A stretch of DNA of 63,344 nt, filler included, from Folioceros fuciformis (taxonomy: Eukaryota), in assembly GCA_049999805.1 (NCBI GenBank). It is 31 parts of 31 records of this genome, joined end to end, with 100 filler letters (N's around TTAATTAATTAA, not from the genome) between each part and the next. Parts side by side here need not be neighbours in the genome. Positions count along the whole stretch, not along the records: positions 27,896 to 28,944 come from JBNGIO010004764.1; 30 more parts are not named here. The stretch is one strand, 5' to 3'. The translations under genes were made by a program, and so were the position numbers. Under the pieces are notes generated by a model. That model did not search any database. It was not told the DNA's origin and saw only the letters and a list, made by a program, of their open reading frames with translations. Below, in pieces: positions 1 through 63,344 of this stretch (its first letter is position 1; the number at the start of each line of letters is the position of its first letter).

Positions 1-393
1 ACCCCTGACACTGACATACCCAGATACCTGTTCCTATGTTCAAACCCTTTTTTTATTATTTCATTATTTAATATTATTAGTTAATCATTTAATATTATAG
101 ATCTTTAATTAATATTAAACTAATCACCAGACCTAGACTCAAACTTTCCCAACCCTATGGCCTGGTACCGAACCTAAACCTTCCCAGGTCTGGGACCAAA
201 CCTATACCCACTCTTATAACCAAACCAACTATTTTCTGGTCAATTAATTTAATTAGCACAAAGAAAAATAGGAAAAATAACCAGAAAATAAAGGAAAATT
301 AGGGAAAATAAGTAGAAAAAGAAAACCAAACCATACCACTATTAACCCTTTTTCAACCAAAACAAACTACTACCCCAAACTTTGGAGGTTCAC
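1..393 (-). mobile_element. 5' terminal part of an LTR (family also seen at 52407-52486)
   Basis: 315-393 is the near-exact reverse complement of 52407-52486, which begins TGTGAACCTCCAAAG, a TG-start LTR terminus. Confidence 0.6.
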
Positions 394-440
394 TCACGGT
401 CCCAGCACTTGCAGGATTCAAGCTAACCTTCACTGATCAC

Positions 441-559
441 ATGAAGGAGAAAGACCGTTTTAACAGCCAACGTTACCCTGTATGGCGAGTTTGGATGAAG
501 TTGATCCTTATCGGCCGTGGTGTCTGGAAGATAGTTGATGGAAGCTACCCTAAGCTTGA
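441..559 (+). pseudogene. Ty1/copia gag N-terminal relic, interrupted by an LTR at 560
   Basis: MKEKDRFNSQRYPVW...GVWKIVDGS matches the FK(E/D)KDRFTG...W...LW(E/D)VVDG gag start in the ORFs at 32700-34352, 39223-39825 and 49335-50129. Confidence 0.7.
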
Positions 560-1660
560 TGTGGGGGAAAATATTGTACCCGGGGGTACCGCGAGGTCCA
601 CACAAGCCCTGCATGTCATTGTAGCCGTAGGATTCAATTCCAAGGGAATGATTTGTGTCAAATAACACGGGTTTCTTCTAAAAATCCGTTTTCACCTAGG
701 TCAGGACTTACCTACCTCCGGGTCCACTACCTTCTGGTTCAGCCACCACTACTTCCAAGCACTCAGCTACCTCCTCCAAATCCTACAACCCATAAGGCCT
801 ACTCTACTACCGGGGTAGGGGTGTCTACAGCTACCACCCTTCCAGCTACCGGAGGAGCCTCCACAACCGGTAGCCGATTCCACTCCCGGGGTGGGTCCCA
901 CCTCCAACTTCCAGTTAACACTCGCTAGTCAAGTATCACTCTGTGGTTCTATTCAAGTTCTCGAGCAGCGATTCAAACGTTCCTTATACTCCTCAGGACT
1001 ACACACAACCAGGCAACCTCCCGGTCGTCATAAGCCACACCATTACCTTCACGCGGCACTACACACACATACCCAAAACCACTCATACAGACAGACTCCG
1101 CGGTTACTTCCACACCTGGCAGCCATTGCTATCGTTCAGTAGTCACATAACGCCTTCTCACACCGTTACTCTCGATCAATCCCTCTAGCAATCACACACA
1201 CACACATACACCACGCAACTCACAGTCCCCATTCCACTCTCGGACACCTCTCACAGTCCTTACAACACCCACGGTACATACATAGATCACAGCTACTCCA
1301 CACCCCGAACCCTAAACCCTAAACACACTCTTCGACTCGTTTCTCCTCCAAATCTCCTTCTCCCTCTCATTGATTTAAGGGGTAGCTAGAACGCCAGGGA
1401 ATCAGGGATGCGGTTGGCCGCTTCCACTCTGCAGCTGGCGGATTCGCCCCCTCTTGTTCCCACCACCACACACGATAGGAAGTAACAAGGGTAGTAGGGA
1501 AGCTGACTTCCACTCGGTGAGGATTTTCTCTCCTGATTTGTCCCCGAAACCACTATCGCAAAGCAATGCGACCTCCATACCACCACCTAGGAACGCTGCG
1601 TGCATTGGCCTACCTGGATCTCCCTATCCAACAGCAGTCATCGCTAGGCCCCTCGAGTTT
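560..1660 (-). mobile_element. Athila/Tat-like Ty3/gypsy LTR (3'/U5 end at 560)
   Basis: 560-670 is a reverse-complement homolog of the LTR end at 40735-40848, which precedes a tRNA-Asp PBS; about 1400-1655 resembles about 3440-3680. Confidence 0.7.
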
Positions 1661-1952
1661 GGAATGTTGGTTTTTTTGCTATCTTTCTATTGGATAGATT
1701 AGGTTCGCACCTCGTAATTAGGTTTATATATATATTAGGTATAAAACATATAAATAAATATATTAATGTAGTTTTCGTTTCGAGTAAGTTAGGGTTACAT
1801 GGTAGTTACAACTACAAGATAGTTACTTACCAAGAACTAACTAACCGCTACAACTATGTCTCTCACGCACACACACGCGAGGGTGCTGCTATTGCTGAAT
1901 ATTCATGCCTTGTGCTTGCTGTTAATCAATCTATCGTTCTATAAAAACATCA

Positions 1953-1964
1953 TGGTATCAGAGC
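1953..1964 (+). promoter_or_regulatory. Primer-binding site, tRNA-iMet
   Basis: TGGTATCAGAGC directly after CA. Confidence 0.9.
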
Positions 1965-2358
1965 AGGCCAGGCGTTGCTACGACCCCTGCGCCCTCTAGC
2001 AAGGCGCAAATGCTTCTTGTCACCTTGACAGAAAACCCATGGATCGCACCAACGCCCTGCACACGAGCTAGCAACCCTGGAAATCTGCTGCCATGGGCTA
2101 CCTGAATCTGCAGCAGTGGGTTGAATGGATGATGTTCTTGCGCCCTTTCTTGAACCCAGAGCTTGCATTTCTGATTGAGCGGGCAGTTGAATCAGTCCTG
2201 GCTAGAGAGGAGGTCATGGCCCTGTATCCCAAGCGCTGGTGCTTCTCTGTTCGAATGCGTGCAAGACTCATGCTCAACAAGAAGTTTGCAAGGCGCGTCT
2301 AGCGCTGATCTTGGACCTGCACAGCCAGTAAGCAGTTAGAACTGGTGGGGAATGTTGC

Positions 2359-2680
2359 ATGGCATACCGTCGTAGGAGGAACAGAGGAGCGGAGTCACGA
2401 ACTTACCATCCTGTCCCCCCATATGAGGTCACCAATATTTCCCCTAGTAGACAAGGTCGTCCTGACTGGAGAGATCTTTTAAATAGAATTCCTGAGCTAG
2501 CAATAGCCAATCCTAGTATCCATGCCCATCGTAGGTCACTCCAGAATAGAAACCAGTTTGTTTTGAGAGATCGTGTCACACCACAACGTTTTCCTCAACC
2601 TGCCAGAGAATCAAACGAATCCCTTGCAGTTGCTGTCCACCACTTGACCCAAAGACTTGATAACATTAAGAGTACAGCCC
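2359..2680 (+). CDS. Leader ORF downstream of PBS (basic N-terminus, C-terminal heptad segment), truncated by contig end
   Basis: MAYRRRRNR...LAVAVHHLTQRLDNIK; 107 codons open. Confidence 0.45.
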
Positions 2681-2780
2681 NNNNNNNNNNNNNNNNNNNN
2701 NNNNNNNNNNNNNNNNNNNNNNNNTTAATTAATTAANNNNNNNNNNNNNNNNNNNNNNNNNNNNNNNNNNNNNNNNNNNN
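2681..2780. other. Artificial contig linker N44-TTAATTAATTAA-N44 (first of about 30 in the window)
   Basis: The same 100-nt structure recurs at 4337, 5811, 8343, 9585, 14649, 15894, 19476 and onwards to 58492; the core has stops in all six frames. Confidence 0.97.
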
Positions 2781-2937
2781 AGTTGATCAAGTCCGACCCT
2801 CCATCCACAGCAGTAAGGAACCCCATCCGATGGCTTCTTCGTGGGAACGAAACCCAATGTCTCAACGACAGTGGGATAAGTGTGGCCACTAAAGGTGGAA
2901 CCCGTCGGCAATCAGTGCCCGGGGTTTTGCCTCCACA
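2781..2937 (+). repeat. Copy of a ~270-bp structured dispersed repeat ending GCCTCCACA (probable LTR U5 end)
   Basis: Near-identical to 5911-6046, 10053-10323, 19576-19813 and the reverse complement at 55589-55859. Confidence 0.9.
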
Positions 2938-3700
2938 GCTTCCCTTCCTTGGTTCACCACAAAACCGCCTCACTCACCTCAGGAACAAGCGCACGCACAC
3001 ATGAACAGCAACAATCTGTTGGACGCCTTTCACCCGCGTGATCTCACACCTTAGATACACCCCTTGCGGTCTCAATTCAGCTTCTTCACAGCCTCTCCAG
3101 TCTCATCGCGACTAGTCACACAAACACACCACGTCTCGTTGCCCCCCACACACATTACTCACCTCGCCTCCAGGGTTTCCTCGGCTTTGTTCTCTCTTAC
3201 CCCACTCACCAGTTCTTTGTATACATTCTGCCCGTCTTAGCAGTCGTCGAATCACTTCCACTCCTTCTGGCTTCCTTTTCGCATTCGCTCTTACCCACTA
3301 CTCGGCCACTCGCTCCTCCTCCTTCTCACACACGCGCACTCTCGCGCTCTCCTTTCTCCGGTTCTTCAGTCTTCTTTCTCAGCGATGCCCCTCCTGGGCT
3401 CCTATTAATGTTGAGGAATGGTGAGGTACCGAGGCTAAGGGAAGAGGAGTCCCTTCCACTCCAAACTCGCGGATTTGGCTCCGACACCCGCACCACCTCA
3501 CGTGACCACCTCGAAGATAGCTAGGGAGCTTCTCTCCCACTCGGTGAGTCTCCTCCTCTCGATTCGTCCCCGGACCTGATCACGGAGCGCCCACCACCTA
3601 CACCCGCACCCCAGGTTGCTACGTGCGCTCGCTTGCCTGGACCTCTTGTCCAGCAACAGCCATCGCTAGGTCCCTGCAAGGTCGACTATTCGGCTGGTTC
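2938..3700 (-). mobile_element. Athila/Tat-like gypsy LTR fragment
   Basis: 2938-3205 is a reverse-complement homolog of 40139-40407. Confidence 0.75.
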
Positions 3701-4436
3701 TTGCTGATTTCTTAGGCCTTCAAACCGGCCTCTTGTACACGGTGATGGTGGTTTTTCCCGCCATAAAGTCTGTTAGGCAGGGGAGCTGCGCTCTTAAATT
3801 CTGAGCGACTTAGGTCCAAATAAAGCACGCTAAAAGAATCCTATTCTAGCTTGCATTTACTATCGCCCTTTCCCACGCCGCTGGCGGCTTCCTCCTGGCC
3901 TTCGCACGTCACCCCTTGCTGCTCCTCCTCTCGCTCTTCTGCCCCTCCGTTGGTCCGGCAGATCCTCCCAGAGGATCTCCACATCATTGCTGCTACTGCT
4001 GGACCTGGCTGGCGGCGCAGGTGGGTCCCGCCGCTGTGGTCCACCACTCCTCCTCCTTCTCTGGTTGCTGAGGACAGCCACAGGCCCCCGTTCTTGGCTC
4101 TTTCTTCCGTCAGTTCCTCCAGAACTGCCTCCGCATAGCAGTGGGGTAGTCCTGTCACCCACCAGCTGTAGTGGTAGAGTCCCAGGTGCGTCCTCAACTG
4201 TAGGCCGTAGCCCCGCATCCTTCCCCGTCCTCCCTTGGGCTACCTTGGGTTGCCTGCTCCCCCTCCTGCTGGGGTAACTGAAGGTTCTCTGCCTGCCCAG
4301 CTGTTGCCTCCTCCGGCTCTGTCCTCCTGGTACGGGNNNNNNNNNNNNNNNNNNNNNNNNNNNNNNNNNNNNNNNNNNNNTTAATTAATTAANNNNNNNN
4401 NNNNNNNNNNNNNNNNNNNNNNNNNNNNNNNNNNNN

Positions 4437-5810
4437 CTACGGATTTGATCCCGCCAGCAGCAAGCAGCGTCGATAGCTTGTTGGCGACCGCGTTTTGGCG
4501 ATACTTTGTGGCGTCCGCGCCGCTGCCGTAGCTAAGCCCCAAGCTATCTGTCATGAATAAGACAGGGCAGTGCGGACCCGCTCTTGCCGCCGCAAAGACC
4601 GATTGGAAAGCGGCAGTCGAGAGCAGGCCCTTATTGATGATTAACGTGTTCGCTAACCCAAGGGGAGTGAAACACGGAAGGTCCGTTATNNNNNNNNNNN
4701 NNNNNNNNNNNNNNNNNNNNNNNNNNNNNNNNNNNNNNNNNNNNNNNNNNNNNNNNNNNNNNNNNNNNNNNNNNNNNNNNNNNNNNNNNTGAAGCGATCG
4801 CCGCAAGCGTCCAACTCGTCCTTCACATCGACAGGATCAACGGTGATGTCGCCATCTTCCGGCTGACGGCAACAAATATTAGTAGCGCAGCCATTGATCT
4901 GTGTTGATTCACGTTCAGCACAACTGCTGTCAAAGATGTAGAACTCGCAACCAACACGAAACGCAACATCCCGCCGGGCGGCAAGGTTGATTTCCGTGGC
5001 GTTGCCCCAAACCAGATCGTCAAAACCCGGCGCCTTTCCGCNNNNNNNNNNNNNNNNNNNNNNNNNNNNNNNNNNNNNNNNNNNNNNNNNNNNNNNNNNN
5101 NNNNNNNNNNNNNNNNNNNNNNNNNNNNNNNNNNNNNNNNNTCGACCAGAACCGAACACGTTTGCTTCACAATTCGAGTTCGATCTTGCCCAAGAAGTAA
5201 TTGCAGGCAGCTTTGAGCGGATCATAATAGTTCGTGTTCCGGTAAAGTCGTTGGTGAAGCCACCGTTGATTGCGGCATTGTGCCACTTCAAGCCGACCAA
5301 GGAACTATCGAACGCATCTGCCCCGACGAAATAGGCACCGCCGGACACCCACGCGACCGTCAGCGTGTGATTTTCGAGCGACAATCCGGTAATTGCCAGT
5401 TTCGTGTTTGCCCCGTGCAGTTGACGTCAACAGGAGCTCCGCCGTCGATCGAACAGCNNNNNNNNNNNNNNNNNNNNNNNNNNNNNNNNNNNNNNNNNNN
5501 NNNNNNNNNNNNNNNNNNNNNNNNNNNNNNNNNNNNNNNNNNNNNNNNNNNNNNNNNCTACGGATTTGATCCCGCCAGCAGCAAGCAGCGTCGATAGCTT
5601 GTTGGCGACCGCGTTTTGGCGATACTTTGTGGCGTCCGCGCCGCTGCCGTAGCTAAGCCCCAAGCTATCTGTCATGAATAAGACAGGGCAGTGCGGACCC
5701 GCTCTTGCCGCCGCAAAGACCGATTGGAAAGCGGCAGTCGAGAGCAGGCCCTTATTGATGATTAACGTGTTCGCTAACCCAAGGGGAGTGAAACACGGAA
5801 GGTCCGTTAT
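4437..5810 (-). other. Read-sized scaffold of probable bacterial or phage origin encoding SGNH/GDSL hydrolase-like fragments
   Basis: Four 252-316 bp pieces separated by plain N100 gaps; CpG-rich; minus strand gives VLFMTDSLGLSYGSGA (block I-like) and GLKWHNAAINGG (block II-like); 4437-4689 is identical to 5558-5810. Confidence 0.6.
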
Positions 5811-5910
5811 NNNNNNNNNNNNNNNNNNNNNNNNNNNNNNNNNNNNNNNNNNNNTTAATTAATTAANNNNNNNNNNNNNNNNNNNNNNNNNNNNNNNNNN
5901 NNNNNNNNNN

Positions 5911-6046
5911 CCCTCCATCCACAGCAGCAAGGAACCCCATCGCTCCTTCGTGGGAACGAAACCCAATGTCTCAACGACAGTGGGATAAGTGTGGCCACTA
6001 AAGGTGGAATCCGTCGGCAATCAGTGCCCGGGGTTTTGCCTCCACA
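5911..6046 (+). repeat. Copy of the ~270-bp GCCTCCACA-ending repeat (partial, at contig start)
   Basis: Sequence near-identity with 10188-10323. Confidence 0.9.
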
Positions 6047-8442
6047 TTCACTTAGAGATTCCCAAAAAGAGAAATCCTACCATTTTCCAAGGACCTATTC
6101 AGGATGTGGAGTCCACACACTTGTTTCAAGGTTTGGGAGCAGGCAGTTGCTTGAATATAGTTCCTCCTGATAGGAAGAGAGCAGCGCTGGTTAGGAGCCT
6201 ATGAGCACGTTGGTGACAGTTATAAAACTGTCAATTCAAGAGGAGTTTAGACAGGGTGCTGAAACAGGGCAGGAAAGAAAAGCGAGAGAAGAAGTAGAAG
6301 AAGTTGAAGGCACAGGTAGCGCTGAGGTATAAGAGGCTTTGGATAGCGGCAAACAATCTTTGCTTAAGTGCATGTGGAATCTCACAGAGACCCACAAGTT
6401 CACTGATGAGGAACTTTGCTAGTTTCCAGCGCAAGTTGAGAAGGAGGTGGAGGAGATAAAGGGAGCACTTGCACTGCGCATGGCGGAGAGAACCAAGTTT
6501 TCTGTAGTTGCGCGCAAAGGAAGTGGAGAAATAGCGACTATTGGATACTTGTGCTCCACAAACTTGTTGTATAGAGAAGGTGTGTCTTTTGCTTTTGGCA
6601 TTCTTATAGGCTAGCAATGGGATGCTACTTTTGGAGTTATCTCTAGGCAATACCATCAATTGAAGAAGGGAGAGCAGTAGCCAGGGAAGAGAAGTGTTGG
6701 ATGCAAGATCCTGGATGGACCAAGAAAGGTAGAAGATTACCTCGAGAGGGATTCGCCTAAGAGACGTTCAAGACTTAGTTACTTAGCTGAGAGGGGAAGA
6801 ACTTATTGTACAGGCTTTGCCAGATGGAAGGTTGGTGAGGGTGCGATTATAGGGGATCTATCAGAGTTAGGAGATCTCGTAGGTTGAACTTGATTATTTG
6901 CGTTTGAGTTTGAGCCTATCAAAGGGGATTCAGATGCAGAGGGTAGCAATAGTGAGGAGAACACAACAATGTAGAAATAATTTATATGTTAAGACCAAAC
7001 AAAGTTTTGCTTGCTTCCATAGCAACTATTATGGAGCTGAAGTAAAAAGCTCTTAAGTTAAAATTGTTTGAGCATTCCAGGTTTGAATGGTTTTGTGAGA
7101 AGTTTTGCAGATCAAGCGGAGTACATTAAAGGTGCCATTCTGCAAACAAGGCAGCAGTGAGGAAGGATGTAAAGAGTGAGACATGTCCCAAGCTCGTGGA
7201 AGGAGAATCCTCTTTAGAGTTGAAGTTTTGGGCTCAATCACAGAAAAGTAACAATAAGGAGCTTAAAGAAGAAGAGGAGGACAGTTAAAGAGAGAAGCGG
7301 CAACAAACTTTGAGATGACTCATATTGGGAGGATCCAGACCTTACAGCTAGACTCAATTAGAAATCTTTTGTGAGGACTTGCAGGTGCTTAAGAGACATA
7401 TTTCAAACATAGAAAGCTTGATAGAGTGTTTGAAGAGAAAAGATCGTGAGCATAACTTAGTGTGAAATAGCTCAAGACGCCAAGTCTTTTAGTTGATGTA
7501 CTCCACTTGGTTTCCTTGTTGGTTTGGATATAAACTAGTGTAAGAAATAGGTTGCATTAAAAAGTTCTCAAGTTCCTTAGTTTGAGCTACTTATTGGTAG
7601 GTTTGAAACTTTTCAAAATGAGAAGACTTGTAATCAAAAGTGTTAGGATGACTCGAGCTACTACCAAACAGACATGTTTGTCAACAAAGTGTAACAGTAG
7701 AGACGAGGATGGGGGGGCTGAAAGATTGGTTGAGAGTGCGACTATGGTTACAGGGAAAGATGGAAGATTTAGGAGAGGGGCAGGATGACAGAGATTGATT
7801 AGAAAAGAAGAAAATAGCAAGAAAATGGGGGGGACTCCTACAGCAAGGGATGGTCTGGAGAAAGAGGAGAGAGTTCCACATGCAATGAGTGGACTGGATA
7901 GAAGTGAGAGACAAGAACTCAAGGATACAAAACTTAGTCAGGAATTTGGTAAGAGGCGTAAGGGGTATGAAGGAGTTGGCAAAGGAGGAGAAAAGTTACA
8001 AGTGTCGTATGAGGAATTGAGGCATTTGTGCAAGGAGAGGATTTGTGATTACAGATTGAGAACTTGTGATTGATGTGCAGAATCGGATAGTGAAGGCTGC
8101 TCAAACACAATCGCAACCTAATGGTGTAGATGCAGGGATGAAGTTGATGAGTAGACAAGGAAATCAAATGTAGAGTTTGCCATAAGAAAGAGTTTTTGGA
8201 GTAGAGAAGAAGGGAAGAGGACGAGTAGCGTTACCTATTAAGAGTGGAAAGTATTCGGGACACCCAAAGGCTTTAGTTTCCATTAACCAATTGATGTGTA
8301 TGTTTGACATCGTTAAGTTGCAAGAGTGTGGGGGGGGGGGGGNNNNNNNNNNNNNNNNNNNNNNNNNNNNNNNNNNNNNNNNNNNNTTAATTAATTAANN
8401 NNNNNNNNNNNNNNNNNNNNNNNNNNNNNNNNNNNNNNNNNN

Positions 8443-9584
8443 GCCATCACTCCCAAGGGCCAAGGACACCCTCGCCCACACTTCCTCTTAGTCCCATCAC
8501 TCAATCCCATCAGATCACCAAGGCCAAGGAGCCCTTTGGGTATAAATACCCCAGTATTATTTCCATACTAAGCCGATTCATTCATATCTTCACGAAAAAA
8601 AACACAACTTGTTCATTTTGTTCCTCAAAATGGGAGTCCCAAAATTTTTTTTTCCTCTACATACTCCCCTTCTCATTTGTTGGTGTCCTCGCCAACCTAC
8701 ATATAATATTTCTTCACTCGCCAACCATTAACTCTGGTTGGCAGTGATTGTCCGTTCATCTATTGCAGTTGAATGGAGCCATTGTCAAAAACTTCAGTTA
8801 CCTTGTAGGGCCCCATCCACCTCAGATGTAACTTCCCTGGGAAGTGCATATATCTATTGTCGTACAACAGGGCCAAATCCCCGGGTATCACCCACGCCTA
8901 CTTCCTCAGCTTGCGGTCGTGCCACTCCTTTCTCTTAGCTTGCATCTCCCGCATCGCTTCCAATGCTTGTTCCCTGTCCTCAGTGTGCTTTACGAAACTG
9001 ACCAATCGCTCCAGCTGACTCTCTTCCACTGTCATTCTGTTCTCTCTCTGGATGCGCAAGGTTGGAACTTCGAACTCTACAAGCATCACCGGGTGATGCC
9101 CATAAGTGAGGTAGTGGGGCGTCTTATGAGTCGTAATCCTCTCTGCGGTCCTGCACGCCCATAGTGCTGAGTGGAGTTTGAGATCCTAGTCATAAGCATA
9201 CTCCACTATCAACTTGTTCAGTATCCGGTAGAGGAGCCCATTTGTTTTCTCAGTCAGCCCATTCGCCTTCGGGTTATAAGGGGTAGTCTGCCGATGCTGA
9301 ACGTTGAAGTGATCCGCCAAGTGAGTAATAATCTCATTGACAAAGTGCGTTCCCCTGTCACTCACTAACTCCAGTGGACAGCCATAGCGGGCGATTACCT
9401 CCTCAAACAAGAACTTTGCTACCACATGTGCAGTATCCACATGGAGTGGCTGCGCCTCCACCATCCGTGTGCAGTAGTCCGTTGCGATTAGAATGTACTT
9501 ATTTTGTCGGACTCGGGTTTTCGGCTGAATCGGCCCCACAAAGTTGATTCCCCATTTTTCGAAAGGAGCCAAGGCCAGGATCGG
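8443..9584 (-). mobile_element. Ty3/gypsy (non-chromovirus) integrase, PPT and start of 3' LTR
   Basis: APFEKWGINFVGPI, LVSDRGTHF, NGLTEKTN, GPYKV motifs; PPT GAGAAGGGGAGTA at 8662-8674, then TGTAGAGG at 8661. Confidence 0.9.
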
Positions 9585-9684
9585 NNNNNNNNNNNNNNNN
9601 NNNNNNNNNNNNNNNNNNNNNNNNNNNNTTAATTAATTAANNNNNNNNNNNNNNNNNNNNNNNNNNNNNNNNNNNNNNNNNNNN

Positions 9685-12600
9685 TGAAAGGACAATACGA
9701 GGCTTGCAAAACTTTCTTGCACTATTTCTCCTTAGCATGAATTCCTAGATAACAATCACCCATTGTTACGACCGCCAGGAGCCACCAGCCCTTGACGGCC
9801 CAAAGCCTGGAGACGACGCCATGCAGTTGCAGCCAAAGCCATGAGAAGGAGATTCATGACCATCGCCAACTTGAAGCCAAGAGAAGACACTAGAAGACTG
9901 AGCCATACAGCCGTCACCAGTCGTGACCAGGAGACAGAGCCCTGCAGCCACCGCCGGAACCCGACTTAGGTCACCAGACCTATGGGTACCCACAACCAGT
10001 CCTGTCCCGTGAAGACGAACGGAACGGACAGCAACATGTTTGAGGCCTTAGGGTCGTTGTAGTGACTGGAGTGAGTTTGTGGGCACCGAGAGAGGTGAAG
10101 CTGACCGCCGGACAGCGAGGCCTGTCCTACGCCTGATGGGAGCTGGAGGGGAGCCCTCGAATCCATCGTCGAGTCGATCAAGTCCGACCCTCCATCCACA
10201 GCAGCAAGGAACCCCATCGCTCTTTCGTGGGAACGAAACCCAATGTCTCAACGACAGTGGGATAAGTGTGGCCACTAAAGGTGGAACCCGTTGGCAATCA
10301 ATGCCCGGGGTTTTGCCTCCACAGGTACCCACAACCAGTCCCGTCCCGTGAAGACGAACGAAATGGACATCAATGCGTTCAAGGCTTAACCTTACTTTTT
10401 GACCCATAACTTACTTTTCGACCTGTTTGACCCTTAAACAATTAGTTTAACATTTACTAATTTAGATTAGAAAGAGTTGATCTTTACTTTTACTAGGGTA
10501 GTTAGACCCTAACCTCAACAGAATTTCTAGTTTGTTGCTAAGGGCTTCTTGGTAAGACACAGGCCAACCCTTCTTATACCATGAACTCTAAGAAAAACGT
10601 AGCCAATTGCTGAAGGCTCATCTCACGAGAGGAAGCCTCTGCCCTGGAAGTCGATATGGGCTTGGCACATATCCTTGCCGTGACGCTTGGTATCAGAGCC
10701 TATCCATCCTGTAGACCCTGAAGGATTGGAATTGGAGCAGAGAAGGGAGAGCATGACGGCGGTTAGAAGGTCAGCTGGCGGGGGTCCTCTAGTCGCTGGA
10801 ACACCCAAGTCCAATAGGGTCAGATCCCAACACAACCACACCCACCCGACATGACTCGTCTCTACCGATCCCCCGAACCCCAAAAGAGGCCGGGCCACCG
10901 AAACACCCAACAGTCCCTTAGTGGGGAGTAGTGGGCAAGGAGGGCTGGACCTCACCAGCACTCAACCTCTCGTTTTATCGCAGTAGCGGAATGGATGAGA
11001 ACTTGAAGAAGTTGGTGGTGGAGCTGTTACCTGGAGAGAAGGACAACAAGGAAATCAAAGCATTAGCCTGCCGACTCCAAGTGATGCGCTACAAGAACTG
11101 GGAGAAGGCCAACGCAAAATTAGAGTCAGACCTGCTGGAGAGTGAGGAGCAGCCCTTCAAACCTTGCCCTTAGCTCGACAAGGAGCTTTTGAGGAAGATC
11201 AAAACCACGATCTTCGACGGGGTCGTGAAGGAGGCACAGGGAGTGTATGACTGGCTTGAAAAAATGGAGAAATACCTCACAGCGAGCGAGAAGGATGACT
11301 TACAATGAATTCAGTTCTATGTAATGTTGCTGGAAGGGTAAGCCTATCGGTGGTGGAGACACAGGGAAAGAAAAGTGGACCTGGGAATGGAACCGGCCAT
11401 ATACACCTGGGCGGTCTTCAGACAGGTCTTCTTGGAGCAATTCCTGTCAACCACAACCGAGACCTATATCACCAATTCCACAAAATCTATCAACAAGGCA
11501 CTATACAAGAGTATTGTGATAAGTTTTTGCAACTCACCTTGGACCTACCCCGACTGGACGAGGAAAAGAAGGTGGAGAAGTTCATCGATGGGCTTCGTTT
11601 TGAGTTGAGAGCCGACGTCAACCAAACGAACCTAGGGACTCTGGTAGAAGCTATCCGGGCCGCCATGAACTATGGGTTGAACAAGTACAAACACCTAGGA
11701 ACAGCAGGTGGTCAGAAGCAGAAGTATGGCAAGACTGTCAATGCAATGAACAAAAAATTGGTGTTCAAAATTCTCACAAAAGCAGAAAAGAAGGAGTATC
11801 AGGAGAAGAAAATGTGTTTCACCTGCACCAATGCGGATCACGGCTCACGAAACTGCCCCCATGGTAAGGAGTTCATTGCATGGCTAAAGGAAACGGGAAA
11901 TACCACCCGAACCAGCCATCCCCACAGTACGCCCAACAACCGTGGCAACCACTCGGTGACCATCGAAGAGGTAGGAGATTGTCTCCCTTCCAGTAACCCC
12001 AAGGCTTGCAACGGCTATTGTGTACTGAACACTTGTGCTTTGCATTACATACCCTTGAAATTTCGGGTACAACTCGAGGGCATGGCAGTCACAGCCCTGC
12101 TGGATAGTGGGGCTAGCCACCACTATATCTCGGAAGCAGCAGCCCACAAGGCGGACCTACACATACAAGACTCGGGTCAGCTGTCCATAGTAGTGACAGC
12201 GCTAGGTAGGAAGGACACCAGTGTGGAGAAGTGGGTAGAAGCTCATCTAACCTCCCCAGCAGGATATACTGAGGAGTTGAGATTAATAGTAATGCCCAGT
12301 CTTGCTCATGATGTGATAGTAGGAAAACCCTTGCTAGCAGCCCATTCCAAACACCTTCAGATAGACTGGTCGAACAATGTGATCAACCTGCAAGTGAACC
12401 ACCAACAGTATGAATTAGTGGGGGAGGCACACCTCCCAAACAAACACCTGTTTGCGATTCCGTGTTACATAAAGCAATTGCTCGTGGCAGCTTCCTGTAC
12501 ATAGCAAAACTGAAGAAAGGTAACCCCGCTGGAAGGCACTATAGAATTGCAAGCAAAGCTAGCAAGACAGGTAGAGGAGGAACTTCCCGAGAGCATGAAG

Positions 12601-14648
12601 TCTCTGTTGGTCGAGTTCAAGGATTTGTTTGCAAATCCCACGAAACTCCCTCCCCGACGCTCTATGGACCATTGAATTGACCTGGTCAAAGGCACCAAAC
12701 CAGTTAGCATCCAACCCTACAAGACGTCAGTCATGGAGAATGCTGAAATCAAACAGCAGGTAGACGCTTTCCTGGCTCAAGGGTTTGTAAGACCCTCAAT
12801 CTCACCTTATGGGGCCCCAGTGTTGTTGGTAGCCAAGCCTGATGGAGGTTGGAGACTTGGTATTGATTACTGAGGTCTCAACTGGGCGACTATGAAGAAC
12901 ATGTATCAGATGCTCGAAATCGATGAGATCCTGGACCAGTTGCATGGTTTAGTATGGTTCTCCAAAATTGACTTGCGCTCTGGATTCCACCTGATCCGAG
13001 TCAAGGAGGGAGATGAACACAAGACGTCATTCCGGACCCACCATGGCCATGATGAGTGGGTGGTGATGCCCATGGGCCTCACCAACGCTCCAGCTACCTT
13101 CCAATGCCTAATGCAGGACATCCTTAGGCTGCTATTGGGACGAGGCATGGAAGTGTTTCTAGATGATATCCTCATCCACTCCGGTGACACAGAAACCCAC
13201 GTCAAGCTAGTTAGGGCAGTGATGCAGCTCTTGCAGAAACACCAGCTCTTGGCAAAAAGGAGCAAATGCACCTTCATGCGCAGGGAAGTTGAATACCTGG
13301 GGCACATTGTCACGAGGGATGGAATCAGGATGGATCCCCGCAAGATCAAAGCCATCGTAGAGTGACAACTGCCCACAGACATCACCCACCTCCACCGGTT
13401 CCTCGGCCTTGCCGGGTTCTACAGGAGATTCATCCAGGGCTTCAGTCAGATAGCCCTCCCTCTGACCGATACCCTCAATCAGTCGGCCAGCAAGACCTTT
13501 CACTTGGATGCAGCAGCCCAGCAGGCTTTCGCCCAGCTGAAACAGGCCTTAAGCACGGGACCAGTTTTGGCAGTAGTGGACCCTAGGGGTACCTACAACA
13601 TACACACAGATGCGTCAAATTTTGCCCTCGGGGCAGTCCTATCACAGGATGGACGAGTTATCGCCTATGAGTCTCACAAACTCCAAGGCATACAGGTTAA
13701 CTATGCAGTCCATGACAAAGAAATGTTAGCCATTGTCCATGCTCTGGCAACATTACTTGCTTGGACAGAAGTTCACAATGCACACTGACCATCACTCCCT
13801 CCAACACTTTTTCACTCAGCCGAATCTCAATGCTAGACAGAGGAGGTGATCAGAATACTTAGCTGATTTCAACTTTGACATCAAATATGTCATAGGACCC
13901 TCCAATGTAGTGGCAGATGCCCTCAACCGCCAAGCCCTCACTTTGATGTCCTCCCAACTGGACACCACCCAAGCAGTTCAAGCAGCGACTCCGGAAGACC
14001 CGCACCTGCAAGATTTACCAACAATTAGTTCAAGACACAGCAGGGGGAGTACCCACAGCCTTAATGCAAACTTACCAGCTTAAGGATGCTTGCGTCTATA
14101 GAAAAGGCTAGCTGGTGATCCCACAACACCTGAAGGACATCCAGCATAGTATCCTACACGATCTGCATGACTCCCCCATCTCGGGACACTTGGGCATTGA
14201 CAAGACCTATGAGCGGGTGAAGACCCACTTTCATTGGGAAGGCCTACATAGTGACTGTATACAATGGGTTAGGAGCTGCACATCGTGTCAACAAGCAAAA
14301 CCCGAACACCAGAAAACACCAGGACCCTTGTTACCTCTGCAAGTGCCTGAAGGCCGGTTCCAATCCATCTCCATGGACTTTGTGACTGCTCTACCCCGTA
14401 CACACACCGGAAAGGATAGTATCTGGGTAATTATGGACAAGTTGTCTAAGTGCTGCCCCTTCATCCCGGTGAACTCCAACATTACAGCATCAAAGTTGGC
14501 CAGCATCTTCACCAAGGAAATCTTTAGACTCCATGGCTACCCCCAGAACGTCATCTCCGACCAAGACCCTAAATTCACAGCAAGGTTCTGGCGGACCTTC
14601 ATGGAGACCTTGGGCATCCAGCAGAGCTTATCCTCCACATATCACCCC
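9685..14648 (+). mobile_element. Ty3/gypsy chromovirus-type element: 5' LTR, PBS(Met), degenerate gag-PR-RT-RH-INT
   Basis: PBS TGGTATCAGAGCC at 10688-10700; knuckle CFTCTNADHGSRNC; LLDSGASH; FLDDIL; TDASNFALGAVL; HHCC zinc finger and ISMDFV; several stops and frameshifts. Confidence 0.95.
10053..10323 (+). repeat. Full ~270-bp structured repeat inside the chromovirus LTR, between two diverged 66-bp direct repeats
   Basis: Matches the reverse complement of 55589-55859; flanks 9985-10050 and 10324-10389 share 55 of 66 positions by hand alignment. Confidence 0.9.
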
Positions 14649-14748
14649 NNNNNNNNNNNNNNNNNNNNNNNNNNNNNNNNNNNNNNNNNNNNTTAATTAA
14701 TTAANNNNNNNNNNNNNNNNNNNNNNNNNNNNNNNNNNNNNNNNNNNN

Positions 14749-15700
14749 GACAACATTCTGGATTTGGTGGCTGGCCACATGATTTACTCCTTTTTGGATG
14801 GCTATTCTGGTTACAATCAGCTGTCCCTCAGGGAGAGTGACTGGCCATTGACAGCCTTCACACCTGATTGGGGGACATTCGCCTACAAGAGGAGTGCTTT
14901 TGGGCTGACAGGAGCACCGGGGTCCTTTATGCGCAGCATGTACAAGATCTTCAAGGATTTCCTCCACAAGTTCCTAAAGGTGTTAATAGATGATTTTTGT
15001 GTGTCTGGAGGGGTGGAGCAGCATGTGGAGCACCCAAGGCTGTGCTTGGCCAGGTGCCGTGAGACGCAGCTTTGTTTGCATCTAGAGAAATGCTATTTTG
15101 GCATGGCTGAAGGGATCTTGCTAGGTCACAGAATTTCAGCAAGGAGCATTGAAGTGGACCCGGACAAGGTGAAGGTGATTGCTGCCTTGAGGGCCCCAGC
15201 CACACTGAAGGAGCTGCGTGGATTCCTTGGGATGGTGGAATACTACCGCCGATTCGTGCCAAATTTTGCTAGACGGGCCTATTGAGGAAGGAGCAATCTT
15301 GGGAGTGGACAACGGCAAGGGAGGCTGCGTTTCAGGACTTGAGGACCACTCTTGTGACAGCACCAACACTCAAGGGGCCTGATTGGGAAAAGAATTTCCA
15401 TGTGTACGTGGATGTTTCAGCCTTTGCCATTGGGACAGTCCTTAGCCAACAGGATGAGAAGTGGAGGGACTACCCAATCTACTATGCTGGACGTCAACTT
15501 ACAGAGGCTGAACGCAAGTACACCACAACCAAGAGGGAGGCACTTGGCATGGTCTACTCTTGTCGTAAATTCCGCCACTACCTCCTCTTCTATGAGTTTG
15601 TCTTCCATGTTGATCATTTTGCTCTCAAGCACCTAGTCAACAAGGCAGACCTATCAGGCCGCATAGCTCGCTATATTTTGCTCTTGCAGGAGTTCACATT
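14749..15700 (+). mobile_element. Ty3/gypsy RT-RNase H fragment, frameshifted near 15282 and cut by another sequence near 15700
   Basis: YSFLDGYSGYNQ, LIDDF, YVDVSAFAIGTVL, REALGMV. Confidence 0.93.
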
Positions 15701-15993
15701 TGTCAATAGGATCGACTCCAGTCTACGTGCAAGTGTAGGAGAGGAGAGGAGAGAAGAGAGAGTGGTATTGGTGATCACAACCATGAAAACAATACACATC
15801 ACCACTGTCTTACTATGGAGGTCCGAGGTCTCCATTTAAGTAGTACATTTAGGGCTACACAACTTCCAGGTTCAATATGGGATAATCTACACTNNNNNNN
15901 NNNNNNNNNNNNNNNNNNNNNNNNNNNNNNNNNNNNNTTAATTAATTAANNNNNNNNNNNNNNNNNNNNNNNNNNNNNNNNNNNNNNNNNNNN

Positions 15994-17460
15994 TATGCAA
16001 GTCATTTTAAATGCAGATAGTTGTCTTATCTCTTATCTTCCAAGTAAGTCCCATACCTCTTGCTCAAGCACTTTAGAAGACGGGTTATACAAACTGTCTT
16101 TCCAAGTGGGTCCCTTACATGATAGGATACATGTAGCTTCCCAAAATTCTGCAACATCCTCCAACACCATACTTTAGCACTGTCACTTAGGTCATCCTAA
16201 CAGCCAAAAACTCATTCAAATGTCAAAGGGAAACCTCTATAGAAGTCCTTCCCTTTCAATGATAGAACCACTATCCTGGTGTGAAGCTTGTGTCGTAACC
16301 AAATGACATCAAGCTCCCTTTCAAAATCACTCTCCATAGGGGGCTAAAGCACCCCTTGAATTAGTTCACATAAACATTTTCGGCCCTGTTTCTACACCAT
16401 CCTTTAGTGGTTGTAGATACTTCCTTACTTTCATTGATGATTTCTCTCGTTTTACCTCCACATACATCCTTAAGCACAAAATTGAACCTTTTCAATACTT
16501 TAAGGACTACATGATGTGGGCGGAGAGACTTACAAACACGAAACTCAAGATCCTCCGTTCTAACAATGGAGGAGAGTTTACTTCAAATTCTTTAACTAAT
16601 TTTTGTCGACCTCAAGGCATAGCTCAACAACTTATAGTTGTATACACACCTTAGCAAAACGGCGTAGCAGATAATAAGAACTTACATCTTCAAGAGATAG
16701 CATGTTGCTTGCTCTTCCAAGCAAAATTAACCAAATCATATTGGGCAGAAGCAATGGTTACAGCAACATATCTCATTAATAGAATACCAACCTCAGTGGT
16801 TAAAGGTATGATACCTTATGAAGCATTTGCTGGCAAAAAGCCTTCCATAGATCATCTTCAAATTTTTGGCTGTACAACTTATGTTTATATACCTAAAGCA
16901 TAGCGCAAGAAATTAGATGATAAGGCTGCTAAATATACTTTTATTGGCTACACTGAAGGTATTAAAGGATACAAATTATTTGATCTTGTTTGAAAGAGAC
17001 TTCTTTACGCCAGAAGCGTTACATTTCATGAGTCTCCAATCCTATCTCCTTCAGTGGATTCTCCTATTTTCGTTCCTGATGACAATCATATGCCTTCGTC
17101 TTTTGATAATGATGAATTTATTACCCTACATTCCACCCCTTCCTCTCCTCCGGTTGAACCTATATTGCAGGAGGAGGAGGGGAACCCTAAACCCTAATCT
17201 TCTCCAAGATGACCAACTACTCCAGATCCAAATATGGAAATTCCTCAGCATCTTGAAGATCTTCCTGATGTCCTGGACGATGAACTTTCCGAGCCTGTAT
17301 ATCTTGATGAATATGAGCCGGTTCCTCCTATACATGAACCAGCTCCTGTAGAAGACGATAACACTTTAGAACAAGTCATCAACGAAGATATACAACCTGC
17401 ACCAAGGTACAACCTAAGACCAAGACCTGGTGTCTCTGGACATGCAGGATGGAAGGAACC
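15994..17460 (+). mobile_element. Ty1/copia GAG-pre-integrase and integrase relic
   Basis: YFLTFIDDFSR, NGGEF, YWAEAMVTATYLINR, HLQIFGC; many stops. Confidence 0.9.
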
Positions 17461-17474
17461 ACCTCTAGGATACC

Positions 17475-19475
17475 TTACTGCTAATATATGCGGAAGCGTG
17501 CTCACAAAAGGAAGAAGAGCAATTAACTAGTTAAGGACCATGTGTCCTTAAATACAAAATGTTTGAGTTTTTTTTGAGTTCACTCCCTAACTATAATATA
17601 AGTCATGTTAGGGTTTCCATCCCTAACACTCCCACTAAATCTAAATGGCTTATACGACCATAGGTTTAAAAAGGGATATCATTATCCAACAATTCTTCTA
17701 ACAGCTCACCACTAAGCCACGTGCAGCCATCAAGTCCTCGTTTACAGCCTTCTTAAAAACGGTGTCCTCTTCTTATTCGTGAGCTGTAGCAGCAACCATG
17801 GCATTCGACAGACAGGAACTCGCTCAAGCTGGACTCACAGCACCTCAGCAACCATGGCTCCCAGGCACATAGGCAAGAAGAGGGCGAGCAGCTCCAGTTG
17901 TGAAGAAGGACAGAAGCATAGGCGCTCAACAGCCAGAAGAGTGACTCCAGATGTGACACCTGCGCCTGCGACCAATGCCTCAGCGCCTGCCAACCTGCCT
18001 CGCTGCCTTGACAGCATTCCAAAGAAAAAGCTGGACTTGGAAGAATCCTTCAGAGGTTCTAAGCCAAGCATCACAAACTTGTCTCCTGTGCCCAACTCAA
18101 CTGACAAGGAGGACGAAGTGGCGAGTATCCCTCGTCGCAGACCCTAAACAACATACTCAACCTTGACTATGCCTCGTTCAGTTGCATCCCTTATATATTG
18201 ATGATAGAGTTCTATATGCTTCGTTCTGGCATGAAACCTAGGGTTGGAGACAAGGGCAATTGCGCTCATATTGTCACATAGCAGCAGTGTTGGACTTGTC
18301 TGAGCTTGATTAACTGACTCCAAAAACTATCTTCCCCACTCAGCTTCTTTACAAGCATCAGTGAGAGCTTTATATTCAGCTTCAGTGGACAAAAGTGCCA
18401 AGGAAGTCTGCTTCTTGCAGCTCCAGCTAACAGTACCAGAAGCCAAGAGAAAACAATATGCAGACAAACTGAACTTGGTGTTGGCATCAAAGGCCCAGTC
18501 AGCATCAGCGATGGAGGTAAGTTCAAATCTATTACTCCCACTACAGGTGTATTGCAGACCATAAGAAATGGTGCCTTTAAGATATCGTTAAATCCTCTTA
18601 ACTGCTACCCAGTGTTGCCGTCCAGGAGACTTCCAAAACTGGGAGACAATCAAGACAGAGTAACTGATATCAGGTCGCGTCCAGTTTGCCAAAAAGATTA
18701 GGCAGCCAACTGCATATGGAACAAGTTGCATGTCCTCAAGTTCAAGATCGCTCTGAGGAGACATAGAAGAGGTAAGTTTCTCCCCCACTCTAGAGGGAGT
18801 GGCAACTAGTCGGGCCTCATCCAAATTAAACAATTTCAGAATGTCCTTAATATACTTTGTTTGATGCAAAATGATCTGACCATGGGAACGGTTGCGCAGG
18901 ATCTAAATACCCAAGCAAAATTGTAAATCACCCTGGTCAGTCATCTCAAACTCCTGACGCAGCATAGCCTTCACCTTTTGAAGTTGATCAGGGCTATTGC
19001 TTAGAAGCACACAGTCATCAACGTACAGGGCAAGGACGACAAACAGCGAATCAACAGCAAAATAAAAGACATTGGTGTCTGCTAGCGACTGGAGGAAACC
19101 AAGTTGGCGCAAATACTTTATTATCCGCTTATACCATGCTCGAGGTGACTGCTTAAGACCATAAATCGTTTTCAACAGCTCCCACACTTTATTGGCATTC
19201 TTTGGACTAATGTACCCTGGTGGTTGTTGCATATACAAGGTCTCCTCCAGCTCTCCATGCAGAAAGGCAGTACATACGTCCATTTGCTGAACTTCCAGAT
19301 CATACTCTGTGGCCATCGCTAAGAGAATTCGAACAGAGGGAGGCTTCACCACTGGAGAAAACGTGTCACTATAGTTAATGCCAAGAATTTGACTGAAACC
19401 ACGAGCAACCAGGTGAGACTTGTGTCTGGCAATTGTCCCATCTGCTTTCAACTTTGTTTTGAACACCCATTTGCA
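17475..19475 (-). mobile_element. Ty1/copia RT-RNase H (RH truncated near 18150), 3' region, PPT (17629-17636) and 3' LTR start (17628)
   Basis: QMDVCTAFLHG, LYVDDC, HARTKHI; AGTGGGAG-TGTTAG. Confidence 0.9.
17854..18147 (+). CDS. Antisense 97-aa basic, Ser/Pro-rich ORF in a copia 3' region
   Basis: ATG in AACCATGGC context; MAPRHIGKKRASSSS... Confidence 0.35.
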   Translation: MAPRHIGKKRASSSSCEEGQKHRRSTARRVTPDVTPAPATNASAPANLPRCLDSIPKKKLDLEESFRGSKPSITNLSPVPNSTDKEDEVASIPRRRP

Positions 19476-19575
19476 NNNNNNNNNNNNNNNNNNNNNNNNN
19501 NNNNNNNNNNNNNNNNNNNTTAATTAATTAANNNNNNNNNNNNNNNNNNNNNNNNNNNNNNNNNNNNNNNNNNNN

Positions 19576-19813
19576 CCGAGAGAGGTGCAGCTGACCGCTG
19601 GACAACGAGGCCTGTCCTACGCCTGATCGAAGCTGGAGGGGAGCCCTCGAATCCATCATTGAGTCGATTGAGTCCGACCCTCCATCCATAGCAGCAAGGA
19701 ACCTCATCGCTCCTTCGTGGGAATGAAACCCAATGTCTCAACGACAGTGGGATAAGTGTGGCCACTAAAGGTGGAACCCGTCGGCAATCAGTGCCCGGGG
19801 TTTTGCCTCCACA
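19576..19813 (+). repeat. Copy of the ~270-bp GCCTCCACA-ending repeat
   Basis: Near-identity with 10086-10323. Confidence 0.9.
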
Positions 19814-20678
19814 CCAGCACCACCAACAACCACCAACCAGCAATGACACCACTACCCTCTACGCTTTCCTATTGACTCCCCCTACCCGGCAAGAGTCCCT
19901 AGACTAACCCCAAAGGAAGCATACCGCCGCCCACGATCCTACCAGACACCATGCAAGCATGGTCGGCACTCACTCCAGCCCTGCGAGGAAACAGAAATGA
20001 CAGATCATGGGGACACGACATGGAGAGCACGATCAAGAATTAAAAGGGACCCCGCCCTTAATCCTGGTCACCACTTCTCAAAGCTTTACCAGACGCTGCA
20101 CACATGCACAGCCGGCACACACTGCTATATCCAAGTAGGGACAGCCTGAGAGAACTCACAAAGTGACAACCTGCCTCCTGCAGGCTCCCTTGATCTTATA
20201 GGAGCCTCTCTCTCTCTGACTTCACCTCTCTCTAACTTGACAAATATTATTTTAGTAGGACCACTAGCCTAGCCGGCTGTCACCAGCCACTTATTTAGAC
20301 TTCTAGCACATCCTGCCACCAATGAGCTAGCCCTACCACCACAAGGATCTACCACCTCTTAGACTATCCTAGGACTTTGGAGGATGTTTAATCGATTTGC
20401 GGACGCCGCCTCTTCCTTGCTGGATGGCTGCCCGTTAAGTCTTCCCCAGCAACTGTTCACCCTTGGTAGCTGACCCAGCCTCCAGGGGAGGAGTATGAGT
20501 AGTGGGAAAGATAGAGAGGAGGTAAGAAGCAATGGGATCGATCAGCAGCCGAAGCTTGTGAAGGAACGCTCTAGGAGCTACATGGTGAAGGAGAGGAGAG
20601 GAGGAGGCAAGGAGGAGAGGAGAGGAGGAGGCACACTTCACAATAGAGTCACACATACAAGAGAGCTCAAGTGGGTAT
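19814..20678. mobile_element. Non-coding LTR-element sequence mosaic
   Basis: 19814-19912 resembles 55913-56015; 20393-20555 resembles 27389-27548; 20557-20678 resembles the LTR start at 42419. Confidence 0.6.
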
Positions 20679-20959
20679 NNNNNNNNNNNNNNNNNNNNNN
20701 NNNNNNNNNNNNNNNNNNNNNNTTAATTAATTAANNNNNNNNNNNNNNNNNNNNNNNNNNNNNNNNNNNNNNNNNNNNATTGTAAAGGTTAACAAAGTTA
20801 ATGACTTGGCCTGGACAAGAGACCTGGACACATTGGATATCAGGATGGTTAAAAAGATCCCAACGGGGAGAAATACTACTAGAGCAAAGGCTTTTGTTAA
20901 CATAGGTGCGGACCTGAGTATCAAGACATGGACTAGGATCAGCCGAACAGGAGCGAGAC

Positions 20960-21895
20960 GTGCGTGAGAAAAAGATTGTGAATTATGTTGTGTCCGTCGG
21001 CCTTTGTGGTCGCGCGAACAGGAGGTCGATACGGCAGTTAGCCGTTACCTAGCAGTTGGCCATTGGCCTTCTGCCCATATAGCTAGGGTAGCGTTTCGTA
21101 TTTAAATATGTAAAACCCTAACTAGCATAAGTGTTTGAGTATTAAAGTAATTAGGGCACAGCCCTTTTCTAACACTCCCACTTGCTCGACACTTTGCGCC
21201 GGCCGCCAGCCTCCGACAAGAAACATGAATCTTGGCCAGATGTCTCCGGTTTGGATCTGGATGGCCTGCCTTTTGCTTGTCGCTGGAATCATTGCTAAGC
21301 TCGAGAGAGCGTGCTCCGCATCACGCCGCCACCGTCCTTCTTCAGATTGCCTTGAAGGTTTGTAGCGCCTTCCAAAGTTTTCTCGATGTCCAGAGTTGAA
21401 CATGTTGTTGGAGCAGGCAGAGATCGGCCAGAATGGCAGCTTGGCACTTCGTTACTCTCCATGGTTCCGTGAGGATCCTGAGTGAGCTTGAATTTCCTGC
21501 AAAACAAACAGCGTGCACCCATCCTTTTGTGCAGCTACCCTGGTGAGGTGCCGCCCTGACAAGTAATTGGTTTGTTTGTGAGGCCAAGGCTGGTGCAGTG
21601 CTTGTCGTGCTTATCTCGTGAGAGTGGCTTTGTAAATATGTCCACTGTGTTGTCATCTGTGGGGACGCACTCTAGGTGGATATGCCTATCTGCTATTGCT
21701 TGCCGTATGAAATGAAACCTAACATCTATGTGCCTCGTGTGTGCGTGCATGACCGGATTCCGAGACAACGCGATGGCGGACTGATTGTCACAGAATATGG
21801 TCGTCGGCTCAGGTTGTGTCATCCCGATGGAGTCCAACAAAGCTCTTGCATGCAGCACTTCCTGTGTGGCCGATGTCGCTGCTATGTACTCTGCC
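20960..21895 (-). mobile_element. Ty1/copia RNase H end, 3' region, PPT (21175-21183) and 3' LTR
   Basis: FCDNQSAIAL, HTRHIDVRFH, VDIFTKPL; AAGTGGGAG-TGTTAG. Confidence 0.9.
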
Positions 21896-21995
21896 NNNNN
21901 NNNNNNNNNNNNNNNNNNNNNNNNNNNNNNNNNNNNNNNTTAATTAATTAANNNNNNNNNNNNNNNNNNNNNNNNNNNNNNNNNNNNNNNNNNNN

Positions 21996-23551
21996 AAGGA
22001 TGGTTACGAGGGGGTGTGTCCTTTCACTAGGCTGCTAGTTAACTAACTACCAACTAGCTAAGTCTAGTTTGACTAATCCACATTGGGTCTGGTCTAGTCG
22101 ACCTTAACCAACGCAGTCTGCACTATTTCTAACTCTCCCTCTCAGACACGTTGAGTTATCTGAGATCTCCGTAAAACAAAAGGAGACCACTCGTTGTCGG
22201 AGTCTTGCAATGTGCTACAGTCTTCCACTCGCCCGTCTCAACTCGCGGTCATACTCCCTCGCGCTGAGGCTGGCTCTCCAACGGCTCACGGAGTAGTACA
22301 CCAGTTGTGGCCAGGGCAGAAGCAAGCTGTCTGCAACAACTGTCAACTTCAAGTGATGGAACAAAAGATGATAAGCCTCACCATATGAGTGACTTGTCTA
22401 GCGTCATAAAGCTACTACAGTCTACTAATCCAAGCCCTTCTCTGTGGAAGCAGTGTTTAAACTTGGGCAAGGATTTGGTCAGCATATCTGCTGTGTCGTC
22501 GTCTGTTGGTACATATTGTACCTTTACTATTCCCCTTTCTGCAGCATCACAAATATAGTGATGTTGAATCCCTATGTGTTTTGTGTGTGCATGGAACACG
22601 GGGTTAGCAACTAAAGCAATTGCTGACATATCATCACAGTTAAGTATTGTTGGCCCTTCTTGCGTCATACCCAGATCCTCACATAGCTTCCTTTCCCATT
22701 AAGCCTCTTTGGTGGCTTCAGTGAGAGCCTTGTACTCCGATTATGTTGATGAAAGTGATATGGCTGCTTGTTTTCTACAAGACCAATTAACAACAGTGGA
22801 GCCAGCAAGAAAGCAATATGCTGAGATACTTTTCCAGGTGTCAGCGTCCGAAGCCCAATCTGCATCCACATAACATGTAAGCAGGAGGCGCTTCTTTCCG
22901 CTAGGTTTGTAGCATAGGCCATAATTTTGAGTACCCTTGAGGTACCGCATGATGAGTTTGAGAGCAACCCAGTGATCCCTCCCTAGATTCTTTGAGAACT
23001 GAGCAACAGCATTCACGATGTTTGAGATGTCTAGTCTTGTCTGATTACTCAAGAACATGAGAGTGCCAACTCCCATGCGGTAGGGCACATTCTCCATCTC
23101 CTTCTTGTCCTCTTCTGCTTGAGGGCAGGAAGCAGATGAAAGCTTAACACCAACGGCACCTGGTGTGGCTGCCGCTCGTGCGTTCTCCAAGTTGAAGCGT
23201 TTTAGCATACCAGCTACATATCGTCCTTGATGAAGATACATAGCTCCAGTGCTATCTCTATGTACATGCATTCCATGAATATATCTAACTTTGCCGAGAT
23301 CCTTCATCTCAAATTCTTTGCTCAGATCAGCTTTTATCTTGTTGACCAATTCAACATTATTGCCTGAAATTACTAAGTCATCAACATATAGGGCAACAAG
23401 TACAAGTGAGCTATCCTGACGAAGTACATAGATGTTAGTATCTCCTTCACTTTAGACAAACCCCAACTTCTTGAGATAAGAATCCATTCTCTCGTACCAT
23501 AAGCGTGGGCTTTGCTTAAGTCCATATATTGAGCGGAGTAGTTTACACACC
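21996..23551 (-). mobile_element. Ty1/copia RT-RNase H, PPT and LTR start
   Basis: LYVDDL, EMKDLG, YVDADWA, ADMLTKSL; purine tract near 22135-22144. Confidence 0.92.
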
Positions 23552-23651
23552 NNNNNNNNNNNNNNNNNNNNNNNNNNNNNNNNNNNNNNNNNNNNTTAAT
23601 TAATTAANNNNNNNNNNNNNNNNNNNNNNNNNNNNNNNNNNNNNNNNNNNN

Positions 23652-25007
23652 CTGCCTCTGTGCCTGTAGTATCTGCACAGTTTACACCACAGGATCAAAA
23701 TCATGAACTTCCTATTCCTGATGCTAAGGTGGTGGACTCCCTACTAGCTTAAGAACATCGATTTGAGGATAGCTCACATTCACATCTAGACACTTCGCTT
23801 TCACCCCTTGATACTCAAGACGCTACTGACGGGTTGGAATCTACTCAGCAAACAACTTTTGAGTCTCACAAGCTGGATATTGCTGAGGAACTAGCCGCAG
23901 AGCCAGAACCAGTTGTTGAGGAGCAAAGGTATCCCAGTAGATCCCGTTCATCAAGGGAAAACTGGAACACAAGACCCTATGAACCTGAAGATTTCAGGAT
24001 CCCTCAATCAGCTCGACTTTGTGAAGCCCTCTCCACTAATACCCTTTCTCCAGCAGAACCTCGCACATATCAAGAGGCTATAAATGGTTCGGACAAGCAT
24101 CATTGGATCCCTTCAATTCAAGACGAGTATAATTCATTGATGAAGAACGAGACATGGGAGCTCTACCCTTTACCTGCCAGGAGGAAAACAATGAGCTGCA
24201 AATGGGTAATCAAACACAAGCTAAATGCTCAGGGAGAAATAGCACAATACAAATCACGATTAGTTGCTCGAGGCTTCTCCCAAGTTGCTGGTGTGGATTT
24301 TAATGAGACATTCAACCCTGTTGTCAAGACACAGACAATCAAGATGATACTGGTCCTTGCAGTTGCTAAAGATTGGGATCTTGAATAGATGCATGTGTCA
24401 ACCGCTTTTCTATATGGAGAGCTTGAAGAAGACATCTACATGGATTAGCCTAAGGGTTTTGTGGATCCCGAACATTCAAATTGGGTTTGCAAATTGAATA
24501 AGACACTATACGACTTGAAGCAAAGCGCTCGTGAGTGGTACAGATGCATAGATAAGTACCTCAAGTCAATAGGCTTCATCCAGAATCCAGCTGACTCCAA
24601 CGTGTATATCTATTCCAAGGGTGGTCGCTTGGTTGTCCTAGCACTCTACGTGGATGATGTTATACTAGCATCCAACAACAGAGAATTATTAGACTGGGTG
24701 AAAGGTATGCTGCACAAGGAATATGATATGAAGGACATTGGACAACTTACCTTTGTCCTTGGTGTTCAGCTATTGAGAGATAGGCCCAATCACACACTAA
24801 TTCTGCACCAAACCAAATATATTGGTGAGACTCTTCGACGCTTCAACTTGTAGGATGCTAAAACTATAAGCACACTAGGAAGCATTGGGGTTAAACTCTC
24901 TGCTCAACAGTGCGCGCAAGACGATCATGAACGCGAAGTCATGAGCCAGATCCCTTACCGGCATGCTGTGGGCTGCCTTAACTACATAAGCTGTTGGACT
25001 AGGCCTG
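23652..25007 (+). mobile_element. Ty1/copia INT-RT linker and RT, with premature stops
   Basis: EPRTYQEA, CKWVIK, KSRLVARGFSQ, LYVDDV. Confidence 0.93.
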
Positions 25008-25108
25008 NNNNNNNNNNNNNNNNNNNNNNNNNNNNNNNNNNNNNNNNNNNNTTAATTAATTAANNNNNNNNNNNNNNNNNNNNNNNNNNNNNNNNNNNNN
25101 NNNNNNNA

Positions 25109-25830
25109 AGCAATTGGGCAGAGAAGCAGTATCATCGCAGCAGCATGTGCTTACCTTGAGTGGGAGCAACTTCAAGGTTCCTTCTTCTGCAAGTTCAAGC
25201 ATGCATCAGTATCTCGCGGATGAAGCAAAACAATGACCTAATCGTCAGCCACTGGAGCATACAGAGTAAGTAGAGAAGTCCCACCTTCATTTTCTTCCTC
25301 TTTTCCTCTGCAGTAGTCGGCCATGGCTTCACTGGAAAAGGCCTCACGTTCACCTTTTGAGGCTGCGTCGTTCTCCTCAATCCCGCTCTCTTCCACACTT
25401 GATTTTTCCTTTCTGTATGCATCCCGGACTCTGTCCAAGTTCGGCACCCTTCTGCATCCATGCCCGTCGTCCCCGCCTGTCAGTCCCTACTCCTTGTTCT
25501 GACCATCCTCGCAAGCACGCAAGCTAACACCCGCAGCAGCTGGTAGGCGATGAAGAGCATCAACGCCCAGAACACTATCTCCATTACCGCCATCGTGATC
25601 TAACCAGGCTAGATTAACCGACGCCCCGCATTTCTGAAGAGTTTCTTAATTTAAGCCCTGCTAGGTTAAGTGGGAGTGTTTCAATAATCCTTTATATAGA
25701 TAACCTACCAGGGTTAACTAGACGACCTATGTTTTAGTTAGTTAGATAATATTATGTATATATACAATTTTGTTTCTGACCTTTCAATTTTTTTAGTTCA
25801 CTCTTTTGTTGATTGCTGTGAGCACTATCC
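25109..25830 (+). mobile_element. Copia-type 3' region, PPT (25668-25676) and 3' LTR
   Basis: AAGTGGGAG-TGTTT, the same PPT as the copia elements at 17629 and 21175, followed by an AT-rich LTR-like segment. Confidence 0.65.
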
Positions 25831-26414
25831 TCTTGCGTGTTCGTTCGACGTCACCCACGCTCGAGGGTATCAATCAGGCCACACTGAATGATGTTGCTCC
25901 ACACTCCCTACGAAGTGTCGTTACCTTGGCTTATGGCGTGTGCTCCTCGAGCTGCTTCCCAATTCATTGGGCTCCTGCTCCCCAAATCTGGTGCTCCACT
26001 GTGTGCTTGCACTACTGATGTCATCGCCAAATCCCCTACCTGGTACCCTACTTCAACTATTGGCTGGCTTGGTCCAAGATCCCTCACTATCTCCATCTCA
26101 GTTGGGGTGGAATCTAGGGCTGCGGGGGTGGTGACTGATGGTAGCCTTCGGTCCCTTTGCTGCTCCCTAGGTCTCCGTATCAACGGGGTGTCATCTTCAT
26201 CAGACTCATCATAGGTTGTCATGGCTGATTTGGAATCAAGTGGGGACTCCTCATCCGTAAGAGGGGTTGTGGACTCCACATGCTGAACAGACCCCTGGGA
26301 AATGATAGGTTTTCNNNNNNNNNNNNNNNNNNNNNNNNNNNNNNNNNNNNNNNNNNNNTTAATTAATTAANNNNNNNNNNNNNNNNNNNNNNNNNNNNNN
26401 NNNNNNNNNNNNNN

Positions 26415-27795
26415 TAGGTCAGGATAGGTTAGGTTTAGGTCAGACCTAGGTTAGGTTAGGTTTGGGTTAGACTTAGGCTAGGTCTAGGTTAGATTTGGGT
26501 TAGGTTTAGGTCAGATCTAGGTTAGGTCATACCTAGGTCAGGTTTAGGTCAGAACTTGGTTAGGTCAGAGAGAGGAGGTAGGGTAATTGATTCAGGTTAA
26601 CCCTAGTAGACAGAGATAGAGGGTAGGCAGATAAGAGGGGAGACCTGCCATTGAGAGGGGGCGGTCTATGGTGAGAGGTCCCTGGATTTTGTGGGTAGAA
26701 CTCCTGGCTTAGGGCGCTGAGCCGGTTGAGGTCGACCTAAAGTCTTGATTCCCCTTGCCACTAGGGGAACGTGGGGGGGATCTCGGGGCTGTCAAGATCC
26801 GTGTGGCCGGATCCGCAAGGGCTACATGATTCGCAAGTTGGCTGAACTGAAGGAACATGACCGTGAGCTGAAGGGCTATCCAGTCCTAGATCCACACTAT
26901 GCTTGAAGGCTGCAAGAAGTGAAGCCATTGTGCCCTAATTTCCAAGGGGGAGAGCTGAAGAAAAGGGAGGAAGAGTTGGAGTGGAATGCATAGAAGTGAA
27001 GAGTGAGCTCCTGAAGAGTAGGAGTGTGTGTTGAAGTGAAGGGTGAAGGACTGAAATGAAGAGGAAGGGACTGAAGTAGGAATCTTGGAGGACTGAAGTG
27101 AAGAGGAAGGGACTGAAGTGGGAATCAAGAAGAGCTGGAGGACTGAAGAACAGGAGTGTGAGTTGGGTGAGCTGACTTAGGGGGTAGGCTAGGCTTCTAG
27201 CCCTTTTGCTGTGAGTATATAGACAGACCTATAGACCGGCTGATAGGTAGAAGTGTGATAGGTAGTGTTCCTTAGCACTAGTTCACTCCCTTGGGAGCGA
27301 ACCATAGGACTGCAACGACAATAGGGGAATGTGTGGCACCTTGGGTGGTTCTTGGGTGCAAGAAATCATTCCACACCTGATCTTCAAAGATCTGCGGACG
27401 CTACCCCTTCCTTGCTGGATGGTCGCCCGCTAAGCCTTCCTCTACAACTGTTCCCCCTTGGTGGCTGAGCCTGCTTCCAAGAGAGGAGTATGAGCAGAGG
27501 GAAAGATAGAAAAGAGGTGGGAAGGAGTGGGATCAGCAGCCGAAAGCTGGCCTGAAACGGCAGGTTATTCAGTAGAATCAGCTTCCAATCGAATTGGTTC
27601 CTCGGCCATGGAAGACTGACCCTGGGGTGCTGGAATAGGTCCCGAACTAGGAGGGAAAGAAAGGAGGTGTAACAGAGTTGGGTTGGAACTTATGGAATTA
27701 AATCCAGAAAACTAGGGGTGAAAATAGAAAAGAGAAAATTAGGAAAATAAAAAGAAAGAAATATGGGAATACATATACGATATACATATCAATAC
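26415..27795 (+). mobile_element. Non-coding internal region of an LTR element with a degenerate TTAGG-like tract, PPT and 3' LTR start
   Basis: TTAGG/TCAGG/CTAGG tract at 26415-26570; purine tract 27649-27667 followed by TGTAACAG at 27668. Confidence 0.55.
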
Positions 27796-27895
27796 NNNNN
27801 NNNNNNNNNNNNNNNNNNNNNNNNNNNNNNNNNNNNNNNTTAATTAATTAANNNNNNNNNNNNNNNNNNNNNNNNNNNNNNNNNNNNNNNNNNNN

Positions 27896-28320
27896 TATCC
27901 GGCTATGCATTACTACTAGGAGGTGCATCCATTTCATGGTCAAGTAAGAAACAACCAACTATTGCTTTGTCCAGCACAGAGTCAGAGTATAGGGTCCTCA
28001 CCTCAGTTTCCAAGGATATAGTCTGGAGTAGATTAGCATTGAGTGAGCTGAATTATCCCCAGGATGGACCTACACCTCTCTACTGTGATAGTCAGGGGGC
28101 TATTGCCTTAGCTAGGAATCCTGTTTTCCACTCCAGAACTAAACATATAGCAGTCGAGTATCATTACATACGGGAAATGTTGGAAAATAAAACAATAGAT
28201 ATCAATTGTATTCCAACTCAAAACAATCCAGCCGACCTCTTAACCAAGTCATTAGGAAGATACTTGCATTTAAAACAAATGAAAATGTTAGGAGTACAAG
28301 AGGTTAAGCCAGCTAACTAG
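27896..28320 (+). mobile_element. Ty1/copia RNase H, intact C-terminus of pol
   Basis: SWSSKKQ, SSTESEY, YCDSQGAIAL, HSRTKHI, ADLLTKSL, stop at 28318-28320. Confidence 0.95.
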
Positions 28321-28337
28321 TGGGTATTTTTAAACTT

Positions 28338-28944
28338 TTATAATCCACAAAGTTTATCTAGCATGTCTATTTCCTCTTCTATCTCTAAGTAATCATTATT
28401 GTACTCCTTATCGTCTCTCTCTAATGCCCAAAAGGACCCTACAAAACACCCCATGGGTTAAAAGAAGAAAAATGGTGTTGAGTTAATTATTATAAAGTTA
28501 GGTCACTTACTATATAAGTGCTTGGTGTGTCCTTCGTACTCTTCACAAGGATATGCACCTAACCACATCATTTTTATCCCTCTTTTCTCACATATGTATT
28601 CCATGGGGACCTCGTGGTCGTCTTTTCCTCCAGGGAGCACCATGTAGTTTTCTCTATATAGGTTTCCAGCTGGTAAATAGGAGTTTGGAATTTTCCTTTT
28701 AACTTTTGTTATAGGTTGTAGAGGTAGGGCAAATCTCACATGATTTGTCCCTACCCCTTTTTCCACATCTGCAAAATAGATGAATATAAGTTTATCATAG
28801 GTAATAGTTAGTAACTAGCCTACCTATAGTCTTTTATATTTACTCACATTCTTTTTCCCTAGCTCCTATTTCTCCTATGTCGGCGCTAGCTTGTGCTCTC
28901 CAGCTTGGGCTGCCTTCACACACAGCCTGCTGGGGGCCTTCGTC
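28338..28944 (-). CDS. Spliced antisense gene, 5'-partial: exons 28944-28848, 28768-28511, 28438-28338 (151 aa visible), product unknown
   Basis: Introns GTGAGT...TACTAAC...TTTTGCAG (79 nt) and GTAAGT...TTTTGTAG (72 nt); both phase 1, and the joined exons read without a stop. Confidence 0.75.
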
Positions 28945-29044
28945 NNNNNNNNNNNNNNNNNNNNNNNNNNNNNNNNNNNNNNNNNNNNTTAATTAATTAA
29001 NNNNNNNNNNNNNNNNNNNNNNNNNNNNNNNNNNNNNNNNNNNN

Positions 29045-30278
29045 TTCCAACTGGATCCCCTTCCTTCATCCTAAGACTATGGAATTGTTCTCTGACATGA
29101 ATCAAAGTGCAGACATTTTGTACTTGGTATGTATCTACCAACTGTTTCCAGACAGCCTCAGCTATCTCTAGAAACTCAACTTCAGTGACTGTTGTCTCAT
29201 CAAGTCCACTCAGAAGTATGGCAAAAGCAATTTTGTTCCCTTTGTTCCACTTAGCTTTCTCATCAGCTGTGGGTTGCTGTGCGTCAGTGGATGGGACAAG
29301 ATTAGGATTTTGGACTGATCCATCTACGTACTCCCACACATCACGTGCATTCAGGTTGGCTTTCATTCTGGCTTTCCAGCTTCCAAACCTAACAGGTTTC
29401 TCGTCAAAACAATCCTTTTCCTTGAATTCTCCAGTGTAGGATGAACCAGCTGTAACGTTAGTACCCATGTTGCTAAGAGGGGGTAACAGGGGTGGTGTAG
29501 GTTGATGCTGCAGAAATGCCGGAAGAACAAAGAAAGGGAACTGCGATGCAAGAGGCTGTAGAAAAACCTCCTCTGCATCCGAAGATTCGTCTACCTCACT
29601 ATCAGACTCAGTATCCCAATGCAAAGACATGAAACGGTAAGTAGCAAACTAATGATGTTTCATTAGGTCAGCATCGGTTCAAAACTAAGCATGATATGAA
29701 ACGCTGTTTTTAGGGCACAAAACCTACTCAAAGACAGCGTTTGGTGATAGATGTCAAGCACAGCCAACCGTCATGTCAGATGAACGTGACGGTTGAGAGT
29801 AGGTTGCTGGCCTCCAGCGCCTGGCGCTGGCTGACGCCCTGCACCAGCGTTGGGGCGCCCACCTGCGCTAGATCTGTGGCAGATCAAGCCGCCTCAGATG
29901 CTTGTCTCCCTTGAGGAGAAGCAACAGACTGATCTCTCAATGTTGATTGGACATCCAGCAAGGTTGAAGCAGAATTGAGACCTCTTGCTGCAAATTCCGC
30001 ACGTAGACTTGAGAGAGTTAGCCTTGTCTCACGATTGTCTTCTAACACAGGGGTCTCTTGTCGATGTGCAGCCGTTCGCCTTCTACATTCAGCCCTGTGC
30101 TGACTTCTGTTGAGAGGAGGATTGAGCTGTGACTCAAAGATCAACTCAGGTAGCCTTTAAGAACGACTAGAGGAAGGGTAAGATGCCTCTGTCTGATAGC
30201 TATGTGAATTCCAGCCAGCTGACTGACACCCAGCCCTGTGATCGCAGAAATTCACAAGAGCCCGATGAGGACGATTGG
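29045..30278 (-). mobile_element. Ty1/copia gag N-terminus with long leader and degenerate upstream ORF (29884-30144)
   Basis: FKEKDCF...WKARMKANL...VWEYVDGS, LRMKEGD (UBN2-type gag). Confidence 0.88.
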
Positions 30279-30378
30279 NNNNNNNNNNNNNNNNNNNNNN
30301 NNNNNNNNNNNNNNNNNNNNNNTTAATTAATTAANNNNNNNNNNNNNNNNNNNNNNNNNNNNNNNNNNNNNNNNNNNN

Positions 30379-32651
30379 TGGTGCTTGATTCCTGGTCATT
30401 GGGAGGCTGAGTGTAGGAAGAAAAAGGCTGGTGAGCCTAAAAGGACTGCACCACTTGAAACCAATGTGGTACTTCGGAAAACCAACACCATACTTGCAGT
30501 TTGCCTTGTCTCATCTGCATCAGAAAAACACATCTGGTTCTTAGACTCCAGAGCCTCTGCACATATCTGTCATACCAAAGATTCTTTTGACAACTATAGA
30601 CCTGTGCAACCTGGACAGTCTATCAAGCTGGGGGATGACATAGGTCTTACAGAGGTACTGTTCCAGTTGTTCTTGCAGATAAGACTACCATCCATCTTCG
30701 TGATGTATTACATGTGCCTGACATGGCAAAGAATCTAGTGTTTATATGTAGGTTCACAGCTCAACATCTCCTTGACATCTCGTTCAGTGGAGATGAATGT
30801 CACATTACTGACCCACAGTTTGGAAATAAAGTAGTTGCACTTGGTACCCCGCTGCATGACCTGTACAAGGTCAACTTTACCTCTAAGTTTGGCACACGTC
30901 CTACAAGAGCACATGTGCATATCAGTCAAGAGGAAAAACAACAGCAGCAGGCCATGTTATGGTACTGCCGCCTGGCACATGTCAATTTTGACAAACTAAA
31001 AACCATGGTGACCAGTAACAATCTGTATAGAGAAAAATTTATGCTCAAGTTTGCAGACAAGCAATTCTGCGAATCATGTGTCTTCGGCAAACACAAGCGG
31101 CTACCTTATGTTGATAAGAATCCTACAAGAGCAACTAAGTTGCTGGAGCTTGTACATACCGACTTATGTGGCCCCATGTCCACAGCCACCTTTGGAGGTG
31201 CGCTCTATATTCTGTCTTTTCTAGATGACTGGAGCCGCTATGTGGTTGTATACCTGCTCAAACACAAAAGCCAAGCCTTGAGCTGCTTCCAGGAGTACGT
31301 TCCCTATGCACAAAGACAAACAGGCCAACTGATCAAGTGCCTTAGCAGTGATGGAGGAGGTGAACTCTGTTCAAATGCTTTTGAGGAATATTGTAAGGAG
31401 TTGGGGATAAGCAGATAGTACACTGTACCTTACACATCTTCTCAAAACCCTCTTGCTGAGTTGAACAATAGACACCTTCAAGAAGCCGCTAAGTCTATGC
31501 TTCAGTTTTCTGGTTTATCACGGGGTTACTGGGGTGAGGCAGTTGCAATAGCTGCATATGTCAGAAACAGGCTACCCACAAAAGCCTTTGAGGGTGCCAC
31601 TCCATTTCAGAGATGGACTAATCATAGACCAAGGATCAATCATCTGAGGATCTTCGGGTCGCCTGCGTATGCACACCTTGCAGAAACACAACGCAGAAAG
31701 TTAGATTACAAATCACGTAAGTATGTGTTTATTGGTTACACAGAAGGAGTCAAAGGTTACAAATTATATGACCCTGTGTCTAGAACCATCACACATGCTC
31801 GCAGTGTAATCTTTAATGAGCAGCTGCTGTTACATCCACCTACAGCCTATACACCTCAACAGAATCCTATCTCAGACCAAACTGATGAGTCTCATGACAT
31901 CACCTTAGAAATTGGGACTACGTCTACATCTCAGACTAGTGCACAGCAGCAGCAGATTAGCGTACCCCAGTCCTCTACACCATCATCCAGTCAGGCCCCA
32001 CACCCATCTATGTATACTGACCTGTCAGATGACGATGAGGAGCCAAGTGTGTTCCCTAACAATGATAGTGATGAGGAGGAGCCAGTCTCCTTTGAATCTG
32101 TGCACAATGCAAGTGACAGTGAGGAAGATCAGCCACATACAGAAACTGCAGCAGCAGAAAGTGCAGAAAGTACACCAAATGAGGAACCTGAACTCAGAAG
32201 GAGCAGTCGGGTGCATACCTCATCTCCAGATGAGTGGAAGGAGCCCCGTCTTACATATAAAACCTTTCTAGTCCAAGAGGATGCTGATCCCATGGATGCA
32301 TGAGATCCTCAGTCATATCAAGAGGCCCTAAATTCACCAGACCAAGTAAAATGGAAGGAGGCCATAGAGTCTGAGTATAAATCTATTATGGATAACAAAA
32401 CGTGGGTTCTTGAGGATCTCCCTGCAGGAAGGAAGGCTGTGACATGCAAGTGGGTCTTTAAGACCAAGTTGGCGGCAGATGGGTCCATAGCCCGATACAA
32501 AGCAAGACTTGTAGCACGTGGCTACAGTCAGGTAGAAGGGTTAGATTATACGGAGACTTTCTCTCCAGTGGTGAGGGCCACATCTGTCCGTGCATTGCTG
32601 GCCTTGGCTGCTCAGAATGATTTCCTGTTACAGCACATGGATGTTAAAACC
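30379..32651 (+). mobile_element. Ty1/copia knuckle end-PR-INT-RT, degenerate
   Basis: WFLDSRASAH, LVHTDLCGPM, SDGGGE, KARLVARGYSQ; frameshift near 30650-30714 and stops. Confidence 0.95.
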
Positions 32652-32751
32652 NNNNNNNNNNNNNNNNNNNNNNNNNNNNNNNNNNNNNNNNNNNNTTAAT
32701 TAATTAANNNNNNNNNNNNNNNNNNNNNNNNNNNNNNNNNNNNNNNNNNNN

Positions 32752-35185
32752 CCAACCATAGTACTTAACTTCTTATAATTTGGATGTCCCAGTCGACAGT
32801 GCCAGAGCTGCAGCTCGTTATCTGGATCCAATCGTTTGGCAATATGTGCTTGCACTTGTCCTTCAACAAAAGTTCGACAATTGAGTCGATATAAATCTGA
32901 GTCAAGCACGCCAAGGGTAATTTCTGACTGGCTGTCGGCATCCATGATCCTACATTGGTTTTGATCAAAACTAACATTAACGTTCCACTCCTTGCAGACA
33001 TGCCTGACAGACATAAGATTTTTCACCATTTGTGGAACGTGTAGGACTTGCTTCAAAGTTCTGACAGTGCCATCCTGTAAAAGAATCTTCACTGTCCCCA
33101 CGCCTGCTATGTTGAGACCACTCTCATCACCCAGTAATACAAACTGGCCAGGTAAGTATGGCTGATAGTCAATGAAACTGTCTCGTGTATAGCATATGTG
33201 GGCTGAAGCCCCAGAATCAACGAACCATGAATGTTGATCTGATTTTGCATGTGCTAGAAATACTGTTAGAATAATATTAGAGCTTGAACCCTTTGTTTTA
33301 GCAACGACATTTGCCTCTGGTGATGCAGTTTTCCTCGACTCCCTTGCACGCTTCTTTCGACAGTCAGCTTCAATATGCCCTAGATTTCTGCACCAGTTAC
33401 AAGTGAGTTTTCTATGATTTGGATTGGGTGGAGTCCATGCTCCCACTGCTTTCGGCCTGCCCTGCCAGCCTGACCGGTTCGCAAATCTACCTCCTCTGCC
33501 GCCTCTAGCTCCTCTTCCTGCATATAATATGCGTCCATATGAAGTTTGTCCCTGCATTTTATTTGAATTCATTGAGGCCTCCTCCTCTAACAACGCTCCA
33601 ATGGTGTTAGATAGTGATATATTAGCAGCTGCCGCTGTGCGCAGATTGCTGTTCTGCGTACTGACAAATACCCGATATTTGTCTGGTAGGGACATGAGAA
33701 GAGCAACTGAAGCTTGCAGTTCAGAGACCTTTGTCCCTGCAGAAGCTAACTTTTGCCGTAAATGCCTGAAATGCATTACGTGTTGCTCAATTGTTTCTAA
33801 TTCTTTCATTTTGCAGTTCCAAAAAGAACGTGTAGCATGGACAAGTGACGACTGATTCGTCGTGGCAAACATCTGGGATAGAGCTTTCCATGCCAGATGT
33901 GATGTAAGGGCATCTTCTATATGGTGAATCATGCTATTATCGATGGTAAGTTCGAGAATAGCTCTTGCCCTTAAGTCTCTTTTGTCCCATGCTGTTATGT
34001 CTGCAGCCGGTGCACTAGGATCGGGGCGAGGAAATGATCCATCCACCACATCCCATAAATCTTCAATCTTGAGAAGAGTCGTAACTCTGTGTGCCCAGAC
34101 ATCATAATTGGACCCAGTAAACCGATCCTTATCTTTAAAATCTAACTTCATTGTAGTTGCCATTTTTGGTTGTATCCTCCGTTGATATGCTGTTGATTGT
34201 GTGAGCCAATCTGGTAGATTACCAGGAAACCAAGCTCTAGACCTGGTGGGAGGTGGTGATGCGGATCTGTGTTTAACCTGGTGTCTACCCAGATGACAAG
34301 ACCTACCGGTCTCGTTCAATTTTTCTGCGGAGGTAGTCCGTTTGAGTGGCATTCTACTGATGCCACATCTTCAATCTTTTGTGCAGGAACAGAGGATTGA
34401 ATGACTAATACTGTGTCCAAGATTATCTGAAGTCGAACAAAAACATTTTCTAATTTATGTTCCAGGACATTTATATGGTCGTGCAACCCTTCAACCATGG
34501 AACGGGACAGGTTAGGTGACAGATCTGAACTAGTTTTGGAGCGTGATGTTTTTCCGCGACTTGGGCAATAAAAATGCTGACTATTCGACTTTCTATCATG
34601 TTCAAATGGAAATTGGCACTGATATGACTGTCTACGACCTGTGTTTGCTAAGGATTGTGCAATTGTGTCTCCTAAATTTGACAGAAGCCAAGAAGACAAG
34701 TCTCTGTCTGTATCCTCAGCATACCGTCCCCTGGCGCGACCACGATGAGGCATAGTGTATTCAGATCAGAGTACGGGAAAGCTCGATGGATATAAAAAAT
34801 TTCCATTCATAGGTTTGTAGAATGGTTTTTATTCTAATATCGTGGTGCAGGCGCGCGCAAGCAAATCTAGTCGCGACATGATAGAACAAAAGCGTTCGAT
34901 CATGGTGCGCCAGATTTCCTTGCACGCGTAGGTGTCACGACCAAACCTGGCTCTGATACCAAAGAGAAAATTAAGTGGCGTGAGAAGCATAATCCTTATT
35001 GTGACCGAGTGCCTTATGAAGGCACTAAAACCGTTATTACAGTTAGGGTTTCGATTCACTTGTAACTTAAATTAAACCCGCTAATATCTAGAGAATTACT
35101 AAACTGTATTTTATATATAATAATAATTATAAATGCAATATGTCACTGCTAGACTATACTACAATTACACTTCTAATTTCTTTTT
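32752..35185 (-). mobile_element. Ty1/copia 5' half: short LTR, PBS(Met), extra ORF, uninterrupted gag-PR
   Basis: PBS TGGTATCAGAGCCAGGTTT at 34943-34961; CNWCRNLGHIEADC knuckle; WFVDSGASAH; LWHCRLGH. Confidence 0.95.
34316..34753 (-). CDS. Extra ORF between PBS and gag (145 aa; basic N-terminus, heptad segment)
   Basis: ATG-initiated and stop-free; overlaps the gag ATG (34352) by 37 nt in another frame. Confidence 0.6.
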   Translation of the reverse strand: MPHRGRARGRYAEDTDRDLSSWLLSNLGDTIAQSLANTGRRQSYQCQFPFEHDRKSNSQHFYCPSRGKTSRSKTSSDLSPNLSRSMVEGLHDHINVLEHKLENVFVRLQIILDTVLVIQSSVPAQKIEDVASVECHSNGLPPQKN

Positions 35186-35339
35186 CGCCACGTTCCCCTA
35201 GTGGCATGGGGAATCAAGGCCGAGGTGCATCTGCACACTGGATTAACCCTCTAACCCAACAGCCTGCAACACAGGGTCAAGGGAGCTCTTCACCAAAAAA
35301 AACCTCCCCCCTCAATGACAAGCCTGGCCTCTTATACTC

Positions 35340-36942
35340 TCTTGGCAAGGAACCCCCTGTCACTGCCTAACCAGGTCAGCACGCCACAGACAACCCTCCA
35401 CTCGTCAAAACCCTAAACCTAACTCTGACCTAACCTTACTTTGACCTAACCCTAACCCTGACTTGTGCCCCTGGTTGCTCTTATAAAAAATAATCAACCT
35501 CTCAAAACTACCAAAAATCGTGAGTGCCTCTCAACACTCTCTTCCCCTCTCTGATCCTCTCCTTTCCCTTAGATCATCTGCAATCCTTCAGAGACCCCAC
35601 CGTCTTCAGATCCTTCCCTCCATTCTGCTAGCCAAGGCCCATGACCCAGTAGAGCTACTCATCTAGTGCCCCTGAGTGGGCACCTTGTAAGCTTGGCACT
35701 CAAAGCGACAATCCACCATCTCTGCCAACATAACTATCACTAGGCTTCCCACCCGCTAGCAACACGCCTGTACTAGGCTTTCCGCCTGGATGGGGCAGTT
35801 CGCAGGTCCCTTAGCTTTGTCTACACGCATTCACCTAGCGGGCTGCGCCCCCGACCTTTGTCCACACCATCGTAGCCTCCCTGTTCGAAGCATGACTCGA
35901 GCCGGAGCTAGACTCGAGCTGCTTCCCCTCCACCTTGTCCCTGAATCCCGGATTTCTAGCCCCACCTCCTAGGACCCGGCAGCCTAGCCGTCCTGCAGCC
36001 TGGCTGCACCGCCACCACCTTGCCATCTGCTTAGGCTAGCCAACCACTTGGATCCAGTCCGCCCGCTTAGCAACCGCCTGCTTAGATCCCGATCCAGGCC
36101 TCTCAGTGCCTTCTAGCCAGCCAACCTGCCAAATGTGATCCCGGCCAGCCTACCATGGTTGCTTGGATCTTGCCATCCCGGCCCCGTCCAGCCTTAGCGA
36201 TCCGACCGGGCTTGGATTTGCCTGCCAGCCAACCGGATCGCTAAGGCTATCTGGCTGAATTCCCCTGCAGCCGGTCTACTCGTCGACCAGTCAGACTACC
36301 CGCAAGCCGGCCTGCTCTACCCGGCCTCGACCAGCCTACCTGCCTCCACCGGATTCTGCCCCCTGCAGCCAGCCGCCTGTCTGGTTTCAATTCGCTTGCA
36401 CCAGCCTGGATGCACGACCCCCTGTTTGCCTGGATCCGGCCACGTGCGACTCGGACTCTGGCCACCTCCTGGATCTGGCAGCCTTGCCTGGCTGCCTGGC
36501 CGGGCTGGGCTGCGCGCTCCTCAACTAGCTGCTGCTAGGCCAGCCACCTGCTAGGATTCCCCCCCGGCCTGGACTTCCCCCAGCCGGCCGCCAGCCGCCC
36601 AGCAGCTGCTTGGCCCCAGCTCGACCAGCCGCAGCCAACCTGCCATCTGAACCGGCCAGGGGGCTGCCGGAGCCCTTAGGCCAACCTGCCATCTGAACCA
36701 GCCAGGGGGCTGCCTGAGCCCGCAGGCCAGCCGCCGTAGCCCATATCAGGCTCCCAACCTGCCACCCCTACGGATTCGGCTAACCCGCCGCCACGCGGCC
36801 TGCCTCAGCCCTGCCCCAGCTTGCCATGCCCACAGCGCCCTGCCAACAGCCTGCCTCCAGCGTCTCGCCAGCCACCAGCCTTCCTGGCTTTGGCCTAGCT
36901 CTGCCGACCTCCTACTGCCCAGGCCGGGTTGGGTTGTTTGGC
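35340..36942. repeat. GC-rich cryptically simple repeat region (CCAGCC/CTGGC/GGATC motifs), probably TE-internal
   Basis: 36770-36840 resembles 55493-55570; same word composition as 53923-55588 and 61060-62529. Confidence 0.6.
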
Positions 36943-37042
36943 NNNNNNNNNNNNNNNNNNNNNNNNNNNNNNNNNNNNNNNNNNNNTTAATTAATTAANN
37001 NNNNNNNNNNNNNNNNNNNNNNNNNNNNNNNNNNNNNNNNNN

Positions 37043-37160
37043 AAGATGCTTATACTAGGGTAAGTAATTGAGAGATTAGTGTTTGGGCTTCTCATCCATT
37101 CAAGATGCTTATACTAGGGTAAGTAATTGAGAGATTAGTGTTTGGGCTTCTCATCCATTC
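37043..37160. repeat. Perfect 59-bp tandem duplication
   Basis: 37043-37101 equals 37102-37160. Confidence 0.85.
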
Positions 37161-37379
37161 AATATGCTAATTTGGGCCATGACCATAAGTAGGGATCGTG
37201 ATGTTAACTCCAAATGAAGTAAAGATATAAAAGACTTTGTTTATATGGTTTGTAACCATTAAAGGAAATATCATTAATTATAACAATATGTTGTGTGAAT
37301 GGTGAAAAACTTTTATGATAGATTACTAGAAGCTAAAAGATTAGAAAAACCACTAACATGTTCTCATGTAAAGTTTAAA

Positions 37380-38497
37380 CATTATCATAGCAACAAGTGT
37401 TATGTGAAGCATAAGAAGCTGTAAGTGATCTAGGATAAAATAGTAGTCATTAAAAGTATCATGCGAGGGTATGAGTCTCATGATAATTTTTAACTTGGAT
37501 GAAACTAGGTTATTTGATAAGTTTGAACCAAACAAAATATTGATTTACAAAGAGACCAAGTGGGAAGAAAACTCCAAAGCAAAGTTTAATTGTTGCTTTG
37601 GCAGCCAATGTTGGATGATTGGTATAAATTAACCCCATTTGTGATACACAAATTCTTAGGGCTAAGAGCCTTTAGTCGTCAAACGAACGGGAATCTTGGT
37701 ATTCAATGAGTAGCAAACTGAAATGCTTGGATGTTATAATTTATTCTCTTTTCAAATACAAACATGAGAGTTAGGACCATTATATTAATGTACTACTTCT
37801 TTTAGATATTGTATCTTTTCATAAAATATCATTTAAGACACAAAGTAGGTTTCAAATTACAAGGGTCGAATGTTTTTTTTCCCGACGTTACGGGTCGTCC
37901 ATTATACATTACCAATCCATGGATACAAACATTATACATTCCTTTAAATCTAATTACGGAAAGAGGCTCAAGTGGCATCAAATCCAAGAGATTCAAAATC
38001 GTACTTCTTCTCTTATTGATGTACATCAATTATGCTTTGACTGTGGGAAAAAGCATATTGTATTAATGTTAAAACGTCTCTGTGAGCCATTTTTTCTTAG
38101 GTTATGGCAAGGGAGGGCAAGTGATCAATCATGCTTTGAGTGTGGGAAAAAGCATAGTGTATTAATGTTAAAGAAAAAAATCATTACAATTGATTGAAAA
38201 CACTTAGGTTATGGCAAGAGAGGGCAAGTGATAGCATATTGGCTATAGACTTGAATTGGTTTAATTTCAAGATATAGAATGCTCGCAAGATGATGAGCAA
38301 TACCAACATAATCAAGCAACAAGTGAAGATTTGTTGACTAGAAATTATGTAGACTTACGTTGATAGAAACTATTTTTGAGTCAACCTCGCGATTTGGGAC
38401 TTGGAATGACAAGTTCAACCTCTATCATGTTTGCACAAGAATTTATTAACTTGGAGGTGACATATGTATGTACTACCTTTTGTATTTATAATGCACA
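37380..38497 (+). pseudogene. Highly decayed pogo/Tigger-type (DDE_1) transposase
   Basis: Colinear homology with the reverse complement of 52587-53624 (DETRLF, SGKKTPK, QSMDTNIIHSFKSNY). Confidence 0.8.
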
Positions 38498-38577
38498 NNN
38501 NNNNNNNNNNNNNNNNNNNNNNNNNNNNNNNNNNNNNNNNNTTAATTAATTAANNNNNNNNNNNNNNNNNNNNNNNN

Positions 38578-40038
38578 NNNNNNNNNNNNNNNNNNNNGAT
38601 CAATTCCTGGATAACACATTCCTACCTGCCTGTGAGCACAAAGCAAGGAGCACACAAGTAAAGGAAGAAGGTGTGGTGATTGATCGTTTCCCACAGTGTG
38701 AGGAGTGTGTCTTTGTAGTCAGAGACGGCCGCTGGGATTGTCGCTACATTCCTACACCATTGAACCCACAACACCCAAAACCTGCTGAGATTCCTACACA
38801 AGCAAACCTTAGAACTTGTGTTAGTAGAGAAATTCCCTATGCACAATCTATAGCTAGTCATGGAAAGAAGCTAGTATGCAGCCAATGTTCTAACATAGGC
38901 CACTTTCCTACACCTAGTGAACAATTGCTAGTAGGAACACAGGATCTTCCCATAGCACAGGCCGACAAAATTCAATCAGCCTTAGAAGTCATTAGAAATG
39001 ACATAGCAGACCTCAGGAGATCTATCCTTCATGTGTCTCAGCAACTTGCTAGTTTGTCATTCAAACCTATCAAACCAGATGAGCAACCCAAACAAGATTA
39101 CCCAACACTGGACTTCCTAAAGATGGTAGTTGTGCTGAAGGATGCTATGACCAGTATGGAACCAAGCTGCACTGGTGTTGAAGCACCCCTGGATGTCTGA
39201 ATTGTATGAATGACACCTGTCCATGTCATACAGAAATTGGCGCAACAGAATTCCATTGCGCAAGACACCTAAGAGGCCTAATTCGGATCCTTCTCTGTCT
39301 CCACTAGCAGAAGATCCATTAGGACTTGCACAGCAACCTGCTCAGTCATCATCATCATCCCAGGGGAGTACCAATGTTGTACCTGCAAATTTACAAGCAG
39401 CCCAAGTAGCTCATGTAGCACAGGCTGCCTTCACATCTCAGCAAACACAAGTAGAACAGGTGACTCAAGCTGTCAGTGCAGCACTAGGAGCACAACTAAT
39501 CACAATATTTTGCACAATGAGTACTCCACAAAATGTCACCAACAACACAACTGTGAATAACATTAAAATAGACTTTAAAGAAAAGGATAGATTTACTGGT
39601 TCACAGTTTGACATATGGTCTCTACGGGTTCAGACCATCCTAAAAGAACATGATTTATGGGAGGTTGTTGATGGAACCTCTGTAAAACCAGCAGCAGGTT
39701 CACCACCTGCTGACATTGCAGCATGGGTTAAGAAGGACTTACGAGCATTGGGAGTTATTCAGTCCGCGCTTGATGGGACGATGATGCATCACACAAGAGA
39801 TGCAGCATCAACCAAGGCCGTCTAGGACTCTCTATCTCAAGTATACCAGGTTGTCAATGGGACATCCTTGGTTTGTGCAACCCGGGACTTCTATAACTGC
39901 AAAATGCGGGAAGGTGAATCAGTTGAGCAACACGTCATTAAGTTTAGGCAACTGAGGTCTAAGCTTACCTCAAGTGGCACCACCACTACTGAGATGCAGG
40001 CCGCTGTGGCTCTACTGTTGTCACTTCCTGAAAGCTAT
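38578..40038 (+). mobile_element. Ty1/copia leader with extra ORF and gag N-terminus
   Basis: DFKEKDRFTGSQFDIW...LWEVVDG, CKMREGESVEQHV; one stop at 39823-39825. Confidence 0.9.
38673..39200 (+). CDS. Extra ORF upstream of gag (Cys motifs plus heptad segment)
   Basis: 175 stop-free codons with CEEC, CSQCSNIGH and IQSALEVIRNDIADLRRSILHVSQQLASL; ends 22 nt before the gag ATG at 39223; true start probably lies upstream. Confidence 0.6.
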   Translation: MVIDRFPQCEECVFVVRDGRWDCRYIPTPLNPQHPKPAEIPTQANLRTCVSREIPYAQSIASHGKKLVCSQCSNIGHFPTPSEQLLVGTQDLPIAQADKIQSALEVIRNDIADLRRSILHVSQQLASLSFKPIKPDEQPKQDYPTLDFLKMVVVLKDAMTSMEPSCTGVEAPLDV

Positions 40039-40138
40039 NNNNNNNNNNNNNNNNNNNNNNNNNNNNNNNNNNNNNNNNNNNNTTAATTAATTAANNNNNN
40101 NNNNNNNNNNNNNNNNNNNNNNNNNNNNNNNNNNNNNN

Positions 40139-42418
40139 GGGGGGGGGGTAAGAGAGAACAAAGCCGGGGAGACCCCGGAGGCGAGGCGTGTAATGTGTGT
40201 GGGGTGCACGAGACGTGGTGTGTATGAGTGACTGGTCGCGAGGAGACTGGAGAGACTGTGAAGAAACTGAATGGAGACCGCCAGGGCGTATCTAAGGTGG
40301 GAGATCACGTGGGTGGAAGGCGTCTAACAGATTGTTGCTGTTCATGTGTGCGTGCGCTTGTTTCTAAGGTGAGTGAGACGGTTTGTGGTGAACCAAGGAA
40401 GGGAAGCGCCAAAGAGGATGCGCAGGCGGGAGGTAATCAGTCGGGTAGGAATGACCGGGTGGAAGAGAAAATCCTAGAGAGCGGGAACTAAGAGGGAGAG
40501 AGAGAGAGAGAGTGGGACCCACGAGCGGTACACCGTCAGGCGACCGTCGCCCGAAAGGCGACAGAGGCAGCCCGGTGGGCAACCAAGGGTAGTCTAGGGG
40601 AAGGTAGCCCTTGGGGCGACCGGGTGGTTGAGGGGTCGTCCGGTGGGGCAGTAAGGGGGCTTGGTAAGGTCCGAGCACTGGACGTGTGTGCGTGGGTCAG
40701 TCGAGCTTTAAGTGCTAATTGACTTTAGAAGCTAACCTGTGTAGTTAAACACAAATCATTCCCTTGGGATTGAATCCCAGAGCTACAACGACATAGAGGG
40801 CTTGTGTGGACCTCGCGGTACCCCCGGGTACCATATTTTAACCCCACATTTTGGCGCCGTTGCCGGGGAATGAATAGTTGTTACACACATAGGTGAGTGA
40901 CTTACAGTTGAGTAAGGGCTTGAGGAAGAACCAGTAAGGCCAAGGAGGGCCAGAACAGTGGTTGATGGATGCCGCGGGGGAGGGACAGTAATTCAGAGTC
41001 CGAGCCGTTGGAACCAGTTATGGAGAGGCGACAGCGCCAGGCGGTGGAACGATCGCAGCGAGTGTCTCGAAGGTCACAACGTGGGCGTGGGACAGCCGCC
41101 AGTCAGGAAGAACCAAAGAGTCCAGCCATTGAGGGAGGGCGTCCGCTGACAGAATTAGCGGAGTTAGAGGAAGAGGTATTTGGTGTTGAATGCTCACGGG
41201 AACGACCCTTGGAGGGTGTGGTGATCGAACTAGGCCAACCTCGCCAACTTCGTCAGTTTCGCGAACCCAGTGCAGTTCAGGCAGACTTTGTAGGAATAAA
41301 GGTCAGACCTGGGCTGGTAGCCGGACAGACTACTGCGGTAGCCCAAACCACTGCGCCAGCCATGAATACTGTTCCAGTTGCTGTGACTACTAAGCAGTCA
41401 TATCCCCTGTATGAAGAGAAAAAAGGATACGAGGACCTTGACGATTTTGTGGAGCGTTTTGAACAGTTAACCATCTCGAATCAGGACGCGAATGACGCAC
41501 AGCGCGTGCAGCTGTTCTATGGAGTTCTGCGAGGAGCCGCCGCCAAATGGTACAAGAGGGAGTACTTGAAGACAACAACACCTTCGGCCACCTTCGACGC
41601 GCTCAAGAGGTCATTTTGTGAGAGATTCCGCGGGGTGGATGTCGAAGGGTATGTCCTGTCAAAATTGGAGAGGCTACCGCGAAGGCAAAGGGAGACGCTG
41701 CAAGCATATGTGGAGAGGTTCCACAGTCTGCGAGATCGAGCGGGACCTCATTCGGAGCTAATGGCTATTTGATGGTTCGCAAGGGGTCTGGGGTCAGCCA
41801 TGGGCAGGCACGTGCGCTTGCAAGCGGAGAGGGATCTGGAGCGAGCCATAAGGGCTGCGCTGAATTATGAGGAATCCAAAAAAAAAGGCTTGGAAGGAGG
41901 AGAAACAGAGTCATGAGGGGAGGAAGAAACATTCAAAGGGAAAGAAGAAATACTCCTCCTCGGAGGAGAACTCATCGACGGAGGAGGGATCCTCGAGTGC
42001 CGTTTTGGACAACGCGACCACTGAGGATTCGTCAAGTTCAGAGGAAGACTCATTGGAGGACGAGAGAAGAAGGAGAAAGCACAGGCAGTCGAGTAAGTCA
42101 GGATCGCAAAAAAAAATTCGGTCCAAAAATAGGGGGTCTGGGAGGATCAAGGCAGAGCCTGGGAGAGCGAAGAGAGGGGCTGAGCAAGTGAGGAAGGAGG
42201 TAGAGTTGGCAACCAAGAAGGTTGAACAGCAGGGGAACAAGATGGGAGAGATTCTGGCCAAACTGGAAAAACTGCAAATCAATGCTGTAAAGGACCATGA
42301 GAGGAGGAGGGTCGCGATGGGGGGAAGGGCAAATCTTTTTTGTTCAACATGCGGACAGCAGGGACACTCCAGGGCGAGTTGTCCGCAGGTTAAGGTGCAG
42401 ATTGTGGAATACGAAGAA
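40139..42418 (+). mobile_element. Athila/Tat-like Ty3/gypsy 5' LTR end, PBS(tRNA-Asp) and degenerate gag; interrupted by a new LTR (TGTAGGATC) at 42419
   Basis: LTR ends CCCCACA at 40848; LRGAAAKWY, ETLQAYVERF, knuckle CSTCGQQGHSRASC. Confidence 0.9.
40852..40869 (+). promoter_or_regulatory. Primer-binding site, tRNA-Asp
   Basis: TGGCGCCGTTGCCGGGGA, complement of the plant tRNA-Asp(GUC) 3' end and the usual Athila PBS. Confidence 0.9.
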
Positions 42419-43028
42419 TGTAGGATCACTAGAGGAGCATGGTGGAGGAGAGGAGAAGAGGAGGCAGAGAGGAGAGGAGAAAAAGAAGTCACAATGAGAG
42501 TAGTTGGCAAGGGAGCTCAAGGGGGTATTTATACCCTCTAGAAGAGCTCCCTAGGAAGCTTCACAAGAAGCTCACAGGAAGCNNNNNNNNNNNNNNNNNN
42601 NNNNNNNNNNNNNNNNNNNNNNNNNNTTAATTAATTAANNNNNNNNNNNNNNNNNNNNNNNNNNNNNNNNNNNNNNNNNNNNTTCAAGAAATTAATTCTG
42701 GAGAAAGTAAAAATCAAAACATCTTGTGAACATAACAGAATTGGGGCGGGGGAGATAAGAATTGAAACATGATGCTTTCAACAAGATGACATAGGATGCT
42801 TAATAGTGGGTTGGTCAACGTCCCACCAAGTAGTTAGTGCATGTCAGAAGATGATTAGTATGCTTCGGTACGAAATCACGAGGGAATTGGAGTGGGCATT
42901 CGGCGTGGCAGCTGGCCCCTCCTGATTGGTGCACGTAGGAAGATGGTTGCGAACCTATGAGACCGGTGAGCAGAATTAGTGCGGCAGCAGCGGCAGGTTT
43001 AAATGTTTTGGAACTCCGAAGCTGGCTG

Positions 43029-43147
43029 TGATGCGGTCATACCAAGGCTACTACACCAGATCCCATCAGAACTCTGAAGTTAAGCGCCTTTGGGCCGGAA
43101 TAGTACTGGGATGGGTGACCTCCCGGGAAGTCCCGGTGCTGCATCCA
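43029..43147 (+). rRNA. 5S ribosomal RNA gene, bryophyte-like sequence
   Basis: 119 nt, GATGCGGTCATACCAAGGC...GGTGCTGCATCCA, with A and C boxes; TTTAAAT about 30 nt upstream; first base is T rather than the usual G. Confidence 0.97.
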
Positions 43148-43162
43148 TTTTTTCCTTTTTTT
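43148..43162 (+). terminator. RNA polymerase III oligo-T terminator
   Basis: T6 run followed by further T runs immediately after the 5S gene. Confidence 0.85.
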
Positions 43163-43615
43163 GTTTTGTTTTTGTGCCTTTCTAAATCCTTGAATACTCC
43201 TTGCTCCACTAGCCATTCACTCCACTAAGAATTCCTTTCTCTTGGTTTTTGAATTTCACTACAACTTTGCTACGTAGGAGAGACCATGGGTTTGAAAATG
43301 AGAATAGTTAATAAGAGAGCTTTATTTTGTTATAAAAACTTTCCAACAAAAATAAGATAAAAAATGAAACAAAACTTAACTAACTAACTAAGGAGATACA
43401 TACATACATGCCATACCTACAAATAGAAATACTTATTAGTATGCTTCATACATACACATTTTAGCTTTTTCAAACTAAAATAAAAAAAATAAAAAATAAA
43501 AAATATATATGCAAACATGGTATGCCATGTAAGATTTTAAAAAATGAGAAGTTAAAAATTTAAAAAATATCGCATCTATGAATAAGACAAATGCAAAATG
43601 AATTAAACAAATGAT

Positions 43616-43830
43616 GCAAAACGAATAGACAAATGTGAAATCTAGGAATGAGATGATTGCAAAACGAATAGACAAATGTGAAATCTAGGAACGAGATGAT
43701 TGCAAAACGAATAGACAAATGTGAAATCTAGGAACGAGATGATTGCAAAACGAATAGACAAATGTCACATCTAGGGATGAGATGATTGCAAAATAAATAA
43801 ACAAATGTCACATCTAGGAATGAGATGATT
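43616..43830. repeat. Tandem repeat, 5 x 43 bp
   Basis: Units GCAAAACGAATAGACAAATGTGAAATCTAGGAATGAGATGATT start at 43616, 43659, 43702, 43745 and 43788. Confidence 0.95.
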
Positions 43831-44380
43831 GCAAGATAAATAAACTTCAAGAATTGGAAAGGAAGAGGGCAAAGGGAGAGGGGGGGAAATAATTCAAGGT
43901 TTAAAAATAAGGAGAAGAGAAGTGTTTAAAGAAATAAAAACTCAATCAAGTGTTAGTTGAACAACACATTAGTGAACTAATGAGTAGTGCATTAACCATC
44001 ATGACATTAGCTAGCATCCTACATTGTACTATTTCTTGTTGGTTAGATACCCCATTAATATTTGCCCCTTGGATACTACTTCTTCGTTCCAATCTTCCAA
44101 ATTTCTGAATTCTCTCCCCACTTCTTGATTTTTATTCCAATCTTCCAAATTTCTGAATTCTCTCCCCACTTCTTGATTTTGGTCTTCCAAACCTTAAATT
44201 TCCCTCCTTCACCAAAAGCAGAAAATCAAATAGAATAAAGATTGAAATCAGAAGTGGAAAATAAAATAAAAATAAAGAATNNNNNNNNNNNNNNNNNNNN
44301 NNNNNNNNNNNNNNNNNNNNNNNNTTAATTAATTAANNNNNNNNNNNNNNNNNNNNNNNNNNNNNNNNNNNNNNNNNNNN

Positions 44381-46662
44381 GAGCCTTGGGAATAATGTCA
44401 GCTATGGAACCTTATGATATTTTGAAGGATTTGGATACAATTCATCCTACGATTTCCATGAAGCAATTATTGGCAGTAGCACCTGAGTGTAGATCAACTC
44501 TCAATGCTTCGCTAATAAGAAGACGGCAAAGGAATAAGGAAATACATGAAGTTAGTTTAAATCCCGATCCGGGAGCACCAGTCATTGATGTGACAATTGA
44601 TGGTTTATTGATACCGGGGGTGCAAGTGGATGGTGGTTCTAGTGTAAACCTTATGACTGCGGATACGATGGAGTTATTGGGTTTGCAGAATCTGATACCC
44701 ACGGAGCTTATGTTGCGAATGGCCGATCATAGTAAGGTTCGACCAATGGGAGTATTAGTGAATGTCCATACTGTTATAGCTGGGATCAGATACAAAATTG
44801 ATTACGTAGTGTTTAAGTTACAAAGTTCGACACTATCGTACCCAATTTTGTTGGGAAGACCATGGTTGTTCCATGCGAAAGCACGGAATGATTGGGGTCG
44901 AGGCACATTAACAATTGGAAAAGGAAGTAATCGGATTGTCCTACAGATGTACCCAGTTCATTATCATGGAGAATCCCAGATTCAACCTACAGAGTTTACT
45001 TCTGAAGGAGCTGATAGCTCAGAGGAAGATGATGACTACTCGTATGAAGGAGACCAGTTACTTCAACCTGATTCCCCTTCAGCGAAGGGTGGTATTATAT
45101 ATCAATGTGGAGGACCAGGGGAATATTTATTGTATCAGGAAGAGACTGAGAATTCGGATCATGCTTTAGCAAAATGGATGAACAATTACCCAGTTCATCA
45201 AATTAGTGCAATGGAACCGGCATTAAGTTCTACCAATTTATCTGACTATTTGACGGGGGCTGAACCCGTCAAACCAATGCAGTTTAATGAACGACCTGAA
45301 TGCATCTGCCAAGATGTTAATATTGGCACCAACGATGAGCGCCAAGTTATAAAAATCTATCAAGGAATACAAGGAGCGGAACTTCAGACGTGGATTGATT
45401 TTTTTCTTTCTCATAAGTCGTCGTTTGCTTGGACATATGCCGATTTGAAAGGAATTCCTGCCGAAATTGGTGAGCATCGTATCATATTGGAAGCGGGTGC
45501 AGTACCAATTCGACAACGTCAACACCGTTTAAACCCGAAGTACTCTTTAATGGTAAAGGAGGAATTGGACAAACTGTTGAACGTGGGATTTATTTACCCA
45601 GTTCCCCACAGCGAATGGGTATCACCTATAGTTATGGTTCCGAAGAAAAATGGGAAGATTCGTATCTGTCAAGATTATCGTAAATTGAATGCAGCTACTA
45701 AAAAGGATTATTTTCCGTTGCCATTTACGGATAGCATATTGGATGCGGTAGCTGGACATGAGTGTTATTCCTTTTTGGATGGATTTTCCGGCTACAATCA
45801 GGTGAAATTGGCCAAAGATGACCAATTAAAGACAACGTTCACTACGGATTGGGGAACTTTTGCTTATACGGTAATGCCGTTTGGATTATGTAATGCTCCT
45901 GCGACATTTCAACGAGTAATGACTCAGGCTTTTCAGAAACATTTACGTATTTCAATGGAAATCTTTCTGGATGATTTCTGTACATTTAGCACAAAAGCCA
46001 ATCATTTAGAGCGGTTAGGAGATTGTTTGGATGCATGTGCTATCAATGGTATTTCGTTGAATTCGGATAAATGTCAATTGGGTGTACCCTCGGGTAAACT
46101 ATTGGGGCATATCGTATCGTACGCAGGGATTGAAACGGATCCTGATAAAGTTATCCGAATAATGAATTTACCTAGACCTGATACTGTAACAGGAGTACGG
46201 GGTTTTCTTGGTCATGTTAGTTATTATCGACGCTTTATTCGTTCGTTTGCTACTGTTTCTCAACCCCTAACCAATTTATTGAAGAAGTCGTCGGAGAATT
46301 CTCCTCCCATTTGGACTAAGGAGTGCAGTCTCGCATTTGCTGATTTAAAACGGAAATTGGTCACAGCACCAATCGTGGTTGCACCGGATTGGACCAAACC
46401 GTTCCAGGTCTATGTCGATGCCTCCAATTTTGCGGTCGGTTCAGTTCTGAGCCAGAAGGATGAAAAAGGTTTCGACCATCCTATTTATTTCGCCAGTCGT
46501 CAGTTAGTAACCGCTGAACGGAATTATACCACTACGGAACGAGAGGCATTGGGCATGATTTTCTCGGTTCAGAAATTTCGTCATTATTTATTGGGTTACC
46601 CTTTTGTCTTTCATGTTGACCATGATGCCCTTAAGTACATGATCAGTAAACCTCAATTGAGT
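44381..46662 (+). mobile_element. Ty3/gypsy (non-chromovirus) PR-RT-RNase H, uninterrupted across the contig
   Basis: VDGGSSVN, ILLGRPWL, SFLDGFSGYNQ, IFLDDF, YVDASNFAVG; about 760 codons with no stop. Confidence 0.97.
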
Positions 46663-46762
46663 NNNNNNNNNNNNNNNNNNNNNNNNNNNNNNNNNNNNNN
46701 NNNNNNTTAATTAATTAANNNNNNNNNNNNNNNNNNNNNNNNNNNNNNNNNNNNNNNNNNNN

Positions 46763-47432
46763 CCTCAGAAAGCTTCCCCTGATGACATAACATGCTCACG
46801 GTTGCAGCACTTACGACGCCCGTTTTTTTTTTTTTTTTTTTTTTTTTTTTTCGCTTATACACAGAGCTGCACTCGAAAGAAGAGACTCCATGGCCTACTG
46901 GATGTGAAAGTGCTGGGTTTCTTACACTGCTGCCCCTGGAGCCCATTTCACCACCTGTACGCCTTCCAAATTCAGGATTATCTGGAGAGCTCAAGTTGGA
47001 AGGAGAGAAACCGAGACCCATCTGCATATCCAACGAGACGAGCTGCTCATCAACCCAGCCTGGCTTAAACCTGTTGTCCAACCACAGCACCTCGCCGGAC
47101 CCCTTACGCCGGAAGTCAGGGGAACGGGAGCTCTTCTTGTCTCGTCTGTTATCCCACCACCTGGTAGGGTCCAGAAAAAGTTGTTGCCACAACTGCTCCT
47201 GCTGCTCCTGGCAACTACCAGCATCGTCGGAAAACCCGTCCCTGCCCACACACGTTCTCGTTCTCGGAGGTGGAAGTGCTGGGCTCCTCACACTGCTGCA
47301 CCTGGAGCCTTTGTTTGCCAAGGGTTCACTCCCGAAGCTAAGGTGAGCGGGGGTTACTGGTAGAGTTCTTGTACACACACCAATTCCAATTCGTTGGGTC
47401 CACAATAGGTCCGGTTGCCAAACTGTGGCCAT
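46763..47432 (-). CDS. 5' part of a probable organelle-targeted protein with an OSB-type PDF motif, running into a probable PPR region
   Basis: Transit-peptide-like N-terminus; LWQQLFLDPTRWWDNRRDKKSSRSPDFRRKGSGEVLWLD...PGWVDEQL; ends SMLCHQGKLSE at the contig edge. Confidence 0.75.
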
Positions 47433-47548
47433 CGTTCAGGGACCGCTGTCGGAATATGACTCTAGCAAAAGTTTCGTCTAGGCAGATCCCCGGCCGGGTA
47501 CACTCTACATACGTATGTCTGACCACAGCAGCCTGAATGGGTGAACCG

Positions 47549-47724
47549 TGAGCCGTCCTGCCTGAAGGGCTGAGCCGTCCTGCCTGAAGGGCTGAGCCGT
47601 CCTGCCTGAAGGGCTGAGCCGTCCTGCCTGAAGGGGTGATCCTGCCTGAAGGGGTGAGCCGTCCTCCCTGAAGGGGTGAGCCGTCCTCCCTGAAGGGGTG
47701 AGCCGTCCTCCCTGAAGGGGTGAG
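47549..47724. repeat. Minisatellite, about 8 x 22 bp (TGAGCCGTCCTGCCTGAAGGGC)
   Basis: Head-to-tail units with one shortened copy, upstream of the PDF/PPR gene. Confidence 0.95.
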
Positions 47725-48659
47725 GTGTCCTATCATACCTTTGGGCGAGCTGTTGGACTGGTGCTTCAGACCTCTCGACTATGTGACGGATACTGGGTAG
47801 TAACTTTATGTTTCAGTTTAGATATACAAAACAGTTCATTGCTTGTCACCCGCCAATAGAAAAACAAGATTTCATTTCAGGCTTGTCAACGTTAAGTGCA
47901 TGCCATCCTACATATCCCACGAAATTTTAAACGAGCCATGGTAGCACGGTCTCTGTTTCTCATCACGCAGTTCGGTCAGTTGGTATCTTGAAGGCCGAAA
48001 CGGCAACGCGGNNNNNNNNNNNNNNNNNNNNNNNNNNNNNNNNNNNNNNNNNNNNTTAATTAATTAANNNNNNNNNNNNNNNNNNNNNNNNNNNNNNNNN
48101 NNNNNNNNNNNCTTCCTCTTCTTCCTTCCTTCCTTCTCAATCTTCCCTCCTTGTTTCTTCCATTGGATCCAAGTTGCAGGTAGGGATGCTGGCTAGGCTA
48201 TCGACACCAAGTGTTGGAGATCACAACAGATTGATGCAGGTCCAGCCAGGCTTCTCGTGAGCTGTTGGGGTCCAGCCTGCTAGCTGCTGACCAAGGAGCG
48301 AGGAGGCTGTAGCGCTGGAGGAGAGCTCTGCCATTGCCCGCGGTGGGGTGATTTCCTTCCTTCTTCCCCCCCCCTGCCCATTTTCTCCAATCCCGCTGCC
48401 ATCTCCCCTCGCCACGGGCTGATCTAGCCCCTTCCCTTCCAATTTCTCCCTCCCATCCCCTCCTCCTCGCCTCGCAGCCAATCTTCATGTCTGTCCCCCT
48501 CGCTGCTCGCTGATCTGCCCCTCCTCCTCCGCTGCTGTCCATCTCTACCTCCGCCTCCTGCCCATCCTACCCCGCTGCTGACCAATTTTCCTAGCTGCGG
48601 CGGCGCGCCGACTTCCCCAGCCACCGCGGCGCCGGATCTGACCGCCCCGCCCGCTCCCG

Positions 48660-49380
48660 TGCTCCCATCCACCACCTTGCTAATGGTCTCTAGGATTTTG
48701 CGAATCATGGGGACGAGCTGAATCGGCAAGGCTGGTAGACCCACCCACAAAAAATGCCGCTTGATTTTAGACTTAGATTTTTCTTGATTGTACTCCAAGG
48801 AGACCAGGCCTCCACCACCATCGGAGACCAGGCCTCCACCACCATCGGGATAGAGTCTCGGACTGTCAGCGTCGTTTGCAAAAGGGCCTAAGCCCCAACG
48901 GCCTCGTCACACTTTATTTGGAAGGAACCATTTGCTTTCAAGAAAACATATGCAGGGGGGCAACCCGTTACCTGAGCCACCCAGTCCTCCAATTCCTTCA
49001 TAGTAGGAGGACCACCAGACAGGAGCTTCCCCACAACCCAGTTGGCAGCAAGCTTGTCCTCTTCCTTTTGAAAGAATCTCACCTCAGTAAGCACACCCGT
49101 GAGTGGACCCAGATGTAACCCTGACTTTTGTCGAACCCGAGGCATACTCTTGAGAAGGGCCCGGTTGCACATGTGCCTGTGCCTGCGCAGAATCCAAGTC
49201 ATCCAACTGTACCTGCGAGCCTTTCTTTGCCGCGACATTTTTCCGGCTATCATCAGAAGGGTTAGATTCCTTCTCCCCCTCGTTTATCTCCCGCGCCTTC
49301 TGTTTATTATAGCACAAACCGACTACTGCCGCCCATGTGCTACCTGTTAAACCCCTCCGTGGGGGGCTCGCTGACTCCAT
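48660..49380 (-). pseudogene. Plant L1 LINE ORF1 (DUF4283-like), degenerate
   Basis: STWAAVVG, WVVGKLLSGGPPTMKELEDWV, VVEAWSP (24-bp duplication at 48799-48846), LWVGLPALPIQL. Confidence 0.75.
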
Positions 49381-49514
49381 TGAGCCACCGAGCTAGATCC
49401 TTCCCGGTGCCATCGCCGTCCCCTGAGGGCCGTCCCTCCTCATTGCTCATCAGCAGCTCTCCCACCTTCACGTTGCCCCACTTTCAACACGCACCCAACA
49501 GAGTCTACCAAAGT

Positions 49515-50210
49515 GCAGCGGATAAAGACAATTTTAACGGCACTAGGTATGACATATGGAGTGTTAGAATGAAATCAACCTTGCTTGCTCGTGGAGTCTG
49601 GAAGGTGGTTGATGGATCTGATCCGGACCCAGGCACTCCATCTAATCCTACAACAGCAGGAGTTACAATTACCCAAGCACAGAAGGATACATGGGATAAC
49701 CTGAATAGAATTGCCATGGCCTTGCTTGTTAATGGGCTTGATTCAGATCTTGTCCCCGAAGTAGAGTTCCTCACCAATGCCAAGGCAATTTGGGATCAGC
49801 TTGCAGGAACCTACAAAGTTGAAACTATGATGAGCTCATGCGCAGTAAGGCAGCAATTTTATACCTTGCGCATGAAGGAAGGAGATTCTGTTACAGCATT
49901 CACCAGTCGATTTCGGTATTTGCGTGCCCAAATGGCTGCTCTTGGCACAACTATGCAAGAAGTGGATGCGGTGGCTCAGCTTCTCACCAGCCTGCCTCCC
50001 AGTTACCAAACATTTGTCATAACACAGAACGGTCCAATTCGAATTGCTGGCCAGAATGTCAAGCTCACAGATGTCATTGGGGCTCTTTACCAAGAGGAGA
50101 TGAGCCGCCAGAAGGCATCAAGGGGATAGCGTTCTAAAACAGACAAAGTATTTTCTGCGACAAGAGGAGGTCGTTTCAACACAAGAGGTAGAGGGAGAGG
50201 TCAATCACCT
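49515..50210 (+). mobile_element. Ty1/copia gag fragment lying head-to-head with the LINE
   Basis: DKDNFNGTRYDIW, VWKVVDGS, LRMKEGDSV, LLTSLPPSY. Confidence 0.9.
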
Positions 50211-50310
50211 NNNNNNNNNNNNNNNNNNNNNNNNNNNNNNNNNNNNNNNNNNNNTTAATTAATTAANNNNNNNNNNNNNNNNNNNNNNNNNNNNNNNNNN
50301 NNNNNNNNNN

Positions 50311-51319
50311 GCAACTCCACCTCCATGCTGCTCTCACCAATTCTGTCAACCATACATACTTGGTGTGCTGGGCCATAATCCTCATCCTCTTGTCCTGGTA
50401 CCAACTTCACCGCATTGGCTGGTTTGGAAGAGCCGATGATGCTGGACAGGTTGGCTGTCAAGACTCCAAGTTGAGCTGTCATGGCAGCCATGGAAGCCTC
50501 AAGGGAGCTGACCTTGTCAGCAGTGGCGGCTGCCTTAGCCTTGGCCTTGTCACGCTGCTGCTTACTTCGGGACAACCCAACAGCGCTCCTCATTCCTCCT
50601 GCTTCCACGCTGGCAATTGTGGCTCTTGTAGACCCTATGGTACCAATCTTCTGGTATCTTTGTTCGTGGTGCTTTTGGAAGCACATAGTAACCACGTGTC
50701 CATTCTTCTGGCAATGGGTGCAGTAGAGTCCCTCCGAAGGACACTTGCATGCAGGGGACATGTGCTCAGGGCTGCCACAATGGTTACACATGGCTACCAC
50801 TGCTGCCGCCGGAGCTGCTGCTGAAGCTACCTTAACTGGCTTAGTCTAACCAGCCTCGGCTCCTGCACCTGTGTTAGCTGCCCCCTTGCTAGAGAACATG
50901 GACTGGTAGTGCATGAAGGCCTTGGAATGCTGAGAGGCATAGGCCGAAAAGGCTACCTCCTTCTTCTCAGCTTCTTCATGCACTTGCTCCAAAGTATACT
51001 TGTCCCCATATTTGTCCACCAAGGATGTAACCAACTGGAAATGAAACAACGGGTCTCCTTCTAGTGCAGTCAAAACCCTTTGCGTTGCTTCCTGATTTGT
51101 TAACATCCCTGTACCTTCCCTCAATTTCCGTAGCCTCCTAAAGCACATTTGGACTGTCTCCCCCTTTTTGCGAGCAAAGGCAGCAAGTTCTACAATTTTC
51201 TTTGGGGTCTTCAGTGGGAATGCCCTCTCCAAAATAGCTAGGAACTCCTCCACTGGGTTCAGGTACTTGCAGGTGTGTAGAAACTCTTGCACACCAGCTG
51301 TGGCAGTAGCCCGCTCTGC
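50311..51319 (-). mobile_element. LTR-retrotransposon gag with two CCHC zinc knuckles, one in-frame stop
   Basis: RKKGETVQMCFRRL; CNHCGSPEHMSPAC and CTHCQKNGHVVTMC. Confidence 0.75.
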
Positions 51320-51561
51320 NNNNNNNNNNNNNNNNNNNNNNNNNNNNNNNNNNNNNNNNNNNNTTAATTAATTAANNNNNNNNNNNNNNNNNNNNNNNNN
51401 NNNNNNNNNNNNNNNNNNNTCTGGGCAGCCCGACGAGGGCAGTCCCTTTTTGCAGCTTTACAACACGGAGTGAGCTATGGCGCAAAGGCATGGACAATCT
51501 TTTTGTTCTCTTTTTCTGAGTGCACAAGACATTAGCCTTGCAGCTGATGGACTAAATTGAA

Positions 51562-51939
51562 GTGCTCACAACAGCTGATACCGGGAGCACGACAACAACC
51601 AACCTTCCAGAGGAGCCAAAGGAATCGTGCACTCCATCAGGAGCAACTTGTCGAGTTGCATTTCGATTATTGGACGGTCAAGTAGTTCAGCGTCGTTTTC
51701 TGTTGTCCGATTCTTCCTCTTATTTGTGGTTGTTTTGTTTGAAGCAACTACAAGAGACTTGGTTGTTCCACAACTCCAATGAGGAGTTTTGGTTCACTGC
51801 ACCAAGTAGACCTGGTGTTGCAACCAATTATACCTTGGATGCACTATCCTCAAAAACTATAGGAGAGACTGGTGTAGCAAATTGTGTGTTAACCATACAA
51901 AAAAGTCAAAATAATTACTGCAAAATAAAAGCAAATTAA
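51562..51939 (+). CDS. Divergent UBX-domain ORF (PUX7-like C-terminus), possibly a pseudogene or a last exon
   Basis: LPEEPK...CRVAFRLLDGQVVQRRFL...LWLFC...KTIGETGVAN; the in-frame ATG at 51547 is followed by TAA two codons later. Confidence 0.7.
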   Translation: MLTTADTGSTTTTNLPEEPKESCTPSGATCRVAFRLLDGQVVQRRFLLSDSSSYLWLFCLKQLQETWLFHNSNEEFWFTAPSRPGVATNYTLDALSSKTIGETGVANCVLTIQKSQNNYCKIKAN

Positions 51940-52406
51940 GCAAAGTGTTTGGACAAGGTTTGCACTTTAGAGTTGCTCATTTTATAGAAGTGTAAATGTG
52001 TCAAGTATAAAAACACATTATCCAAATTTCTTAGAATGTCTCTCACTACTTTGGGAAGCAGTGTTTGTAGAGGCAACGAGTTATAATATCTTCCTTTCTC
52101 ACATTTGTATTTTCTATATGCATCCCTTTAGCCAGCCTTTGGCCCTTTGGCCCTTTGGTAAAGAAAGCATTTCTTTTGTGTTTAGAAAGAGGACTATGTG
52201 TGATTTTTGGCTGTTAGCAGAGGACAAGGAAATGCCTACCTCAATCAATAAAATTTTGGTTAAATTCAATTTTTAATAACTGCAAGGTACATTGCACATG
52301 AATGCTAAAATTAGTGTCACGAAGCAATATGGGGCAATGAAAACAAAACCGTGGATTCTCACACAGCATCAGGAGTCAGGACCCGGGCGGGTCCAATGTA
52401 CCAAGT

Positions 52407-52486
52407 TGTGAACCTCCAAAGTTTGGGGTAGTAGTTTGTTTTGGTTGAAAAAGGGTTAATAGTGGTATGATTTGGTTTTCTTTTTC
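52407..52486 (+). mobile_element. LTR 5' terminus
   Basis: TGTGAACC start; reverse complement of 315-393. Confidence 0.65.
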
Positions 52487-52586
52487 NNNNNNNNNNNNNN
52501 NNNNNNNNNNNNNNNNNNNNNNNNNNNNNNTTAATTAATTAANNNNNNNNNNNNNNNNNNNNNNNNNNNNNNNNNNNNNNNNNNNN

Positions 52587-53624
52587 AGAAGCCCATATAT
52601 CATCTGCATCCGGAGTAGAAAAGATAGCACATGCATTTGTCACCTCATAATCAACAAATTCTTGTGCAAACATAGTAGGGGTCACTCCTGTTGTGCCAAG
52701 TCCTAAATCCCTCAGCTGACAAAGAAGCATTTCTATTTCTGCGTAATCTCTATTGAACAAATCTTCACGTGTTACTTGGTTGTCTTGTTGTTGCTCATCA
52801 TCACTGTCAGCATTCCATGTCTCAAAACTAAGTTGATTCAAGTCTATATCCGACATGCTAGCACTTGCTCTCTCTCCTGCCATAACCCAGAGTGTTTCCA
52901 ACAATTTCTAATGATTTTCCCTTTAACATCGATACGCCAACCTTTTTCCAACATAGTCATAGCCATGATATGCATCAATAAGAGGAGAATTACCATTTTG
53001 AATCTCTTGGATTTGATTCTGAACAAGCCTTTTCCTGTAATTGGCCTTAAAAGACTGTATAATGTCTGCATCCATGGGTTGGTAACAAGCCGTAAAATTA
53101 GGAGAAAAAAATTCAACCCTTGTAATTTGAAGCTTACTTTGTGTCTCAGCTTATAGTTTATGAACAGGAGCATTATCCAAAAGAAGCAAGACATTAGTAC
53201 GGCCCCTAACTCTCATGTTCGCATCAAAAAAGAGAATAAATTGCTCAAATAAAGCCACTGACATCCAAGCATTTGAGTTTGCTGACCAATGAATACCCAA
53301 ATTCTCCACTCGTCCAATGTTGCGATTGGTAAAAGCTCTGGGCCTCAAGAATTTGTTGATCACAAAGGGTGGTAATTTATAACTACCATCCATATTGGTT
53401 GTTAAAGCAACAGTTAGCCTTTCCTTTGGAGTTTTCTTCCCGCTCAGCCTCTTTGTTGCCAATGTTATGTTCGGTTCCAATCTGTAGAACAACCTTATTT
53501 CATCCATGTTAAAAATATCCTGAGGCTCGTATCCTCGCATGATACTTTTAATGTCTTCTATTCTATCTTGGACCACTTGCGATGTATCAGCACTTGCAGC
53601 TTCTCCATGCTTCACAAAACCTTT
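52587..53624 (-). pseudogene. pogo/Tigger (CENP-B-related, DDE_1) transposase with a stop and a frameshift
   Basis: HGEAASAD, IFNMDEIRLFY, KERLTVAL, NAWM, LLLLDNAPVH, QPMDADIIQSFKANY. Confidence 0.9.
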
Positions 53625-53724
53625 NNNNNNNNNNNNNNNNNNNNNNNNNNNNNNNNNNNNNNNNNNNNTTAATTAATTAANNNNNNNNNNNNNNNNNNNN
53701 NNNNNNNNNNNNNNNNNNNNNNNN

Positions 53725-53922
53725 GGGCCAAGGAGGCACTCGCTCATTCCCCCTCCTTGTCCCGGTCTCCAATACACCCCGAAGCCCAAGAAGGACTTTG
53801 GGCATAAACACCCTGGTCTTATTTACCTACTAAGCCGATTCGCCTGTCCCTTCACAAAAAAAATCACAACCTGCTCATTCCGTCGCTCAAAATGGGGGTT
53901 CCGAAAGTTTTTTTCATTCACA
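53725..53922 (-). mobile_element. Gypsy LTR 5' terminus related to 8455-8661
   Basis: Shared TACTAAGCCGATTC...CTTCAC...CTCAAAATGGG blocks; ends CA on the plus strand. Confidence 0.7.
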
Positions 53923-55588
53923 CCTGGCTCTGGCAGTGCCCCCTGCACCTCGTCCTACGGGCCAGGATTTCCTCCACAGTGGCCGCCGATCCGGCTCTTG
54001 CTGCCTGTCCCTTGATCGTCCCTCCTCATCTGACCAACCTGTGTCCCCCCCAGCCTGGCTGGCCGGCCTAGGGTGGATCGTCGCCTGCTTGCCTAGGTCG
54101 ACTGGCCAGTGGTCGCAACCCGGCCTCCGGATTCAGCCAAGCAACCAGCATGCCCGGCTGGCTGACTACTGGCTTCACCCTCCCAGCGCCTAGCAGCTTG
54201 GGCTCCTTCTTCGAACAACTCCTGAAAGATCTCCTGCAGATCCGATGCCACCCTTCTGACCTCCAATTGTTCTAACTTTTCCTTCAGCTCCAGTTCACCC
54301 TTAGCGAGAGCCTTCTCCCTGCCAACAAAGGCATTCCCCAGCTGCTGCCATAGCCGGCTATAGAGGTCCCCTGGCTCAGCCCCAGCTTGATCCTACAAGC
54401 GCCACCTTGATGCTTGCTTGTCTGCCAGCTTGCCGCGATCCAGCCCAGCCTCCTTGCCAACCAGTCCGCCTGTCTACGCGACTGCGATTCCGTCTAGCTA
54501 ATCGGTACCAAAAACACAAGCACAAAAACAAGAGTTGCTTGGGTTTCACCAAGTCTCCCCGCAATTCCATCCCCAATCCAATCACCCACCTACTTGCCGA
54601 TCTGGCCAACCCATCTGGCCCCCGGCCCTCGGCCTGTGCAATCGCCTACCTGTTACTGGCCGGCCAGCCAGACCCTCGGCGTGGATCCTAGTCCCAGTTT
54701 AGCTCAGATCCACCCTGGCCAGCCACCGATCTGCCCGCCGTCTGTTGAGCCCGGAGCACCCTCCTACTAGCCGCCGATTTGGCCATCCTGCCTATTATTG
54801 GCCTGCTGCTGCTGCTTGGTTGCATGGCCACGGTTTAGCCAGCCTGCCTGGTTCCGGCGAGTGCCTGGATCTGGCGCCTCCCGGCCTGCCTGGATCCGGC
54901 GAGTGCCTGGATCTAGCGCCTCCCGGCCTGCCTAGATCCGTCTCCTGCAGCCACAGCCTGGATGCCAGCCCGTCACCTAAAGCCCGACTTGGCTGCCAAT
55001 CCGGCCAGGTCTGCCTGGCGGGATCCCACCCGGCCAGATTCGCCACCTCCGCTGCTTGGAGTCCACCACCAAACCTCTGCTTGGGTCCTGCAGCCAGGCT
55101 GCTGCCTGGCTTCTAGATCCAACCCCGGCCGCCCAGATTTGGCACCGCTCACTGGCCTGCTCGGGTGCTCCCAATCTGCCAGGATCTGCTTGCAGCCCGC
55201 CTGGCCTAGATCTAGCGCTGCCTGCCTGGCTCCAACTCCGACCAGCCCTGCCGCCCAGCCATCCCTGTGCTGGCTCTGAGCTTGGCGTGTAGGTCCTGCA
55301 GCCTGTCTGGCTGTCTGCTTGCTTGCCTCTTGATCCGGCAAGCCAGCCTCTGAGCCGGCTGCTCCTGTTGCGCTTCGAGCTGCTTGGCTGCTGACGAGCC
55401 CGGCTACCTGCAGCCCCTCGCGCCTGCAGCCAGCCGAACCGCTGGATCCAGCCATGACCCCAGCCCAAACCCGGACTCGGCCTGCTACACCTGTGGATCC
55501 CGGCTAGGCCGCCGCCAACGCGGCCTGCCTCAGCCCCGCTTCACACCTGCCTGGGCCTGCCATAGACTGCCCCGGCGACCTACACAGG
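53923..55588. repeat. GC-rich cryptically simple repeat region
   Basis: CCAGCC/CTGGC/GGATC words; internal 42-bp duplication near 54843-54932; resembles 35800-36942. Confidence 0.6.
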
Positions 55589-55859
55589 CGTGGAGGCAAA
55601 ACCCCGGGCACCGATTGCCAACGGGTTCCACCTTTAGTGGCCACACTTATCCCATTGTCGTTGAGACATTTGGTTTCGTTCCCACGAAGAAGCGATGGGG
55701 TTCCTTGCTGCTGTGGATGGAGGCTCGGACTTGATCAACTCGATGATGGATTCGAGGGCTCCCCTCCAGCTCCGATCAGGCGTAGGACAGGCCTCGCTGT
55801 CCAGCGGTCAGCTACACCTCTCTCAGTGCCCACAAACTCACTCCAGTCACTACAACAAC
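55589..55859 (-). repeat. Full ~270-bp structured repeat, reverse orientation
   Basis: Reverse-complement match to 10053-10323. Confidence 0.9.
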
Positions 55860-56333
55860 TCTAACCTCTCAGATCTGCGACTTCCCTCACACACTTCACT
55901 CACTCTCTCGCTCCAGCACCAACACCAACAACTACCAGCAACCAGCAACGACACCACTACCTTCTACACTTCAAGGTTACTCCTCCTACCCGGCAAGAGT
56001 CACTAGACTAACCCCAAACAAAAGGAAGAAGGGAACACACTCCCCTCTTGGATATCTCCCCCCTACAACCTTACCAGACGCCATGAAACATGGCAGGCCT
56101 ACAACACTTGTCCGAGCAAGGAACAGGAGTGGACAGGTCTAGAGAAAGACACATCCTTTACAATCAAGAGCTAGGGGCAAGCCCCTACACCCTGGTCATT
56201 ACACCTTGTGATCCTACTAGACACTATACAACCNNNNNNNNNNNNNNNNNNNNNNNNNNNNNNNNNNNNNNNNNNNNTTAATTAATTAANNNNNNNNNNN
56301 NNNNNNNNNNNNNNNNNNNNNNNNNNNNNNNNN

Positions 56334-56545
56334 ATCTTAGCTTCATCAAAGGTGACAGTGCGGGCGTAGATAGGAATCCGAGAGTCCAAGTCCATGAGCT
56401 TGTAGGCTTTGCGGTCATCGCCATAACCGACAAACACCAACTTGCGAGCACGAGCATCAAGCTTGTCACGAAGCTGTGATGGGACAAGAGCATAGGCAGG
56501 GCAACCAAAAACACGAAGATGTGAAATTAAAGGCTTGCTCCCATG
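56334..56545 (-). mobile_element. Ty1/copia integrase C-terminal fragment
   Basis: HLRVFGCPAY, KLDARA, FVGY, KAYKL. Confidence 0.88.
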
Positions 56546-56905
56546 CTTGGTATTATCCAGTTCCACATTTGGTCTGACGCTGTCGATGATGAAATATAAG
56601 TAAATGCACTTAAAACAATTAATTTCATTAAAACATTTACATAGTTGGTTCTTAGAAAAGAAGAAGTAAGTGTTTTTAAAATATAGCACAAATTAAACTA
56701 AAAATGTGAAACGTGGTAGCTCTTCACTTGGAGTCGTAACCCTAACGAAACGACACCATAAATTATTTAACCATAACTCAATGTATCTTAAAAATCAAGC
56801 ATAACCCTTTAATGCTGCTGCTACCACCTCTAGGTGCTCCCGAACTCGGCCTCTAGATCCTGGCTGCCGACCTTGATCCTAGATCTAAGGGTGGCTAGCT
56901 CATAG

Positions 56906-57251
56906 GCTCTGATACCAAAGATGTTACGGGGCAGCTCTGGATTCCAGCTTTGGGAAAATGGACGTTCTCTTCATGTTTGGATTCGCTACAAATACATGTG
57001 TGTGAGCAGTGTCAAGAAGGTTGTGCCTGCCCGCCTAACTACCCTACTTCTTGGGATTCTACTGGTATAACAATTTTTAGTTATCTGGATATCCTGTATA
57101 CTGGCATTTATCTATTTAATTAGTATATGTTTAATTATTTCGTATCAGCTGGGTATTCGCTAAAACCATGAGTGTTTTGTAGGGTTCATGCTACCTATTT
57201 CGTGGTAGCTTCGGTTCCTTGGCGGATGACTTGAGTGGCCTGCTTGTCATC
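56906..57251 (-). mobile_element. LTR (about 56922-57251) plus PBS(Met) at 56906-56917, inserted into a copia pol
   Basis: Minus strand reads TGATGAC...CCCCGTAACA-TCTT-TGGTATCAGAGC. Confidence 0.65.
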
Positions 57252-58491
57252 ACGTTTCAACTTGTACCATCTAGATGTAGCTATACCCTGGGCACCACCA
57301 TCATCCCTAGCTGCAGACATCGACAACCACTCACAAAATCATACCTTCTTATGGCACGCTAGATTGGGACACATGCACTTGCAGCGGACGCGAAACATGC
57401 TCAAGACTAGAGCAGCTGACGGCATATCACTCACCCGACTTGAAGATTTTGGCATATGCTCAGCTTGCTCACTAGCTAAGAGCCAGCGGTCTCCTTTCCT
57501 GAAGGGCCCTGCAACAAGAGCCAGCAAACGGCTCCAATTAGTCCATTAAGACTTGTGCAAACCCTTAAGGAGGTCCCTCCATGGCTACTTGTACTTTATG
57601 CTCATCATAGATGACCTAACAAGATTCACTATCATATATTTCCTCAAACAAAAAAACCAGGCATTGACAGGCTTTAAAGACTACAAGACATGGGCTGAAA
57701 AACAAATAGGTGACTCCATCCTTTGCTTACAATCTGATGGAGGCAGCGAGTATGGCTCTAGCCCATTCCAACAATTCTGCAGGGAACACGGGATCAACCG
57801 TCAAGTAACCACTCCGCACACCTCCCACCAAAATGGAGTGGTGGAGAGAATGAACCGAACAGTTCAGAATTGTGGATTGTCTAGGCTTATACACACACAG
57901 CTTTCCAAAAGTTACTGACCAGAGGCCATGGGACACGCTGTGTATATTATCAATAGGACCCTCACTACAGCACTACCTCAAGGTACTCCATATGAAGCTT
58001 GGATGGGGCACAGGCCAAATCTCTCTACCCTCGGAGTTTTCGGCTCACCTGTTTACATACACACCCAAAGCAGTTCGAACAAAGCTGGATGATAGGGCCA
58101 GCAAATACCTATTTGTGGCATTCACTGACGCCATTAAAGGCTATAAACTCATCCATCCATAGACACACAAACTGACCTATTCCCGAGATGTAACATTCCT
58201 TGAGGACATGTCGGACAACCCTACAGTGGGATAATCCTCCAGCCACACCACTGCACAGCCTGAGGATAGTGACGAAGATGAGTCCAAACCACCCAATCTC
58301 CTAGCTCCTCACCAACAAGCTCAACCACAGCCACCCGCCCAGCCCGTGCCACCAACCACACCTGCACCAAAGCCCGGCCCTCTACCTCAACCTGCAGCAG
58401 CAACTCCATCAATCTTCTTTGGCGATTTTATGGACAACAAGCTTGACTCCTCCTTACTTGCAGAAGCGTCCTCGGCCTCCAGCATCTTCAG
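57252..58491 (+). mobile_element. Ty1/copia GAG-pre-integrase and integrase relic
   Basis: LWHARLGH, YFMLIIDDLTR, QSDGGSEY, QNGVVERMNRT. Confidence 0.92.
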
Positions 58492-58591
58492 NNNNNNNNN
58501 NNNNNNNNNNNNNNNNNNNNNNNNNNNNNNNNNNNTTAATTAATTAANNNNNNNNNNNNNNNNNNNNNNNNNNNNNNNNNNNNNNNNNNNN

Positions 58592-59650
58592 AGAAAAATA
58601 ATCTTGAAAATGGTCATAAACTGTGCCAGACAAACCCCCTGAAGAAACTCACGACACAGAAGAGAGTGCATGCCTAAAAACAATCCTATCCAAGCTCAAA
58701 GGCTCCTCGACCGTGTGGTCAAGAAGATCTTGCGGTATAGTGTCATGAGGTTCTGGATGAAGGGCACGAAGTGCAGCAATGGTGTCCTCAGTTGCAGATG
58801 CAGCCGGCTCTGGGCGTAGTGCTCTAGCAGCCCAAGCATATTCACCATCCTTGCCCAACATGAGACACCGCTTGAGATGCGCATTAAATGGGTCATGGCA
58901 TACCTTGTCAACCTTAGCTGACTCCAATCGAGATTTTACTGCTAGTAGATCCTCCTCCTAAAGATCTCCAAATCGAAAACGGCGAAGTCGAGAGGCCACC
59001 TCCCTATGACTTGATGGACCACCCCTAGAGCGCCGAAGGCACCATCTAGGCAGGAAAAGGAACAAAATCCAAGCACTCTCATCCCTCGGGTCCCAAGCAA
59101 GGCGATCTAAGAGAAGATGATAAGCAAGGCGAATATCATCATGTATGCACCTAGGGAGACGTCAGAAGAGGCGAGGACATGGAAAACGAGCATGGAAAAG
59201 AGCCAAAAAGTGATCAGATTGCCCTCGAAGCCACAACCAAGCCTCCGGGGATGGCCCCAGAGGATCTGTTAGAAGAGGATTGGTAGCTGGTTCGGAGGAA
59301 GAAGCAAGTCGCACTTGTGCCACCCAAGTGGTCCTATTGAAGTCCTTATGCTTGTGACCAATATGGCACTTCACCCCCTTGGCCCCGGAGCAAAGTTGAG
59401 AACACACTGGGCAAGGGGTGTCCTTGACAGGTAAAGGCTGGGTGTCACTCGCCATGTGATAGAGGCATGTAGAAAGTCTTGTAAAATGATCAAAACCAAA
59501 CAATTGTACTCCTCATTGTAACCCATAACCCTATAATGCCCTCCATATACTCCACTCTAAGCCGCTCAACCCTAGACCCATTTTGCTCCACAATGTTTAC
59601 AAAACGCTAAACCCACTTTTCTCCATCGTGTAACTAAACCCTAAACCTAA
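58592..59650 (-). mobile_element. 5' part of a CRE-clade-like (restriction-like endonuclease group) non-LTR retrotransposon
   Basis: Single frame from ATG 59455 with three stops: C2H2 finger CPVC...HIGHKH, AWILFLFLPRWCL..RGG, GEYAWAARAL, TIAALRALHP, SSGGLSG. Confidence 0.75.
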
Positions 59651-60545
59651 TCCTGGATCCTCGAGGTACTAGGACAGTGCACTAACTGAATGTTGGATAT
59701 CCAGTTTGGTCTAGGAACTAATGTAGTTGAGACACCCCACTGTGTGCCGGTAGGGCATCGTACTCATCAATTCACGATTGCATCATCCTTGGGGCCCTGT
59801 TGAGAGGTAAGCTTCAAACCTACACTACCAGGAGTGCTGACTAGCTTAGCATCTTGCAAATTGAACCTCCTAAGAGTCTCATTGATATACTTTGTGTGGT
59901 GCAGAATAAGGGTCTGGTTGGCCCTGTTACGAACAAGCTGCACATCGTGAACAAAGGTGAGTGGGCCAATGTCTTTCATATCATAGCGTTTGTGAAGCAT
60001 TCCCTTGACCCAATCCAACAGTTCTCTGTTGTTGGATGCTAAGATTGCGTCATCGACATAGAGAGCAAGGAAAACCATATGTCCTCCTTTGCTGTAGATG
60101 TAGATGTTTGCATCAGCTGGGTTTTGTATGAAGCCAATAGATTTTAGACACTTGTCGATGCACTTGTACCACTCCTGTGCTCTTTGCTTCAAGCCGTAGA
60201 GTGTTTCCTTGAGCTTACATACCCAGGTATGATGCTCAGGGTCCACGAAGCCTTCGGGCTATTCCATGTATATGTCCTCCTTGAGATCCCCATATAGAAA
60301 AGTTATTGACACATCCATCTGCTCCAAATCCCAGTCCTTCGCTACAGCTAGGGCTAGGATCATGCGGATGGACAGCGTCTTCACAACGGGACTAAAAGTC
60401 TCATGGAAATACACTCCAGCAACCTGAGGGAATCCCCGGGCCACAAGGGGCCTCTTGTATCTTGCAATTTCACCCTGAACATTATGTTTGAAAACCCACT
60501 TGCAGCTTACAGCCTTGCAACCAGCAGGTAAGGGGGAAAGCTCCC
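59651..60545 (-). mobile_element. Ty1/copia RT, closely related to 23652-25007
   Basis: CKWVFK, QMDVSITFLYG, LYVDDAILASNNRELLDWVKGML; ends YLEDPG at the junction. Confidence 0.93.
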
Positions 60546-61059
60546 ATGCAACGCTTATGCTCAGATGCAGATGCTTGTCATAGGGAAACCTTATTTGGTC
60601 GAAAAAGCTCTCACGACAGCAAACGACTTCAGTCTCCTTCAACTCTCTGTGATTGGTTTCATGGCAAAAAAATGCGAACCTCCCCAGCTAATGTTCTCAC
60701 TTCTCACGAGCAAACGTGCAGACAATGTGAGGCTGAAGCTCAGGTGTAGTTCCCATTTACACAGTATGCTTTCGTCGTTGTGCTAACTCCTCGCCATGTG
60801 TGTGCAGACTAGGAAAGCCTTGGTAAAAACGTAATGGGATTTGATCATAGCAACAATGATAGAGAGCCGAAGGGAGATGTCATTTTCCCAAACTCGGCAA
60901 TCGTTGCCAAGATTTGAGCTGTGAGATGCTGGAGATGACCCAAACTTTGGTCCATCGGACGAGGACAATGGTCCTGTGTGTGGAGTCCACATGACAAACA
61001 GATCCCCTGGAAAGTGGCAGAGTTTGTTTTTTTTGGAGTTCTGATTGAATTTCGTAGAG

Positions 61060-62529
61060 GAGTGGTTAAGAGATTAGGTTAGATTAACGGTGAGTCAATA
61101 GGGTCTAGGTAGGATGTGTGGTAGGTAGGTCACGGTTCTAGGTCCCCTTGGCTAGGGTGTCTGGATGTGTGTGGAATCCTAGGACTGTGCGTGGGAAGGG
61201 CGAGTCGGGGCTCCTGGGGTAAAGACGGGGACGACGAGCCCTTGCTCCTGGTGCACCGGATAGGCAAGGATCACAAGAGCACAGGTGGCCAGGTTAGCAG
61301 CCAGGCGGATCGGCTGGGCAAGCTGCATGGCCGAATCCAAGAGAAACGAGGCCGGGGTGCGACCTCTGGCCGAGCTGGTCATGGTTGGGCCAGACAGGGG
61401 TAAGAGGGGTTGGTGGATCCAACTAGCCAGGAAGGCTGGCGGCAAGATGGGATCCGGAAGCCAACGAGTCAGGGTGTATGGCAAGTGGTTGGGCAGCAGC
61501 GGCCCAGCTGTGGAGGACCAGACGGCCAGCCGCTGCAAGCAGGGCAGGCTGGCCAATGCTTTAGGCTGGGCTGGTCGTGACCGGAGGAAGTCGAACGGTG
61601 GTGAGTCGGGGTCTAGGCCAGGCTGAGCACGGGGTCGGGTCCGGGCTAGGGTTCCAGCTGAATCCAGTCAGCAAAAGACCGGCCAGACGGGTGGAAGCAA
61701 GCCGGCCCGACTAAGGTGGATCCAGGCTGATCGGGCTAATCAGGCTGCGCAGTCAGGAGGAGGCCGAGGGCCGGTTGGAGGCTGGTGCGTTGCTAAGGAA
61801 CCTAGCCAGCCCGGCCCAACAGCAGGCAGCTCTGCGAGCGGGCTGCCTGGCCAGATCCGGATGCAGGGCCGATTGGCAGGGGCTGGTTGGATGCTGGCGG
61901 ATCCGAAGGCCAGGCCGGCGGCGGGCTAGTTGGCTGATCCTCAAGCCGGGCAGCCAGGTGGTGGGCGATTCGACATCTAGGCTGACTCGTGGGCAGGCTG
62001 CAAGCAGGCAGGCGCCTGCCCGGATCGCCAAGGTGGGTGGCAGGATCTGGCCGCGCTAGGTCGAAGCGGGTTGGTGCAGCCAGTTCGGCCTGGTTGCTCG
62101 ACCAGCCAGGTTGATCGACCGATTACGGCTGGTGGCTGGCGGCTGGGGAAATTGGCCAAGGAGGCGCAGGTGGATCAAGAGGCCGGCATGCGGCTTGGCC
62201 GATGACTCGGCATCTAGGAAGCAGGCGACCCGTGGGCTGACTGCCTAGCCAGACCTAGGAGTTGGTGGAGCGCAGTAAGATCAGCCGGCTTGTAGCCAGC
62301 TTGGCTGGCTGATCCGGAAGGCGGGCTGGTCGGTTAGCTGGGCTAGTCGGGGTGGACCTGGATGTGCTGGTTGGGTTGGAGGCAGGCGGGCGGCGCTAGA
62401 CCCGGCAACGGCCAGGCCAGCCGATCGTGGCCGTCCAGTCCCGATCAGATAGAGGCTAGACAGCTCGGGGAGGTCGTTGACTGCGGGAAGGTTGCTGAAG
62501 GGCTGGAGTAGCAGGCCAACCTGGCCCAG
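61060..62529. repeat. GC-rich cryptically simple repeat region (opposite orientation)
   Basis: GGCTGG/GCCAG/GATCC words. Confidence 0.55.
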
Positions 62530-63344
62530 TGTTTGGAAGTAACCCGTTAGGGTTAGCTTTACTTAAACATAGCAGCTGTTAGGTTATGAATATATACTTT
62601 AGGTTTGAGCTATTGCCAAATGTCATGACTCGTCAAGAGTCCTGTATATAAACACTTTTGTTGATCATAATTAAACATCTTTTGTGCATAATATTCTTCC
62701 TAGAATACTCTTATGTTTACATGGTATCAGAGCATGGAGGTTTTGATACGCGATCTTATTCTCTACTTGTAAGATGCATTCGTCTAAATTGTAGATGTAT
62801 GTAGCCAAACTGGATCATAGACACAAGACCCAATGACCATAATTTGTAGTCCCTGGTTCGTGTGTCTAAGACTCTATCTTGCTACCTACATGACAGTATT
62901 AGTGATAGGCTATTTACATTTAGCAGAAACAATCATGAAACATTTCCGCTGTGCAAATCTGCCTGCATCAGAGTGGCAGATTATGATTTTCTAAATTGAA
63001 AAATGCCTCGCCGGGGACGACCTCGTGTCGAGCATTCAGTTGGAGTGCCTTGCAGCCATCACAATTTCAGGCAACACATGGGATTAGCCAGACCTGCTTG
63101 GGACGATAGGGCAAGACAGGACGACATCCCATACACCTTGCCTTTCAACGTGCACGCGATTGGGTGTTCGAGAGACAGGCATCCAGAAGTCGAGTTGCGG
63201 AATACCTTCAATTCCCGTCCAATAGACTTACTTGAGATTGTAGGGGCTTACAGAGTGCTCAACGACAGGTTGACAATCACAGAATCAGCGTTGTTGACGG
63301 CGTTCTCTTGCCAGGGTGAGGTGCATATTGCTTGACATCAAGAA
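62530..63344 (+). mobile_element. LTR retrotransposon 5' end (probably copia): 192-bp LTR 62530-62721, PBS(Met) 62722-62733, leader
   Basis: TGTTT...TTTACA, AT-rich with TATATAAA, then TGGTATCAGAGC. Confidence 0.8.
63003..63335 (+). CDS. Leader ORF after PBS (110 aa, basic N-terminus)
   Basis: AAAATGC context; MPRRGRPR resembles MPHRGRARGR at 34753. Confidence 0.5.
   Translation: MPRRGRPRVEHSVGVPCSHHNFRQHMGLARPAWDDRARQDDIPYTLPFNVHAIGCSRDRHPEVELRNTFNSRPIDLLEIVGAYRVLNDRLTITESALLTAFSCQGEVHIA

Follow-up and report, generated by a model that had tools for sequence, protein, structure and literature searches.

Introduction

Nearly all antisense extra genes known in LTR retrotransposons come from a single branch of Ty3/gypsy elements, and their function is obscure. 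Antisense extra ORFs are reported for the gypsy elements Grande, RIRE2, Retand, PvRetro13 and Boty in the parts of PMC7264820 and PMC4093653 that were accessible. The examples given there of the aORF-3R class are gene23 of maize Grande, rice RIRE2, Silene Retand, ORF2 of bean PvRetro13 and Botrytis Boty. The initial annotation of the locus described below had relied on this background, citing Grande, RIRE2 and Retand, and the two sources bear it out.

The extra ORFs that the accessible parts of PMC7264820, PMC4093653 and PMC6317226 describe for copia elements are env-like and lie on the sense strand. According to PMC6317226, a frame of the class eORF-3′F is present in 74% of SIRE elements; the same study scored extra ORFs of at least 250 codons in 582 copia elements and defined a 3′ reverse class (eORF-3′R). 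A spliced gene such as the one proposed here would escape this filter on plain ORFs of 250 codons. Our literature search found no antisense or intron-bearing extra gene in copia, in agreement with the initial annotation, which knew of no description of such an arrangement for copia; the supplementary tables of PMC6317226 were outside the search and may list some. The conclusion of the 2020 review PMC7264820 urges that antisense and spliced transcripts be looked for. It also describes transduced gene pieces in LTR elements, such as maize Bs1, as having one or a few copies and a recognisable host-gene source.

Here we describe a contig from Folioceros fuciformis in which the end of a copia pol is followed on the opposite strand by a frame with two introns. 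It resembles the gypsy aORF-3R arrangement in that the extra frame lies downstream of pol on the opposite strand, is multi-copy together with the element and encodes a protein without informative relatives. A basic patch, KVKRK, which resembles a nuclear-targeting signal, parallels the nuclear Grande protein named in PMC7264820. The differences are several. The hosts of the gypsy frames belong to the Tat/Retand lineage, while the host here is Ty1/copia; the frame is broken by two spliceosomal introns, unlike those of gypsy; and its stop lies 17 nt behind the pol stop, whereas the gypsy frames are located in a long 3′ internal region. The product found here, with its second exon as the query, has no sequence similarity in the protein libraries. 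Neither a relation to the Grande, RIRE2, Retand or PvRetro ORF2 proteins nor a Tat/Retand gypsy host was found. Given the copia host and the lack of a true relative of exon 2, the gene would be like the gypsy antisense ORFs in its working without being a member of their families.

With the SIRE-type copia elements (SIRE1, pvRetro3/4) the locus would have in common that an extra ORF separates pol from the 3′ LTR, but their env-like ORFs lie on the same strand as gag-pol and the frame here lies on the opposite one. As in maize Bs1, foreign coding sequence would be contained in an LTR element; unlike in a transduction of that type, several diverged copies exist and there is no recognisable source gene. 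The chances are in our view about even that the locus shows a copia family with an accessory gene that is antisense and contains introns.

Sequence data and searches

The window, i.e. the whole stretch of DNA that was analysed, comprises 63,344 bases and consists of 31 contigs of 1.0–5.0 kb chained by 30 linkers of the form N44-TTAATTAATTAA-N44, which carry stops in all six frames. The contigs are unrelated, and any feature that seems to cross a linker is an artefact. The third contig (4437–5810) contains three 100-N gaps besides the linkers. Transposon fragments of the copia, gypsy and pogo types make up the pieces of the window, and broken transposable elements (TEs) are frequent. Among them, a pogo/Tigger-type DDE_1 transposase fragment at 53154–53624 (minus strand, E = 9e-18) runs off its contig end, while a 760-codon frame at 44383–46662 (plus strand) with gypsy-type RT and RNase H fills a whole contig, is open at both ends and is apparently a young gypsy copy. 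A 127-codon frame at 51556–51936 (plus strand) gives a weak UBX-domain match (E = 0.005, under the Pfam cut-off) and is possibly the sole non-transposon coding fragment of the window.

The locus is confined to the 15th piece, a single contig of 1049 bp at 27896–28944. Its true neighbours are absent from the window, where other contigs lie to the left of 27896 and to the right of 28944. Searches of the window with blastn and tblastn returned only the match of the contig to itself and no other copies; the other copia RNase H pieces of the window are 40–46% identical to that of this contig. Rfam gave no matches to the contig at E ≤ 1. Its internal repeats consist of a single 14-nt inverted pair, and direct repeats are absent.

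Copies were sought in three DNA runs of the same organism, here called X1, X2 and X3. All three derive from a single sample in a single study, which may also have supplied the assembly itself, and X1 and X2, which are one sample, duplicate each other. For comparison of the 3′ end, 49 of 80 related copia loci were used that have at least 625 nt behind pol, and a purine run of at least nine followed by TG was looked for. A codon table was trained on 4912 codons from the TE ORFs of the window. The protein-library and fold searches of the antisense product used single exons as queries.

A putative spliced antisense frame behind the end of a copia pol

The contig contains the following features.

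27898–28320, plus strand: C-terminal RNase H of a Ty1/copia pol, 140 codons (27898–28317) followed by a TAG stop at 28318–28320; the contig starts inside the domain
28321–28337, no strand: spacer between the two convergent stops, 17 nt, purine tract absent
28338–28438, minus strand: last exon of the proposed antisense gene, 101 nt, TAA stop at 28340–28338, encodes an acidic tail
28439–28510, minus strand: intron 2, 72 nt, GTAAGT...polypyrimidine...TTTTGTAG, phase 1
28460–28474, plus strand: purine run followed by TG, run of 13 nt (28460–28472), inside intron 2 and about 153 nt after the pol stop
28511–28768, minus strand: middle exon, 258 nt, 85 whole codons (P0001), basic, with the KVKRK patch
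28769–28847, minus strand: intron 1, 79 nt, GTGAGT...TACTAAC (28813–28807)...TTTTGCAG, phase 1
28848–28944, minus strand: most upstream visible exon, 97 nt, 56% G+C, cut at the contig end; its 5′ part is outside the window

The RNase H fragment matches 132 proteins at E ≤ 1e-3 among 766 candidates. Identities are 36–57% among the 120 of these matches that are listed and 47–57% for the best of them; the sources are Closterium, seed plants, fungi and metagenomes, and many of the listed proteins carry PF07727, PF00665 or PF14223 (copia RT, integrase and gag families). The fragment aligns with residues 1176–1311 of the 1322-residue polyprotein P0016. The pol thus ends in an RNase H that is homologous to copia polyproteins, and this homology firmly indicates that the plus-strand part is the genuine, natural C-terminal end of a Ty1/copia pol. 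The stop codon at 28318–28320 was checked and agrees with the end at 28320 given by the initial annotation. Its further statement that neither a PPT nor an LTR separates the two stops also holds, the 17-nt spacer being devoid of a purine tract.

Joined on the minus strand, the segments 28944–28848, 28768–28511 and 28438–28338 amount to 456 nt, or 151 codons and a stop. The initial annotation had proposed exactly these exons, two consensus introns of 79 and 72 nt in phase 1 and a stop-free frame of 151 amino acids, and every coordinate was confirmed. Both introns are needed by the frame, since 79 is not a multiple of three and reading into intron 2 meets a TGA at once. They are GT–AG introns with consensus donors, a branch site and pyrimidine-rich 3′ parts, and the frame is continuous across them. 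The visible 151 residues comprise an acidic N-terminal part, a basic middle with KVKRK and an acidic C-terminal tail. Because the gene fills the remainder of the 1049 bp contig, what we call exon 1 is cut at the contig end (28944). Up to this end, the contig shows no LTR, PPT, PBS or target-site duplication to which the gene could be tied.

Read without splicing, the antisense ORF behind pol extends over 28503–28814 (103 codons) and encloses the middle exon. The plus strand of 28321–28944 holds no ORF of more than 66 codons. The G+C content is 56% in 28848–28944 compared with 28–41% in the rest of the contig, and the read cover is thinner from 28771 on; a boundary in composition or copy number may lie close to intron 1.

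The region behind pol in related elements

Of the 49 related loci, 46 have such a purine run with TG behind it, and in 39 of these 46 the run is situated between −43 and +21 nt relative to the pol stop. Its absence from the 17-nt spacer is therefore a real departure. Three of the 46 loci have their first purine run and TG at +151 to +174. In the 21 loci listed of the 80, a G-rich purine run and then letters of the type TGT(T/A)G stand right behind a conserved MLGV-E motif, and we read them as a putative PPT and the first LTR bases. The pol end of the window has the version MLGVQEV of this motif without a PPT behind it. In most of the related metagenome copias (for example L002, at about 440–510), the pol frame overruns the purine run into TGTTGAG-type letters 25–43 nt before the stop. 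If the purine run is the PPT, the last pol codons of those copias would be encoded by the LTR.

Only one of the 49 related loci has, within the 625 nt behind pol, a plain antisense ORF that reaches 100 codons; the median is 65 codons, compared with 103 here. Since 39 of the 46 relatives carry a presumed PPT and LTR start directly at their pol stop and one of 49 has a long antisense ORF, the 3′ end of the present element is unusual.

Diverged copies share the junction

The 1049 bp contig represents a single copy of a repeat with a low to middle copy number. The contigs that align to it number 91 in X1, 70 in X2 and 69 in X3, with identities from above 99% to under 90% (85–99+%). Together they cover 30 of 30 bins in X1 and X2 and 26 of 30 in X3, and the X1 contigs are distributed over four identity classes as 15, 26, 24 and 26. 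It follows from the many diverged copies of the whole 1049 bp that the gene exists in multiple copies and was amplified along with the copia end. The copies are short contigs, which is compatible with dispersal or with local duplication.

Diverged pieces across the junction of the pol stop and the gene stop include 27984–28376 (30 differences), 28280–28521 (18 differences and three gap letters) and 28280–28425 (11 differences), and several X3 contigs cover 28313–28335. As the diverged contigs cross the junction at the same place, it is one ancestral junction, and the copia end and the gene multiplied together.

The listed variant contigs over the middle exon have 1–22 substitutions and no gaps. 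Each of the three indels reported among the pieces listed lies within an intron, at 28484 (3 nt), 28797 (1 nt) or 28834 (7 nt). Counted over the 24 pieces listed (209 more exist), gaps occur in four of the six that span an intron compared with none of the 18 others, where the independent pieces are about half of the 24 because X1 and X2 are one sample. Intron 2 of the variant contigs shows, besides the 3-nt deletion at 28484, alignment breaks at 28460 and 28473. In a variant over 28723–28944, the 79-nt intron 1 holds at least nine of the 18 substitutions, together with an insertion of 1 nt and a deletion of 7 nt. Three of its substitutions are in the TACTAAC box, and the remaining motif still fits YTRAY. 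This variant extends past the contig end, and the first 30 letters beyond leave the frame open for ten more codons. The 30-letter continuation beyond 28936 in the reads has no match in the window at up to three mismatches.

While several diverged contigs keep the junction and the exons, one multiplied form lacks or replaces 28257–28505. It is seen in an X1/X2 contig that joins 28256 to 28506, so that 249 nt containing the pol tail, exon 3 and intron 2 are missing or replaced. Its depth in X1 is about 115, compared with 21–25 for apparently single contigs, which indicates that an altered form spanning the pol end and the gene has itself been multiplied. The read cover of intron 1 and exon 1 is thinner than that of exon 2, at a depth that is unable to rank the parts.

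Substitutions were classified for 40 listed of 164 variable places. The 16 of these in the RNase H comprise nine synonymous and seven non-synonymous changes, and the ten listed changes in sense codons of the antisense exons comprise three synonymous and seven non-synonymous ones. The comparison of dN and dS across copies that was proposed at the outset therefore gave no synonymous excess in the exons: the listed changes are about neutral and a positive sign of selection on the protein is absent. TE copies decay neutrally once inserted, which makes this test a weak one. In one variant the stop codon is changed to AAG, and the frame continues for seven codons to a stop that overlaps the pol stop.

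The main rival to an accessory gene is a composite repeat. A copia element that had lost its PPT and 3′ LTR would abut the 3′ end of an unrelated multi-copy gene, from a host family or another transposon, and the junction would have been spread by segmental or tandem duplication. The lack of a PPT and LTR behind pol, where 39 of 46 relatives have one, is what is expected of a truncated element, and the window itself, with its small unplaced repeat contigs and many broken TEs, is a suitable setting. The neutral-looking exon substitutions point in the same direction, as does the absence of the gene from the 80 related copia loci (393,550 bases), in which tblastn with the spliced product detected no relative; the best match (E = 0.098) lies inside a pol and was rejected. 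It is harder to reconcile with such an origin that both frames are complete at their 3′ ends and 17 nt apart, which would be a rare outcome of random breakpoints, and that copies diverged by 3–14% retain the same junction. Moreover, at least one relative of a host or TE gene would normally be expected among the 1.84 billion representative proteins. An exhaustive HMMER search of these with exon 2 found no true relative; two matches to long, internally repeated proteins, each with four to six weak stretches, were discarded as repeat-inflated and spurious. We consider a composite repeat unlikely, although it is the strongest of the alternatives.

A purine run inside intron 2

The stretch 28460–28474 is either the mere complement of the polypyrimidine tract of intron 2 or a candidate PPT with the start of the 3′ LTR. 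If it is the latter, exons 1 and 2 are in the LTR and exon 3 is in a 152-nt tail. This would be a special case of the accessory gene, with the PPT at 28460–28472 and the 3′ LTR starting from the TG at 28473, so that exon 3 alone of the visible exons stays internal and the two upstream ones belong to the LTR. Transcription of the antisense gene would begin within the 3′ LTR, splicing would lead into the element body, and the PPT/LTR boundary would fall inside intron 2.

A model for this layout is HBZ of HTLV-1, the transcript of which is spliced and has two exons. The likeness is that of an antisense, possibly spliced unit that enters the element from its 3′ end. HBZ is a gene of a vertebrate retrovirus and there is no homology, whereas the gene here would belong to a copia element and is predicted from DNA. 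In an HBZ-like arrangement the promoter and the upstream exons would be in the 3′ LTR, and one and the same stretch would serve as the PPT and, on the other strand, as the polypyrimidine tract; we regard this as improbable.

The run is a perfect one of 13 nt followed by TG, its distance of about 153 nt from the pol stop is similar to that in the three related loci at +151 to +174, and the alignments of variant contigs break at 28460 and 28473. An antisense promoter within the HTLV 3′ LTR is noted in the accessible part of PMC7264820. The polypyrimidine tract of an intron, however, looks identical when viewed from the opposite strand, and the letters past the 28473 break are not LTR-like at their start. 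The cover has no step up after 28473, for a depth that is unreliable, and coding exons in an LTR would recur at both ends of the element and in solo LTRs, which is unusual. The layout with the exons in the LTR is accordingly a doubtful one, with about a third of the weight that we give to an accessory gene as a whole.

Chance, coding signal and relatives

It is also conceivable, if quite improbable, that there is no gene and that the frame and its splice-like motifs are due to chance in A+T-rich non-coding DNA, for example the 3′ untranslated region or the LTR of a copia element. Among 2000 dinucleotide shuffles of the contig, eight had any open frame through two GTRAGT...YAG introns. One shuffle in 2000 reached 80 codons and none reached 120, the maximum being 85, which argues against a frame of 151 codons arising in this way. 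Real TE DNA is more permissive and lends the idea some credit, with two-intron frames of 107–138 codons elsewhere. On the 62 strands of the 31 contigs of the window there are only two such frames, the 151 codons described here and one of 107 codons. The latter (11202–11669, minus strand) served as a control; it is antisense to a gypsy gag-protease ORF at 11299–12501 (plus strand), of which it is probably a shadow. In the 80 related copia loci, with long plain ORFs excluded, five of 160 strands (787,100 strand-bases) contain such a frame, of 138, 127, 91, 80 and 67 codons. With none at 151 codons, a frame of this kind in real DNA is rare, yet not unheard of.

The motifs themselves are not readily explained by chance. 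Neither strand of the contig contains a GTRAGT site other than the two donors, whose positions are precisely those that the frame requires. A TACTAAC box is present, as are polypyrimidine tracts, and the indels are in introns only. Codon usage is positive in the proposed frame only: it scores +0.204 bits per codon, compared with an average of +0.176 for the training TE ORFs in frame. The five alternative frames give −0.19 to −0.52, and the exons are each positive when scored separately. These controls support a real-looking exon/intron structure on the minus strand.

What speaks for the absence of a gene, besides the three synonymous and seven non-synonymous exon changes, is that a homolog, a Pfam family and a confident fold are all lacking. 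The three exons gave nothing usable in Pfam, where the sole match was HJURP_C (E = 0.14). The best score in the ESM Atlas was 0.83, which is below the lead threshold, and a metagenome scan with exon-2 peptides produced 132 pattern matches and no relatives. The structure prediction recommended in the initial annotation was run with AlphaFold2 on exon 2 alone and was unusable (pLDDT 42).

A single-copy host gene next to a truncated copia, which the initial annotation had named as an outcome that would speak against its proposal, is ruled out by the diverged copies in the DNA runs X1–X3 of the same organism, in which the exons are multi-copy.

Discussion

The simplest account of the locus is an accessory gene in the 3′ part of a copia element, antisense to gag-pol. 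The initial annotation had proposed such a spliced accessory gene. Those parts of it that concern the copia pol end, the exon/intron anatomy and the multiplication of the gene with a shared junction stood up well, while the expected synonymous excess in the exons did not appear and one form lacks 28257–28505. A location inside the LTRs, transcription, from the 3′ LTR side as the initial annotation has it, splicing and any function are inferred.

If the accessory gene is real, its GT–AG introns would read CT...AC in the genomic RNA and would hence remain unspliced there, so that they could survive each round of reverse transcription. Transcription would start from the gene's own promoter on the 3′ side and head towards pol. 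The antisense mRNA would then be fully complementary to the genomic RNA of the element, and its 3′ UTR would have to overlap the RNase H codons. If the antisense ORFs of Tat/Retand-type gypsy elements are taken as a guide, the product, of at least 151 residues, may help or regulate the element in the nucleus. Silencing through double-stranded RNA could in addition be supplied by the antisense RNA.

Should the junction be a duplicated accident, the finding would be an ordinary one. If the accessory gene is true, a copia family carries an antisense gene that keeps its introns, and the arrangement would have arisen independently of that in gypsy. Introns on the sense strand are lost on retrotransposition, so the kept introns would be direct evidence for expression of the gene from an antisense unit of its own. 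The case would also be a compact one, with 17 nt between the stops and an mRNA that is complementary to the genomic RNA, in which a protein, an antisense RNA or both may act in the control of the element.

Follow-up and report, generated by a model that had tools for sequence, protein, structure and literature searches.

The window, the whole 63,344-nt stretch of DNA from Folioceros fuciformis that we analysed, chains about 35 contigs in an artificial order, joined by N44-TTAATTAATTAA-N44 spacers. Because it is an artificial chain of small contigs, the element described here amounts to just one unplaced contig of 4,191 nt (32752..36942), with a single LTR side and no reverse transcriptase (RT). 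On the minus strand this contig carries an incomplete LTR side (34963..36942), a primer binding site (34943..34961), a leader (34754..34942), an upstream reading frame of 145 amino acids that we term ORF0 (34316..34753, stop codon included), and a frame for gag, protease and the start of integrase that extends from a conserved Met to the contig end (32752..34163). The gag is of copia type, with Pfam matches to Retrotran_gag_2 (PF14223, E 6.7e-29) and DUF4219 (PF13961, E 1.3e-9), and is followed by Pol_BBD (PF22936) and gag_pre-integrs (PF13976), which is the copia order; the contig stops short of the integrase core and RT. The initial annotation had reported an uninterrupted gag-protease, and the downstream frame is indeed open to the contig end.

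The primer binding site consists of TGGTATCAGAGC and 7 further bases. The 12-mer matches at 12 of 12 positions (34961..34950, minus strand), in agreement with the Met primer site first assigned to the element, and occurs five times across the window against 0.29 expected. We take the 7 bases that follow it to be complementary to the 3' end of the plant initiator tRNA-Met. The LTR side, read off the sequence 5' of the primer site, contains a high-copy segment (about 35187-35831) in which a TATA-like motif occurs near 35340, and read-contig depth at 35132-35831 is 10-35x that of the internal region. No repeat pair that could represent two LTRs was found on the contig. In runs X1 and X2 the internal region is represented by a single read contig at baseline depth, with no second copy at 80% likeness or above, and thus the host copia family is low-copy. 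An Rfam scan of the contig gave a single sub-threshold chance match (E 0.23), and a tRNA scan of the window gave zero tRNA genes. In the accessible part of the REXdb survey, the Bryco lineage has a 1/2tRNA-Met primer site, and Lyco a complete tRNA-Met site in elements of about 4.7-4.9 kb (PMC6317226). The primer type of our contig is compatible with Lyco; element length and RT lie beyond the contig.

ORF0 had been described as a separate ORF starting about 190 nt past the primer site, and its ATG sits 196 nt after the 12-mer. It begins MPHRGRARGR (34724..34753), with 4 Arg in residues 2-10, and includes LHDHINVLEHKLENVFVRLQIILDTV. The heptad stretch noted earlier is real: residues 87-122 (34388..34495, about five heptads) hold 11 successive hydrophobic a/d positions, a run that none of 3,000 whole-ORF shuffles equalled. 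Measured against a coiled-coil criterion of hydrophobic a/d residues over at least four heptads in a helix, ORF0 has such residues at 11 of 11 positions, and in a control set of 34 ORFs, each 100 aa or longer, a run of 11 occurs in this copy (B) alone, the next being 9 and 7 and the others at most 6. AlphaFold2 predicts a helix at residues 84-121 with pLDDT of about 76-83; a two-copy prediction for residues 76-130 scored 0.02, which speaks neither for nor against self-association.

ORF0 is also longer than expected for its position. Its length was reached in 8 of 2,000 dinucleotide-shuffled leaders, and a frame open for 144 codons past the ATG, as here, was matched in 11 of 5,000 shuffles. Starts counted as Arg-rich, with 4 or more Arg in residues 2-10, mark 5 of 130 ORFs in the window; 3 of these 5 have a Met primer site within 500 nt upstream, compared with 3 of the 125 others (Fisher p 5.4e-4). 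The length, heptad pattern and placement of ORF0 exceed chance, and a chance origin is unlikely. By codon usage, the leader ORFs cannot be told from random ones (p 0.13 for B, 0.17 for A and 0.63 for C). The 145 codons and the protein-like heptad helix argue for a frame that encodes a product rather than acting as a plain uORF, and ORF0 looks like a real, fast-evolving small protein with a basic tip and a coiled coil.

Database searches returned no relatives of this protein. ORF0 matched zero Pfam families and zero homologues among 5.8 billion clustered proteins, and a search of 1.84 billion representatives gave two matches, both spurious and due to tandem repeats. The Protein Atlas showed low recognition (1597) with a best match of 0.86, providing leads only, none of them useful. 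Leader ORFs compared pairwise by BLAST, Smith-Waterman and semi-global alignment against shuffles likewise showed no significant similarity to one another.

The initial annotation proposed a lineage-wide accessory protein, with similar ORFs at 2359, 63003, 38673 and 29884. The first two positions, both on the plus strand, held up as Arg-rich starts behind Met primer sites. In copy A (1953..2680), the primer site at 1953-1964 is followed by an ORF from 2359 that starts MAYRRRRNRG and continues for at least 107 aa to the contig end; its length was reached in 66 of 2,000 shuffles and its heptad run of 6, up to the cut end, in 136 of 3,000. Copy C (62722..63335) has a primer site at 62722-62733 and an ORF of 110 aa at 63003-63335 that starts MPRRGRPRVE, reaches a length found in 37 of 2,000 shuffles and lacks a heptad run. 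The pattern M-P-x-R-G-R-x-R is common to B and C, but the Arg and Gly codons differ. The cut ends of A (RLD..) and C (LLDIK) resemble the gag core over 3-5 residues, which might mean that both ORFs continue into gag without a break; in A this conflicts with the heptad run.

Of the other two positions, 38673 is a GTG inside a 200-codon open frame that is cut by the contig start and lacks a usable ATG, and 29884 is not an ORF of the ORF0 kind because it begins with ATC, spans 38 codons and lacks an ATG. None of the four has significant similarity to the 145-aa ORF, and no ATG-initiated ORF lies upstream of the copia gags at 29630 and 49335. With neither mutual similarity nor database homologues among the ORFs, and with two copia gags that have no upstream ORF, the lineage-wide claim is not sustained. 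Our data support a narrower statement, that upstream ORFs recur non-randomly in Met-primer leaders of the F. fuciformis genome.

The frame around 38673 belongs to a copy, D (38598-40038, plus strand), that parallels B in layout. Its upstream open frame (38598..39200) spans at least 200 codons, comes off the contig start, has its own stop and carries a heptad helix at residues 122-153. The heptad run of 10 was equalled in 6 of 3,000 shuffles, AlphaFold2 predicts a helix at 119-151, codon usage departs from that of random ORFs (p 0.028), and protein databases contain zero homologues. The gag ORF of D (39223..40038, from the ORF listing and Pfam) starts MSYRNWRNR, 98 codons before the conserved Met; one in-frame stop (39823-39825) falls within its 271 codons, after which the frame is open to the contig end. 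Its core is 51% identical to that of B over 84 aa (E 8e-30). Stops in both frames part the upstream frame from gag, and thus D has two separate ORFs. Both related gag-bearing copia copies have a long-helix, heptad-rich open frame directly 5' of gag, in D in the +1 frame, with the gag of B in the -1 frame. Collinear MAFFT blocks between ORF0 and the upstream frame of D were noise, not significant at any gap setting.

Our leading interpretation, held tentatively and at a little under an even chance, is that the 145-aa frame is a clade-specific, fast-evolving upstream ORF0 of Ty1/copia elements that is translated now or was until recently. Its product would be small and mostly disordered, Arg-rich at the N-terminus, with a single coiled-coil helix some five heptads long, and the frame would end where a gag ORF with its own basic N-terminal extension begins. 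Evolution may be so fast that different families retain an architecture while losing recognisable sequence; the features in common would be placement downstream of the primer site, a basic N-terminal start and a single long heptad helix that lies 25-50 residues ahead of the stop. If the protein is made, the Arg-rich tip could serve in nucleic-acid binding or as a nuclear signal, the helix could mediate oligomerisation, and the product may aid Gag or the genomic RNA.

The junction between ORF0 and gag is where the first competing interpretation must be weighed. As first annotated, an ATG at 34352 is in frame with gag and overlaps ORF0 by 37 nt, gag being in the -1 frame; the open gag frame itself begins 52 nt before the ORF0 stop (overlap 34316..34370). 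From this ATG an in-frame extension of 63 codons (34164..34352, MPLKR...), of uncertain coding status as judged by open frame and codon usage, leads to Met 34163. This Met (AAAATGG) has an optimal start context, the Pfam gag begins 14 aa after it, and the nearest relative in the databases, P0003 (58% identity), starts with the Met aligned to it. The conserved gag start is probably Met 34163, not 34352.

ORF0 could instead be an N-terminal extension of Gag, out of frame here by a one-base difference (through mutation, or through misassembly of a contig that is small and unplaced), so that there is no separate gene and the clade has a long, fast-evolving Gag N-terminus with an Arg-rich start. 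We consider this unlikely. ORF0 and the open gag frame together tile the full 590 nt from the ORF0 ATG to the gag Met, as 13 of 5,000 shuffles do, and ahead of Met 34163 the gag frame has no stop for 69 codons (182 of 5,000 shuffles match); yet the 63-codon stretch ahead of this Met has noncoding-like codon usage (p 0.93), and the start context of the Met, the best available, and its match to the P0003 start count against an extension. The position of the ORF0 ATG, about 200-400 nt past the primer site, is the usual place of a copia gag ATG. In D the Arg-rich start and the gag core share one frame, and the 98 codons ahead of the conserved Met have coding-like usage (p 0.026), but the heptad-bearing frame of the same copy is parted from gag by stops in both frames and lies in +1, against -1 in B. 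A gypsy Gag in the window likewise starts MPRGR, about 180 residues ahead of its capsid domain. Read contigs, likely from the source sample, differ from the window over 32752-34991 by 9 substitutions and one 1-base gap that lies somewhere in that interval; their sequence falls short of the window by one base, the wrong direction for joining the frames. The remaining 470 codons of gag-protease are intact, which also speaks against this interpretation. Two further candidates were considered at this junction. For splicing that would join ORF0 and gag, one donor-acceptor pair was checked by eye and did not restore the frame. An internal duplication, prompted by a protein-level likeness of the ORF0 N-terminus to the gag-frame extension (6 of 500 shuffles, one of 15 comparisons), was rejected because it lacks DNA-level support (130 of 500).

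A second competing interpretation takes ORF0 as a neutral leader ORF without function, an open frame that chance, or the decay of older coding sequence, left in a leader that is long and free of constraint. The absence of homologues and of cross-similarity, the non-significant codon usage, the many upstream ATGs, the low copy number of the element and the two copia gags without an upstream ORF are all consistent with it. In its accessible sections, the REXdb survey also describes extra ORFs as highly heterogeneous and doubts their function (PMC6317226). However, the length of ORF0, its heptad run and the association of Arg-rich starts with primer sites are each improbable by chance, and such features recur across independent contigs; we regard a neutral ORF as a doubtful account. 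Programmed -1 ribosomal frameshifting near the ORF0 stop, yielding some ORF0-Gag fusion beside free ORF0, is very improbable: gag does lie in the -1 frame and the open overlap spans 52 nt, and the near-slippery ORF0 end (CAG AAA AAT TGA) is followed by a small hairpin of 7-10 bp in a 118-nt stretch whose fold (z -1.9) beats 193 of 200 shuffles, 7 being as good, but this signal is marginal, the site G AAA AAT departs from the canonical X XXY YYZ heptamer at its first position, the hairpin begins about 4 nt downstream of the run (5-9 nt being the frameshift criterion), we know of no frameshift site upstream of gag, and D has another frame relation and intervening stops, so that the overlap layout is not conserved.

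A translated ORF0, the interpretation that we favour, raises the question of how ribosomes reach either frame. An ATG census of the leader between primer site and ORF0 found 4 upstream ATGs, opening ORFs of 14-44 codons; these four short ORFs fit the class of regulatory uORFs. Across the census there were 4 to 10 ATGs between primer site and ORF start, and 6 more lie within ORF0 ahead of 34352. With so many ATGs before ORF0 and before gag, simple scanning accounts for the translation of neither. Gag may be made from a downstream start (34352 or 34163) through reinitiation or from a shorter RNA. Run X4, tentatively taken to be RNA, yielded no contig over 34292-34991, which speaks neither for nor against expression.

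These findings bear on how plant copia elements are viewed. Among LTR retrotransposons they are regarded as the simplest, having a single gag-pol frame. If a copia clade does maintain an upstream ORF of 110-200 codons whose product has a basic tip and a coiled coil, this ORF would represent a new class of accessory gene for copia. It would also pose a concrete translation problem, a gag behind a 145-codon ORF and a dozen ATGs, and would give annotators grounds to reduce ORF cut-offs in leaders. If ORF0 is a frame-shifted Gag extension, the clade still has an unusually long, fast-evolving Gag N-terminus.

The view that plant copia normally lack a 5' extra ORF, from which the initial annotation started, agrees with the available part of the REXdb survey, in which copia lineages rarely show a forward one at a cut-off of 250 codons: most have none, and Bianca and Ikeros reach single-digit percentages in a table whose columns we could not assign (PMC6317226). 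The same sections score the eORF-5'F of the Ty3/gypsy lineages Ogre, TatII and Tekay at 250 codons or more only (PMC6317226), and because only ORFs of at least 250 codons are counted, systematic surveys are blind to ORFs of ORF0 size. As far as those sections describe them, the Ogre, TatII and Tekay ORFs are like ORF0 in being sense ORFs between the 5' LTR and gag, lineage-typical in position, heterogeneous in sequence and mostly free of domains. They differ in belonging to gypsy elements with other primer types (tRNA-Arg in Ogre) and in their length of at least 250 codons, whereas ORF0 belongs to copia and has 145. ORF0 is forward and upstream of the polyprotein, as an eORF-5'F should be, and falls short of 250 codons. 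For the further requirement that such an ORF never occur within the polyprotein ORF elsewhere, D has an Arg-rich N-terminus in frame with gag and a separate heptad frame.

Other retrotransposons offer partial parallels. Retrosat2 is a Ty3/gypsy family. In the portion of the source at hand, the ORF0 of rice Retrosat2 and FRetro3 is said to specify a protein related to metabolism, suggestive of a captured gene, whereas our ORF0 has no homologue at all (PMC4093653). The small 5' ORFs of Drosophila 412/mdg1 belong to an insect gypsy lineage and are compared here by description in the available text rather than by protein features (bioRxiv 10.1101/2020.09.24.311225). The one well-known extra ORF of plant copia is the env-like ORF (eORF-3'F) of SIRE, which according to the accessible survey text is present in 74% of SIRE elements and falls into 19 groups with little mutual similarity (PMC6317226). 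Like ORF0 it is fast-evolving; it is found 3' of pol and far exceeds ORF0 in length, whereas ORF0 lies upstream of gag. In the literature that we searched, no Ty1/copia element was described as having an Arg-rich or coiled-coil 5' ORF.

Viral and LINE proteins supply further analogies of form. The Glyco-Gag of murine leukaemia virus is an N-terminally extended Gag isoform with a start upstream of the normal Gag AUG, a layout seen in copy D, whereas in B gag and the upstream ORF are in different frames. A coiled coil is also present in LINE-1 ORF1p. Plant pararetroviruses encode small coiled-coil, basic nucleic-acid-binding proteins upstream of the capsid polyprotein (P3/VAP of CaMV, ORF2 of badnaviruses and tungroviruses). 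These show no sequence or fold match to ORF0, and their basic segment is C-terminal where that of ORF0 is N-terminal; they resemble it in size (about 110-150 residues), in having one coiled coil (oligomerising in the viruses) and a short basic segment, and in lying 5' of the capsid gene. By analogy, and as a long shot, this copia clade might be a "complex" one, in which gag-pol is joined by a small, Arg-rich, oligomeric RNA-binding adaptor for export, packaging or translation of full-length RNA, fast-evolving under conflict with host silencing and comparable in function to retroviral Rev/Rex or to the virion-associated proteins that plant pararetroviruses encode.

We found that a 145-residue open reading frame (ORF0; 34753..34316, - strand; start MPHRGRARGR), lying between the Met primer site and gag of a copia copy (copy B), is a real and non-random feature, as known from contig fragments. 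It is more than chance, and three independent tests (length, protein-like pattern and placement) agree on this. A sense ATG-ORF of its length occurred in 8 of 2,000 dinucleotide-shuffled leaders, and two further leader ORFs that follow Met primer sites, in copies A (from 2359) and C (63003-63335), were matched in length by 66 and 37 of 2,000 shuffles. Within residues 87-122, every one of 11 consecutive heptad a/d positions is hydrophobic (0 of 3,000 whole-ORF shuffles), and in a control set of 34 ORFs of 100 aa or longer ORF0 alone reached 11, the next highest runs being 9 and 7. The AlphaFold2 model made without an alignment was poor as a whole (mean pLDDT 54.6) but had a confident helix at 84-121, bearing out the heptad stretch that the initial annotation had noticed. 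Arg-rich starts (at least four Arg in residues 2-10) occur in 5 of the 130 ATG-ORFs of at least 60 aa in the window, and three of these five begin 197-395 nt past a Met primer site, versus 3 of 125 others (Fisher p 5.4e-4). The ORFs of B and C share M-P-x-R-G-R-x-R with differing Arg and Gly codons, the pattern expected of protein-level constraint if the two are homologous.

The 63,344 bases of the window, with 30 spacers of the form N44-TTAATTAATTAA-N44 and three 100-N runs, are about 35 joined small contigs of 1-5 kb, not a single locus. The TTAATTAATTAA spacer, for example at 32652-32751, is a six-frame stop spacer that marks artificial joining. Because the window is an artificial contig chain, adjoining features need not be genomically linked. 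ORF0 lies on a 4,191-nt contig (32752..36942, read on the - strand), and each of its proposed recurrences is on another contig. The primer site matches the 12-mer TGGTATCAGAGC (34961..34950, -), which is found five times in the window against 0.29 expected, and the contig has one LTR side only and carries no RT. Since a single read contig at baseline depth covers the internal region of B, including ORF0, the B family is low-copy; read-contig depth at 35132-35831, 5' of the primer site, is 10-35x that of the internal region. The deep segment 35187-35831 (-), at whose edge (~35186) the read contigs break, contains telomere-like GGTTAGGG-type units, and may be part of a far more abundant repeat, not the B family's LTR alone. 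In sequencing run X3, made from DNA of the same sample, C>T (258) and G>A (285) differences predominate across 32752-36942, with few of other kinds; the run looks like a bisulfite-type library, whose reads could reveal the methylation state of the B element.

The open gag frame of B (-) begins at ~34370 and continues as far as the contig reaches; it is offset by -1 from ORF0 and carries DUF4219, Retrotran_gag_2 (E 6.7e-29), Pol_BBD and gag_pre-integrs in copia order. The gag-frame ATG reported to overlap ORF0 by 37 nt is present at 34352 and in frame, but gag homology begins 14 residues past a second Met, at 34163. This Met has the context AAAATGG and aligns with the first residue of P0003, the closest database relative (58% identical, E 1e-152). 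Ahead of the gag core, each of the window's four copia gag ORFs keeps 54-115 open codons (including 39223-39516, 29468-29630 and 49335-49520), and the same stretch occupies only ~10-25 residues in the more distant relatives P0004, P0005, P0007 and P0011; this comparison suggests that a long Gag N-terminus may be a local trait. A Ty3/gypsy Gag at 40969-41772 (+; Retrotrans_gag, Ty3_capsid) has an Arg-rich MPRGR start and ~180 residues before its capsid domain, and basic N-termini seem common to the first ORFs of this genome's LTR elements.

A related copia copy, D (contig 38598..40038, +), has a gag core 51% identical to that of B over 84 aa (E 8e-30). Its gag is lightly decayed, with one in-frame stop in 271 codons and the frame open past it; the ORF starts MSYRNWRNR, and the 98 codons to the Met just ahead of the gag core are coding-like (p 0.026). 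Directly upstream, another frame reaches back 200 codons to the contig start without a stop and ends 22 nt before the gag ATG; it has coding-like codon usage (p 0.028), a run of 10 hydrophobic heptad positions at residues 122-153 (6 of 3,000 shuffles) and one confident AlphaFold2 helix (119-151). Between this frame and gag there are stops in both frames, and gag lies in the +1 frame relative to it. B and D therefore share one arrangement, in which an ORF with a heptad helix precedes a gag ORF whose N-terminal extension is basic. The first 100 residues of the D upstream frame (38598-39197, +) are Cys-rich, with several C-x2-C pairs and a knuckle-like CSQCSNIGH; the frame has neither a Pfam match nor a database homologue, and could represent either an enlarged form of the upstream ORF or captured sequence.

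The initial annotation took ORF0 for a lineage-wide accessory protein recurring at 2359, 29884, 38673 and 63003. Placement, length and heptads exceed chance; the lack of mutual similarity, of a Pfam match and of database homologues speaks against a conserved protein. Arg-rich ORFs do stand behind Met primer sites at 2359 and 63003, but the former (MAYRRRRNRG) lacks significant similarity to ORF0 and the latter (MPRRGRPRVE) has neither similarity nor, despite its Arg-rich start, a heptad run. In copy A a heptad run begins at residue 89, as far from the start as that of B, and continues to where the contig is cut (136 of 3,000 shuffles). Position 38673 is a GTG within D's open heptad frame, and 29884 falls away, beginning with ATC and spanning 38 codons. 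No ATG ORF precedes the copia gags at 29630 and 49335. At 10688-13365 (+), a Met primer site precedes a gypsy-type gag-protease-RT with a leader ORF of only 60 aa, its start not Arg-rich; thus, the Met primer type here is not copia-restricted. At 56334-56917 (-), the C-terminal part of a copia integrase follows a Met primer site by ~300 nt, an internally deleted copia copy without gag and protease.

ORF0 has no Pfam match, and a word-indexed search of 5.8 billion clusters returned no homologue. HMMER against 1.84 billion representatives gave two matches only, long tandem-repeat proteins aligned in 7-8 weak stretches, which we regard as spurious. No pair of leader ORFs was significantly similar by tblastn, BLASTP, Smith-Waterman or semi-global alignment against shuffles. 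Codon usage was scored with tables renormalised so that mere stop absence earns nothing (the correct frame scored top in 20 of 23 true coding chunks), and leader ORFs were no more coding-like than same-composition random ORFs (p 0.13 for B, 0.17 for A, 0.63 for C). Between primer site and ORF start lie 4 (B), 10 (A) and 8 (C) ATGs, and six further ATGs lie between the ORF0 start and 34352. The most likely reading, to which we give slightly less than an even chance, is that ORF0 would be a clade-specific, fast-evolving upstream ORF whose predicted product is a basic-tipped coiled-coil protein.

It is unlikely that ORF0 is instead a frame-shifted Gag extension, a single coding region broken by a one-base length difference. 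ORF0 and the open gag frame, overlapping by 52 nt, do span the entire 590 nt from the ORF0 ATG to Met 34163, and ahead of that Met the gag frame has 69 open codons (182 of 5,000 shuffles match), the appearance expected of a region broken in this way. Small unplaced contigs are error-prone, and within 32752-34991 the window departs from read contigs of the probable source sample by 9 substitutions and one 1-base gap. However, the read contigs are one base shorter, the wrong direction for joining the two frames; the 63 codons that precede Met 34163 in the gag frame have noncoding-like usage (p 0.93), and copy D has two truly separate ORFs. With the codon scores on one side and the shuffle tests on the other, a neutral ORF is similarly improbable. 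A programmed -1 frameshift joining ORF0 and gag is conceivable, as the overlap ends in CAG AAA AAT TGA and a small hairpin comes after it (fold z -1.9). It deserves little weight, since the heptamer is non-canonical and the frame relation of B is not common to D.

A clade-specific upstream ORF, the reading we prefer, can be compared with known systems. In REXdb (PMC6317226), extra ORFs are scored only from 250 codons and a 5' forward class is defined, common in gypsy (Tekay 33%, TatII 23%, Ogre 21%); at that cut-off of at least 250 codons the table gives no such 5' ORF for most copia lineages, and single-digit percentages of no assignable class for Bianca and Ikeros. Its authors call extra-ORF proteins highly heterogeneous, and excluded any ORF standing apart in some elements but joined to the polyprotein in others (PMC6317226). 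A bean survey reports that 63 of 65 copia families encode the polyprotein alone, and mentions a rice ORF0 between 5' LTR and polyprotein (PMC4093653). Small 5' ORFs mark the Drosophila 412/mdg1 gypsy lineage (bioRxiv 10.1101/2020.09.24.311225), and a review of additional ORFs deals chiefly with those on the 3' side. The full-text literature searched yielded no description of an Arg-rich or coiled-coil 5' ORF in copia. The small proteins of plant pararetroviruses that combine a coiled coil with a basic segment and LINE-1 ORF1p may be functional analogues of ORF0, and MLV glyco-Gag would be the analogue for a fused, Gag-extension layout. ORF0 would belong with the already known extra ORFs of LTR retrotransposons.
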